Of a DNA stretch of 64,000 bases, positions 1 through 64,000 are shown one piece after another. How positions within the stretch are numbered: the first letter of the stretch is position 1; the number at the start of each line of letters is the position of its first letter. The stretch is from Squalus acanthias. Lineage: Eukaryota. Position numbers and translations under genes: made by a program. The stretch lies in NCBI GenBank assembly GCA_030390025.1, contig CM059432.1, positions 33,978,001 to 34,042,000 of the forward strand, in the 5' to 3' direction. Below the pieces are notes generated by a model. That model did not search any database. It was given only the letters and a program-made list of their open reading frames with translations, and was not told the origin of the DNA.

Positions 1-1039
1 TTGACAACACACCGTCCAAATGTTCTTCCTGCTTCCTCCGTTATCACTGTGCTGAAATCAAGAATCATTGTATTGTCTCCTATAATCAGTGGATGCGAAT
101 TCGAAGTCCAGGTGAATGAGGGTCAAAATTCAGAAATGATCACAAGGTTGCCAGATGGGTTGAGATGAAAAAGATCATTTTTGGCCCAATTGATCTCATC
201 TTCCAGGATGCCAAACCCATCATCTTCCCATCGAACTATATCTTAACGAGGTCACAAGATGGATTCAGATGAAGAAGGCTATTTCACTCTTTCGAAAGCG
301 AGCTCGAAGTTCTGGGAGCTTGATGCATGGGGAATCCTGGGTACAGATCGAACCCCTTGGGACAGTGTGGTATGAGAACGTTGGTTTGGGATTATGGCCT
401 TCAATAGAAAATTTGAGAGTTAACACTGGTCTGCACAAATTACTATCTTTGTCAGATAATTATTTACAATTCTTCTTGAGGTGTCAGAATTGGCCCTCAT
501 TTTCCTCCAGACTCACAGAGAAGAAAGTTATCCATCTGATTCACAGCTGTTCTCACAGCTGTTTGGATTACAAAAAAGGAACCAGCACAGATAAGTTAAA
601 TATTTGTAAGCACGTGAGAACATTATGGAATTCTTTAAGAAACAATACATTTGAAGGTGCTTCCTCCCTCACAGTCCCAGTTTCCTTCAGGAATCCCAAC
701 GGATTGGACAGGCTAGGGTGGGATTGTTGTCAATCTTGTACCCGCAGTACATGATAAAGTCTGCTAACTAGGTTAGCCAGGGTGATATTTGAGCTAAAAC
801 CAGAACAGTGCTTCAAGTTAAACTGTGACAGTAGGCTGAGGTGGGGGGAGGGGGCACAAGTTCCCAAACTGGGGCAGGGCAAATGACATCTTCTGTGACA
901 GTGACCATGGTGTATTTTTCCTCCTCATCCTCCTCACCCTCCCTGCAGTCCCTGCACAGTTCACTGTACCATCCTCCTCCAATGCCTCTCCTCTGTTGTT
1001 CTGCTCAGTGGGACTGCCCTCACATAGATCGATTCTTAC

Positions 1040-1765
1040 CTATCCAGTCGTAGCCAGAGTATTTCTAGCAATGGCTTCTCTTCCCGCCCCTGCACCATTA
1101 CCTCTGGCGTCCCCAAGGACCTGTCCTTGGGCCCTTCGATTTCTTCCTCTACCTGCTGCCTCTTGGCAACATAATCCTGACATTGGGGTCAGCTTTCACA
1201 TGTACACTAATGACACACAGCTCTACCTCGCCACCACTTCTCTCGACCCCTCCACGACCTCTGTGCTGTCAGACTGTTTGTCTGACATCCAGTCTTAGAT
1301 GAGCTACAATTTTCTGCAACTAAACTTTGAGAAGGCCGAAACACTTGGCTTCAGCCCTGTCATATACTTTGTACAAATCTCCACAAATTCCATCCCCCTT
1401 CCTGGCCGCTGTTTCATGCTGGGTCAGACTGTTCGCAACCTAGGCATCCTAATCAGCCCTGAGCTGAATTTATGCCCCTATATCCTGTCCATGATAAAGA
1501 CCGCCTACTTCCATCTCCGTAATATCAACGCCTTCACCCCTTCCTCAGTCTTTCTCACCTCCAGTCTTGACTATTCCAATGCTCTTCTGGGCAACCTCCC
1601 ACCCTCCATAAAGATCAGCTCATTCAAAATTCTACTGCCCGTATCCTAACCTGCACCAAGTCCCAGTCACCCATCACCTCTGTCCTCACTGAACTACATT
1701 GGCTCTTGGTCCACAAATGCCTCAAATTTAAATTGCTAATCTTTCTGCTTAAATACCCTCATGGT
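1040..1765 (+). mobile_element. Decayed L2-like LINE, RT C-terminal fragment
   Basis: ORFs 996-1298 and 1299-1649 give FHMYTNDTQLY (YADD-equivalent), LSDCLSDIQS*MSYNFLQLN, VRNLGIL, TAYFHLRNI, TSSLDYSNALL; broken by stops. Confidence 0.8.
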
Positions 1766-1867
1766 TGTGTGCTCATGCTTGCTCAAGAGCAGCATATCAC
1801 AACCACTGCATTAATGCTCCAACCAGACACTAGAGTCTGTGGGCATTCGCAGGGGTTTTATGGAATT

Positions 1868-4090
1868 TTTCTTCATTTGTTCCTGGGATGTGGGTGTCAC
1901 TGGCAAGGCCAGCATTTATTACCCATCCCTAATTGGCCTTGACAAGATGGTGGTGAGCAGCCTTGTTGAACCGTTGCAGTTCGTGTGGTGAAGGTACACC
2001 CATAATGCTGTTAGGGAGTGAGTTCCAGGATTTTGACGATGAAGGAATCGGCTATATATTTCCATGTCAGGGTGGTGTGTGACTTGGAGGGGAACTTGGA
2101 GGTGGTGGTGTTCCCATGCGCCTGCTGCCCTTGTCCTTCTAGGTGGTAGAGGTCGCAGGTTTGGGAGGTGCTGCCGAAGAAGCCGTGGCGAGTTCCTGCA
2201 GTGCATCTTGTAGATGGTACACACTGCAGCCACTGTACACTGGTCGTGGAGGGAGTGAATGTTTAAGGTGGTGGATGGGGTGCCAATCAAGTGGGTTGCT
2301 TTGTCTTGGATGGTGTTGAGCTTCTTGAGTGTTGTTGGAGCTGCACTCATCCAGGCAAGTGGAGAGTATTCCATCACACTCCTTACTTGTGCCTTGTAGA
2401 TGGTGGAAAGGCTTTGGGGAGTCAGGAGGTGAGACACTCGCCGCAGAATACCCAGCCTCTGACCTGCTCTTGTAGCCACAGTATTTATGTGGCTGGTCCA
2501 GTTACGTTCCTGGTCAATGGTGACCCCCAGGATGTTGATGGTGGGGGATCCGGCGATGGTAATGCCATTGAATGTCAAGGGACAGTGGTTAGACGCTCTC
2601 TTGTTGGAGATAGTCATTGCCTGGCACTTGTGTGGCGTGAATGTTACTTGCCATTTATCAGCCCAAACCTGAATGTTGTCCAGGTCTTGCTGCATGCAGG
2701 CATGGACTGCTTCATTATCTGAGGAGTTGCGAATGGAACTGAAAACTGTGCAATCATCAGCGAACATCCCCACTTCTGACCTTATGATGGAGGAAGGTCA
2801 TTGATGAAGCAGCTGAAGATGGTTGGGCCTAGGACACTGCCCTGAGACCTCTGCAGCGATGTTCTGGGGCTGAGATGATTGGCCTCCAACAACCCGAATC
2901 ATCTTCCTTTCTGCTAGATATGACTCCACCCAGTGGAGAATTTTTCCCCTGATTCCCATTGACTGTAATTTTACTAGGGCTCCTTGATGCCACACTTGGT
3001 CAAATGCTGCCTTGATGTCAAGGGCAGTCATTCTCACCTCACCTCTGGAATTCAGCACTTTTGTCCATGTTTGGACCAAGGCTGTAATGAGGTCTGAAGC
3101 CGAGTGGTCCTGGTGGAACCCAAATTGATCATCGGTGAGCAGATTATTGGTGAGTAAGTGCCGCTTGATAGCACTTTCAACGACACCTTCCATCACTTTG
3201 CTGATGATTGAGACTAGACTGATGGGGCGGTAATTGGCCGGATTGGATTTCTCTTGCTTTTTGTGGACAGGACATACCTGGGCAGCTTTCTACATTGTCG
3301 GGTAGATGCCAGTGTTGTAGCTGTACTGGAACAGCTTGGCTTGAGGCGCAGCTAGTTCTGGAGCACATGTCTTCAGAACGACAGCCGAGATGTTATCGGG
3401 GCCCATAACTTTTGCTGTATCCAGTGCACTCAGCCGTTTCTTGACATCACGTGGAGTGAATCAAATTGGCTGAAGACTGGCTTCTGTGATGGTGGGGACC
3501 TCCGGAAGAGGCCGAGATGGATCATCCACTCGGCACTTCTGGTTGAAGATGGTTGCAAACGCTTCAGCCTTGTCTTTTGCACTCGCGTGCTGGGCTCCGC
3601 CATCATTGAGAATGGGAATGTTCATGGAGCCTCCTCCTCCCGTTAGTTGTTTAATTCTCCACCACCATTCATGACTGGATGTGGCAAGACTACAAAGCTT
3701 AAATCTGATCCGTTGGTTGTGGGATCGCTTAGCTGTGTCAACAGCATGCTGTTTCCGCTGTTTAGCATGTAGCTTCCGCAGGTTGGCACTTCATTTTAAG
3801 GTACACCTGGTGCTGCTCCTGGCATGCTCTTCTACACTCTTCATTGGACCAGGGTTGGTCCCCTGGCTTGATGGTAGTGGTAGAGTGAGGGATATATCGG
3901 GCCATGAGGTTACAGATTATGGTGAAATACAATTCTGCTACAGGCCTCATGAATGCCCAGTTTTGAGCTGTTAGATCTGTTCTGAATCTATCCCATTTAG
4001 CACGGTGGTAGTGCCACACAACATGATGGAGGATGTCGTCAGTGTGAAGACGAGACTTCGTCTCCACAAAAAGTGTATCCTCATCCTGCA
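1868..4090 (-). mobile_element. 5'-truncated non-LTR retrotransposon (CR1/L2 group), frameshifted RT ORF with 3' end
   Basis: Minus-strand ORFs: ALDIKAAFDQVWHQG, QFGFHQDHSA, FADDCTVF, LGVTIDQERNW, YKAQVRSVMEY; 3' terminus near 1870. Confidence 0.85.
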
Positions 4091-4535
4091 CTGTGTCACT
4101 ACCACAACCATAGTTATATTGCAGAATCCCTTCTACTTGGAAGGGTTTTGCAAAATATAGTGGTTCTTGATGCTCTGAGTACTAGATAATACACTTTTCA
4201 TATTGCTATCAATGAAGGAGGCAAACGCCACATATCCCAACAGCATCCAACTTAACAGGGTTCGGCGACCGACCATCTAAAGCAGCACAATACAAGAAGG
4301 CTCCTTCCCACTGGCTCTCCAATATGCCCTCTAGGGACTAGTGGCATGCTGTTAAAGATAAACTGGGAGGTTGGAGGTCATCTGTCACTGCTTGAGTGCT
4401 AATCTCTTGGTGCCCCAGTGCCAACAAGTTTTTAACATTAGCCTGCACTGTGTCACTACTAATACCCTAGTTATATTGTAGAATCCCTTCTACTTTGAAG
4501 GATTTTGCAAAATGTAGTGGTTCTTGATGCTCTGA
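4085..4535. repeat. 94-bp imperfect direct repeat (4085-4178 and 4442-4535)
   Basis: Both copies run cctgcactgtgtcacta...gtggttcttgatgctctga. Confidence 0.85.
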
Positions 4536-4784
4536 TAACACCAAGAGGAGTAATTCGGAGCATTGGTCTCGACAGGTGAGCGACTGCACATGCTCACAAT
4601 TGCGCATGAGCGGTTGCTTCCAAGTCGCTTCCTGGCTGTATCTCAGTTTCAGATGTTAGGGGGAGGTGCATATTAGCTGGCAACGTTGAAGGGACTTTGT
4701 AAGTGGCTGGCGGTTGGAGAAGATGGCAGCAAATAGTTGCATATGGTGCTGGAGGTAGCCATTTCAACACCACTGAAGGCATCT

Positions 4785-5000
4785 ACAGGTGGACGTCAAA
4801 GATCCCATGGCACTATTTGGAGCACAGGAAGTTCTCCCAGTATCCTGACTAACATTCCTCCCTCAATCAATGTCACAAACAGTAGATTAACTGGCCATTT
4901 CTCTCCTTTGCTGTTTATAGGATTTTGTTACATGCAAAATGGCTGCTATGCTTACAGACATACCAACAGTCTCTGCACTCCAAATATCACTCATTCATAG
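4785..5000 (+). mobile_element. SacSINE1-like (Deu-domain) SINE fragment
   Basis: caggtggacgtcaaagatcccatggcactatt... matches the middle of the full SINE at 41982-42437. Confidence 0.7.
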
Positions 5001-5025
5001 GAACATAGAAACATAGGAATAGGAG

Positions 5026-5165
5026 CAACGTTCCCTGTAAGCTGCATGGCCACCGGGCCACGCAACGCTCCCATGGTCCATGCAGCCGGCTTTTCAATAG
5101 AAAAACTACACATGTGCGGTATTTTGAATGGGCTGCGTGGCCCCCAAACAATTACAGGAACATTG
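5026..5165. mobile_element. 140-bp hAT-type MITE
   Basis: TIRs CAACGTTCCCTGTAA / TTACAGGAACATTG; perfect 8-bp TSD AATAGGAG (5018-5025, 5166-5173); sits in a CR1 3' tail. Confidence 0.8.
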
Positions 5166-5774
5166 AATAGGAGTAGGCCATGTCAATGGGCAGAAAATCT
5201 AACACAAATCTTTCTTGAAGTGGGCTGTTTAACTTTTAAAGTATAAGACAATGGAATTGGGTATGGAAATATTCCAAGTATTTCTGCTCTTTTTTAAGAT
5301 AACAAATTATTCTTCCCCAACCCCATCTCCATTTTAATGCATGACATCTGATGGAAGAGAGGTGTGAGCTCATTAGTTCTGTGTCTTGCCTTTGACTCCT
5401 GCAGGATAAGGCCCTGAATCCTGCGCAGGATATATACTGCAAGTTTTAAGTTATTTGGCAGGAGCTATAAATGGAATAATATTGTGTCAATAACAAAACA
5501 ATACAGAGTATGAAGCGTTGACCTGGAGGTCAATTGTTTATCTACCATTGTTACAGGTTTCTTCATTTCTGTTATTAAAAAAATATTTATCTCAGGCAAT
5601 TGGGTGGTGCAGTTGTTTTAAAAATTGCCCTTTCACCTTGCGGATCATGGTGTCAAACCAAGCCCAGTGAGACAGGATGAGTGTCTTCTCTCTCTCTCTC
5701 TGCAGTTTATTAACTTAATTGTGTTATGGGGTTGTCTAAATCCTGTTCACAATAGCTGCAAATCATCAAGTCAT

Positions 5775-6230
5775 CAAGAGGGCTGTCCTATGATGAGAGA
5801 TTGTGTAGAATGGGCCTATACTCTGGAGTTTAGAAGAATGAGAGGTGATCTCATTGAAACATGCAAGATTCTGAGGGGGATTGACAGGGTAGATGCTGAG
5901 AGGATGTTTCCCCTGGCTGGAGTATCTAGAACTAGGGGCATAGTCTCAGGATAATGGGTAGGCCATTTAAGACCGAGATGAGGAGGAATTCCCTCACTCA
6001 GAGGGTTGTGAATCTTTGGAATTCTCTGCCCCAGAGGGCTGTGGATGCTGAGTCTTTGAGTATATTCAAGGCTGAGATAGATAGATTTTTGGACTCTAGG
6101 GGAATCAAGGGATATGGAGATCGGGTGGGAAAGTGGAACTGCGATCGATGATCAGCCATGATCTTATTGAATGGCAGAGCAGGCTTGAGGGGCCGTATGG
6201 CCCACTCCTGCTCCTATTTCTTATGCTCTT
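5775..6230 (+). mobile_element. CR1 (HER1-like) LINE 3' fragment
   Basis: LEFRRMRGDLIETCKIL, RVVNLWNSLPQRAV plus CR1 3'UTR ending ctcctatttcttatg. Confidence 0.9.
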
Positions 6231-6379
6231 ATCAGCACAAAATTCCCCATATTTGGGCATAAATTGGCATCACAAAGCCTCAGTGTCAATCAGAGAGGGC
6301 ACAAATTTCAGTGTTGGAAATAAGACTGTCACATCATCATAGCTTGGGGCAGAGGCAGCTTGTTGCAACTGAATAGGAG

Positions 6380-6870
6380 TGTCACTCTGTATCTAACCTG
6401 TGCTCTACCTTACCGGGAAGTGTTTGATATGGCAATGTAAAGGAAGCTTTAGAACATAAGAAATAGGAGCAGGTGTAGGCCATATGGCACCTAACTCTGC
6501 ATCTAACCAGTACAGTGCCCGCGCTGGGAGTGTTTGAAGGGACAGTGTAGAGGGAGCTTTACTCTATATCTAACCCGTGCTGTACCTAATCAGATAGTGA
6601 TTGATGGGACAGTGTAGAGCGAGCTTTGCTCTGTATCTATCCCGTGCTGTACCTGCCCTGGGACTGTTTGATAGGACAGTGTAGAGCGAGCTTTACTCTA
6701 TATCTAACCCGTGCTGTACCTGATCAGATAGTGATTGATGGGACAGTGTAGAGCGAGCTTTGCTCTGTATCTATCCCGTGCTGTACCTGCCCTGGGACTG
6801 CTTGATGGGACAGTGTAGAGGGAGCTTTATTCTGTATATATCCTGCCATGTACCTTCCCAGGGAGTGTAT
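6380..6870 (+). repeat. ~65-bp tandem repeat
   Basis: Units of gggacagtgtagagggagctttactctgtatctaacccgtgctgtacctgccctgggagtgtttgat. Confidence 0.9.
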
Positions 6871-8539
6871 GATTGCAACAATGGGTAAGAAAAATGGAAA
6901 CATACTCAGTGTCTGGGAATTGAAATTATTTAACAAAATGACAAAAAAAAAATCCTACCTCATCTCTCCCCCACAACAGAAATAGCTCATGTTGTGTTCT
7001 TTGGTTTCAGGTGGTTGAAGCCACATGTTGTGGTTTTTGATGAACTAATTTGACTGTCAGTAGTCTTTGGCCACTTGCCCAAGTGACCATTCTTCATGTG
7101 TGAGCCTAGAGAGTGAGTGCTGATAGGTTATGTGTCTGTGGGGGAACAGCACAATCAAATCTGATCACCCAACGTTCACACGTGCATGTTTACCAGCATG
7201 AGTGGTGTCTCTACCTGATTATCCTCTCCTTATCCTGATGGCATCAAGACCAAACATAGCAGCCCTACTGCATCCCTGCTATCTCAGCACAGATGGGGAA
7301 ATCAATCCTGGGACTTTCTTAACCCTTACCTCTCAGCTAGGTACGAAGGGAGCATTATTACAGTGAGTCACTGGGAGAGTGGAGTCAGGCCTCAAGTACA
7401 GAGGCTGTACCCAAAAAAGAACTGTCAAGTAAATACCGTTACATATTACAGAGAATGCACAAAAAATCCAGTCAGACCTAATGTAAAAAGAATCATTTTC
7501 CAACCATCGTCCAGTGTTGAAACATCAGCAAAACTCATGCCAGGGATACTCTTGCAGTTCTTCCTGTCATTGGAGTTCCTCAACGCAATTTTGAGAAAAC
7601 TATCTAAGGCTTTATTTCCCTGCCGTTACTATGGGTCCATTCATTGTTATGTCAAAGGGGATTACTGCCATTTGAAAAGAAATTCATGGTAATGTGAATA
7701 ACAGTTTGTGGCAGAGCCGACAGAAGTCAATGGCATTAAATCCCGATTCCCAAACGTGTAAGGGACGGACAGTTTAAGCCATGAATTAGCCAAAGGATTA
7801 AAGGAATGATTGAGGAACTTGGGAAAGGGGAGGGGGCGGGGGAGCGATTTAGAATGGCACTAAATCAGCATTAAGAGTTATTTCGGAAAGGTTGGGGGTA
7901 ATTTCCCATCTAATCCTTTAGGCAAATGCAGGATGGTGAACAGATCTCTTTCCCACCCTCGTTGGTCCATTGTGGGCCGTGTTTGTTTAGGTAATTAAAA
8001 TGTGAGAGACAGAGGCTGCCGTTGTCTTTTGGGTTGCAATGCAGCTCAGCCGAACAAGGGTTTACAAATCTGACACGGAGCTCTCTTCAAAGCAAAGGCC
8101 TCAAGGTCTAAGATGCACACTGATGTCCTGCTTTTGACTGGAAGCTCGCAGGGGATGGGGTGGGTGGGGGGGGGGGAGGGTGGGGGGGAAGAGGGTCAAG
8201 GTATGTGAGAACTCTGATAACTGTTGACCAAATACGACTCCTTCAGTTAAAGACCTTAATCCCTCTGAACCTCCTACAGTGGCTCCTTTGGGGAGTGCAC
8301 TGCCCCACTGTCACTCCAAGCCACACAGAGCAGGAGGGTCTCAGCTTCCAATCCCCAATCTGTGCTGATTTAGATGATCTGCACTGCAGTGTTAGAAGAC
8401 TGCTACACTAAAAATGGTGAAAAAAGTCAGCAGTTCTATTCCTCATCCCTATCCAATGACTCGTGACAAAGTCCACAAGGTTCAAAATACTAGAGTCCAA
8501 TTAAGTTGGCTTGACAAATAACTAACAGTTGCAGCATTT

Positions 8540-8890
8540 TAATAGAATAAATAAGGAGAAACTGTTTCCACTGGCGGGTGGGTCGGTAACCAGAGGACAC
8601 AGATTTAAGATAATCGGCAAAAGATCCAGAGGAGAGATGAGATTTTTTTTATGCAGCGAGTTGTTACGGTCTGGAATGCACTGCCTGAAAGGGTGGTGGA
8701 AGCAGATTCAATAGTAACTTTCAAAAGGGAATTGGATATATATATATATGTATGAAAAGAAAAATTTGCAGGGCTATGGGCAAAGAGCGGGGAGAGTGGG
8801 ACTAAGCACAACTGCTCTTTCAAAGAGCCAGCACAAGCACGATGGACCGAATGGCCTCCTTCTGTGCTGTAGCATTCTATGATTCTATCA
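8540..8890 (+). mobile_element. CR1 LINE 3' fragment
   Basis: KEKLFPLAGGSVTRGHRFK; (attctatg)n-type tail. Confidence 0.85.
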
Positions 8891-9589
8891 TTTTAGTTCT
8901 GAGAAAGAAATCCAGTAAAATGGATGGCAAACATAAATGTGGGGGTGGGGGGGGCGCAATTTTAACTATATCCACCTGGCCGAAACCGGGTGGATGGGCA
9001 GTCAAAAACGAGCAGGTTACTCACCTGCTCAGAATACGTCCATTTCCGATATTAACCTGCAGGGTTTCACAGGCAGGAGCCTCATAAATTTATGCAAATC
9101 AGGATTCTAGTACGTCAATAGGACCCCGATGCATGTTTTAACTGGGGCCTGAGTGGGGGAGCCAGCGCAGTATTCCTGCCAGGCTGAAGCAGGTTGGCAG
9201 AGGGTCTGAAGACAGAAGTGGCCCTATAGGTTAGTCAGCTCTGAGGAGCAAGAATGCTGGGGTACCATTGTTCATATGAGTCTAGAAAGTGCGTATTAGC
9301 GGGCTGTTCAACCATTGTAGTGTCACTGCTGAGTCCCATCCTGTCCTCATCTAACTCTTTAGCTGGATAATGATCAACACCGGATGATAATGCTTTTCCT
9401 TTCTTACTTCAGGGATGCTGAATCCAACTTTAGCCGCCTCTCCCTCTCCCCATTGGTATTCCACTGAGATCAGCTAACTCAGCACAGACTGGGGGAACAA
9501 ACCTGGGCCTTCCTGGTCTGTGTGTCTCAAAGCACAAATATGAAGCAAAGGCGAGGGAAGGCTGCCAATAACCTCCGGACAATTTTGTT

Positions 9590-10010
9590 CTTTTTATTCA
9601 TTCTCAGGATGTGGGCGTCACTGGCAAGGTCGGCCTTAATTTCCCATCCCTAATTGCCCTGAGAAGGTGGCCAACTGAGTGGCTTGCTAGGCCACTTCTG
9701 AGGGCAGTTTAGAGTCAATCGCCCTCTGAAGTGGCCGAGCACTGTGGAACTGGAGTCACATATAGGCCAGACCAGGTAAGGACGGCAGGCTTCCTTCCCT
9801 AAAAGACATCAGTGAACCGGTTTGATTTTTACGACAATCCTACAGCTTCATGGTTACTTTTACTAATACCATATTTTTATTTTCACATTTTTTTAAATTG
9901 AATTCAAATTCTCAAACTGAAATGGTGGGATTTGAACCCACAGTTCACTGCATTGTTAGTCCAGGCCGATGGATTACTGGTCCAGTAACATAACAGTTAC
10001 AATACCTTCC
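9590..10010 (-). mobile_element. tRNA-derived SINE whose 3' tail matches the LINE at 1868-4090
   Basis: Minus-strand B-box GGTTCAAATCC near 9930-9940; tail ggatgtgggcgtcactggcaagg...catccctaattgcc also at 1885-1940; other copies near 19230-19650 and 28600-28810. Confidence 0.7.
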
Positions 10011-10059
10011 CCTAGATTGAAATAGGAGTATGGTTACTGCACGGAAAAGAACATTTTAA

Positions 10060-10280
10060 AAATCAGGAAATGCTGGACACACTCAGGAGGTCAGGCAGCA
10101 TCTGTGGAGAAAGAAATGTAGGGTTAAAGATTCCTGAGAACGTGTTCTGATGAAAGATCATTGACCTGTAATGTTAACCTTACGTTTCTCTCTCCACACA
10201 TGCTGCCTGACCTGCTGAGTGTTTCCAGTATTGTTTGTTGTTATTTTAGATTTCCAGCACCTGCAGATTTTGCTTTCTGA
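10060..10280. mobile_element. Older inverted Penelope-like pseudo-LTR pair with degenerate hammerhead core
   Basis: gctggacacactcaggaggtcaggcagcatctgtggaga is mirrored by tctccacacatgctgcctgacctgctgagtgtttccag; ctgatgaaagatcattgacctgtaatgtt lies between. Confidence 0.65.
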
Positions 10281-10924
10281 TTAAAAAAACCCCACATGAA
10301 TCTTGTTAAATGCTTGTTAAATTTTGGGGAGACTAATATTAAGCCTTTTCTTTCCTTTCTCTCTGCTCTACATCCTAGGATCTAACTTGCTAAAATCTTC
10401 CAGGGAGCAGTGCGTATTACTTCCTATTTCTGAACATCTCTAAGATTTTTGCCAAACACATCATTCCAGGCTTGCCATCCCTGCAATACTTTACCCAGGA
10501 ATGGATTTTGTTTTTTATTGCTATTGCGTTATTTCAGCTCATTAAGGAGCGTCGGACTTACTAATGGGCTGCTACCGTGGACGGATGCTGTGACATTTCA
10601 ATTACAGAATGCTCAAGTTCCCAGAGTCCTCTTATTTCATTCTCAGCCTGACGACATTACAGAGTTGACAGAAAGATCTCAGCACCAGGTGGCAAACTAA
10701 CAGATGCCAACACGTAAACATGGAACCAACAGCGGGTAACTGGCAGGCAGGCAGCTTCTGAAGCCTGATCACGCACTGTGACGAGATGTCTCCCTCAAAT
10801 TGTTTCTCGTTCTTCATTCCCATGTCCAGTCTTTGTCTTTTTCACATGACTTTCTTGCCAATTTTGTGCTCACCAAGAGTAAGAGATGTTAGTGCTGCAG
10901 AATGTCAGCATCAAGCATGCCTAT

Positions 10925-11435
10925 GTCAGGTAAAGCATGGGGTTCATATAGATAAAGCACTTTCTACACTGTCCCATCAAACACTCCCAGGCCAGTTACA
11001 GCACGGTTAGATAGAGAGTAAAACTCCGTCTACACTGTCCCATCAAAAGCACGAGTTAGATAGAGAGTAAAGCTCCGTCTACATTGTCCCAACACTCCCA
11101 GGTGACTTATGGTACTGGTTAGATACAGAGTAAAAGTTCCTCTACACTGTCCCATTATGCACTTATACACCATTTCCAACATGGGTTAGATACAGAGTAA
11201 AGCTCACATATGTATACATTTTATCCACCCTTTTGGTTCGTGCCTTTTCCTTTTTTTTCTCTCTCTCCCCCTACGGCAGCTGTCTCTCATTCTGCCAGCA
11301 TTTCACACTGTCCCATCAAATACTTCCAGGTCAGATACACCACGGGTTAAATACAGAGTAAAGCTCCCTCTACACTATCCCCATAAAACACTCCCAGGTG
11401 AGATATGGCACAGGTTAGATACAGAATAAAGCTTC
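10925..11435 (-). repeat. ~65-bp tandem repeat, same family as 6380-6870, opposite strand
   Basis: Repeated gttagatacagagtaaagctccctctacactgtcccatcaaacactccc. Confidence 0.9.
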
Positions 11436-11439
11436 TGCT

Positions 11440-12407
11440 ACTGTTGTAATGTAGGAAACGCAGCAACCAATTTGCAGACAGCAAGCTCCCATGAACAGCA
11501 ATGAAATAAATTACCAGATAATCTGTTTTTAGGTTTTGGTTGAGGAATAAATATTGGCCAGGACACCAGGAGAACGCGTCAGCTCTTCTTCGAATAGTCT
11601 CATAGGATCTTTTATGTTCACCTGAGAGAGCAGACAAGGCCCCAGTTTGACCCCGAGCTTCCGGTCGCTTGTCATTTTAATTCACCCCTCCACGCCCACT
11701 CAGACCTCACCGTCCTCGGCCTTGTGCATTGTTCCACGGAAGCTCAGCGTAAGCTCGAGGAACAGGACCTCATCTTTCGTTTAGGCACTTTACAGCCTTC
11801 CGGACTCAATATCGAGTTCAACAATTTCAGATCATAATCCCGGCCCCTACCACATATGTATACATTTTATCCACCCTTTTGGTTCGTGCCTTTTCCTTTT
11901 TTTTCTCTCTCTCCCCCTACGGCAGCTGTCTCTCATTCTGCCAGCATTTCACACCTCAGCTTTTGTTTCTTAACCTGTCCCATTACCATCTCGTCTTGCC
12001 TTGAGCATCTCTTAATGTCTCTACTTACCATAGACCATCCCTTTTGTTCTTTTATTCCTCCCCCCAGCCTCCCCCTTGCATTTTTATCTGTTTAATTTCT
12101 TGCTCTTCTCTCAGTTCCGACGAAGGGTTTCGACCTGAAACGTTAACTCTGTTTCTCTCTCCACGGATGTTGCCTGGCCTGCTGAGTTTTTCCAGCGTTT
12201 TCTGTTGTTATTTCGGATTTCCAGCATCCGCAGTATTTTGCTATCACCCCAGTTTAATGCCTCAGCTGAAAGTTGGCACTTCTGACAGTGCAGCACTCCC
12301 TCAGTACTGCACTGAAGTGTCAGCCTGTATGATGTGTTCAGGTCTCTGGAATGGGACTTGACCGTCTAACTCAGGCGAGTGTGGTACCACTGAGCCACGG
12401 CTGCCAC
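11440..12407 (-). mobile_element. SacSINE1-like SINE split by a Penelope insertion
   Basis: SINE halves 11440-11648 and 12247-12407 join at duplicated CCCCAGTTT. Confidence 0.8.
11649..12246 (+). mobile_element. 5'-truncated Penelope-like element (GIY-YIG C-terminus + pseudo-LTR)
   Basis: Translates ELPVACHFNSPLHAHSDLTVLGLVHCSTEAQRKLEEQDLIFRLGTLQPSGLNIEFNNFRS*; hammerhead-like ccgacgaagggtttcgacctgaaacgttaact near 12113-12148; 9-bp TSD CCCCAGTTT (11640-11648, 12247-12255). Confidence 0.85.
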
Positions 12408-12942
12408 TTCAACATCCTAAGACATGGAAGTTATGTCAGAAGCATAGCTAGCTGCCAATGTAACACCTCCATTCAAAAAGGGAAATAGGGATAAACCAAG
12501 TAACTGCCGACCAGTCTGCTTAATATTGGTAGTGGGTAAGCTTCTAGAGTCTAAAATATGGGATAAAATTAATTTAGAAAAACATGAGTTAATTAAGGAT
12601 AGTCAGTGCAGATTTGTAAAAAGCAAAAAGCAACATTCTTCAGATGCTGGAAATCTGAAATAAACGGAGTTCTGATGAAAGGTCATCGACATGAAACGTG
12701 AAACTTACCTTCCTCTCTCCACAGACCTGCTGAGTGATTTTCTTCATGTCTGATTTTATTTGTAAAATCCTAATTGTGTCTGAAAAAAATGAAGGAACAA
12801 AATTGAGGAAATAACAGAGTGTACTGATAAAGTAACTGCCGTGAATCTTGTAAATTTGCTAAAGGACAGAAAACAATGAGTAGCGGTTAATGGATATTTT
12901 ACATTTTTTGGACTGAAAGGTTCAAAACAACAGTGTCCCCTA

Positions 12943-13143
12943 ACACCAGGAGAACTCCCCTGCGCTTCTTTAAATATTTTAAATCTTTTACATCCACCTG
13001 AGAGCGCAGACAGCACCCCCGACAGTGCAGCACTCCCTCAGTACTGCACTGGGGTATCATGTGATCAAGTCTCTAGAGTGGGACTTGAACCCATGACCTA
13101 CTGACTCAGGGGTGAGAGTGCTACCACTGAGCTACAGCTGACT
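12943..13143 (-). mobile_element. SacSINE1-like SINE, internally deleted
   Basis: Minus-strand tRNA head TAGCTCAGTGG...GGTTCAAGTCC and Deu-like segment. Confidence 0.75.
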
Positions 13144-13156
13144 CCTGAACTTCTCT

Positions 13157-13700
13157 ACTCACCTCGTTCAGCTGCGGCGTTAGGGCCATACAACCCGTGC
13201 AATAGCGTGGGCCCCGAGCCAATCAGGAGCCCTGAGCTGAGAGTGTGTGTATAGAACCGGGGGCGGAGCAAAATGGCAGGATTGTTATGGAGATGGAGGC
13301 GGAGCTTTGCGAAAGGGGGGTCCCCGCAAAATAGCTCTGACTGCGTCGCGTGATTTGCTGCCTCACTGCAGCGGAAATTGCGCCTTCTCGTTCGCTCGGA
13401 GTGATAAAGAATCACTTGCCCGGCCGATAGATTCACGGTTAGAATGTTGAATTGCTTCCGCAGACTCTGAGCGGTGCTTGACATGATCCAGTGGCACAGT
13501 CCTGTGTGGCACGTGCGTCATCTTCCTGGGGCACCGGGCGAAGGCCTCGCTGTCATTGTGTAAATTAAAATGCTAATGAACAAAGCCTGTGGCTGAGGCT
13601 GGTGCAGCAGCCAGCTGTACCACTCAAGATGTCATGAGTCAGACTTTCCATTGTGCACGGCTGCTGTGACGTTGCAGGATAATGATTAAGGAATGTCTTG
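13157..13700 (-). promoter_or_regulatory. Candidate CpG-rich promoter with short minus-strand first exon
   Basis: Not recognisably repetitive, CpG-enriched; AGCCAATCAG CCAAT box near 13217, GGGGCGGAG GC box near 13260, AAAATGGC YY1-like motif; minus-strand donor GAG|GTGAGT at 13163/13162. Confidence 0.4.
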
Positions 13701-13934
13701 TAGGGAGAGTGCTGTATGGAGAGACTAGCAGTGCCTCATAAACAAAAATAAGAACATATGGACTTGGCAGTGTTATTCGGAAACAATGAGTAACGCAATG
13801 TTTGGATTGTGCTAAATCAGCTCTGTAATAACTTGCAGTCCCCAAAGTCAACCAGCCCAGAGTTCTACCTTTATATAGTGAGCAAGAGTACAGTATCCAA
13901 GGGTAGCAGTGACCATGCACGTTGTGGGATTTGT

Positions 13935-14250
13935 GTACTCGTGTGTGTATGTTTGTGTGATTGCAAGTCGGCATATATCTGTGTGTATGTTTGTGTATAT
14001 TTAAGTGTTTTGTGCATATATTATTTTGTGAGATTGTGTGTGTTTGTGTATCAATGCCTTTATGTATTAGTGTACCTGCTTGTGTATATATGTGTGTGCA
14101 TGTGTGGTTGTATATCTGCGTGTCGTATGTGGTTATTTATTTGTGTATGTGTGTGCATGTGGGGTAGTATATCGGTTGTGTATGTGTGTATATCAGTATG
14201 TATCAGTGTGTATCAGTGTGAGTCTTTTGTGCATCAGTGTTTGCGAGTCT
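13935..14250. repeat. Degenerate (TG/TA)n low-complexity tract
   Basis: gtgtgtgtatgtttgtgt... throughout. Confidence 0.9.
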
Positions 14251-15834
14251 GTGGGGTCGATTTTAACCTGGAGCAGGTTTCATGCGGGCAGTGGTGGGGG
14301 GAATGGGGCTGGTACGAAACGTACTCACTAGCACAGATTTCAGGCCCAGGGTATTTTAACTTTCAGTTCTCATGTAAATTTGACTGGCGGATTTCCCACC
14401 CAATCGGATCGGGAACGAGAAGCTCTCCTACTTTCTGGGCAGAATTTCTGGAGGGCCTCCAGAGACAAGGGTGACTACTGCTTTTATTTCTCCATCTCTC
14501 TCCATAACACCTGACAAGAATCCTCCCCCCACTCCCACCACATCCCGAGCACTGTGAACAAGTCCTTTCCCTGCATTACATCGTTCACTACCCATCTCAT
14601 GAACACACTATAACCACCTCTCATTCTCAATCCACACTCACCTCTTGCTTGTTGCTCTCACAGCAGCCACTAACAGCATTCCTTCATCACATGGTAGCTA
14701 TTTCAGAACAGGGATCTCCTTTGATGACTTCACATTCCAGCGAGTTGGTTTCCATTCAACACCTCCCCATCCTCCTTCCATCTTGCTTCTTCTCATAGGA
14801 ACATAGGAATTACTCAAAGAAAAAAGACCAAGGTCTATCTATTTCGCCTTCTACCATCCTGGTAGTCGCAGGATACAATGACAATGGAGTTGTTGACTAA
14901 TCATAGCAATTAACCTCTATCAATTAGTCTACAACAGACCCAGACATGATGCGAGGAAAACCCCCAGTGGTGGAGAGCTTTGAGAACCATAGGTCCAAAG
15001 TTACCTGTTCGTCCCAAGCACGCTACACTTACCAGCTGAGTTATTTATTTGAGGGAAAATGACTTCCAGATGACCTAACTGGAGTTTTCCTGACTAAGAA
15101 AGGAATTTGAAAAGTTGATCGAGGTGTTTCTTACATGGTACACACGTCTAGGAAGCAAAGGGGAAGAGGAAGGGTCAATGAAAGGAGGCATATTATTGCT
15201 TGAGTGAGCGTCTAAAGGTAAGTGACCTCAATGATTGGTATCAGGAAAAGAGGGTTCAAGGTACAGCTAAGGTTGTGAAGGAAGTTGGCAGCAGTGATCC
15301 AGACAAACTTACTTAAGGGTTGAAATGAGAGGGGGAACAATTTTTAAAATTTTAGGAAGTTGGGAATAAAAAAGGAAACCAAAAGGTTAATGCCATGGTA
15401 GAAAATATCCCTAAGGTTATTGAAGCAGACCGTGAGGGGGAAAATTTAAGAATTTGTGCGCCTGACACAAATCCTTGCCCGCCATGAGCGTTTATGGAAA
15501 AGCCGCGTTCACCCTGTATCACCACCATTATCCGTCCCTACGCTCTTAGTGAGAATCTGTAAAATTTAACCTGAACCCAGTTTTCGAAGCAATGCGATTT
15601 GTTTCTGGAGAGAGAAGGGATGGAGGGAGTATTAAGTGGGGTTGATCTCTTAAAGACATTGAGGTTTTCCTACTCTGAAAAATTCTTCCATTATGTTTCT
15701 TGGTTCTTTCCCAAGGGCAATATGTAAAGCTGTATTTGTTGCTGACTAAAGAGCTTCTGGTCTTGAAAACCCACGGACCACGATCCTGACAGTTACGCTG
15801 ACAGTCACCCGCTGGTGCCCTACTAGAGTTAGTG

Positions 15835-16320
15835 AACAAAATTGAGAGGTCGCACAACACCAGGTTATAGTCCAACAGTTTTATTTGAAATCACAAGCTT
15901 TCGGAGCTATCGATTGCCCCTTCCTCAGGTGAAGTAAATAGATACAGAATCGCCAAAGCATATATAGATAGACAACAAAGCATGTGTACCTTACAATTGC
16001 AGACAACTAAATTAAATCATCCTGACTATCTGCCGAGGTGTGATAAAGTTAATCAGGTCAGCCAGGAAGGTACCACATCAAAGACATAGCAAGATACAAC
16101 TGAGACAATGAGGTGTAGTCGCAGGAGTTCTAACGTGTCAAAAGCTGCCGTCTGTATGTAAAACGAAAAGCTTTAAAAATTTTACTTTTTTACTGGGAAA
16201 ATTTTTACTTTTTTACTGGGAATCACATCTGTGAATAAGCCAACGACGACTCGAGTCCGGATCACGTCATGTATCGTGACATAAACCCAAGATCCCGGTT
16301 GAGACCGTCTTCATGTGAAA
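15835..16320 (-). mobile_element. Penelope-like element 3' end, second family (ORF terminus + pseudo-LTR)
   Basis: 16318-16262 minus translates SHEDGLNRDLGFMSRYMT*; ends with hammerhead motif, AATAAA and gttggactataacctggtgttgtg. Confidence 0.8.
15891..15932 (-). ncRNA. Minimal type I hammerhead ribozyme in Penelope pseudo-LTR
   Basis: Minus strand UCAC-CUGAGGA-A-GGGGC-AAUCGAUA-GCUCC-GAAA-GC-UU-GUGA: stem I UCAC/GUGA, CUGANGA and GAAA cores, stem II GGGGC/GCUCC, palindromic AGCU stem III. Confidence 0.75.
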
Positions 16321-16885
16321 CCAGTGGGAGGCACCTTCTTCACACGGGGCCAGGGGCATCTCCAATCTGGTGAGTGAGACACTGGGGCAATCGGAGATCG
16401 GAAAGCTAATTTAAATAAATTATTCTGCACCTTAAATGCTGCTGGCAAGCACATCTACCCTATCCAATATGGCCGGGGGCGCACTACTGGATAGAAATGT
16501 GCGCGCACTTCCTGCTAACCATATTGGGGGCTTAGTAGCGCCTGAAAAACTGACGCTGCACACCTGAATTTCTAATGCCAGAAATTGCTTCAAGTCACTC
16601 ACTAACTTGCTGTTCTCTGTTTGCTAAACACAGCCCAGGTCCTGTACAGTCTAACAGAGGAGTATGTTCAGAATATGTTCTGACAGGTTGAAGGACTCCC
16701 TGTTGTTCTGCTGATTGCTTTATGGTGTTGCTTCTAACAGATGATGTGATTTCACAGTAGTGCACGGGCGCATTAACTGTAACTCACACAACAGATAGAC
16801 AGCTTCAGGCTAGAGTAAGCTCCCCCTGACCCCTGTGTAGTTAAGTGGGAGAAGATTCCATCCGACTGCTTTAAAGGGACATCAT

Positions 16886-19142
16886 GGCAGATTTTAACTC
16901 TGCCTGTCCGGTGGGAACAGGTCAAGTGGGTGGTTAAAATGGCGGTCGGGTGCTTCCCGTTGCATTCCCGACTCGTTCACGCCCACCACCTTTTTAACTG
17001 CGGGGATTTTTTTCCTCATTCGGGGCCACGTTCAAATGTTAAAGTCACGCTCCGATGGTGCCATCCAGACTCCGACGCGATTTTACTGGAATATGGCGGA
17101 AGGCCCATTTCCGGACCCACCAGTAAAACCTGATGGGATTGGTGCATCTCGGTGCCACAGAAGCTGTATATGGACAGGCACTCAGCTGCAGCTCATTGGA
17201 TCATAGGATCATTTTGCTCTGGTTTACCAGGAGAGTTTCCAGCTTCCAGTTCACTTCTCTCGCACTTTTATGGCCTCAGTAGGGTCAAGGAACATAGGAA
17301 CAGGAGGAGGTTCAGCCCCTTGAGATTATTCCACCATTTAATTAGATCATGATCTGTACCTCAACTACATTTACCCACCTTTGCTCCTTTTCCCCTGATA
17401 CATTTACCTAACAAAAATCTAACGAGCTCAGCCTAAAAAATTTCAATTGACCAAGCTTCCACGGTCTTTTGGGGAGAAAGTTCCAGATTTCCACTACCCT
17501 TGGTGTGAAAAAGTGTTTCCTGATTTCACTCCTGACTGGTTTAACTCTAATTTTGAGATTGTACCCCATTCCTCAGTAAGCTTTATCTGCTCATCATGGT
17601 GCTATTATCGCTAGTTTATTCTGGATGGACGGATACTTGGAGGTAGAGGAGTAACAGCAGCAGTCTCAGAAAACAGCAGCAGCTGTGCCTAACAGGCCAT
17701 GCCCAGCACACAGGGTGCTACTGGCCAAGAGTCACTTTCTTGGCCGTATCTGAGGAACAGTGCCTCAGGAGACTGTGTTTCTCCGGGCAGGCGGTTTCAG
17801 ACCTCGGCAGCCCCCTGCTCTAGGATCTGCTGTCGCTGAACCACGGGACCAGGCTTTGCCATTGGCTGCCAAAGTCACCACATCCCTTAACTCCTTCGCC
17901 ACTGGCTCCTTCCAGTCTGCGACAGGAACATCTCTCGCCTCTCCCAGTCTGCAGCACCTAGCCGCATTAAGCAGGTCACTGACACCCTGTTCACCAGGGC
18001 TGAGCAGTACATCACCCTCCCCATTGACTTTCATCGGTCAACACGAGAGAGCGCGGGGATTTGGCTGTCTTCCATTGCGTCCAGAGCATCATTGACTGCA
18101 CATGTTGCCATCAGAACACCTGCCAGCAATATTTGTCAATAGAAAAGAATACCACTCCATTTACACCCAGGTAGTGGATGATCACTCGAACAGCAAGGTA
18201 CCCAGACAGCTGTCACAACACTTTTTCTGCATCCGTCCACCATCCCCACAAAATGCAACTCTCTCAGGAACGTGGCTGGATGGTTGGGGGACAAGGCATA
18301 CCTCCTGCAGATGTGGCTCATGAGACGCCTCGCAACACCACTCCTGAGCAACAAAGATGTAATTGAAGCCAGGGGATCGTTTGGATGATTATTGAGCACA
18401 CCATAGGGTAAAGCAGAGGTTCAGCTATCTCGACAGGTCTGGGGTCTCCCTACAGTGTGCCCCACAAAGCGCCTTCTGCATTGTAGTGATGTGCTGCATA
18501 CTTGACGACTTCGCCCTGCAGAGAGGTCTGCATTTGGAGGAGGCACGGAAGCAGGTGAACTCCTCATCGGATGCAGAAGTCTAGGGAGAAGGTGAGGAAG
18601 CAGCAGGAGGAGGAGGGCCACCTCAGTGCCTTGCAGCAAGAGATGTGAGGTGCTGTTGGGAGAGATGGGGAGATGAAGAGCTCCACATAGCCTTTGCTAC
18701 TCTTCTGAGGTCATCAAACCTCTTTTTTGCATTGCACCCAGGTCCTGGGGCTGATGTTGGTGGCACTGACCCTTTCAAACACCTGCTTCATGGCATTGTG
18801 AATGCCTTTGCAGGTTTTGGGGAAAAGCTGCTCTCTCCTTGTCCTCACCTCCTCCACTAGGACCTGGGGGTGGGGTGGGGTGTGGTGGCCCTTCAACTTG
18901 TCTGTCTCCTGAAAATGTGTTCCACAGTTGTGCAATGTAAAATCCAAACAGAGGATGAAACCTCACTTTAAGAGGTGCATCCCTAAGTAGTAATCAGGAA
19001 TAGCGCTGGATATTGCACGCGAGATTTGGGTGGGCTGGCTGAATCACCATGCGATCGGGGTGGTGGGGGTGCAGTCTGTCAATTTTAATAAAAATGAGGC
19101 CAGGGCACTGCACCCCCCACCACCCCCAGGTTAAAATTGGGC
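16886..19142 (+). mobile_element. Old, heavily decayed two-gene Harbinger transposon (CR1 fragment inserted at ~17290-17570)
   Basis: + strand transposase remnants (KVTTSLNSFATGSFQSA; EYHSIYTQVVDDH); minus-strand Myb-like remnant (VEEVRTRREQLFP...PRTWVQCKK); possible TIRs ggcagattttaac / gttaaaattgggc. Confidence 0.7.
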
Positions 19143-19229
19143 ATATACATTGAGACACTAGCGCATCATTAGAGCCAGATAAAAGTGGTAGCATCCTCTG
19201 TATGTGCAAATATAGGCTCAGGTTTTTCT

Positions 19230-19650
19230 CTTGTTTTCAGGATGTGGGCGTTGCTGACAAGGCCAGCATTTATTGCCCATCTCTAGTTGCCCTCAGAAGG
19301 TGGTGGTGGACCTTCTTGAACCACTGGTTTTGATACAACTGACTGGTTTGCGAGGCCACTTCAGAGGGCAATTAAGAGTCAACTATGTTGATGCGGGACT
19401 GGAGTCACATACAGGTAAGACCGAATAAGGACAGCATGTTTCCTTCCTTAAAGGACAATAAGTTGGGTTTTTATGACAATCCGACAGCTTCGTAGTCACT
19501 TTTACTCATTTTTTATTTCCAGATTTTTCAATCTGGAAATTCAAAAACTGTATTAAAATTCTCAAAACGCTATGGTTCCACGCAAATTGTCTGGATTCTT
19601 CATTTTACCTTCTGGATTACTAGCCCAGTAAAACATTACCACAACACGAC
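19230..19650 (-). mobile_element. SINE, same family as 9590-10010
   Basis: ggatgtgggcgttgctgacaaggccagcatttattgcccatc... ctggagtcacat... ggattactagcccagtaa. Confidence 0.7.
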
Positions 19651-20667
19651 CGTATGCAGTAAGACTCTACGAATCATCTGGCTGGCCCCAAAAACTAATA
19701 CCTCTTCATCGGCCACTCCCTCAAGAGTCTATCCAATTCTCCCGTAAACGTTTCCACACTAATATGTGTCTGTTGTGTGCGTGTGTGTGGTACAACACAA
19801 CATAAACCGTTGTTCCCTTCTACATCCCTTGAATCAGCAGCCCTTGCATGCGGTGGGACTTGGTTTAACCCCAGCACTGCATGAACAGTAATCACCAGTG
19901 ACAGTTCGACACTCAGCACTCTCAGCCCAATACAGCTGGACATTCTGTCAAGCAAGTCGTTGGAAACATTAATAAGACTTGCTGTGGCCCTCCCACCCTG
20001 GCCTCTCTAAACCTCAGGGCACCTCGCAGCACACAGTAAAGCCATCCGGCACCTCATAACTCAGAGCTTTTTAGCGAAAAAATAACTCCTTCACACATTG
20101 CTGCGTGTTTAGCACATCGTTGGTGCAATGAATGGACACAGATTCTGGGCGTGTGTGAAACTTTGCAAAAGTGAATGACGTACTGCAGGGCCTGAACGAG
20201 CAGAGGACAACTGCAGCGAGTTAACCCATTCGTCAGCACGCATGCTGGGTTTAAAACAGATAGCCGTCCTCATTAGCATTCCCATTTAATCTTTATCGTG
20301 AGTTTAAACCATCAATAAAATGGGAAACTAATGTAGAGGGAGGAGCTTTGCAATGAAAACTGCCTGTTCCCTATATCTGGGGAGGCACCCTGGCAACCTT
20401 CTTGCACTCCCAGGCAAGAATGCTAAAAAGAGCTTTGTGGGAACAAAAGAAAATCTGGAGTGACAAAAGGCTATTCGGCCTATCAAGCTGGCTTCACCCA
20501 GACTCGGTGTTGGATTAGTCTGTCGCAGCTCTCCACCTGTTGCCCACAACCTTCCCATACTTTACCAAATGATGGAGCGGAACTTTCAACTACAACATAG
20601 ACGTTAAAACGAGCCACCGATGTTAAAACGAGCCACAGACATTAAAACTAGCGTTATCGGAACAGTC

Positions 20668-22098
20668 GTGGTTTAAAGGCACGTTAACTAGGCCTCAGTT
20701 ATATAACCAAGTGAGTCTGATCACACAGTGTGGGAATGAGTGGCCAATTTTCTTTTCCATTCACTTCACATGTTCCTTCTCTAACCTCCACTGAAGAAAA
20801 CAAAAGCCTTGTCATGTTGTTATTATCTCAATAATCCTCAATCCCACATATTGATCCAGCTCCTTTTCAAAGTTGCCAATTGGCCCATGAACATAGCTAA
20901 AGTACAGGCCCAGACTGTGCAGCTGCCCACCGCAATCGCCTATTCCCTCCATCCTTCCTTGAATTTTTCCACACTACATGGCAAATGGAATATAATGTGG
21001 AGAAATGTGAAGTTATCCACTTTGGTACGAAAAATAGAAAAGCAGTGTATTTTTTAAATGGTGAGAGATTGGGAAATGTTGGTGTTCAGAGGGACCTGGA
21101 TAACCTTGTACACGAATCATTGAAAGTTAACATGCAGGTACAGCAAGCAATTAGGAAAGCAAATGGTATGTTGGCCTTTATTACAAGAGGATTTGAGTAT
21201 AAGTGTAAAGACGTCTTACTGTAATTATATAGGGCCCTGGTGAGACCACACCTGGAGTATTGTGTACAGTTTTGGTCTCCTTACCTAAGGAAGGATATAC
21301 TTGCCTTAGAGGGAGTGCAACGAAGGTTCACCAGACTGGTTCCTGGAATGGGGGGGATTGTCCAATGAGGAGAGATTGAGTAGACTAGGCCTATATTCTC
21401 TAGAGTTTAGAAGAATGAGAGGTGATCTCATTGAAACATACAAAATTCTTACAGGACTTGACAGGGTAGATGCAGGGAGGATGTTTCCCCTGGCTGGGGA
21501 GTCTAGAACCAGGGGTGATAGTCTCAGAATAAGGGGTCGGCCATTTAGGACTGAGATGAGGAGAAATTTCTTCACTCAGAGGGTGGTGAATCTTTGGAAT
21601 TCTCTACCCCAGAGGGCTGTGGAGGTTCAGTCACTGGGTATATTCAAGACAGGGATCGATAGATTTTTGAATATTAAGGGAATCAAGGGATATGGGGATA
21701 GTGCAGGAAAGTGGAGATGAGGTAGAAGATCAGCCATGATCTTAGTGAATGGCGGAGCAGGCTCGAAGGGCCGAATGGCCTACTCCTGCTCCTATTTCTT
21801 ATGTTATATCCTTATGTAATGTTCTACCTACCTCCACTACCTCACTGTGCACTCCCTTTAAATAATACTGTGTAAATCTCCCATCTTTAAAGCTTGAGGC
21901 TGTGAAACTTTCATTCCATTAGTGTGGGATAGATTCAAACCATCCAGCTGCCCAGCCTTCACACCTCATCTCCTACCCTTGCACAATGCTAGGAATGGGA
22001 GGGATGTATTAGCACCAGATAGTCACTCATTCCCACCCTGTGTGATCAGACTCACTTGGTTATATAATTGAGGCCTAGTTAATGTGCCTTCAAACCAC
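20668..22098. repeat. 77-bp inverted repeat pair (20668-20744 / 22022-22098) bracketing ~1.3 kb
   Basis: Reverse-complement comparison by eye shows 5 mismatches in 77 bp. Confidence 0.85.
20978..21820 (+). mobile_element. CR1 LINE 3' fragment
   Basis: MEYNVEKCEVIHFG, RDLDNLVHESLKV, LEFRRMRGDLIETYKIL plus 3'UTR. Confidence 0.9.
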
Positions 22099-22749
22099 AA
22101 AGGCATAATGGAGAGGAAATTCGAGAGGGCATCTGGTGATAGCACTGGCCATGCTGAATCTGCCCAGCTCAGTTATTCAATGTCTATGGTGGCCTAACTG
22201 CTGCTCCTGATTCCACAATACTGTGAGCCTCTGCCGACTCGGACTCGCTATCCTCTGGTTTGCCTCCATCCCCCAGGACAGCTCAGTGTCAAATACAGCA
22301 AAATTTTCCCAAGCGCCTGACCGGCAAGCTGCCCAATTTGCATCCGCAGCTTGCCAGTTTGGCGGAAATGAGGCCCGAAGCCCAATTTCCAGTGAGCCTC
22401 AGGCTGACGTCACCTGGCGAGCCAAGTGCGACACTCGTCTTGCACCAGTTTCTAGTGCCACACAAACTTCTCAGCCTTTGTCTCTTTTTGCTTTCTCAGG
22501 TTTTTTTTTTTCCCCTTGCCTCTCCTTCCAGGTGACCAATTTGACTTAGTAAGAAATTCGAAAAGCTGATCCAGGTGAATTGTTCACTCTGGTGAAGCCT
22601 CTAAATGCCGTGGTACACATGTGACAAGTTAAGAAGCAAAGGGGAAGTAGGAGGGTCAATGAAAGGAGGAATATTATTGCCAGAAAGAGAGTCTAAAGGT
22701 AAGCAACCTCAACGATCGTTATCAGGCAAAGAGGGTTCAAGCTACAAAT

Positions 22750-23215
22750 AAGAAAGAAAGAACTTGTATTTATACAGCACATTTCATGACCTCAGGACAT
22801 CTCAAAGTGATTTACAGCCAATGAAGTACTTTGAAGTGTAGTCACTGTTGCAATGTAGGAAACGCGGCAGCCATTTTGCGAACAGCAAGGTCCCATATAC
22901 AGCAATGTGATAATGCCACGATCATCTATTTTATTGATGTTGGTTGAGGGATAAATATTGGCCAGGACATTGGCGAGAACCCCCCTGCTCTTCTTCAAAA
23001 TAGTGCCATGGAATCGTTTATGTCCACCTGAGAGGGCAGACAGGGCATCACTTTAATGTCTCATCCAAAATACAGCACCTCCGACAATACAGTACTCCCT
23101 CAGTACAGCTCTGAAGTGCCAGACTAGATTATGTGCTTAATTAACTGGAGTGGGGCTTGAACCCGCGACCTTCTGAGCTAGCGGCGAGAGTGCCACCACT
23201 GTGCCAAGGCTGACA
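22750..23215 (-). mobile_element. Near full-length SacSINE1-like SINE
   Basis: Reverse complement of the 41982-42437 element, with B-box GGTTCAAGCCC and (CTTT)n tail. Confidence 0.85.
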
Positions 23216-23800
23216 CCTATAATAGCTCAGCCATGTCTCACAGTGAGTGCCGACAGGCTATACCACTGTGTGGGAATATCACAGCCGAGCCCATTCCTGT
23301 CCCACCCAACATCTGCACATAGCAATCAAGTGGGACAGCTGGCTGATGTTTTTTTCCTTCCCTATCCCAGTAACACTAAGAGCAACTATGACCACCCCCC
23401 ACCCACCCTCCCCCACCAACACCACCCTGGATGAGATCAAGTACCTCAGTACAGACTGGGAACCGGACAAAGGTCATTCCTGGTCTTTACGACTCAGTAC
23501 ATTATGGCAATAGAGACTTGGCGCTCATTATTTAATATTCTGACATTTGAGAGTAGGTGAACTCCCACAGAGGTCTCCTGCTCATCTTCCGTAACTTTGG
23601 CGGAAGAGCTGTGGAAACCCCGGATGAACGGCGCAAACGGTGTTTACACTGATTGGCCGTGGTTTCTGTGGTTTTACAGCGAATAGACAGGAAACGTCCG
23701 TGGAAATTCACCCCTTTGGAATTGTTTCCACTGGAGCAGAGAAGGCTAAGAGGATATTTCTTAGAGTTTTTTTTAATTAAATTATGAAGGGATCCTACAT

Positions 23801-25033
23801 GACATAAGAACATAAGAAATAGGAGCAGGAGTAGGTCATTCGGCCCTTCGAGCCTGCTCCGCCATTCAATGAGATCATGGCTGATCTTCTGCCTCAGCTC
23901 CATTCACCGGCCCTATTGCCATATCCCTTGATGCCATTACTAGTCAGAAATCTATCGACTTCTGTTTTGAATATACCCAATGACTGAGCCTCCACAGCCC
24001 TCTGGGGTAGAGAATTCCAAAGATTCACCACCCTCTGTGTGAAGAAATTTCTTCTCATCTCAGTCCTGAATGGCCTACCCTTTATCCTGAGGCTGTGGCC
24101 CCTGGTTCTAGACTCCCCAGCCAAGGGAAATATTCTCCCAGCATCCAGCCTATCAAGCCATGTAATAATTTTGTATGCTTCAATGAGATCCCCTCTCATT
24201 CTTCTGAATTCAAGAAAATACAGGCCTAGTTTACTCAATCTCTTCTCATACGACTGTCCCGCCATCCCAGGAATCAATCTCGTGAACCTTCGTTGCACTC
24301 CCTCTATGGCAAGTATATCCTTCCTTAGGTAAGGAGACCAAAATTGTACACAGTACTCCAGGTGTGGTCTCACCAAGGCCCTATATAATTGGAGTAAGAC
24401 TTCTTTACTCCTGTACTCAAATCCTCTTGTAATGAAGGCCAGCATACCATTTGCCTTCCTAATGGCTTGCTGCACATTCACTTTCAGTGACTCATTTACA
24501 AGGACACCCAGGTCCCTTTGAGCATCTGCATTCCCCAATCTTCACCATTTGGGAAATACTCTGCCTTTCTGTTTTTTCTACCAAAGTGGATAACTTCACA
24601 TTTATCCACATTATATTCCATCTGCCATGTTCTCGCGCACTCACTGAGCCTGTCGAGATCCCCTTGCAACCTCTTCACATCCTCTTCACAACTGACACTG
24701 CCACCTAGCTTTGTATCATCAGCAAATTTGGAAATGTTACATTTAGTCCCCTCATCCAAATCATTGATATAGATTGTGAATAGCTGGGGCCCAAGCACCG
24801 ATCCTTGCGGTACCTCACTAGTACCTGCCATTCTGAAAAAGACCCGTTTATCCCTACTCTTTGTTTTCTGTCTGTTAACCAATTCTCAATCCATGCTAGT
24901 ATATTACCCTCAATTCCATGTGCCCTAATTTTGTTCACCAACCTCTTGTGTGGGACCTTATCGAAGGCCTTCTGAAAATCCAAATACACCACATCTACCG
25001 GTTCCCCTTTGTCTACTCCACTAGTTACATCCT
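23801..25033 (-). mobile_element. CR1 LINE 3' part (RT)
   Basis: [46 protein letters not shown]. Confidence 0.9.
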
Positions 25034-25596
25034 ATAGGATGAACAGGGGAAAACTATTTCCTATGGTTGGGGAGTCAATGGTAAGGGCTCAATTTAAAAG
25101 TATCACTAATCAAGGTATATGGGGATAGTTCAGGAAAGTGGAGTTGAGGTAGAAGATCAGCCATGATCTTATTTAATGACGGAGCAGGCTTGAGGGGCCA
25201 AATGGCCTACTCCAGCTCCTATTTCTTATGTTCTTATGTTCTAACAGAGTGAGAATACAGGCAAGGAGAAATGTCTTTGCACAAGGGATCATTGGAAAGC
25301 AATAGAGAATGGATGAGGCAGAGACCATTGCATCTTTTAAAGGAAAATCTGAAGCAAGTGAAGACTGTGGAGAGACAGCAGGGCATGAGATTAGCTTTGG
25401 ATTGCTCTATCAAAGAGCTGACACAAATATGATGGGCTGAATGGCCTCCTTTTGTGCTGTGCTGTAAAGCTCTAGGGTTCTACATTTCTAGTACCTCTAC
25501 AGGTACATCACTGCCGAATACAGACTAGGGGGGTTGCACCTCATTACCTCTCTTGAATTCACTGCTTCAAACACTGTAGAGTCGAGTGAGGGGTTA

Positions 25597-26625
25597 AGAA
25601 CATAAGAACATAAGAAATAGGAGCAGGAGTAGGCCAATCGGCCCCTCGAGCCTGCTCCGCCATTCAATAAGATCATGGCTGATCTGATCCTAACCGCCAA
25701 TCTACTATCTATCACAGAACCATCTCCTGCATCTAACAGAATTGCACACACGAAATAGGAGCAGAATCAGGCTACACAGTCCCTGGGCCCGTTCCACTAC
25801 CCACAGGGCCATGACCGATCCGAACCTAGACTCATGTCCAAATTCCTGCCCGCTCCCCGTAACCCTTAATGCCCTTTACTTCTAGGAAACTGTCTATTTC
25901 TGTTTTAAATTTAATTAATGTTGTAGCTTCTACAGCTTTTTGTGGCAGCATATTCCATGGACCTACCACCCTCTGAGTGAAGTAGTTCCTCCTCATCTCA
26001 GTTTTGAAAGAGCAGCCCCTTATTCTAAGACTATGTCCCCTAGTTCTCGTCTCACCCGTCATCGGGAACATCCTCCCCGCATCCACCCGATCCAACCCCT
26101 TCACAATCTTATATGTTTCAATAAGATCGCCTCTCATTCTTCTGAACTCCAATGAGTAGAGTCCCAATCTACCCAACCTCTCCTCATATGACCACCCCCT
26201 CATCCCCGGGATTAACCGAGTGAACCTTTTTTGCACTGCCTCGAGAGCAAGGATGTCTTTCCTTAAGTAAGGACACCAAAACTGTATGCAGTATTCCAGG
26301 TGCGGTCTCACCAATACCTTGTACAACTGAAGCAATACCTCCCTATTTTTATATTCTATCCCCCTAGCAATGAAAGCCAACATTCCATTTGCCTTCTTAA
26401 TCACTTGCTGCACCTGCATACTAACCTTTTGAGTTTCGTGCACCAGGACCCCCAGATCCCTTTGCACTTCAGTACTCTCCAGTTTCTTGCCATTAAGATA
26501 ATAAATTGCTCTAGGATTTTTCCTGCCAAAGTGCATCACCTCACACTTTCCAGTGTTGTATTCCATCTGCCAAATCTCTGCCCACTTACTTGGCCTGTCT
26601 ATGTCCCCTTGCAGGTTTTTTATGT
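25597..26625 (-). mobile_element. CR1 LINE 3' part
   Basis: 244-aa ORF 25832-26566 is CR1 RT C-terminus; (agaacata)n tail at 25597. Confidence 0.9.
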
Positions 26626-26674
26626 CCTTTTTATGTCACTTCTCCGACCCACAACCAATTTTCGGAAAGAAAAA

Positions 26675-27540
26675 AATAGAAAATGCTGGAAACACTCAGC
26701 AGGTCAGGCAACATCTGTGGAGCGAGAAACAGAGTTAACGTTTCAAGTCGATGACCTTTTTGTCAGAACTGGAAGATGTTACAGAAGAGCAGCTTATTAG
26801 CAGGATTTAGCCTCCTACACTGTCCCAATGAAGCTCAATGCAAGCTTGATGAACAGTACCTCACCTTTCTACTGGGCACTTTACAACTTTCCAGCCGTAC
26901 CACTGAGATTAACAACTTTAGATCTTAACCACTGCTCCCATTTTCTCTCAGACAGCAGGTACTGGTAATGAAGGGTGGCTGCACCAGAGCCACTGAGAGT
27001 GGAGGAGGTGTGGGCTGATGCTTGGGGTGGGGATTCGCTATCGCTACACAGCCAACAGCATGGTCTGCACCCCTGGGGTTTACCTGCCTTTCTCCCATCA
27101 CATTCATGGACCATAGGGGTCTTCCCCCCATTGCTAGATTTTCCACACTTCCCTCCCGCACTGCTATTCTGCTGTAACCAGAACCTCTGGGTCAGACACA
27201 TCTTGTGTTTCTGTAATTTCTCTCATTATCACCTCCTTTTGCTTTGCACCATCGACACCTCTCTCATTTAATTATCTGGCCTCCACCCAATTACTGACCT
27301 CTCCTTTTTTCTATTCCAGCCCCCAGCTCTGTCCCTATGAATAAGTTGAAATAAAAAACAGAAAATGCTGGAAACACTCAGCAGGTCAGGCAGCATCTGC
27401 AGAGATAGAAACAGAGTAAACGTTTCAGGTCGATGAACTTATCGCAGAACTGGAAGATGTTGGAGATGAGCAGCTTTTAAGCAACTGCAGAGCCAGGAAA
27501 AAGGGGGACAGGGAGAGAACAAAAGGGAAGGTCTGTGATC
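26675..27540. mobile_element. Rearranged Penelope-like fragments (two minus-strand pseudo-LTRs, + strand GIY-YIG tail)
   Basis: ~26805-26930 translates to ..LLHCPNEAQCKLDEQYLTFLLGTLQLSSRTTEINNFRS*; degenerate hammerhead cores near 26731-26770 and 27412-27452 (minus). Confidence 0.7.
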
Positions 27541-30500
27541 CCCATCCCAAACACCAGCCCACACCTACCCCATTCCCAGTGGCTGGGTTTCTATTTAAAA
27601 ATCAAAACTTGAGTAAATTTTCAGAAACTGGGAGAGTAGACTCCAAAATAATACATACACTCAAAGTCTGATTTTTAAAGTAGGAACCCATTTTCCTTGT
27701 GGCGGTCTTAGATATTTATGCTACAGGGGCTGGAAGGAAGAGGGTCGGGTTTCAGTGAATGTTCTTAATCAGTAAAGCAAATATCAGAATGCAAGCTGTG
27801 ATCCCACTTCTGGCCCTGTGCTGTCCTTCCCCAGTCCATATTTATACTTGCCCAGAAAGAGCCTTCCCCATAAGTATTTATCATCATTAATGATAGCTCA
27901 GAGAAAACCTGACCCTTGAATACCCAGAGAACTTCCCCTTTAAGTGGTTTTCATCATTAACACTGACCCAAAGAGAAAACCTTCCCCTTTAAATATTCAT
28001 ACTGCCAAGAGACTCTGTCCCTTTAAATATTCATACTATCAGAGAGAACCTTCCTCTTTAAATATTCATACTGCCATAGAGAACCTTCTTTCAAGGTCTT
28101 TTCACTTTCATCAGCATTTACCTGATGTTTCCTTTTACTGTGCACTCAACATTTTGAGCCTTTGATCATTATAATTTTAGTGATGGATCGGTTACTTCAC
28201 AGGATTAGGAAATTTGCCTGCAAGTAATTTAGATGTGTGTGTTGGAGTAGAGGGGTGAGAATCATATTTAAAGGGACAGGTGGTTGGAACCTGAACAAGC
28301 ACAGGATGGAGTGCAGAATGAAACATTGTGGGCTTTTTTCATTTTCTTTGAACACTTTTGTTTATTAGTTATAAAAGTACTGGAGATGGACTGGGTGGGG
28401 CTGTTAGAGGAGAGAGGTCAAGTAATGGAACCTCCAAAAAGTAGGATCCAACCAGAGTTTGGCAACCCTACTTCAGACTAGGCATGGAGTGATTCAGACA
28501 AAGCGAGCAGACAAGATCCAGTGGTGCAGTCCCGTGGGTGCAATCCCTTTTTACATTACTACCTTCCCACCCTTTACACAAGGAACAGCACCATGGTATC
28601 ATGACAGCATTGGTCACTGGGGCTGCTGGCAACATAAGGACACAAGAGGCAACCACCTTGCGTGGGATTGGAGTCACGTGTAGGCCCAGACCAAGTAGGG
28701 ATAGGCAGTTACCTTCCCCAATGGACATTAATGAACCAATGGGTTTTTATGAGAATTCAGCAGCTTCCATGATCACGATTTACCAGATTTGTTGAATTTA
28801 ATTTCAAAGGCTTCAAGAAACGTAAGAATGGGAGTGGGCCAATCAACCCCTCGAGCCTGTCCCACCATTCAATTAGACCATGGATGATCTACATCTTAAC
28901 TCCAGTTAACCGTCTTTGATCCACATCCCTTGATATCCTTAACTAATAAAAAAGTCTATCGATCGCAGTCCTGAAAATTTCAATTGCCCCAGCATCCACA
29001 GCATTTTGGGAGAGTGCGTTTCAGATTTCCACTATCCTTTATGTGAAAACATGCTTCCTGATTTCACTCCTAAATGGCCTAGCTCGAATTTTAAGATTAT
29101 GCCCCCTTGTCCTGGATTCCTCCACCTGAGGAAATAGTTTCTCTGTATCTACCCCATCAAATCACTTTATCATTTTAAAGACCTCAATTAGATCACCCCT
29201 CAATTTTCTAAACTCAAGGAAATACAAACCAAGTTATACAACTCCTCATAATTAAACCCTTTAACCCCTGGTATCATTATGGGGAATCTGCACTATACCC
29301 ATTTCAAGGCCAGTATGTCTTTCCTGAGATACGGTGCCCAAACCTGAATACAGTACTCCAGATAGGGTTTAGCCAAGGCTCTGTACAGCTGATGCACTTC
29401 TTCCCCTTTGTATTCCAACTACCTTGAGATAAAGGCCAACATTCTGTTAGCATTTTTGATTATTTTTTACCCTTTAAGGCCTGGTATCATTGTGGTGAAT
29501 CTGTTCTGTATCCCCTGCAAGGCCATTATATCTTTCCTGAGGTTTGGTTTGCAAAACTGAACACGGGATTCCAAATGTAACCAAGGCTCTGTACAATTGA
29601 AGCTTCACATCCTCACTTTTGTATTCAAGCCCCCATAAGATAAAGGCCAACATTCCATTAGCCTTTTTGATTACTTCTTGTACCTGTGCACTAGCTTTTA
29701 GTGATTTATGTACATGGACACCTGAATCTCTTTGCTCCTCCACAGTTCCGAATCCCTCACCATCAAGAAAATATTCAGATGACACAAAACTTGGAAGTAT
29801 AGTGAACAGTGAGAAGGATAGTGATAGACTTCAAGAGGACATAGACAGGCTGGTGGAATTGGGCGGACACGTGGCAGATAAAATTTAACGCAGTAAAGTA
29901 TGAAGTGATACATTTTGGTAGGAAGAACGGGGAGAGGCAATATAAACTAAAGGGTACAATCCTAAAGGAGGTGCATGAACAGAAAGACCTGGGGATGTAT
30001 GTGCACAAATCGTTGAAGGTGGCAGGGCAGGTTGAGAAAGCAGTTAAAAAAGCATACGGGATCCTGGGCTTCATAAATAGAGGCACAGGGTACAAAAGCA
30101 AGGAAGTTATGATGAGCCTTTATAAAACACTGGTCCGACCTCAACTGGAGTATTGTGCCCAATTCTGGGCACTGCACTTTAGGAAGGATGTGAAGGCCTT
30201 AGTGAGGGTGCAGAAAAGATTTACAAGATGAGGGACTTCAGTTACGTGGATAGACTAGAGAAGCTGAGGTTGTTCTCCTTAGAGCAGAGAAGGTTGAGAG
30301 GAGATTTGATAGAGGTATTCAAAATCATGGGGGGTCTAGACAGAGTAGATAGAGAGAAACTGTTCCCATTGGCGGAAGGGTCGAGAACCAGAGGACACAG
30401 ATTTAAGGTGATTGGCAGAAGAACGAAAGGCGGCATGAGGAAAACCTTTTTTACGCAGCGAGTGGTTAGAATCTGGAATGCACTGTCTGAGCGGGTGGTG

Positions 30501-31200
30501 GAGGCAGATTCAATCGTGGCTTTCAAAAGGGAACTGGATAAGTACCTGAAGGAAAAAATTTGCAGGGCTACGGGGAAAGGGCGGGAGAGTGGGACTAGCT
30601 GAAGTGCTCTTGCAGAGAGCCGGCATGGGCTAGATGGGCCGAATGGCCTCTTTCTGTGCTGTAATCATTCTCAGAGTCATAGGGCTAAAAATTCAGTTGG
30701 TTGCGCCTCCCGTTAGCGCCTTAAGAGGGCGCTAATGGGGCGCAAAGCAGCTAGCGCCCAGGCGCAGCGATGTTTGCGCCGCTCGCGAACTTAACTAGAC
30801 ATTTTGCGGCGGTGCTAAACTTTATCGCCGCGATCTCCTGCGCGCGCAGATTGTGACGTCATATGAGAGTGCAACGCCCTTGTGGCGCCCCGGAGCAGAA
30901 TTTCAGTGGCGCCCCCATCCTTACCGCCTGGCGCATCCAATGACCGGTAGAGTGGAACGCTAACAATCGCTGTGGGGCTGGGGGGGGCGCTATTTAAAGA
31001 TTTAAAGGGGGCCTCTTCCTGTCTTTCTCTGTGGTTGACATTTTTGCACCACTCGTTCTGAGAGAGAGAGAGAGATTCGGAGAGAGAGAAAGAGAGACTT
31101 GTGCATTGAGTCAACGCTGTGTAAGGTAGTTTTGGCTACTGATCCTAACTTCGCTGGTACTTTGGTTTCTGGCCTTCATAACTTTGCTTGCTAAGAGACT

Positions 31201-32229
31201 ATGGGGGCTGCACTGATGGGGGGCGTCGTCCTGCGCCAGCTGAATCGGAGGAGACAGAGACGCAGAGAGAGAGTGGCAATGATGGCCAGACGGAGGAGGG
31301 CCAACAGGCGTCTGTACAGGAGAGCTTACCCTCCCAGGGTATATCGTGGCCAGCTCTCCTACATTCATATGTCTGATGAGCAGTGTCTGCGAAGGCTGCG
31401 CTTCAGCAAGGAGGTGGTCACTGAGCTCTGCCACCTGCTGCAGCCAGATCTGCTGCCTCAACTGAGGTCCAGGACGTCTCTGTCGGTGGCAGTGAAGGTC
31501 ACAGTGGCTCTGAACTTTTATGCTACTGGCTCATTTCAATCTGCTGTTGGGGACATCGCCAATCTCTCCCAGTTCGCGGTGCATTGCTGCATCCGGCAGG
31601 TCACAAATGCCCTCTTTAAAAGGAGACGAGAGTTCATCTCTTTCCCCATGACCCCAGACAAGCAGCAAGAACGCGCTCTGGGCTTTGCGAGGATAGCGGG
31701 CTTCCCCATGGTGCAGGGCGCCATTGACTGCACGCATGTGGCTTTGCGTGCTCCGCATGAGAATGCCAAGGATTTCCGGAACAGAAAGGGGTTCCATTCC
31801 TTGAATGTTCAGTTGGTCTGTGACCACAGACAGCTGATACTCGCTGTTAATGCCCACTATCCTGGCAGCTGCCACGATGCATTCATCCTGCACCAGACTA
31901 CTGTGGCAGAACTTTGAGGCACCGCATCAGCCAGTTGGTTGGCTTCTCGGGGACAAGGGGTATCCACTGAGCACCTGGCTGATGACACCGCTCCGTACGC
32001 CCAACACCCCTGCTGAGCTGCGGTACAACGAGAGCCATCAAGCTACCAGGAACATCGTTGAGCACACAATCGGCGTGCTCAAGCAACGGTTCCGCTGTCT
32101 GGACCATTCTGGAGGAGCCCTGCAGTACTCGCCTGAGCGAGTTTCCAACCTCGTAGTTGTGTGCTGCATGCTGCATAACATGGCAATCCTCAGGACCCAG
32201 CCAATGCCACCAGGCCTTGGAGCACCACC

Positions 32230-32260
<31 letters not shown>

Positions 32261-32359
32261 GAGGAGGATGATCAGCAGCAGCACCAAGGCGTGAGGGCGG
32301 CCCACAATGGTGAAACTGCAAGGGCCGTCCGTCAGCGGCTGATAGCAAGCCGCTTCTAG
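31201..32359 (+). pseudogene. Harbinger (HARBI1-like) DDE transposase with one frameshift near 31912
   Basis: [43 protein letters not shown], then in another frame [34 protein letters not shown] and an acidic tail. Confidence 0.92.
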
Positions 32360-32670
32360 GCCCCTGCTGTGGAAATGGCTTCTGCCATTGAGAACAGCAT
32401 GAATGAACCCAACACGCAACCCCTAAGCCGGCCAAGGCACCAATGATTCCAAACACCAAACATGTATATTTTGAGTACGAAAACTTATTTATTTTACAAA
32501 CTCTGTGTGTGTCATTTCTTCATGACAAACTCATACAAATAAACACAAAAAAACAGTCATTACCATAACTGGTTCTCACAACCTGGAGATCATGTGCAAA
32601 ACACTCAACAAAAGTTTGACCACGAACCTCGGCCTTTAATAAAAAAATAACCAGCATTTTGTCACACCTC

Positions 32671-34461
32671 CTACATCGAGGGTGAACTCCTTCCCGTGCG
32701 CCCTTCCCCCCTTCTTACCCCACTGCTCCTCCGTAATGGGACCTCAGTGGCTGCAGCAAGGCTGGTGGAAGGCTGCTGACTGTCAGGCCCTGACAATGCA
32801 GATGCCCTTGAGGGACGGCCTCGACCAGTTCTGGGCCTGGATGGCCCGGCTGCAGACTGCACCAACTCTGCACGGGCGGCAGCAGTCTGTCCTACAAGCG
32901 GTGGCAACTGCAGTGGAGAAGTGACAGTGGTGGCAGCAGGAATGCTGTCATCTTGAGCGAGGACAGGAACTCCCTGCTCGACCGGCACACTGGCACTCCC
33001 ACGGGGCAGCACCTCAGCATCCGGAGCAATCTGCTGGAGCACAGATTGCTGGCCTGCTGCGGCGCGGTGAGAGCCCTGGGGAAATGTGTTCGAACCAGCG
33101 AGGATGGCAGCAGACAGTGCTCGCGTGGCCTCAATCTGAGTCTGCATGAGAGCAGTCTGAGATTGAATTGCAGCACTGAGCTTCAGTGTCGCATCCGCCT
33201 GCGCTGCAGCGAAGTGCTCCACACTCCTTGCCAGTGCTTCAATGCATTCGGGCACCCTACCCACTGCAGCCATGAGCTCAGTGTGCATGCCCACCGCCTG
33301 GGTGTTCATTTCCGCGATCAGCCGCTCCTCCTCTGCGTCCAGTGCAGCAGGACTCGCTGGCCTACTCTCCCTCCGGGGAGAAGGCCCCCGTTCTTCCCTA
33401 CCCCCATGGCGTTGCTGCAGCCCGCTGGGTCCTGGAGCTTCACCCTCATCAGACCCTTCCCCCCTGCTCCCCTCCAGGGAAGGCGTGTCCTCAGTGTCGG
33501 CATGGGCTTCCTCGGGAGAGGGTGGCTCTGATGCTCCGGCTTCCTCTTCCTCCTCGGCTGCAGCCTCACTCCCACTGGCAGCTTCAGGGCCCGTCTCCTC
33601 AGCTGGTGAATCACCATCTGAAAGCAGGGAGGTACAAGAGTGGCTTTAGCGTGAGGACAGGGTGGCAGTAAGGGAGGAATAAGTGCAGCGAGTTAGTAAG
33701 TTGGATTGAAAGTGTCAAAGGCTGGTGTTGTGAGGGACAAGTGGAAGGACAGAGGACAAAAAGGTGATGACCTTACGATTGCTGTCCAGAACGGGGTCGG
33801 CGTCTCCAGTGGCGACGGGACCGATCACCCGGCTTGCCACAATCCTGTGGACGCGCTCCTCAAGATCGCTGAGGGGTTGCAGCTGAGGCCGCCCTCCACC
33901 CGTCCGTTGCTGCTGTCTCCTATTATGCGCCAGCTTGGCCTGCAAGAAAAAGGACGGCGTCTGAGTAAATATACAGCCATGGTCTTGCCTGATGTGCCTC
34001 CCATAGGTGAATAGCCCTTACTGTACTACAGCCATGGTCTTGCCTGATGTGCCTCCCATAGGTGAATAGCCCTTACTGTATGCAAAGTGTGGAATGTGTG
34101 TGTGTGCTTCATGAAAGGGCCATAGGTGTTGGATGAGTGCTGTTAGTTGTGGTTTTAAGACCCTCTGGCCATAGAGTGAGGTTGAGATGGAGGGATGGAG
34201 AGGTATTGCAAAAAAGCCACTCACCCTGACGACCCGAGTGAGGTCGTTGAACTTTTTCCGGCATTGGACATGGGTCCTGGGCACCATGCTCCTGGAGGAG
34301 ACGTGCTGAGCCACCTCCCTCCACACTCTTCTGTAGTCGCGCGGCAAAGGCCTCCTGCCACTCTCTGGGTACAGTATTGATCCTCGGCGCTCCACCGCGC
34401 CAACCAGAGCATCTAAGGCCCGCTCGCTGAAGCGCTGAGCTCGTTCTCTCGCCCTCTCCAT
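32671..34461 (-). CDS. Harbinger Myb/SANT-like DNA-binding protein, 3 exons (34461-34225, 33939-33777, 33617-32671), 448 aa
   Basis: Exon 1 RFSERALDALV...WREVA...RTHVQCRKKFNDL; donors GTGAGT and GTAAGG, acceptors ttcttgcAG and ctttcAG; 237+163+947=1347 nt, open to the stop at 32671; exon 2 has the TGGG motif. Confidence 0.85.
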
Positions 34462-34898
34462 CCTTGGCTGGAAAATGGAATCTCAGGTCTCTCCAGGTCG
34501 AGATTCAAGGCTGCAATGAGCAGGGTGTGGCTGGGGAGCAAGATCGCCCCCCCCCCTTTAAGAACTGGCCGGCGCCAGTGTGTCTGTGTTCCCTCGCTAA
34601 CTGGCAGCACCTGCGCTGCGCTCGCGCTCTGAGTTAGCGCCTCACTCCTCGGCCTTTGCGCCTTAAGACAGGTGTGCAGCACCTGATTTAGCGATCCAAT
34701 CACCTCCCGGGGCGTTAAAACTCAAGTTTCCAGTCAGTGGCGATAATTAGCGCCAGGCGCTAATCTTTGCGCCCGGCCGATAATTGCGCCCCAAATGGGG
34801 CGATACTGAATTTTTCCCCCATAGAGTTATACAGCACAGCAAGAGGCCGTTCGGCCCATCGTGTCCGCGCCGGCCATCAAGCCCTGTCTATTCTAATC

Positions 34899-37800
34899 TC
34901 ATTTTCCAGCACTTGGTCTGTTGCCTTGTATGCTATGGCGTTTCAACTGCTCATCTAAATGCTTCTTGAATGCTGTGAGGGTTCCTGCCTCTACCACCCT
35001 TTCAGGCAGTGAGTTCCAGATTCCAACCACCCTCTGGGTGAAAAAGTTTTTCCTCAAATCCCTGCAAAACCTCCTGCCCCTTACCTTGAAACTATGCCCC
35101 CTGGTTATTGACCCCTCTACTAAGGGGAAAAGTTCCTTTCTATCTACCCTATCTATGCCCCTCATAATTTTGTACACCTCAATCAGGTGCCCCCTCAGCC
35201 TTCTCTGCTCTAAGGAAAACAACCCCAGCCTGTCCAGTCTCTCTTCATAGCTGAAGCGCTGCAGCCCAGGTAACATCCTGGTGAATCTCCTCTGCACCCT
35301 CTCCAATGCAATCACATCCTTCTGATAGTGTGGCGACCAGAACTGCACACAGTATTCCAGCTGTGGACTAACTAGCGTTTTGTACAGCTTCATCATAACC
35401 TCCCTGCTCTTATATTCTATGCCTCGGCTAATGAAGGCAGGTATCCCATATGCCTTTTTAACCACATTATCTACCTGTCCTGCTGCCTTCAGGGATCAAT
35501 GTACATGCACACCAAGGCCCCTCTGATCCTCTGTCCTTCCTAGGGTCCTACCATTCATTGTGTATTCCCTTGCCTTGTTAGTCCTCCCAAAATGCATCAC
35601 CTCACACTTTTCAGGGTTAAATTCCATTTGCCGCTGTTCTGCCATTCTGACCAACCCATCTATATCGTCCTGTAGCCTGAGGCTTCCCTCCTCGCTAATT
35701 ACCACCCCACCAATTTTTGTGTCATCTGCGAACTTACTGATCATACCTCCTACATTCATATCTAAATCATTAATGTACACTACAAACAGCAAAGGACCCA
35801 GCACCGATCCCTGTGGTACACCACTGGACACAGGCTTCCAGTCACAAAAACAACCTTCGACCATCACCCTCTGCCTCCTGCCACTAAGCCAATTTTGGAT
35901 CCAATGTGCCAAATTGCCCTGGATCCCATGGGCTCTTACCTTCTTGACCAGTCTCCCATGCGGGACTTTGTCGAAAGCCTTACTGAAGTCCATATCAACT
36001 GCACTACCCTCATCCACACACCTAGTCACCCCCTCGAAAAATTCAATCAAATTGGTTAGACATGATCTCTCCCTGACAACGCTATGCTGACTATCCTTGA
36101 TTAATCCTTGCCTCTCCAAGTGGAGACTAATTCTGTCCCTCAGAATTTTTTCCAATAATTTCCCTACCACTGATGTTAGGCTCACTGGCCTGTAATTCCC
36201 TGGGCTATCCCTACTCCCCTTCTTGAATAATGGTACTACGTTAGCTGTTCTCCAGTCCTCTGGCACCTCCCCTGTGGCCAGAGAGGTTCTGAAAAATTGT
36301 GTCAGAGCCCCTGCAATCTCCTCCCTTGCCTCACACAGCAGCCTGGGATACATCTCGATAGCAAAATACTGCGGATGCTGGAAATCTGAAATAACAACAG
36401 AAAACGCTGGAAAAACTCAGCAGGCCAGGCAGCATCCGTGGAGAGAGAAAGAGAGTTAACGTTTCAGGTCGATGACGAAAGGTCATCGACCTGAAACGTT
36501 AACTCTCTTTCTCTCTCCACGGATGCTGCCTGGCCTGCTGAGTTTTTCCAGCGTTTTCTGTTGTTATTTCTGGGATACATCTCGTCTGGGCCTGGGGATT
36601 TATCCACTTTTAAGCCCGCTAAAACCGTTAGTACCTCCTCCCTCTCAATACTAATTTGTTCAAGTATATCACAATTCCCCTGTCTGATTTCTATGCCTAC
36701 ATCGTCCTTCTCCATAGTGAACACAGATGCAAAATATTAATTTAAAACCTCACCTACATCTTTCGGCTCTACACACAGATTGCCACTTTGGTCCCTAATG
36801 GGCCCTACTCTTTCCCTGGTTATCCTCTTGCCCTTAATATACTTATAAAACACCTTGGGATTTTCCTTTATTTTGCCCGCCAGTGTTTTTTCATGCCCCC
36901 TCTTTGCTCTCGTAATTTCTTTTTTAAGTACCCCCCTGCACTTTCTATACTCCTCTAGGGCTTCCACTGTTTTTACTCCTTTGTATCTGCCAAAAGCCTC
37001 CCTTTTTTTCCTAATCCATTCTCGTATATCCCTTGACATCCAGGATTCCCTGGGCTTGTTGTTCCCACCCTTGACCTTTACGGGAACATGTTGGCATTGT
37101 ACTCTCTCTATTTCCTTTCTGAAAGACTCCCACTGCTCTGATGTGGATTTTCCTACAAGTAGCTGATCCCAGTCCACTTTGGCCAGATCCTGCCTTATCA
37201 TATTAAAATCGGCCTTCCCCCAATTTAGAACCTTTATTTCCAGTCCATCTTTGTCCTTTTCCATGACTACCTTAAATCTCACCGAATTATGGTCACTGTC
37301 ACCAAAATGCTCTCCTACTAACACTTCTACCACTTGCCCAGCTACATTCCCTAGAATTAGGTCCAGTACCGCCCCCTCTCTTGTAGAACTTTCTACATGC
37401 TGGCTCAAAAAGCTCTCCTGGATGCACTTTAAGAATTCCGCACCCTCTAAGCCTTTCACACTCTGACTATCCCAGTTAATATTGGGGAAGTTGAAATCCC
37501 CTACTATTATTACCCTATTATTTCTACACTTCTCTCAGATTTGCCTACATATCTGTTCTTCTATCTCCCTCTGACTGTTTGGGAGCCTATAGTACACTCC
37601 CAGCAAAGTGCTTGCCCCCTTTTTGTTTTTAAGTTCTACCCATATGGCCTCATTAGAGGAACCTGCTAAGATATCATCCCTCCTTACTGCAGTAATTGAC
37701 TCCTTGATTAATATTGCGACACTCCCTCCTCTTTTACACCCCCCTCTGTCTCGCTTGAAGATTCTATACCCCAGAATATTGAGTTGCCAGTCCTGCCCCT

Positions 37801-37924
37801 CCCTCAACCATGTCTCTGTGACAGCAACAATATCATACACCCATGTGTTCATCAACACCTTCAATTCATCTGCCTTACTCGCAAGACTCCTTGCATTAAA
37901 ATAAATGCCATTCAGCCTTGCCAT
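34899..37924 (-). pseudogene. CR1 ORF2 (APE endonuclease + RT), disrupted
   Basis: YFNARSL, VAVTETWL, LDLIL, GDSDH (EN); [35 protein letters not shown] (RT); stops, frameshifts and a Penelope insertion. Confidence 0.9.
36358..36570. mobile_element. Penelope pseudo-LTR foldback insertion
   Basis: Perfect 89-bp arms 36388-36476 / 36482-36570 with GAAAG loop; 14-15-bp TSD (c)tgggatacatctcg. Confidence 0.9.
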
Positions 37925-38043
37925 ACTCCTTTTTGCCGTTACATATTTGCTCTGCCTTCCAGACTGACTTGTTCTTTCCTCTATATTTGGCTTTGCATCA
38001 CCCCCTACTATAGCTCCACTCCGTATCCCATCCCCTTGCCAAG

Positions 38044-38994
38044 TTAGTTTAAACCTCCCCCAACAGTACTAGCAAATCTCCCCGCAAGGATGTTGGTCCC
38101 GTTCCGGTTCAGGTGCAACCCGTCTGACTTGTACAGGTCCCACCTTCCCCAGAAACCGATCCAGTGATCCAGGAAACTAAAGCCCTCCCTCCTGCACCAA
38201 CTCTTTAGCCACGCATTCATCTGCTCTATCCTCCTATTCCTATACTCACTAGCACGTGGCACCAGGAGTAATCCAGAGATTACAACCTTTGAGGTCCTGC
38301 TTTTTAATCTGCTACCTAGCTCCCTAAATTCTTGTTGCAGGACCTCATCCCTCTTTCTACCCATGTCATTGGTACCAATGTGAACCACGACCTCTGACTG
38401 TTCGCCCTCCCCCTTCAGAATGCCCTGCAGCCATTCAGTGACATCCTTGACCCTGGCACCAGGGAGGCAACATACCATCCTGGAGTCACGTCTGCGGCCA
38501 CAGAAACGTCTATCTGTTCCCCTTACGATAGAATCCCCTATCACTATTGCTCTCCCACTCTTTTTCCTCCTCTCCTGTGCAGCTGAGCCAGTCATAGTGC
38601 CACGGACTTGGCTCTTGCTGCATTCCCCTGAGAAACCATCTCCCCCATCAGTATCTAAATTGGAAAATCTATCGGAGAGGGAGATGGACCATGGGGACTT
38701 CTGCACTACCTTCCTAGTTCTTTTACTCTGTCTGGCGGTCACCCATTCCCTGTCTGCCTGTGCACTCTTTACCTGCGGTGTGACCACCTTGTTAAACGTG
38801 CTATCCATGAAGAGCTCAGCTTCGTGGATGCTCCACAGTGACTCCAGCTGCAGCTCCAGCTCCGAAACGCAGATTTCGAGTAGCTGCAGCTGGAGCCACT
38901 TCCTGCACATGTGTTCGCCCTGGACACCTAAAGTGTCCCTGACTTCCAACATAGCGCAGGAGGAGCACTCCACACTGCCGAGCTGCCCTGCCAT
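38044..38994 (-). CDS. CR1 ORF1: Cys-rich/leucine-zipper N-terminus + SGNH/GDSL esterase domain
   Basis: Uninterrupted 316 aa; CSSC, GDSIVR, HIGTND and DGLHLN blocks. Confidence 0.85.
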   Translation of the reverse strand: MAGQLGSVECSSCAMLEVRDTLGVQGEHMCRKWLQLQLLEICVSELELQLESLWSIHEAELFMDSTFNKVVTPQVKSAQADREWVTARQSKRTRKVVQKSPWSISLSDRFSNLDTDGGDGFSGECSKSQVRGTMTGSAAQERRKKSGRAIVIGDSIVRGTDRRFCGRRRDSRMVCCLPGARVKDVTEWLQGILKGEGEQSEVVVHIGTNDMGRKRDEVLQQEFRELGSRLKSRTSKVVISGLLLVPRASEYRNRRIEQMNAWLKSWCRREGFSFLDHWIGFWGRWDLYKSDGLHLNRNGTNILAGRFASTVGGGLN

Positions 38995-39044
38995 GTCCTA
39001 CCCTTAATTTACTCCCTTTAAATTCAAGAATATTAAAAACACTA

Positions 39045-39937
39045 GGGGGAAAAATTCAGTATCGCCCCATTTGGTGCGCAATTATCGGCCGGGCGCAAAG
39101 ATTAGCGCCTGGCGCTAATTATCGCCACCGACTGCAAACTTGACTTTTATCGCCCCTGGAGGTGATTGCAGTGCTAAATCAGGCGCTTCACACCTGTCTT
39201 AAGGCACAAAGGCCGAGGAGCGAGGCGCTACCTCAGAGCACTGGCGAAGCTCATGTAATGTCAGTCAGCAATGGAACACACACACAATGGCACGGGCCAG
39301 TTCTTAAAGGGGATGGTTAATCTTGCTTTCCATCCACATCCTGCTCATTGCAGCCTTGAATCTCGGCCTGGAGAGACCTGCACATCAAATCTGCTGGAAA
39401 GAACAATGGAGAGTACCAGGCAAAGAGCTCAGAGTGCAGCCCCCACAGTCTCTTCTAAATCGATACAAGGAATGGCAAATCAAAATGAACCTGCAAAGTG
39501 CTGCTCAGTACCCAAAACTCCTTCACACAACGTTGAATCTCTCCAGAAGTCTCTCCCTCTCTCTCTCAGAATGCGTAGTTCAAAAATGGCACCAACAATA
39601 AAAAGCAGGAAGCGGTCACCTTTAAATAGCGCTCCCCCTTTCCCTTCATGACTGCAGAACGCTCCCCTCAACCTGTCGTTGCTAGCGTCAGGCGGTAAGG
39701 CAGGGGGTGCCACTCAATATCTGCTCCGGGGCGATACCGGGGCGTTGTGCACTCGACTGACATCACGATCTGCCGGTGTAGGAGATCGTGGCGGTAGTGT
39801 TTAGCACCGCCGCAAAATGTCTAGTTAATTTCGCGAGCGGCGCAAACTTCGCCGCGCCTGGGTGCCAGATGCTTTGCGCCCCATTAGCGCCCTCTTAAGG
39901 CGCTAACGGGAGGCACAACCAACTGAATTTTTCCCCC
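39045..39937 (-). mobile_element. Non-autonomous derivative (893 bp) of the 30682-34820 Harbinger family
   Basis: TIRs GGGGGAAAAATTCAGT / ACTGAATTTTTCCCCC; both subterminal regions homologous to the autonomous element; flanks CTA / (C)TAA. Confidence 0.92.
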
Positions 39938-41363
39938 TAAGGACCTTATTTCCCTTTAAACACTACTTACTCTAAACTAAAGACCTTACTTTTACTTTAA
40001 TGACTGGAATGTAGAAATACTGTAGAAATACTCACCACTGGTTCACTGTCCCCTCTTGTGCAGCTTTTTAGCTCCTGATCTCCTGGAAGCTGAAAAAGAT
40101 GGAAAAAGTAAGGAACACCTCCACTCACTCACTCACCAAACTCACAGCTTAACACTCTGTTCCGATCTACACTCTGTGACAAACTGCACTCTAGCCTCCC
40201 TTATTTATACTGCTGAGATTTAAATAATTGAGCTCTCTGGCAGTTACAGAACCAGATTAGACCACTTAATTAATTAAGAACTCTCACCTGCTCTCCAGCA
40301 CAGAGCTTGCTTAGCCCTGCCCAAGCCTGGAAGAAACTTAAAACTTGAAACAGTAAATTTAAATGCTAATTGCAAGCACACAAGACTAGAATTTATAAAA
40401 ATAAGAGATTAACCTTTAAGATTTACTCCCTCACTCACCAAACTCGCAGCTTAACACTCTGTGCCGATCTGCACTCTATTCTATGATTCTATGATTCGTC
40501 TTGCTCAGATCCAAAATGGATGACCTCACATTGAACTCTATCTGCCAGAGTGCTGCCTGCTCACTTAGTCTGTCTATGTCCCTTTGTACCTCCCTGCTCC
40601 CATCTACAGAACTTACTGTGCAGTGGTGGGTCAGATACAGCATGTGACAGATGCAGACTAAGTAAAGCTCTTGATACATACACGCTCTGCATGATTAGGC
40701 CTGTCACTTAGAGCCGCCCATTCAGCTCCAATTATTCCTGCGCACCAATACCCTAACATGTAGGTTGCCCATAAATGGACAAGCAGCGGAAAGCTGACCA
40801 GTGCATTATAGTTTGTTAAATCCCCTACACTGATTCCGGCAGGCACTTGGGGGTCCCCAAGCCTCTGGTCTGCCAAGCTGCTGCTAAGCTTTTGGGATTT
40901 GGTTAAGTGGAGAGTGTCTCTAATGGAAGGACAATATCTATATCGGGCAAACAAAAACTCTACTCACTTAGTTGGCTTCTGTTGTGGAGCCTCGGCCACC
41001 GGTAGCGACCACCAATGCTGGAACAGCTCTGATTTCCCCCTCTCCCCCATTTCTTTCTTCTCTCCAAAGAAAGCATTTGCAAATCCTACAGCTTGGAGTG
41101 AAGAGGCTGTGAAGGATGAAAGAGAAATATAGAAAACAGAAAGAGGGAGAAAAATAGAGCAAGACATGGATGGGAGAGAATAACAAAATACATTAATACC
41201 ACTTAGCCATCTCTTTTTGCCTGGATGACCTAGCCTTGAGAACTTTTGCTATGTTTAGATATTTTGTTGTGAGGGGAATAAGGTTTGTGACTGACTTCCA
41301 CAACTGGGGTTAGTCTAGTGCTGAAAGTCTGAGCAACATTTAGGGCTTTAAATTAGACAGAGT

Positions 41364-41963
41364 GGGGTCTATTTTAACTCCCCCTCCGCTTGGCAGAAAT
41401 CAGGCGGGTAGGACAGTTAAAATGGAGCGGGGGAAACTTACCCACTTCGTTCCTGCCCGCAACTGGCCAATTGCAATTTGAAATTGCAGGCAACATGGAC
41501 ACCTGCCCCAAGCCAGCGGGATCCTCTTTAAATATGCAGATCGGTTTCCAATGACGTATCATCGGGGCCCCGATCTGTGATTTTAACCTGGGGCCTGAAC
41601 GGGGCAGCAACGATGGCTTCTCCGCCAGGCCGAACCTGCTGGGAGCCAGCAGCCAGGGCCAGAAGAGGCTCAGAGAGGTCAGCTTTATTACAGGAGGAGT
41701 AGGTGTACTCCTCCGGGCTCCACAAGGAAACCCTGGACCTCCCCTTCCCCAGTCGCCTGCTGAAGCACTCAGCTTGTGCCGAGGACCGTTCCCCTGGGTC
41801 ACTGGAAGCGGCCTCATGCCGCCTGATTTTAACAGCCTGGCAGCTGCTTCCCGCCTCACCTCCCGGCTGTTTTGGTCGGGTAGTTGCCAAACGGCGTGTT
41901 AATGAGACCCCGGCTGTTAGAATCGGTCGAGCCTTCCCAGTGGCGCGAGTTAAAATCGAGCCC
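41364..41963. mobile_element. 600-bp Harbinger-type MITE
   Basis: TIRs GGGGTCTATTTTAACTC / GAGTTAAAATCGAGCCC; TSD AGT. Confidence 0.85.
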
Positions 41964-41981
41964 AGTGAAAAAGAACTTCTT

Positions 41982-42437
41982 TGCTCAGTGATAACGCTCT
42001 TGTGTGTGAGTCGGAAGGTTGTGGGTTCGAGCCCCACTCCGGAGACTCAAGCACAAAATCCAGGCTGACACGCCAGTGCAGCACTGAAGGAGTGCTGTAC
42101 TGTCAGAGGTGCCGTCTTTCGGATGAGAAGTTAAACCGAGGCCCCGCCTACCCTCTCAGGTGGACGTAAAAGATCCCATGGCAATATTCGAAGAAGAGCA
42201 GGGGAGTTCTCCCAGTGTCCTGGCCAATATGTATTCCTCAAGCAACGTCTAAAGCAGATTATCTGGTCACTTATTTCATTGCTGTTTTTGGGACCTTGCT
42301 GTGCGTAAATTGGCGGCTGCCTTTCCCTACATTACAACAGTGACTACACTTTAAATGTACTTCATTGGCTGTAAAGCGCTTTGGGGCGTCCTGAGGTTGT
42401 GAAAGGCAGTATATAAATGCAGTCTTTCTTTCTTTCT
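41982..42437 (+). mobile_element. Near full-length SacSINE1-like SINE (tRNA head, Deu-like core)
   Basis: A-box-like TGCTCAGTGATA, B-box GGTTCGAGCCC, gccgtctttcggatgag...aaagatcccatggc core, tail tatataaatgcagtctttctttc. Confidence 0.85.
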
Positions 42438-43591
42438 GGAGCCAGCAGGTGAAAAACAAGATGAGCACGGCGGGGGTTAAATGACGGCGACTGTTAGTGA
42501 TTACAGTCAGAGGAAGGGGGAGTAACTGGAGTAGAGAGTCTGAGCTCATTCTTGCAACATTTACACAGCTGTTCCTCAAGGAGGAAGTGAGGGAAAAGAG
42601 TCTCACCACATATTGTAAAATAAAATGTGGCCTTTTCTGTAGAATTGGCTGTTTTTCTTTTTCTCAAAAAAAGCAAAGGTACAATTCCCTTACAAACTGT
42701 GGTGTGGATTACTAAACTCCAGCTGAACGCATTAACCGCCCATCCCCCCCACCCCCACTTCAATTGTAGGTCTGGTCCACTCGCCTCAGCAGTGCTCACC
42801 ATTTCCTCTTCCCCCGCCTCCCTCAATAATAAGTGGGTTATAAAGTGCCTTCACCTCAGCAGGAAAAACCCTCACATCACTCCCCACACTCCACTGCCAT
42901 TTCTTTCCCATCCGATTTTCGCCCTCCTGCCCTGAAGGTTTTGATTGATGGCGGGGAGGGGACGAGGGGAGTGGAGCAGTCCCGCTGCCCAGCTGCCGGC
43001 CAGTACCTCACTCGCGTTGCCATTCCTCCTGCGTGAGGCTCGGCAGTGACTGTCGCCGGGCTGTGCAACCATAGAGGCCATCGCATCCTGGCCCAATCTC
43101 ATCATTCGCTTATCATTTTCAGCAGGGCTCACTGGGTAGTGATCAGGAGGGGGAGTTCCTGAAAACCTTCCCAGATCGCTTACTCCCTCAGTCCATGGAT
43201 ACCGACACCTACTGCAGCAGCCCTACAGCTGATTCAGAGCAGGTCAGGGATGACACCTGAGATCTTCACAGTGCATTCAACAACGACTCCCCTCACACCA
43301 CCTTTTGCTTCCTCATCTACGTGCTGCCTCTTGGCGGCATCATCCTCCGCAGGCAAGGCTGGGGGCCATTTTAATGGAGAACAGGTCAGGTGCAGCCTGG
43401 GACAGAGGCCCGGGAGATTTTAACTCATCTACATGCTGCCAATCTCCCGTCCAAACCCAGTGCGAATTTAAGAACATAAGAAATAGGAGCTGGAGTAGGT
43501 CATTTGGCCCTTCAAGCCTGCTCCAACATTCAACAAGATCATGGCTGATCTTCTACCTCAACTCCACATTCCCGCACTATCCCCATATCTC

Positions 43592-43640
43592 CACGGATGC
43601 TGCCTGGCCTGCTGAGTTTTTCAGCGTTTTCTGTTGTTAT
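43592..43640 (+). mobile_element. ~50-bp Penelope pseudo-LTR fragment
   Basis: cacggatgctgcctggcctgctgagtttttcagcgttttctgttgttat between tccccatatctc / tccccacatctc duplications. Confidence 0.75.
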
Positions 43641-44480
43641 TCCCCACATCTCTTAACTCCCTAAGTTCCCAAAAATGTATCGACCTGTCTTGAACATACT
43701 CAATGACTGAGCATCCATAGCTCTCTGGGGTAGAGAATTCCAAAGATTCACAACCTTTTGAGTGAAGAAATTTCTCCTCATCTCAGTCCTAAATGGCCGA
43801 CCCCTTATTCTGAGACTGTGACCCCGTGTTCTAGATTCCCCAACCAGGGGAAACATTTTCCCAGCATTAACCCTGTCAAGCCCCATAAGAATTTTATATG
43901 TTTCAATTAGATCACCTCTCATTCTTCTAAACTCTAGGGAATATAGGCCTAGTCTACTCAATCTCTCCTCATAGGGCAATCCTCTCATCCCAGGAACCAG
44001 TCTAGTGAACCTTCGTTGCACTCCCTCTAAGGCAAGTATGTCTTTCCTTAGGTAAGGAGACCAGAACTGTACACAGTACTCCAGGTGTGGCCTCACCAAT
44101 GCCCTGTAGAATTGTAGTAAGATTTCTTTACTCTTATACTCTAATCCCTTTGTAACAAAAGCTAACATCACATTGCTTTCCTAATTGCTTGTCGTACCTG
44201 CATGTTAAGGACACCCAGGTCCCTCTGAATGCAGACATTTCCCAGTCTCTCACCATTCAAAAAATATTCTGCTTTTTTGTTTTTCCTACCAAAGTGGATA
44301 ACTTCACACTTCCTCAACATTGTATTCCATTTGCCATGTTCTTGCCCACTCAGTCAACTTGTCTATATCTATCTGCAGCCTCTTTGTGTCCTTCTCACAG
44401 ATTACTTTTCCACCTAACTTTGTATCATCAGCAAACTTGGATACGTTACACTTAGTCCCTTCATCTATGTCATTAATATA

Positions 44481-45244
44481 CGGCCAGAAATTCGGGTCGG
44501 AGGCTTCCCGCGGGTGCAAGCATAGCGGGTGCACTTACATAGCGCGCCTGCCGTTGTGCTGTGGGCCCGCATGGAATTCGCATCCTGGGCCTCCTCCAGC
44601 TGCCAGTGCGCAGTGCTCGCGGATCCCAGCGGCGCAGTTAGTTCGAAGCATCCCCTGGGATCACGTGGGCCATGGGGAGCCAATCGGAGCAGGGAATCTC
44701 CATTCATAGATTTGACAGGAAGACCTGTCAAATCTATGAATAGAGATCGGCCCCAAAACCTAACTAAAACTTCAAATAAATTTTTTAAAAAACATCATAT
44801 TTTTAAAATAACTATAAATTACATAAAATAACTATTTTAAACAATAATTTAAATTTTTGAAAAAATGAATTACAGTTTTTAACGGGCTAAAAATAAACGT
44901 ACCTTTCTTTAAAGTATTTAAAAATAATAAACCTGTGGAAAAAATGTTTTAATTTTACTTAATTCACCACTTACCTTGTTAAAAGCAAGCCTTGCGCCTG
45001 CTTTTTCCCCGCGCAGCTGCCAGGGACTTACCCGCACGGAGAAACCTGTAAAAAAAGCCGAAGTTCACTGCATGCGCGCTGCCTCCCCTGCGCACGCGGT
45101 TGACCCGCGAACCCCTTCCTTCACGAGACCGGAAGTTCCGGTTTCCCGTGCATGCGCAGTGCATGCGCGAAACCGGCACTTCCGGTGGCCCTACAGGTGA
45201 GTACACAGCGCGTATTCACCCGTGGGGACCCGAATTTCTGCCCC
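44481..45244. mobile_element. 764-bp Harbinger-type MITE in CR1 RT
   Basis: TIRs CGGCCAGAAATTCGGGTC / GACCCGAATTTCTGCCCC; flanks ATA / ATT; CR1 sequence resumes colinearly. Confidence 0.8.
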
Positions 45245-45878
45245 ATTGATTGTAAATAGCTGAGGCCCAAGCATTGACCCCGCTAATTACAGCCTGCCAA
45301 CCGGAAAATGACCGGTTTATTCCTACTCTTTGTTTTCTGTCCATTAACCAATCCTCAATCCATGCTAATATATTACCCCCAATCCCATGAGTCCTAATTT
45401 TGTGTAATAACTTCTTGTGTGGCACCTTATCGAATGCTTTTTGAAAATCCAAATACATCACATCCACTGGTTCCCCCTGATCTATTCTGCTAGTTACAAC
45501 CTCAAAAAACTCTAACAGATCTGTCAAACACTATTTCCCTTTCATAAAACCATGTTGACTCTGCCTAATTATATTACAATTTTCTAAGTGCCCTGTTACC
45601 ACATCCCTAATAATAGATTCTAGCATTTTGCCTACTACTGATGTCAGGCTAACTGGCCTATAGTTCCCTGTTTTTTCTCTTCTTCCTTTCTTAAATAGCA
45701 AGGTTATGTTTGCTACCTTCCAATCTTTGGGGACTGTTCTAGAATCTAGGGAATTCTGGAAGATTAATACCAGTGCATCCACTATCTCTGCAGCTACCTC
45801 TTTTAAAACCCTAGGATGCAGGTCGTCAGGTCCAAGGGATTTGTCGCCACTTAGTCCCATTAATTTTTCCAGTACTAT

Positions 45879-47615
45879 GGGGGAAAAATTCAGTTGGTTT
45901 GCACCTCCCATTAGCGCCTTAAGAGAGCACTAATGGGGCGCAAAGCAACTAGCGCCCGTGCGCGGCGATGTTTGCGCCGCTCACGAAATTAACTAGACAT
46001 TTTGCAGCGGAGCTAAACACTACCGCCAGGATCTCCTGCGCCGGTAGATTGTGACGTCAGTCGAGTGCGCAACGCCCCGGTAGCGCCCCGGACCGGATAT
46101 TGAGTGGCGCCCCCTGCCTTACCGCCTGCCGCTAGCAACGACAGGTTGAGGGGAGCGTTTTGCAGTCAGGAAGGGACTGGGGGAGTGCTATTTAAAGGCG
46201 ACCACTTCCTGCCTTTTTTTGTTGGTGACATTTTTGCACCACGCATTCTGAGAGAGGGAGAGAGAGGGGGAAAATTCAGTATCGCCCCGTTTGGGGCGCA
46301 ATTATCGGCTGTGCGCAAAGTTTAGCGCCTGGCGCTAATTATCGCCTCTGACCGCAAACTAGGCTTTTATCGCCCCTGGAGGTGATTGGAGCGCTAAATC
46401 AGGCGCTTCAAAACTGTCTTAAGGCGCAAAGGCCGACGAGCGAGGTCAGTCAGCAATGGAACACAGACACAATGGCGCAAGCCAGTTCTTAAAGGGGAGG
46501 GTTGATCTTGCTCTCCATCCACATCCTGCTCATTGCAGCCTTGAATCTCAGCCTGGAGAGACCTGTACATCAAATCTGCTGGAAAGAACAATGGAGAGAA
46601 CCAGGGAAAGAGCTCAGAGTGCAGCCCCCACAGTCTCTTCTAAATAGATGCAAGGACGGCCAAATCAAAATGAACCTGCAAAGTGCTGCTCAGTACCCAA
46701 AACTCCTTCACACAGCGTTGAATCTCTCCAGAAGTCTCTCTCTCTCTCTCAGAATGCGTGGTGCAAAAATGTCACCAACAAAAAAAGGCAGGAAGCGTTC
46801 GCCTTTAAAAGCGCTCCCCCAGTCCCTTCCTGACTGCAAAACGCTCCCTTCAACCTGTCATTGCTAGCGGCAGGCAGTAAGGCAGGGGACTCCACTCAAT
46901 ATCCGCTCCGGGGCGCTACCGGGGCGTTGCGCACTCGACTGACGTCATGATCTGCCGGCGCAGGAGATCGTGGCGGTAGTGTTTAGCCTGGTCAATTTCA
47001 CGAAAGGCGCAGATATCGCCGCGCCAGGCGCTAGTTGCTTTGCGCCCCATTAACGCCCTCTTAATGCGCTATCGGAAGGCGCAAACCAACTGAATTTTTC
47101 CCCCAGAGACTTCTGGAGAAATTCAACACTGTGTGAAGGAGTTTTGGGTACTGAGCAGCACTTTGCAGGTTCATTTTGATTTCCCCTTCCTTGTATCGAT
47201 TTAGAAGAGACTGTGGGGGCTGCACTCTGTGCTCTTTCCCTGGTACTCTCCATTGTTCTTTCCAGCAGATTTGATGTACAGGTCTCTCCAAGGCCGAGAT
47301 TCACGGCTGCAATGAGCAGGATGTGGATGGAGAGCAAGATCAACCCTCCCCTTTAAGAACTGGCCGGCGCCATTGTGTCTGTGTTCCATTGCTGACTGAC
47401 ATCACATGAGCTTCGCCAGCGCTCTGAGGTAGCGCCTCGCTCCTCAGCCTTTGCGCCTTAAGACAGTTGTGAAGCGCCTGATTTAGTGCTCCAATCACCT
47501 CCAGGGGCGATAAAAGCCAAGTTTGCAGTCGGAGGCGATAATTAGCGCCAGGCGCTAATCTTTGCGCCCAGCCGATAATTGTGCCCCAAATGGGGCGATA
47601 CTGAATTTCTCCCCC
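45879..47615 (+). mobile_element. Non-autonomous Harbinger derivative (~895 bp) carrying a nested copy
   Basis: TIRs GGGGGAAAAATTCAGT / ACTGAATTTCTCCCCC; TSD TAT. Confidence 0.92.
46266..47104 (-). mobile_element. Non-autonomous Harbinger derivative (839 bp) nested in opposite orientation
   Basis: TIRs GGGGGAAAATTCAGT / ACTGAATTTTTCCCCC; TSD AGA (46263-46265, 47105-47107). Confidence 0.92.
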
Positions 47616-50123
47616 TATGTCTTTACTTATACTGATTTCTTTAATTTCCTCATTCTCTCTAGACGCTTGGTTCCCATTATTCCTGGAATGTTTTTTGTGT
47701 CTTCTACCATGAAGACAGATACAAAGTATTTGTTTAATGACTCTGCCATTTCCTTATTGCCCATTATAATTTCTCCTGTCTCTGCCTCTAATGGGCCCAT
47801 GTTTACTATCACTGATCTCTTCCTATTTGCATACCTAGAGAAACATTTACAATCTGTTTTTATGTCTCTTGCTAATTTACTCTCATAATTTTTTTTCTTT
47901 TTCCTTATCAATTTCTTGGTCCTCCTTTGCTGAATTCTAAAATCTTCCCAATCCTCAGGCTTACTACTTTTTTTGCAACAGTGTAAGCCTCTTCCTTTGA
48001 TCTAATACTATCTTTAACTTTTCTTGTTAGCCACGGTTAGACCACTTTTCCTGTGGGGTTTTTGTGCCTTAAAGGAATGTATATTTATTGTAAATTATGT
48101 ATTAACTCTTTAAATGCTAGCCATTGCTTGTCTACCGTCATACCTTTTAATGTAGTTTCCCAATCTACCTTAGCCAACTCGCCCCTCATACCTACATAGT
48201 TTGCTTTGTTTAGATTTAAGACCCTAGTTTCGGACTTAACTAAATCACTTTCAAACTCAATATAAAATTCTCTCATATTATGGTCACTCTTCCCTAAAGG
48301 CTGCTTTACTACAGGGTTATTAACTAACCCTTTCTCATTGCACAATACTAGATCTAAAATAGCCTGTTCCCTAGTTGGTTCCTCAACATACTGATCCAGA
48401 AAACTATCTTGTATATATTCCATGAACTCGTTCTCCACACTATTACTGCCAATTTGGTTTGCCCAGTCTATATGTAGATTAAAGTCCCCCATGATTACTG
48501 TGACACCCTTGTTACATGCACCTCTAATTTCCTGATTTATACTCTGCCCTACATTACAACTACTGTTTGGGGGCCTATAAACAACTCCCACCAATGTTTT
48601 CTGTCCCTTGCTGTTTCTTAGCTCCACCCCAACTGATTCTACTTCTTGATTTTCCGAGCCAAGCTCCTTTCCCTCTATTGTCTTTATCCCATCCTTTATT
48701 ATCAGGGCTAGCCTCCTCCTTTTTCCATTTTGCCTATCTCTTCTAAAAGTTAAGTATCCTGGAATATTTAGTTCCCAACCTTGGTCACTTTGCAACCACG
48801 TCTCTGTTATGGCAATTAGATCAAACCTATTAATTTCTATCTGTGCTATTAATTCATCTATTTAGTTGTGAATGCTTCGCACATTCAGATATAGTGCCTT
48901 TAGCTTTGACTTTTTTCTATTTTTCCCTGATTACACCTTAGTCACTGATGCCTTATTACCTTTGTTACTTTCTTTGTCCCTTCCTGACCCACTCTGCTTA
49001 TTTTTACCCAAAACATTTCCCTTGCTGCTTTTAAATGTACTCTTTCCTGAATCCTACCGCCAACCCCCTTCATTAGTTTAAAGCCCTGTCTACTGCCCTA
49101 GTTATTCGATTTGCCAGGACACTGGTTCCAGCCCGGTTTAAGCGGAGCCCATCCCAATGGAATAGCTCCCTCTTTCCCCAGTATTGGTGCCAGTGGTCCA
49201 TGAAGCAAAACCCCTACCTCCCACACCACTCTTTCAGCCATGCATTTAAGAACATAAGAAATAGGAGCAGGAATAGGCCACTTGGCCTCTCGAGCCTGCT
49301 CCGCCATTCAATAAGATCATGGCTGATCTTGGGCTCAAAGCCACTTCCCTGCCCGCTCCCCATAAGCCTTCACTCCCTTATTTTGCAAAAATCTGTCTAT
49401 CTCCACCTTAAAAGTATTTAATGACCCAGCCTCCACAGCTCTTTGGGGCAGAGAATTCCACAGATTTATGACCCTCTGAGAGAAGAAATTCCTCCTCATC
49501 TCAGTTCTAAAAGGCGACCCTTTATTCTGAAACTATGCCCCCGAGTTCTAGATTGCCCCACGAGAGGAAACATCCTCTCTGCATCTACCTTGTCGATCCC
49601 CATCAGTATCTTATATGCTTCAGTAAGATCACCTCTCATTCTTCTAAATTCCAATGAGTATAGGAGCAACCTGCTCAACCTTTCTTCATAAGTCAACCCC
49701 CTCATCTCAGGAATCAACCGTGTGAATCATCACTGAACTGCCTCCAATGCAAGTATATCCTTCCTTAAATAAGGAGACCAAAACTGTACACAGTACTCAA
49801 GGTGTGGTCTCACCAATACCCTGTACAGTTGTAGCAGGACTTCCCTGCTTTTATACTCCAACCCCCTTGCAATAAAGGCCAACATTCCATTTACCTTTTT
49901 GATTACTTGCTGTACCTGCATGCTAACTTTTTGTGTTTCATGCACAAGGACCCCCAGGTCCCTCTGAACTGTAGCATTTTGTAATCTCTCTCCATTTAAT
50001 TAAAAATTTGCTTTTTTATTTTTCCTGCCAAAGTGGATAACCTCGCACTTTCCCACATTATACTCCATCTGCCAAATGTTTGCCCACTCACCTAGCCTGT
50101 CTATATCCCTTTGCAGACTCTTT

Positions 50124-50972
50124 GGGCTGGATTTTGAAACTGGGGTCGGGTTGGGGTCGGGAATCACACATTCTGGCTTGTGAACCCGCCTCCATCGAGA
50201 TGTGGCCAACCCGCTGTATTTTCCCTTGATTGACCTTGTTGAGCCTGCCCAGTGGGCTCAGCAGGCCAATTAAGGGCCACCCGGCAACAGGTGACGTCAC
50301 AGACTGACATTTCATCTGTGAAGAGCTTTTGACAGATGAAATATCAGCGTTTGACAGCTCTGTGAAGCTGTCAAACACTCACAATATGATTTCTAACTTC
50401 AGTCCTTCCTCTCAGGCTGAGTTAGAAATCATTCCACCACAGAAAACAGAAGGCTGCAGTTTTTGACAGAACCACGGCTTTCCTGCTTTCTGTGCCGGTG
50501 AGATTTCTAACTCCCGAGAATTGAAGGGCTGACACCTGCAGGAGGAAGTTAAGGTGAGTAAAACTTTTTCCAACACTTAGCACTTACCTTACACACTTAC
50601 CTCTGCACACATGCACCCATCACTCACCTGCTCACCGGACATATCGACCCCTCCCACCCCTGCAGACCCACGGCCCGCCCCGATAACTTGGCGTGGTTGC
50701 CACCTGTCGGGAAGCCCACACTTTTCTTTTTAAAATAGGGATTATGCAAAAAACTGCCTGTTAACTACCTGTTAACAGGCAGTTAATTGTCACTAATCCC
50801 TTCCCGCCTCGGGGAGTCGGGTTCCAGCACATGTCGGGTACCCGCCGCCAGAGAAACTGGCATGGAGGCGGGTTGGGGGCGGGATGGGGTCGGGACCCCC
50901 GAATCTGCAACTTTAACCCCCCCCCCCCCCCGCCTCCAAACCTGACTCCAAGGGGCATTGAAAATCCAGCCC
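50124..50972 (+). mobile_element. 849-bp Harbinger-type MITE (family B)
   Basis: Perfect TIR GGGCTGGATTTT / AAAATCCAGCCC; TSD TTT; internally homologous to 62308-63153 and 55955-57040. Confidence 0.9.
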
Positions 50973-53900
50973 TTTGAGTCCTCTGCACAAATTGCTTTCC
51001 CACCCATTTTTGTATCATCCGCAAACTTGGCTGCATTACACTCGGTGCCTTCATCCAAGTCATCAATGTAGATGGTAAATAGTTGAGGCCCCAGCACCGA
51101 TCCCTGTGGCATCCCCACTAGTTACCGTTTGCCAACCAGAAAATGACCCATTTATCCCGACTCTCTGCTTTCTGTTAGTTAGCCAATTCTCTATCCATGC
51201 TAATACATTACCCCCAACTCCGTGAGCTCTTATCTTATGCAGTAACCTTTTATGTGGCACTTTATCAAATACCTTCTGGAAATCCAAATACACCACATCC
51301 ACTGGCTCACCTTTGTCCACCCTGCTCGTTACATCCTCAAAGAACTCCAGCAAATTTGTTAAACATGATTTCACTTTCATAAAACCATGCTGACTCTGCT
51401 TGACTGCATTATGATTTTCCAAATGCCCTGCTACTGCTTCCTTCATGAAGGACTCCAGCATTTTCCCAACAACAGATGTTAGGCTAACTGGTCTATAGTT
51501 TCCTGCTTTCTGTCTCCCTCCTTTCTTAAATAGGGGTGCTACATTTGCAGTTTTTCAATCCACTGGGACCTCTCCAGAGTCCAGGGAATTTGTTATATTG
51601 CAACCAATGCATCCACTATCTCTGCAGCCACTTCTTTTAAGACCCTGGGATGCAGGCCATCTGGTCCAGGGGACTTGTCATCTTTTAGTCCCATTATTTT
51701 ACCAAGTACTTTTTCCTTAGTGATAGTGATTGTCTTTAGTTCCCTCCTTCCTGTGGCCCCTTGATCATCCATTATTGGGATGTTGTTAGTGTCTTCTACC
51801 ATGAAGACAGTTACAAAATATTTGTTCAGAGTCTCTGCCATTTCCCCGTTCACCATTATTAATTCCCCATTCTCATCATCTAAGGGGCCAATACTTACTT
51901 TAGCTATTCTCTTCCTTTTTATATACCTGTAGAAGCTCTTACTTTCTGTTTTAATATTTCTTGCCAGTTTACTCTCATAATTCATCTTCTCTCTCTGTAT
52001 TATTTTTTTAGTCATCCTTTGCTGGTTTTTAAAAATTTCCCAATCCTCTGGCTCCCACCAATCTTGGCAACCTTGTATGCCTTCGTTTTCAATTTGATAC
52101 CATCCTTTACTTCCTTAGTTAGCCACGGATAGTGCTCCCTTCTCTTAAAATCTTTCTTTCTCACTGGAAGATATTTTTGTTGAGAGTTATAAAATATCTC
52201 CTTAAATGTCTGCCACTGCATTTCAACTGTCTTATCTTTTAATTTATTTTTCCAGTCCACTTTAGCCAGTTCTGCCCTCATGCCATTGTAATTGCCTTTG
52301 TTGAAGATCAGGACACTGGTTTGAGATACAACTTTCTCACCCTCCAACTGAATTTGAAATTCAACCATGTTATGATCACTCTTTCCTAGAGGATCCTTTA
52401 CTATGAGATCATTTATTAATTATGTCTCATTACACAGTACCAGATCCAAGATAGCCTGCTCCCTGGTTGGTTCCATTACATACTGTTCTAGGAAACCATC
52501 CCGGATACACTCTATGAACTCTTCCTCAAGGCTACCATGGCCAATTTGATTTGTCCACTCAAAATGGAGATTAAAATCACCCATGATTATTACCGTATCT
52601 TTTTTACAGGCCTCCATTATTTGTTGATTTATACTCTGTCCAACAGTATTGCTACTGTTCGGGGGCCTGTAGACTGCGTCCACCAGAGACTTTTTCCCCC
52701 TTATTATTTTTTATCTCCACCCAAACCAATTCTACATCTTGATCTTCTGAGCCAATATTACTTCTCACCACTGCACTGATTCCATTATTTACCAACAAAG
52801 CCGCCCCACCTCCCTTTCCTTTCTGTCTATCCTTCCGAATTGTCAAATACCCTGGAATATTCAGTTCCCAGCCCTGGTCACCTTGCAACCACGTCTCTGT
52901 AATGGCGAGCAGATCATACCCATTTGTATCTATTTGTGCCATCAACTCATCTATCTTGTTACAAATGCTGCGTGCATTCAGATATAGAGCTTTTAACTTT
53001 GTCTTTTTAACATTTCTCCTTGTTTTGGCCCCATTTTCTGTTGCACTCTTATTTTTAAACATTCTGTCCCTTCCTGTCACACTCTGGTTATTATTTCCCC
53101 CATCTCTATCCTGCTCTATTGCTTTCTGATTTCTCATTGACTTTTTAAATTCCCGCTCACCTGGATCCTCCCCCCCCCCCCCCCCCCCCACTATTTAGTT
53201 TAAAGCCCTCTCTACAGCCCTAGTTATTCGATTCGCCAGGACTCTAGCCCCAGCATGGTTCAAGTGAAGCCCGTCCAAACGGAACAGCTCCCTCTTATCC
53301 CAGTACTGGTGCCAGTGCCCCACAAATCGAAACCCATTTCTCCCACACCAGTCTTTGAGCCACTCGTTCATTTCTCTGATCTTATTTGCCCTATGCAAAT
53401 TCGCTCGTGGCTCAGGTAGTAATCCAGAGATTATTACCTTTGTGGTTCTGCTTTTTAATTTAGCCCCTAGCTGCTCATACTCCCTCAGCAGAACCTCTTT
53501 CTTTGTTCTACCTACGTCATTGGTACCTACGTGAACCATGACAACTGGACCTTCCCCCTCCCACTCCAAGTTCCTCTCCAGCCAGAGGAGATGTCCTTAA
53601 CCCTGGCACCGGGCAGGCAACACAGCCTTCGGGACTCACGCTCTCGGCTGCAGAGAACAGTATCTATCCCCCTAACTATACTGTCCCCTATCACTACAAC
53701 ATTTCTTTTTACTCCCCCCACTTGAATGGCTCCCTGTACCACGGTGCTGTGGTCAGATTGCTCATCCTCCCTGCAGTCCCTGCCCTCGTCCACACAGGGA
53801 GCAAGAATCTCATACCTGTTGGACAAGGCCAAGGGCTGAGGCTCCTCCATCACTACCTCCTGGATCCCAATACCTGCCTCGCTTGTAGTCACACCCTCCT

Positions 53901-54358
53901 GTCCCTGACCATGGGCCAAATTGGAAGTAATTACTCTAGTGGGTGTGACTGCCTCCTGGAACGTGTCCAGGTAACGCTCCCCCTCCCTAATGTGTTGCAG
54001 TGTCCGAAGCTCGGACCCCAGCTCATCAACTCTGAGCCGAGGTTCCTCGAGCAGCCAACATTTGCTGCAGATGTGGTCGCCGTGGACCTCAATGGTGTCC
54101 ACCAGCTCCCACATGCAACAACAACAACAACACATTGCCTGGTCTCCCATCTCAATTAATTAATTAATTAGTTTTTCACATTTGGAACACGTATATCTTT
54201 TAATCTACACCAAGGCACTTAAATTTAGACGCCCAAGTTTGGAAAAAAGCGAGAAATAGAGAAATACTCACCACCCAATCACTTACCTGCTTTCTGGTGA
54301 CGTCACACTTCGATTACTTTTTACTTCTTTACACTCACCAGTCCGTTGTAGCCGTTGT

Positions 54359-54577
54359 CGTGGGCCCCGCTCACCTTTAAATCAGCCGCTCCCATGGGCC
54401 TCGCTCACCTTTAAATCAGCCGCCGAGGTCTCGCGCTCTCCAGCCACTCCCGTGGGCCCCCGCTCACCTTTAAATCAGCCACTGAGGTCTCGCGCTCTCC
54501 AGCCACTCCCGTGGGCCCCCGCTCACCTTTAAATCAGCCACTGAGGTCTCGCGCTCTCCAGCCGCTCCTGTGGGCCC
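54359..54577 (-). repeat. 59-bp tandem monomers at the CR1 5' end
   Basis: gaggtctcgcgctctccagccactcccgtgggcccccgctcacctttaaatcagcc repeated. Confidence 0.9.
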
Positions 54578-55954
54578 TTAAGCTTCTAATCTGCTTAGCC
54601 CTGTGCCAATTGACGCGTGGCTCTGGTAATTATTACCTTTGAGCTTCTCCTTTTTAATTTGGACCCCAACTCCTCAAACTCTCTCAGCAGAACCTCATTC
54701 CTAGTTCTACCTATGTCGTTTATTCCTACGTAGACCATTACAACTGGATCTTCCCCTTCCCACTCCAAGTTCTTCTCCAGCTGCAAGGAGATGTCTTTAA
54801 CCCTGGCACTGGGCAGGCAACACAGCCTTCGGTACTCCCTGTCGCAGCTGCAGAGAACAGTATCTATCCCCCTGACTATACTGTCGCCTACCATTACCAC
54901 ATTCCTTTTTACTCCCCCCACTGCCGTGGTTAGTCTGCCCATCCTCTCTGCAGTCCCTTGTTCTCATTCATACAAGTAGCAAGTATCTCATACCTGTTGG
55001 ACAAGGTCAAGGGCTGAGGCTCCTCCATCACTATATCCTGGGTCCCCATACCTTCCTGACTCGCAGTCACACCCTCCTGTCCCTGACCATTGACTAACTC
55101 TAAAGTACCTACTTAACCTAAGGGGTGTGACTGCCTCCTGGAACAAAGTGTGCAGGTAACTCTCCCCTTCCCTGATGTATCGCAATGTCTGCAGCTCGGA
55201 CTCCAGCTCAACAACGCTGAGCCGAAGTTCCTCGAGCTGCAGGCACTTACTGCAGATGTGGTTGCTCGGGATCTCGTTGGTCTCCGCCAATTCCCACATG
55301 CTGCAGTTACAACACACCACCTGCACTGCCATCTCTATCTAACCTTATTTTATTTATATAATTAGTTAGAATTTTTATTCAAATGATTATTTTTAGTTTT
55401 AATTTTTAGTTTGAATTAGTTAATTTAGTTTAAGTTATTAATTTAATAAAGTTATAGTAGTTAATACTCTCCCAGTTCTGAATTTAATCCACTTACCTAA
55501 CCTGGAGAGCAAAAGAGCTATAATACTCACCAACCAATCACCTACCTGCTGTCCTGTGACGTCGCTCCTTGATTTCTTTTGTTGTTTTTGAATTCGAATG
55601 TGCCTCCGCTCCGCCTCTTGCTGCCGCTCAGGTGCAATCTCCACCTGGCCGGCAGGCGGAAGCGGGATTTCGGGCAGCAGGAGGCCGCTGCCGAAGGAAC
55701 GTTCCCCAGCACTAAGGTAAATGGTTGGGAGGATGTGGGGGTCAGACGGGCATCGCGATCAGGGGGGGGAGGGAAGTGGAGGCCCAAGGTTTCCTTGTGG
55801 GGCTCGTAGGATTAAAATAAACTTACTGTTCTGGGCCTCTTCTGGCCCAGTGTCCTCTTCCCAACAGGTCTGGCTGGCGGGGAAGCCACAATGACTTCCC
55901 CAGGCAGGCCTTAGGTTAAGATTGCACTCAAGATGTCATCGGAGCCCAAACTAC

Positions 55955-57040
55955 GGACTGGATTTTACCAGTCCTGGGGAGGCGGGTTTGGAGGCGGGAC
56001 TGCCTGGGAAAATGGCAGAAACTGGGAACGGGTACCGACCCAGCTCCCAACCCACCTCTGTGCCATCTTCCCGGGAGGCGGGTCCCCGACTCTCACAGGG
56101 ACCCGTTTCCTCGAGGCGGGAAGGGGATTAGAGCCAATTAACTGCCTGTTAACAGGAAGTTAACAGGCAGTTTTGAGGCTTATCCCTATTTTACCCCTGC
56201 ACGTGCGGGCTTCCCAATGGCTGCGAACATCGCCAGGGTCAGCGAGGCGAGCAGTGGGTCTGTGGGGGTGAGAGAGGTCGAAAAGTCCGCTGTTGAGGTG
56301 AGTGATGGGTGCAAGTGTGGAGAGGTAAGTATGAGAGGTGAGTGTAAAGTGTTACAAAAAGGATAAGGGGTAAGCCATTTAGGACTGAGATGAGGAGGAA
56401 TTTCTTCACCCAGAGAGTGGTGAACCTGTGGAATTCTCTACCACACAAGGCAGTTGAGGCCAATTCATTAAATATATTCAAGAAGGAGTTAGATATATTT
56501 CTTAAGGCTAAAGGGATCAAGGGATATGGGGAGAAAGCAGGGACAGGGTACTGAATTTGGATGATCAGCCATGATCTCATTAAATGGCGGAACAGGCTCG
56601 AGGGGCCGAATGGCCTACTCCTGCTCCTATCTTCTATGTTTCTATGTTTACTTACCTTTGCTTCTTCCTGCAGGTTTCAACCCTTGGGGATCCAGAGGTG
56701 CCTCATCTCAATGGCTTTCTGCTGAGGAGAGAGGTTTTGGTGAGTCTTCTGTGCAAGGGCTCACCTTAGAACAGAGATTGTCAGTGTTTGACAGCTTCTC
56801 AAAGCTGTCAAATGCTGACAATTCATCTGTCAAAATTTTTTCGACAGATGAAACGTCATACGCTGACGTCCTCTGTCACCGGCTTTCCCTTAATTGGCCG
56901 GCTAAGCCCGCAGGGCGTGCTTAACAAGGTCAATCAAGGGAAAATAGCGTGGGTTGGTCAGATGTCGCTGGGGCCGGGACTAAAACCCTGAAAACCAGCA
57001 GTCCCACCCCCAATGCGCCTTCATTGACAAAATCCAGCTC
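55955..57040 (-). mobile_element. Family B MITE with a CR1 3' fragment (~56358-56648) inside; itself within an older MITE-like element (~55620-57185)
   Basis: TIRs GGACTGGATTTT / AAAATCCAGCTC; reverse-complement homology to 62308-63153. Confidence 0.75.
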
Positions 57041-57221
57041 ATATTTAAAGAAGGACGTCCGCTCCCTAAGAGCAGGTTAATATTGGAAGGCAGCGGGAAC
57101 AGAGGGGGGTAAGTGGCACAGGGCATTTTAACTTCCCGCATGCCCGAGTTTCCACCAGGTTAACCTGGGGTTAAACTCCCCCCAGGGTCATTTCTGCACG
57201 TAGGCTGGTGACATCCAGCTC

Positions 57222-57980
57222 TATCTTTCCACCACCTCTCTCCACCCCTCCACTACCTCTGTGTTGTCAGACTGGTCATCTGACATCCAGTCTTGGATGA
57301 GATGTAATTTCCTCCTGTTAAACATTGGAATGAACAAAATCATCAAATTCTTACCCTCGTCGTCAATTCCATCTCCCTCCCTGGCCTCCTTCTCAGGCTG
57401 AATCAGAATGTTCACAACCTCGGCATCTTATTCAAACCCAAGGTGAGCTTCTGACCTCATATACCCTTCACCACAAACCACCTACTTCCACCTTTGTAAC
57501 ATCTCTACCTCTAATTTGGCCCACCAGCCTATATAAACTTCAGCTCATCCAAAGTTCTGTTGTCCATATCCTATTCCACACCAACTCCCGCTCGCCCATC
57601 ATCCCTTTCCTTGCTGATCTACATTGGGTCTCAATTCCACAACATGTCAAATTTAAAATTCTCATCCTCGTGTTTAAATCCCTTCATGGCCTTGCCCCTT
57701 CTTATCTTTGTAACCTCCTCCAACCCTCTCCCCCCCGCCCACAAATTCTCCATTTCTTTGACTCTGCCCTCTTAATCACCCCGCCTCCCTTAGCCCCAAC
57801 ATTAGCACCGTACCTTCATCCACATAGACCCCATGCTCTGGAATTTCCTTCCTAAACCTCTCCTGCTCTCCAAATCCTCTCCTCCTTGAAACTCAGCTCA
57901 GTTGACCAAGCTTTTGATCACCTCTCCTAATATTTCCTTCTTTGACTCCATTATTTTGATGAAGTAAATGCAAGTTGTTG
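57222..57980 (+). mobile_element. Decayed L2-like LINE 3' fragment
   Basis: Homologous to 1230-1765 (gtgttgtcagactggtcatctgacatccagtcttggatgag); FKSLHGLAPSYLCNLL; tail aaatgcaagttgttgttg. Confidence 0.75.
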
Positions 57981-59649
57981 TTGTCTAGTAGAAATTAGAA
58001 TGTCTGTCTTGCATGTATTGACAACAATCAGTATTGACTATTTACAACTGGTGAGAGGTTTTCTATCCACTTTTGATCATCAGTGGGCTTCAAAATTCAA
58101 CTTTTTTTTGAAAATTGGATCAACATTAAAAGAAGAATGACTTGCTCCCTTTCTCTCTCACTTAAATCCTTCTCTCTCTTTTTCTCTAACCCCAGTCTCT
58201 TCTTCTCCAAACCCTTACTCTGACACCATTTTATTTCTCACTATCATCTTCCCTGACCCCAATCACTCTCTCTTTCACACATAGGTGTAAGCAATAATTA
58301 ACATTGCCCTTTTCTAACTGTCAATAAAACATAGGTGAGATAATTAGTTAGCTTCAAAATTGAACTAACATAACATGAAGACTCTTTCGTCCCCACTCCT
58401 CCCCTCTTTTTATCCTCCCTCCGCTTAATACATTTTCTAATGTATATAAAACACAAAAAACTACAAGCTCTTTTTTTCTCTCTCACACATGCACACGCAC
58501 ATACAGCTTTTTTATTTTAATTTTTAAAAGCACTCAATAGAAATTTTAGCTCCAATCATTTGAAATTGGTCCCCTGTGCTCTCAAAATTATTTGATGAAA
58601 AACTACTGAGTAAAAAGTGTTAGAAGCAATAGAAATATATTCCAGCGGCCTGAATGATACTGATGCATCCTTGGAAATAAGACATACAGTACCCACTCAA
58701 ATTGTACAATCCAAACTTAGATCATAGAGCCACAGCTCTGGACAAAAAATTCAAGTTCAAGCTCAGGCATTTGCGAGAGCTTTGGCCTCAAGTAAAAACG
58801 TTAATGAGGTAATTAAAAAACACAAAGGGCAATTTAGTGGGCAAATGTAATCATGTCATTGTTAAATATGTATTTTTTGTTTTCTTTAATTTAAAATCCT
58901 TATTTTGGACTATTAGAAATGTCAGTTACTGAGGAAAATATGGTGAATGTAAAAGAATTCAGAAAGCATTTAGAGTGATTTTGGGAACCCAGTAGCTAGG
59001 TTGCACAATTACAGGGTCATATATGGTCACTATAAAATAGAAGCTATTCTGTGTATCACACATTGTTATAGGGAAGTGTGACACTTTTAACATTGAGAAC
59101 ACATATCACAGCACCACCTACATGAGTAACAGGTAATTCATGACCTTGAAATACATGCCCCAGATAGAGAATTCAATGTATAATAGATAGATGGAGATAA
59201 GTTGGGCTTTCCCTGACAGATCAGTGAGTGGCTGAGCCATGTGGGCCAGGAAGCTCCCAGGGTCGATTCACTTTCTGTGCTGCCTTAGCGGATCTCAGCC
59301 AAGGAAATGGTCAGAGGGCTACATTTAGCCTCAGCGCCCTTGGGTTGGGGTGGGAATCGTACTGGGTTGGACTTCCGATTGCCATCTAATGTGTTGTGCT
59401 GGAAATGGGATATATGGACATCAGCGAGTAACACGCAGTGGGCATCACAGCTGAGCCTGATCCTGTCCACACATGCACACATCCAGCAGGAATCACTGGA
59501 TAGTCATCAGAAATGGGATCCCCATCTGATTTTCCCTCCATGTCAAGGCTCATGCATGAGAATAGACACTTGCTGAAGTATCAGATGGCTACCGCCTGTG
59601 GAACTGTACCACAGCAAGGAGTTCGTGTTTTCAGGAGAGAGGAAAGATA

Positions 59650-59900
59650 AGGGATTGTTCTCCTTAGAGCAGAGAAGGTTAAGGGGAGATTTAATAGAGG
59701 TGTTATGATCTGGAATGCTCTGCCTGAAAGGACAGTGGAAGCAGATTAAATAGTAACTTTCAAAAGGGAATTGGATATATACTTGAAAAGGTAAAATTTA
59801 TAGGGCCATGGGGAAAGAGCAGGGGAGTGGGACTAATTGAATAGTTCATTAAAAGAGCTGGCACAGGCACAATAGTCTCCTTCTTTATGATTCTATGAAT
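59650..59900 (+). mobile_element. CR1 3' fragment
   Basis: ttctccttagagcagagaaggttaaggggagattt... tail tatgattctatg. Confidence 0.8.
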
Positions 59901-61115
59901 TGCATTTTGAAGGAGAAAGACTTGAGTGGAAAAATACGATTGGCCCTGAAAATGGGTACGGGGATCACGATGCACGATTGACCCGCTTCGTGCTGCCTGC
60001 TAATTTTCATGATTGCCGCATGCAACCAGCGCTAAACGCGCTGTTGAGTGAATTCACACCTCAGCAGGGGGCCCAAGTTTGTGCGAGGCTAGCACCACTT
60101 AAAGCTAGCCTGCACTACTTAAAGCCAGTCTGCATCTCTTCAAGGGGAGGTGCATTCTGACTGTAGCAGGTGACAGATTTCAATGAGGACGTCCTTCGTG
60201 AAGCGCCGACGTCTGACACACTGTTTCTCACTGAGGTTCAGGTAATAGTATTGCTCCCTGAGCACCCTGGCCGGATATGGCCTTCTGCTGAGAGCCCTTC
60301 TCCCCCTTCCTCTTCCAGCAGCTTGTCCTGCTCTGTGTCACCTCTGCTCATTCTCCCTGTCATGCTGTAGGCCAAGGGGAATGCCTACTGCTGCACCCAT
60401 GTCTGGAAGCAAGTGGTCTGTGCAGCAGCATTGAAGTCAGGACAAAGTTCTTCAGCACTTGCCACACCACTCCCTGTAGACTTTAGCAACTTTAAAGAAC
60501 TCTAAAAACCACAAAACACTTCTACAAACACAGCAACAACCAGTAGAAATCAATCAGCAACTAATCTGTAAATAGATGATGATCCCTTTAAATAGCACTG
60601 CTAGGAGGGGGGGTCCTTCATGCTGCTGAACGCGTGTTCAGCTGTACGTATTTTAAGAGAGGGCGTTAGTTGAAGCATTGAGCTCCAAAATGGCAGTGCT
60701 GGCGTCAAATCAGCATTACACGTTGATTGACATCATGATCTGCCTACTCTGCATACTTCCGGCTGATGCTCACTGTGTCCGTACTAACGCCCTCACCAAG
60801 ATGGCATCCAATGCGACTCATATTAGAAGTGTGCAGTGCGCAGCGGATGCCATTTTGGATTCATAACAGCACTTGTAGCGCCGAAACAGCAAGTGCTAAG
60901 AACCCGAATTTCAAAAATGTCCTAAAACTCCTTCACATACAATGAATTACTTTGAATTTCCATCTAGTTCGCCTTCTACCATCCTGGTAGTCACATGATA
61001 CAACGATAATGGAGTTGTTGACTAATCATAGCAATCAACCTCTATCAATTAATCTACAACAGACCCAGACATGAGGTGAGGAAAACCACCAGTGATGGAG
61101 AGCATTGGGAACCAT

Positions 61116-62103
61116 GAGGTGAATTTAAACCCCAAAAAACGGGCAAGTTTGGGTCAGGTGGTAGAAATCTGAATCCTGACCCCAACCCACCTACAACCCA
61201 CCCACTTCCGGTTTTAACAGAGGCAGGATGGAGCAACCAATCCGCACCAGCACCAGGAGGCGGGTTGGCACTTTAAATATTATAATGACGCTATATGCCT
61301 CAATTTGAATCTCCATTTTAAATTTAACTCTGGGTGGTCGGGTTTCCCAGGCCTCAGGGATCCCCCCGGCTAAAGGAAGATGATGACTGCTGGACCGAGG
61401 AGGTAAGTGGCTTTCCACTTACCTGCTTGATCCAGTGTTCCTGCCTCGCCAACCCCCCGACCTTTCCGATCTCCCTCAGAGCTCCCTGCCACACCCCCTC
61501 CAAGGCCTCCGAACTACCCCCTTCCACCCCACCCCATGAGGCCTTCAATCACCGATCCCCCCTCTGGCCTTCCGATCTCCGGCCCCAACCCCCCCTCCGG
61601 ACCACTGAACCCCAGCCCTTCCTCTGGCCCACCGATCCCCGGCCTTCTGACCCACCAATCCTGGCCTTCCAGCCCCCCCTCCCCGATCTCCGATCCCCAC
61701 CAATCCTGGCCTTCCAGCCCCCACCTCCCGATCTCCGACCGCCCCTCCCCCGTTCCCGGCCTTCCGACCCCCCCTGATCACCAACGCTTCCCCTCTCCAG
61801 TCCCGGCCTTCCGAGCCCCCTCCGTTCCTGGCCTTCTGACCCACCCCCCGACGATCTCTGACGCCCCCCCTCCATCTCAGCCTTGCAAACCCCCCCACCC
61901 CCGATGCCATCCTCCGATCCCTCCCTCTCTCCCTTCTCTCTGCTCCCCGGCTGTGGCCTGGTGCTGCTGGCCTACCCGCCCATCAGTCAGCCAGCCTCTC
62001 AATCTGGCTGGCCGCTGGGGGAAACAGACAAAAAAAATGTTGATCAGGCCCAGCCGTTAAATTCGGTAAGGCCTATTCCAGCCTCCAAGTTAAAATCCTG
62101 CCC
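61116..62103. mobile_element. 988-bp Harbinger-type MITE with C-rich internal low-complexity repeats
   Basis: Imperfect TIRs GAGGTGAATTTAAAC / GTTAAAATCCTGCCC; TSD CAT; interrupts a repeat that is uninterrupted at 14835-15035 (gaaccat|aggtccaaag). Confidence 0.75.
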
Positions 62104-62307
62104 CATAAGTCCAAAGTCACCTGATCCTCCCAAGCATTCTACACTTACCACATATCATGTCTCAAATTACTTATTTACAGTATCGCAAAATGTTATTTAC
62201 TGAAAGAAATCAATCTAATTTTCATTTTAATGAATCAATACTAACTGCTTCCATCGTCTCCCTAGGGAGCCTGTCCCATAGATTGACCACTCGCTCACTG
62301 AAATATT

Positions 62308-63153
62308 GGGGGTGATTTTGCCAATGGGGAGCTTTTGGAGGCAGGACTCCCACTTGTCGGGTTTCAGTCCCGCCTCCATCAACCTCTGGCCAACCCAGGC
62401 TATTTTCCCTTGATTGACCTTGTTAAGTCCGCCCAGCGGGCTTAGCAGGCCAATTAAGGGAAAGCCGGTTACAGAGAACGTCAACGTATGACGTTTCATC
62501 TATCAAAAATTTTTGACAGCTGAATTGTCATCGTTTGACAGCTCTGTGAAGCTGTCAAACACTGACATTCTCTGTAGTTTGATGAGTTCTTGTACTCAAG
62601 ACCTCATCAAACCTCTTTCTTTTGCAGAAATGAGGTGGTTGTTGCATTGGACAATGTAACAGCCATCTGTCATCTCTACCACGGAGGTGCGAGACTCTCC
62701 GCATACACACTGATTGAAGTCTGCAGGAAGAAACAAAGGTAAGTACACTTTTTCTAACATTTTGTACTTACCTCAGATACTCACCTCTCCACACTTGCAC
62801 CCATCACTTACCTTCACAGCGCATTTTTGGACCCCTCCGACCCCCGCAGACCCACTGCTCGCCTCGGTGAACCTGGTGGGTTTCGGAGCCTTCGGGAAGC
62901 CCGCACTTCAGGGCTCAAAATGGGGATAATCCTATTTTCTGCCTGTTAACTACCTGTTAACAGGCAGTTCAGTGGATGTAATCCCTTCCCGCCTCCAAGG
63001 AGACGGGACCCGGCGCGGGATGGCTACCCACCTCCTGGCAAGATGGCATGGAGGCAGGTTGGGGACAGGTTGGGCACCCGCCCCCAAATTCTGCCATTTT
63101 CCCGGTAGTCCCGCCTCCAAACCCGCCTCCCCAGGGCTGGCAAAATCACCCCC
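62308..63153 (+). mobile_element. 846-bp Harbinger-type MITE (family B)
   Basis: Perfect 16-bp TIR GGGGGTGATTTTGCCA / TGGCAAAATCACCCCC; TSD ATT. Confidence 0.92.
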
Positions 63154-63329
63154 ATTGTTTCCACAGATTAGTTTTAAATTTACCCCCTTGGAACACAGAC
63201 ATTATTTAGTCCCTTTAGAATGCTAAACTTACCATATCCAAACAAGCAGTCATTTGGAAAGGAGTATAACCAGCAACAACCAGTTAATCTGTTTTTTTAT
63301 GGGTTGATGTTGGTTCAGGTAGGAATATT

Positions 63330-63545
63330 AGCCATGACAATGGCACAACTTCCTGTTCTTTTTCAAATAGCGCCACAGTTTCTTTACTGTCCCACTGTAT
63401 TGCCCAACCAGGCAGATGGAACCTCGGTCTGACATCTCACCCGAAGGGCAGCATTTTTGGTAATGAAGCACTCCCTCAAAACTGCGCTGAGGTACTAACT
63501 TAAATCTGTGCTTCAATCTTGGAGCGGGACTTGAGGTCACAACAG
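63330..63545 (-). mobile_element. Decayed SacSINE1-like fragment
   Basis: acctcggtctgacatctcacccgaag...gcactccctca...ggagcgggacttga. Confidence 0.6.
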
Positions 63546-64000
63546 CTCATAAGAAAACATCAAATACCCCGTGGGAATCAATGTTCTCGTGCTGCTGGGA
63601 CCATGGGAATATCATAGGTTTGGATAATGGGAGTGGAAGCATCATCAGATAGCCATTAAGGAAAAGGCAGGGAGTGGACAGCTCCAGTTGAAGACTGGAA
63701 AGGCTTGATGGGCTGAATATCCTCCTTTGTACTGTAATTTCTACGAGTCGATATTGTTGAGCTTGTTTCACTATGTTCAGGATCACAGCGTATTAGACAA
63801 CAGTTTTTCTCAGGAGATTATGTAAATTGGATAGAGTCCACGATAAGGCAGATTGTACCTGGTCTGTGAAAAAGAGTGGGCTTGACAGGTCAAATGCTCT
63901 TTGTTCTTTCTATAATGCTTAGTAAACTCTCTTCCTATCTCCTCTATCTCTTTTCCTTTGCCCATATGGTCTCTTTGAAGATGCATTGCTCCAGTCTTTA

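Follow-up and report, generated by a model that had tools for sequence, protein, structure and literature searches.

The closest described relatives of the element reported here are Harbinger-type transposons that encode two proteins, among them zebrafish Harbinger3_DR, whose reconstruction is reportedly the work of Sinzelle et al. 2008. In the available text of the papers concerned, Harbinger3_DR and Harbinger3N_DR are likewise described with a transposase gene, a Myb-like gene, non-autonomous derivatives and 3-bp target site duplications (TSDs) (PMC2836001, PMC3016246, PMC9392472), while for both Harbinger3_DR and Ping/Pong it is reported there that the Myb-like protein binds the element ends, that the transposase is imported into the nucleus and that movement is by cut-and-paste (PMC2836001, PMC9392472). 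Rice Ping/Pong and mPing share with the present element the two-gene organisation, short deletion derivatives with common ends and an extended target preference, but as far as that text goes they are plant elements with TTA/TAA TSDs and demonstrated activity (PMC2836001), whereas the present element is known from sequence alone. The NuwaI and NuwaII groups of the PHIS superfamily, as outlined in the accessible part of their description, likewise carry DDE_Tnp_4 and Myb/SANT open reading frames (ORFs) in elements of ~4–5 kb, with terminal inverted repeats (TIRs) beginning GG or GGG (PMC4482050). According to the same accessible text, sharks have no PHIS elements (Han et al. 2015, PMC4482050), a second partially available source reports no Harbingers in the elephant shark and calls for tests of other cartilaginous fishes (PMC9179366), and excerpts of two others list PIF-Harbinger for the whale shark and the grey reef shark (PMC8455134, PMC12498223). 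No family-level description of a Harbinger in elasmobranchs was found in the full-text literature, a body of text with few subscription papers and without the repeat supplements of shark papers, Dfam or Repbase. A 2026 preprint is said to describe active PIF/Harbinger elements in a nematode.

The 64,000-nt stretch of DNA analysed here (the window) contains a Harbinger-type element of 4,139 bp at positions 30682–34820, which is very probably full-length but non-autonomous and belongs to a two-component elasmobranch family of Harbinger type (PHIS superfamily) with many copies. The original prediction had described a two-gene Harbinger-type element with TIRs and an ATA TSD, and our analysis agrees, finding a DDE transposase gene, a Myb/SANT gene, both TIRs and the TSD. 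The TIRs (30682–30697 and 34805–34820) start with GGG and are identical at 14 of 16 bases, the left one differing at two bases (positions 4–5) from both the right TIR and the ends of the miniature elements (MITEs) described below. The 3-bp TSD copies, ATA on the plus strand at 30679–30681 and 34821–34823, flank the element, the right copy lying within the 3′ tail of a LINE that is on the minus strand and adjoins one on the plus strand. From its ORF motifs, we tentatively read this minus-strand LINE as CR1-like. When up to two mismatches were allowed, the terminal 16-mer occurred eight times in the window against 0.10 expected (no shuffled control reached eight, 0/100), and all eight occurrences are termini of the long element or of the three MITEs. 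Next to the ends lie GCGCC/GGCGC-rich subterminal regions, with 12 occurrences in 279 nt on the left (30682–30960) and 8 in 261 nt on the right (34560–34820, including the right TIR), a density of 43 and 31 per kb, whereas the initial 30 kb of the window have 0.4 per kb; these regions are candidate Myb-binding sites. The observed/expected (o/e) CpG ratio is 1.14 and 0.99 at the two ends and 0.41 outside. A TATA-like box of putative function (30991–30999, plus strand), also present in the MITEs, is located 200 nt 5′ of the transposase start codon and is followed in the 5′ leader by a GA microsatellite (31060–31097, plus strand). Beyond the original prediction, the window revealed three MITEs, the two left-TIR mismatches and, in each of the two proteins, more departures from the family sequence.

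The transposase gene is intronless and runs on the plus strand from an ATG at 31201 to a stop codon ending at 32359 (~386 codons), with a single change of frame at ~31913–31915, close to the ~31912 given for the frameshift in the original prediction. Both halves match PF13359 above its cut-off (E 5e-14 and 8e-22), and the four catalytic motifs that had been claimed (GAIDCTH, GSCHD, GDKGY and VEHTIG) are all present. For their alignment against 33 homologues the transposase was read through the frameshift with X and numbered according to P0038; an aspartate stands opposite D177, D227 and D252 in 27, 24 and 27 of the 33 homologues, respectively, and a glutamate opposite E288 in 17. The lesion falls between the second and third catalytic aspartates, where the spacer measures 17 residues in 14 of 15 pattern-matched homologues (33 aligned), which fits a loss of 2 bp in the window copy. 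Other copies lack the frameshift, a point for which the original prediction had proposed a check: contigs compared letter by letter from 4 of 24 public runs (X3, X6, X7 and X15, from organisms A, B and C) all include sequences with two extra bases behind 31915, amounting to 25,541 of a depth of 152,893 in X3 and to 3,980/6,960, 5,221/5,371 and 169/177 in the other three runs. The remaining X3 depth at this position may represent contigs ending there or copies with the same deletion. A 1-bp insertion as the lesion was ruled out by the spacer length and by the extra bases in other copies. The product of the window transposase would end after ~240 aa, before the third catalytic D and the E are reached, and therefore cannot mobilise its own copy. 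A search of solved structures with the transposase gave no match at E 0.01. Candidate AATAAA polyadenylation signals for the transposase gene at 32538–32543 (plus strand, with a second at 32638) and for the Myb gene at 32488–32493 (minus strand) suggest that the 3′ untranslated regions of the two genes would overlap.

Convergent with the transposase gene, the three predicted exons of the Myb/SANT gene (34461–34225, 33939–33777 and, with the stop codon, 33617–32671, all minus strand) do join into an open frame of 448 aa free of internal stops, and exon 1 matches PF13873 above its cut-off (E 5e-9). Both introns have GT-AG borders; intron 1 (33940–34224, 285 nt) holds a 54-nt tandem duplication (33972–34080) and intron 2 (33618–33776) measures 159 nt. 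The predicted junctions find different kinds of support, that of intron 2 coming from run X15, which is RNA by our guess, and that of intron 1 coming from homology. Three X15 contigs skip 159 nt, reported as 33618 to 33778 and corresponding to intron 2, the joint being shifted by one place because the window letter at 33777 differs from that of the family. No intron 1 joint occurs among the X15 joints listed (14 further ones were not listed), and one X15 contig (34147–34365) is unspliced across the intron 1 donor. Among Myb homologues, 58 of 69 span junction 1 (47 of them free of gaps), while in an unspliced control only 2 of 74 matches extend past residue 95. Homologues cover residues 2–437 of the spliced product; all 69 were found by exhaustive search, a word-index search having returned none among 334 candidates.

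Three MITEs with the same TIRs lie further along the window: M1 (39045–39937, minus strand, 893 bp), M2 (45879–47615, plus strand, 895 bp without its insert) and M3 (46266–47104, minus strand, 839 bp), which is nested in the GA microsatellite of M2 at the place equivalent to that in the leader of the long element. All three fuse the first transposase codons to the first Myb codons, which identifies them as internal deletions. Their identity to the long element is 79–81% at the 5′ side and 88–89% at the 3′ side, and since they are closer to one another (88–94%) they derive from a sister subfamily. In two X3 contigs as well, the leader GA microsatellite is joined to a 5′ end, a hint that the family has inserted into itself at this place more than once.

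Together, the four insertions in the window have TSDs of ATA (long element), TAT (M2) and AGA (M3), which are perfect, and CTA/TAA (M1), which is imperfect; the length of the AGA duplication is ambiguous because it lies within a microsatellite. Comparison of the four sites with the pattern A-N-N-Y[3 bp]R-N-N-T gave agreement at 13 of 16 positions (P 3e-4) and, without M1, at 10 of 12 (P 1e-3). The four sites were also compared with the target flanks printed for Harbinger3_DR in the available part of its description, AAACAC...GTCTTT (PMC3016246). They agree with these flanks at 31 of 48 positions, a number reached by none of 500,000 draws (null mean 13.7), and without M1 at 23 of 36 (P 4e-6). 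These statistics are drawn from four sites only, and the left TSD of M1 is scored in them as one base short. We dropped the idea that the target is linked to LINE-tail repeats, which had rested on one site. The target flanks are thus conserved with zebrafish Harbinger3_DR but the centre is not, being ATA, TAT, AGA or TA(A) in this elasmobranch host rather than CWG, a comparison made by description and by the printed target flanks.

These features place the element within the PHIS/Harbinger elements in the broad sense, with a DDE_Tnp_4 domain (its frame broken in the window copy), a Myb/SANT ORF, short TIRs of the kind that start with G or A, a 3-bp TSD (perfect at three of four sites) and an extended palindromic target preference judged on four sites only. 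Two narrower definitions do not fit. The TWA duplication that the accessible text of PMC4482050 gives for PIF/Harbinger in the narrow sense is matched by M1 at most, and the CWG of NuwaI is found at none of the four sites. The C|TNA|G target of NuwaII, as described in the same portion of text (PMC4482050), shares its C and G flanks with three of the four sites, but TNA itself occurs at one site at most, namely M1 when TAA is taken as its duplication. At the protein level, the best transposase match (67% over 90% of the length; P0039) and the best Myb match (40% over 493 columns; P0149) both come from Pristiophorus japonicus, and the top transposase matches that bear a name are from sharks and rays throughout, which points to an elasmobranch as the host. 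Related ORFs are annotated as 'putative nuclease HARBI1' or Myb-related proteins in P. japonicus, Heptranchias perlo and other elasmobranchs, but these names are gene-model labels only and none of these ORFs belongs to the same family at the protein level. In a quick tree built from database matches only, the transposase falls among long-branched Pristiophorus copies, outside the short-branched clades that cross species. Conserved transposase-like genes also exist in elasmobranchs.

Part of the element stretch is shared by 20 of the 24 public runs, and eight share at least half of its words; the word shares of the runs other than the four compared (X1, X2, X4, X5, X8–X14 and X16–X24) carry no weight on range or habitat. 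A 4.4-kb stretch around the element attracted 62,714 contigs in X3, 13,126 in X6, 12,351 in X7 and 1,388 in X15, with depth in 30 of 30 bins in each of these runs and no single contig spanning the element. This shows that the family is high-copy in public runs, run depth being no measure of copy number. Subfamilies differ between the organisms: at 34258, 32716 and 34209 a letter other than that of the window makes up 0.93, 0.92 and 0.94 of the X3 depth and 0–0.13 in X6 and X7 (at 34258, 0.93 in A vs 0; at 32716, 0.92 in A vs 0.01–0.02 in B and C). A subfamily that is dominant in A and absent or rare in B and C suggests that amplification continued in at least one lineage, and the window copy, which agrees with B and C at the marker sites, stands outside the burst seen in A. 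Three X3 joints, each in a single contig (30656–34831, 30661–34820 and 30662–34823), skip approximately the whole element. We did not count them as an empty site or as polymorphism, their sides being 21–25 letters long and their intervening letters differing from the locus; they may represent other tail-to-tail LINE junctions.

Comparison with these copies indicates that the view of the element as one indel away from completeness was overstated, as at least eight codons differ from nearly all copies compared, in addition to the two bases at which the left TIR departs from the consensus of the MITEs and the right end. Forty of 130 variant places were listed and one in the flank was dropped; of the resulting 39 sites, 14 differ from at least 85% of the depth in X3, X6 and X7 alike. 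At a threshold of 70%, nine coding letters alter eight codons (three in the transposase, five in the Myb gene) and three letters are silent, and one of the altered residues is a leucine in the transposase where the 33 homologues have I (18), F (11), M (3) or V (1). The differences of the window copy look like neutral decay in their pattern, but the ratio of nonsynonymous to synonymous changes, 9:3 for the copy's own differences compared with 10:9 for those between subfamilies, gives no significant contrast (P 0.27). We describe the window element as a full-length but disabled, non-autonomous copy. Its divergence lies between 0.34% (14/4,139) and 1.8–2.5% (80–109 places of 4,381, polymorphisms included). 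The mutation rate of the epaulette shark is given in the accessible text of one study as 7e-10 per generation (interval 1.4–14.1e-10; PMC10587355), at which 0.34% would correspond very roughly to 5 million generations, a figure that CpG decay would shorten. At so slow a rate, copies may stay almost identical even over millions of generations, so that the element, originally called young, is so in percent identity but not necessarily in years.

The compared runs may come from species other than the host of the window (the best word share is 0.73), and the seemingly private changes could therefore mark a host-specific subfamily. The original prediction had favoured a version of this reading, in which a very recent subfamily is still amplifying in the host, its differences are markers and the frameshift is the sole lesion. 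The subfamily differences between X3 and X6 or X7 and the retention of CpG at both ends agree with it, but the window copy goes with B and C and stands outside the burst in A, CpG-type decay accounts for four of the 14 near-fixed differences, nine of the 12 coding ones alter an amino acid and the X3 skip joints do not count as insertion polymorphism; we regard this reading as unlikely. A somewhat smaller chance is given to horizontal transfer between elasmobranchs as the explanation of the wide sharing, which would be compatible with a disabled copy of a high-copy family. Organisms A, B and C each hold the whole element at ≥92%, in short pieces, and transfer of Harbingers is documented in the available text of studies on fish (PMC9179366) and sea kraits (PMC8437027). 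However, the relatedness of A, B and C is not fixed by coded runs, and slow shark evolution, as reported in the accessible part of PMC10587355, together with words pooled over thousands of copies is sufficient to explain the high word shares, so transfer is not needed. We consider it very improbable that the frameshift is an assembly error in an intact autonomous element: the frame is open in other copies, the catalytic residues are complete and the Myb gene has an uninterrupted frame of 448 aa, but the loss of the two bases is more than a homopolymer run becoming shorter, and the copy has other differences from the family, including the leucine found in none of the 33 homologues, as well as the two left-TIR mismatches. 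The chance that the locus is a domesticated transposase/Myb pair like HARBI1/NAIF1 is negligible, as despite the 'putative nuclease HARBI1' names of all close homologues and the conserved transposase-like genes of elasmobranchs, such a pair would be single copy, TIR-less, intact in frame and conserved in position, and the locus has TIRs, a TSD, MITEs, a frameshift, long-branched Pristiophorus neighbours outside the cross-species clades and a high copy number, the multi-copy data already refuting this explanation unless other species held this one locus intact and in synteny.

Under the preferred explanation of a disabled copy of a high-copy family, and by analogy with Harbinger3_DR and Ping/Pong, the spliced Myb/SANT protein would bind the element ends, help the DDE transposase to enter the nucleus and bring it to the TIRs. 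The element would then be excised by the transposase and inserted at a loosely palindromic 15-bp target, of which the central 3 bp would be duplicated. The sequences show that the family and its sister subfamily have spread, have given rise to MITEs that keep these ends and have jumped into copies of themselves. The window copy would have lost 2 bp and subsequently gathered further changes; it could still supply the Myb protein, or move in trans if its left end were tolerated.

This is an ordinary new family of an already known kind of two-gene cut-and-paste transposon. The available text of PMC9179366 calls for further cartilaginous fishes to be tested, and for one family this is now answered. 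The finding also contradicts what was stated in 2015, in the accessible part of PMC4482050, namely that sharks are without PHIS elements. Its conserved flanks and changed centre bear on the choice of sites by two-protein systems. The window copy itself is a poor starting point for a transposon tool. It is conceivable, although we hold the idea only tentatively, that transposition of the family continues today in a shark or ray species, where natural copies would have both genes and both ends intact. If true, this would represent a natively active vertebrate Harbinger whose 15-bp target is of the Harbinger3_DR type but relaxed and A/T-edged at its centre, and it would come from a lineage in which the PHIS superfamily was once said to be missing; intact copies, if active, would provide a vertebrate Harbinger without the need of reconstruction.

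Myb intron 1 of the main Harbinger element carries a 54-nt tandem duplication with identical copies (33972–34080), and since all four public sequencing runs aligned to the element include contigs that span the junction between the two units, with one base fewer, the duplication seems to be characteristic of the family. The element itself is bracketed by a tail-to-tail pair of LINEs (29845–30678 and 34824–36416), and LINE tails are joined in the same manner in other contigs of one of these runs, X3. The leader GA microsatellite, which lies at 31060–31097 in the main element, is the site at which a MITE of the same family sits inside another (45879–47615), and a pair of contigs from X3 hints that the family has inserted into itself at this microsatellite on other occasions too.

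Elsewhere in the window lie two degraded transposase relics, one on the forward strand (17700–18570; ~26–32% identity over ~260 aa) and one on the reverse strand (60155–60280; a 30–42 aa piece at 42–67%), both of which are older and derive from Harbinger families other than that of the main element. Two segments bounded by inverted repeats, at 20668–22098 (75 nt at 95%) and 62300–63161 (24 nt at 92%), may be further non-autonomous elements.

Among the database homologues of the transposase, several short-branched clades are common to distant sharks, skates and rays (P0075/P0084; P0055/P0056/P0102; P0069/P0076; P0047/P0048; P0042/P0043; P0002–P0005/P0045/P0050). One 90% cluster has 25 members, with at least 10 named species among the 15 members listed; others share 69–90% identity, with catalytic aspartates substituted in some. 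The available portion of PMC9392472 names only HARBI1, NAIF1 and MSANTD1–4 as domesticated Harbinger-derived genes, and a full-text literature search found no description of the elasmobranch clades. A Harbinger-type Myb protein of ~410 aa (the P0154 cluster) is conserved in four ray species within a 90% cluster and is a candidate domesticated partner gene. The short-branched transposase-like clades look like elasmobranch-specific domesticated genes that have been wrongly labelled HARBI1.
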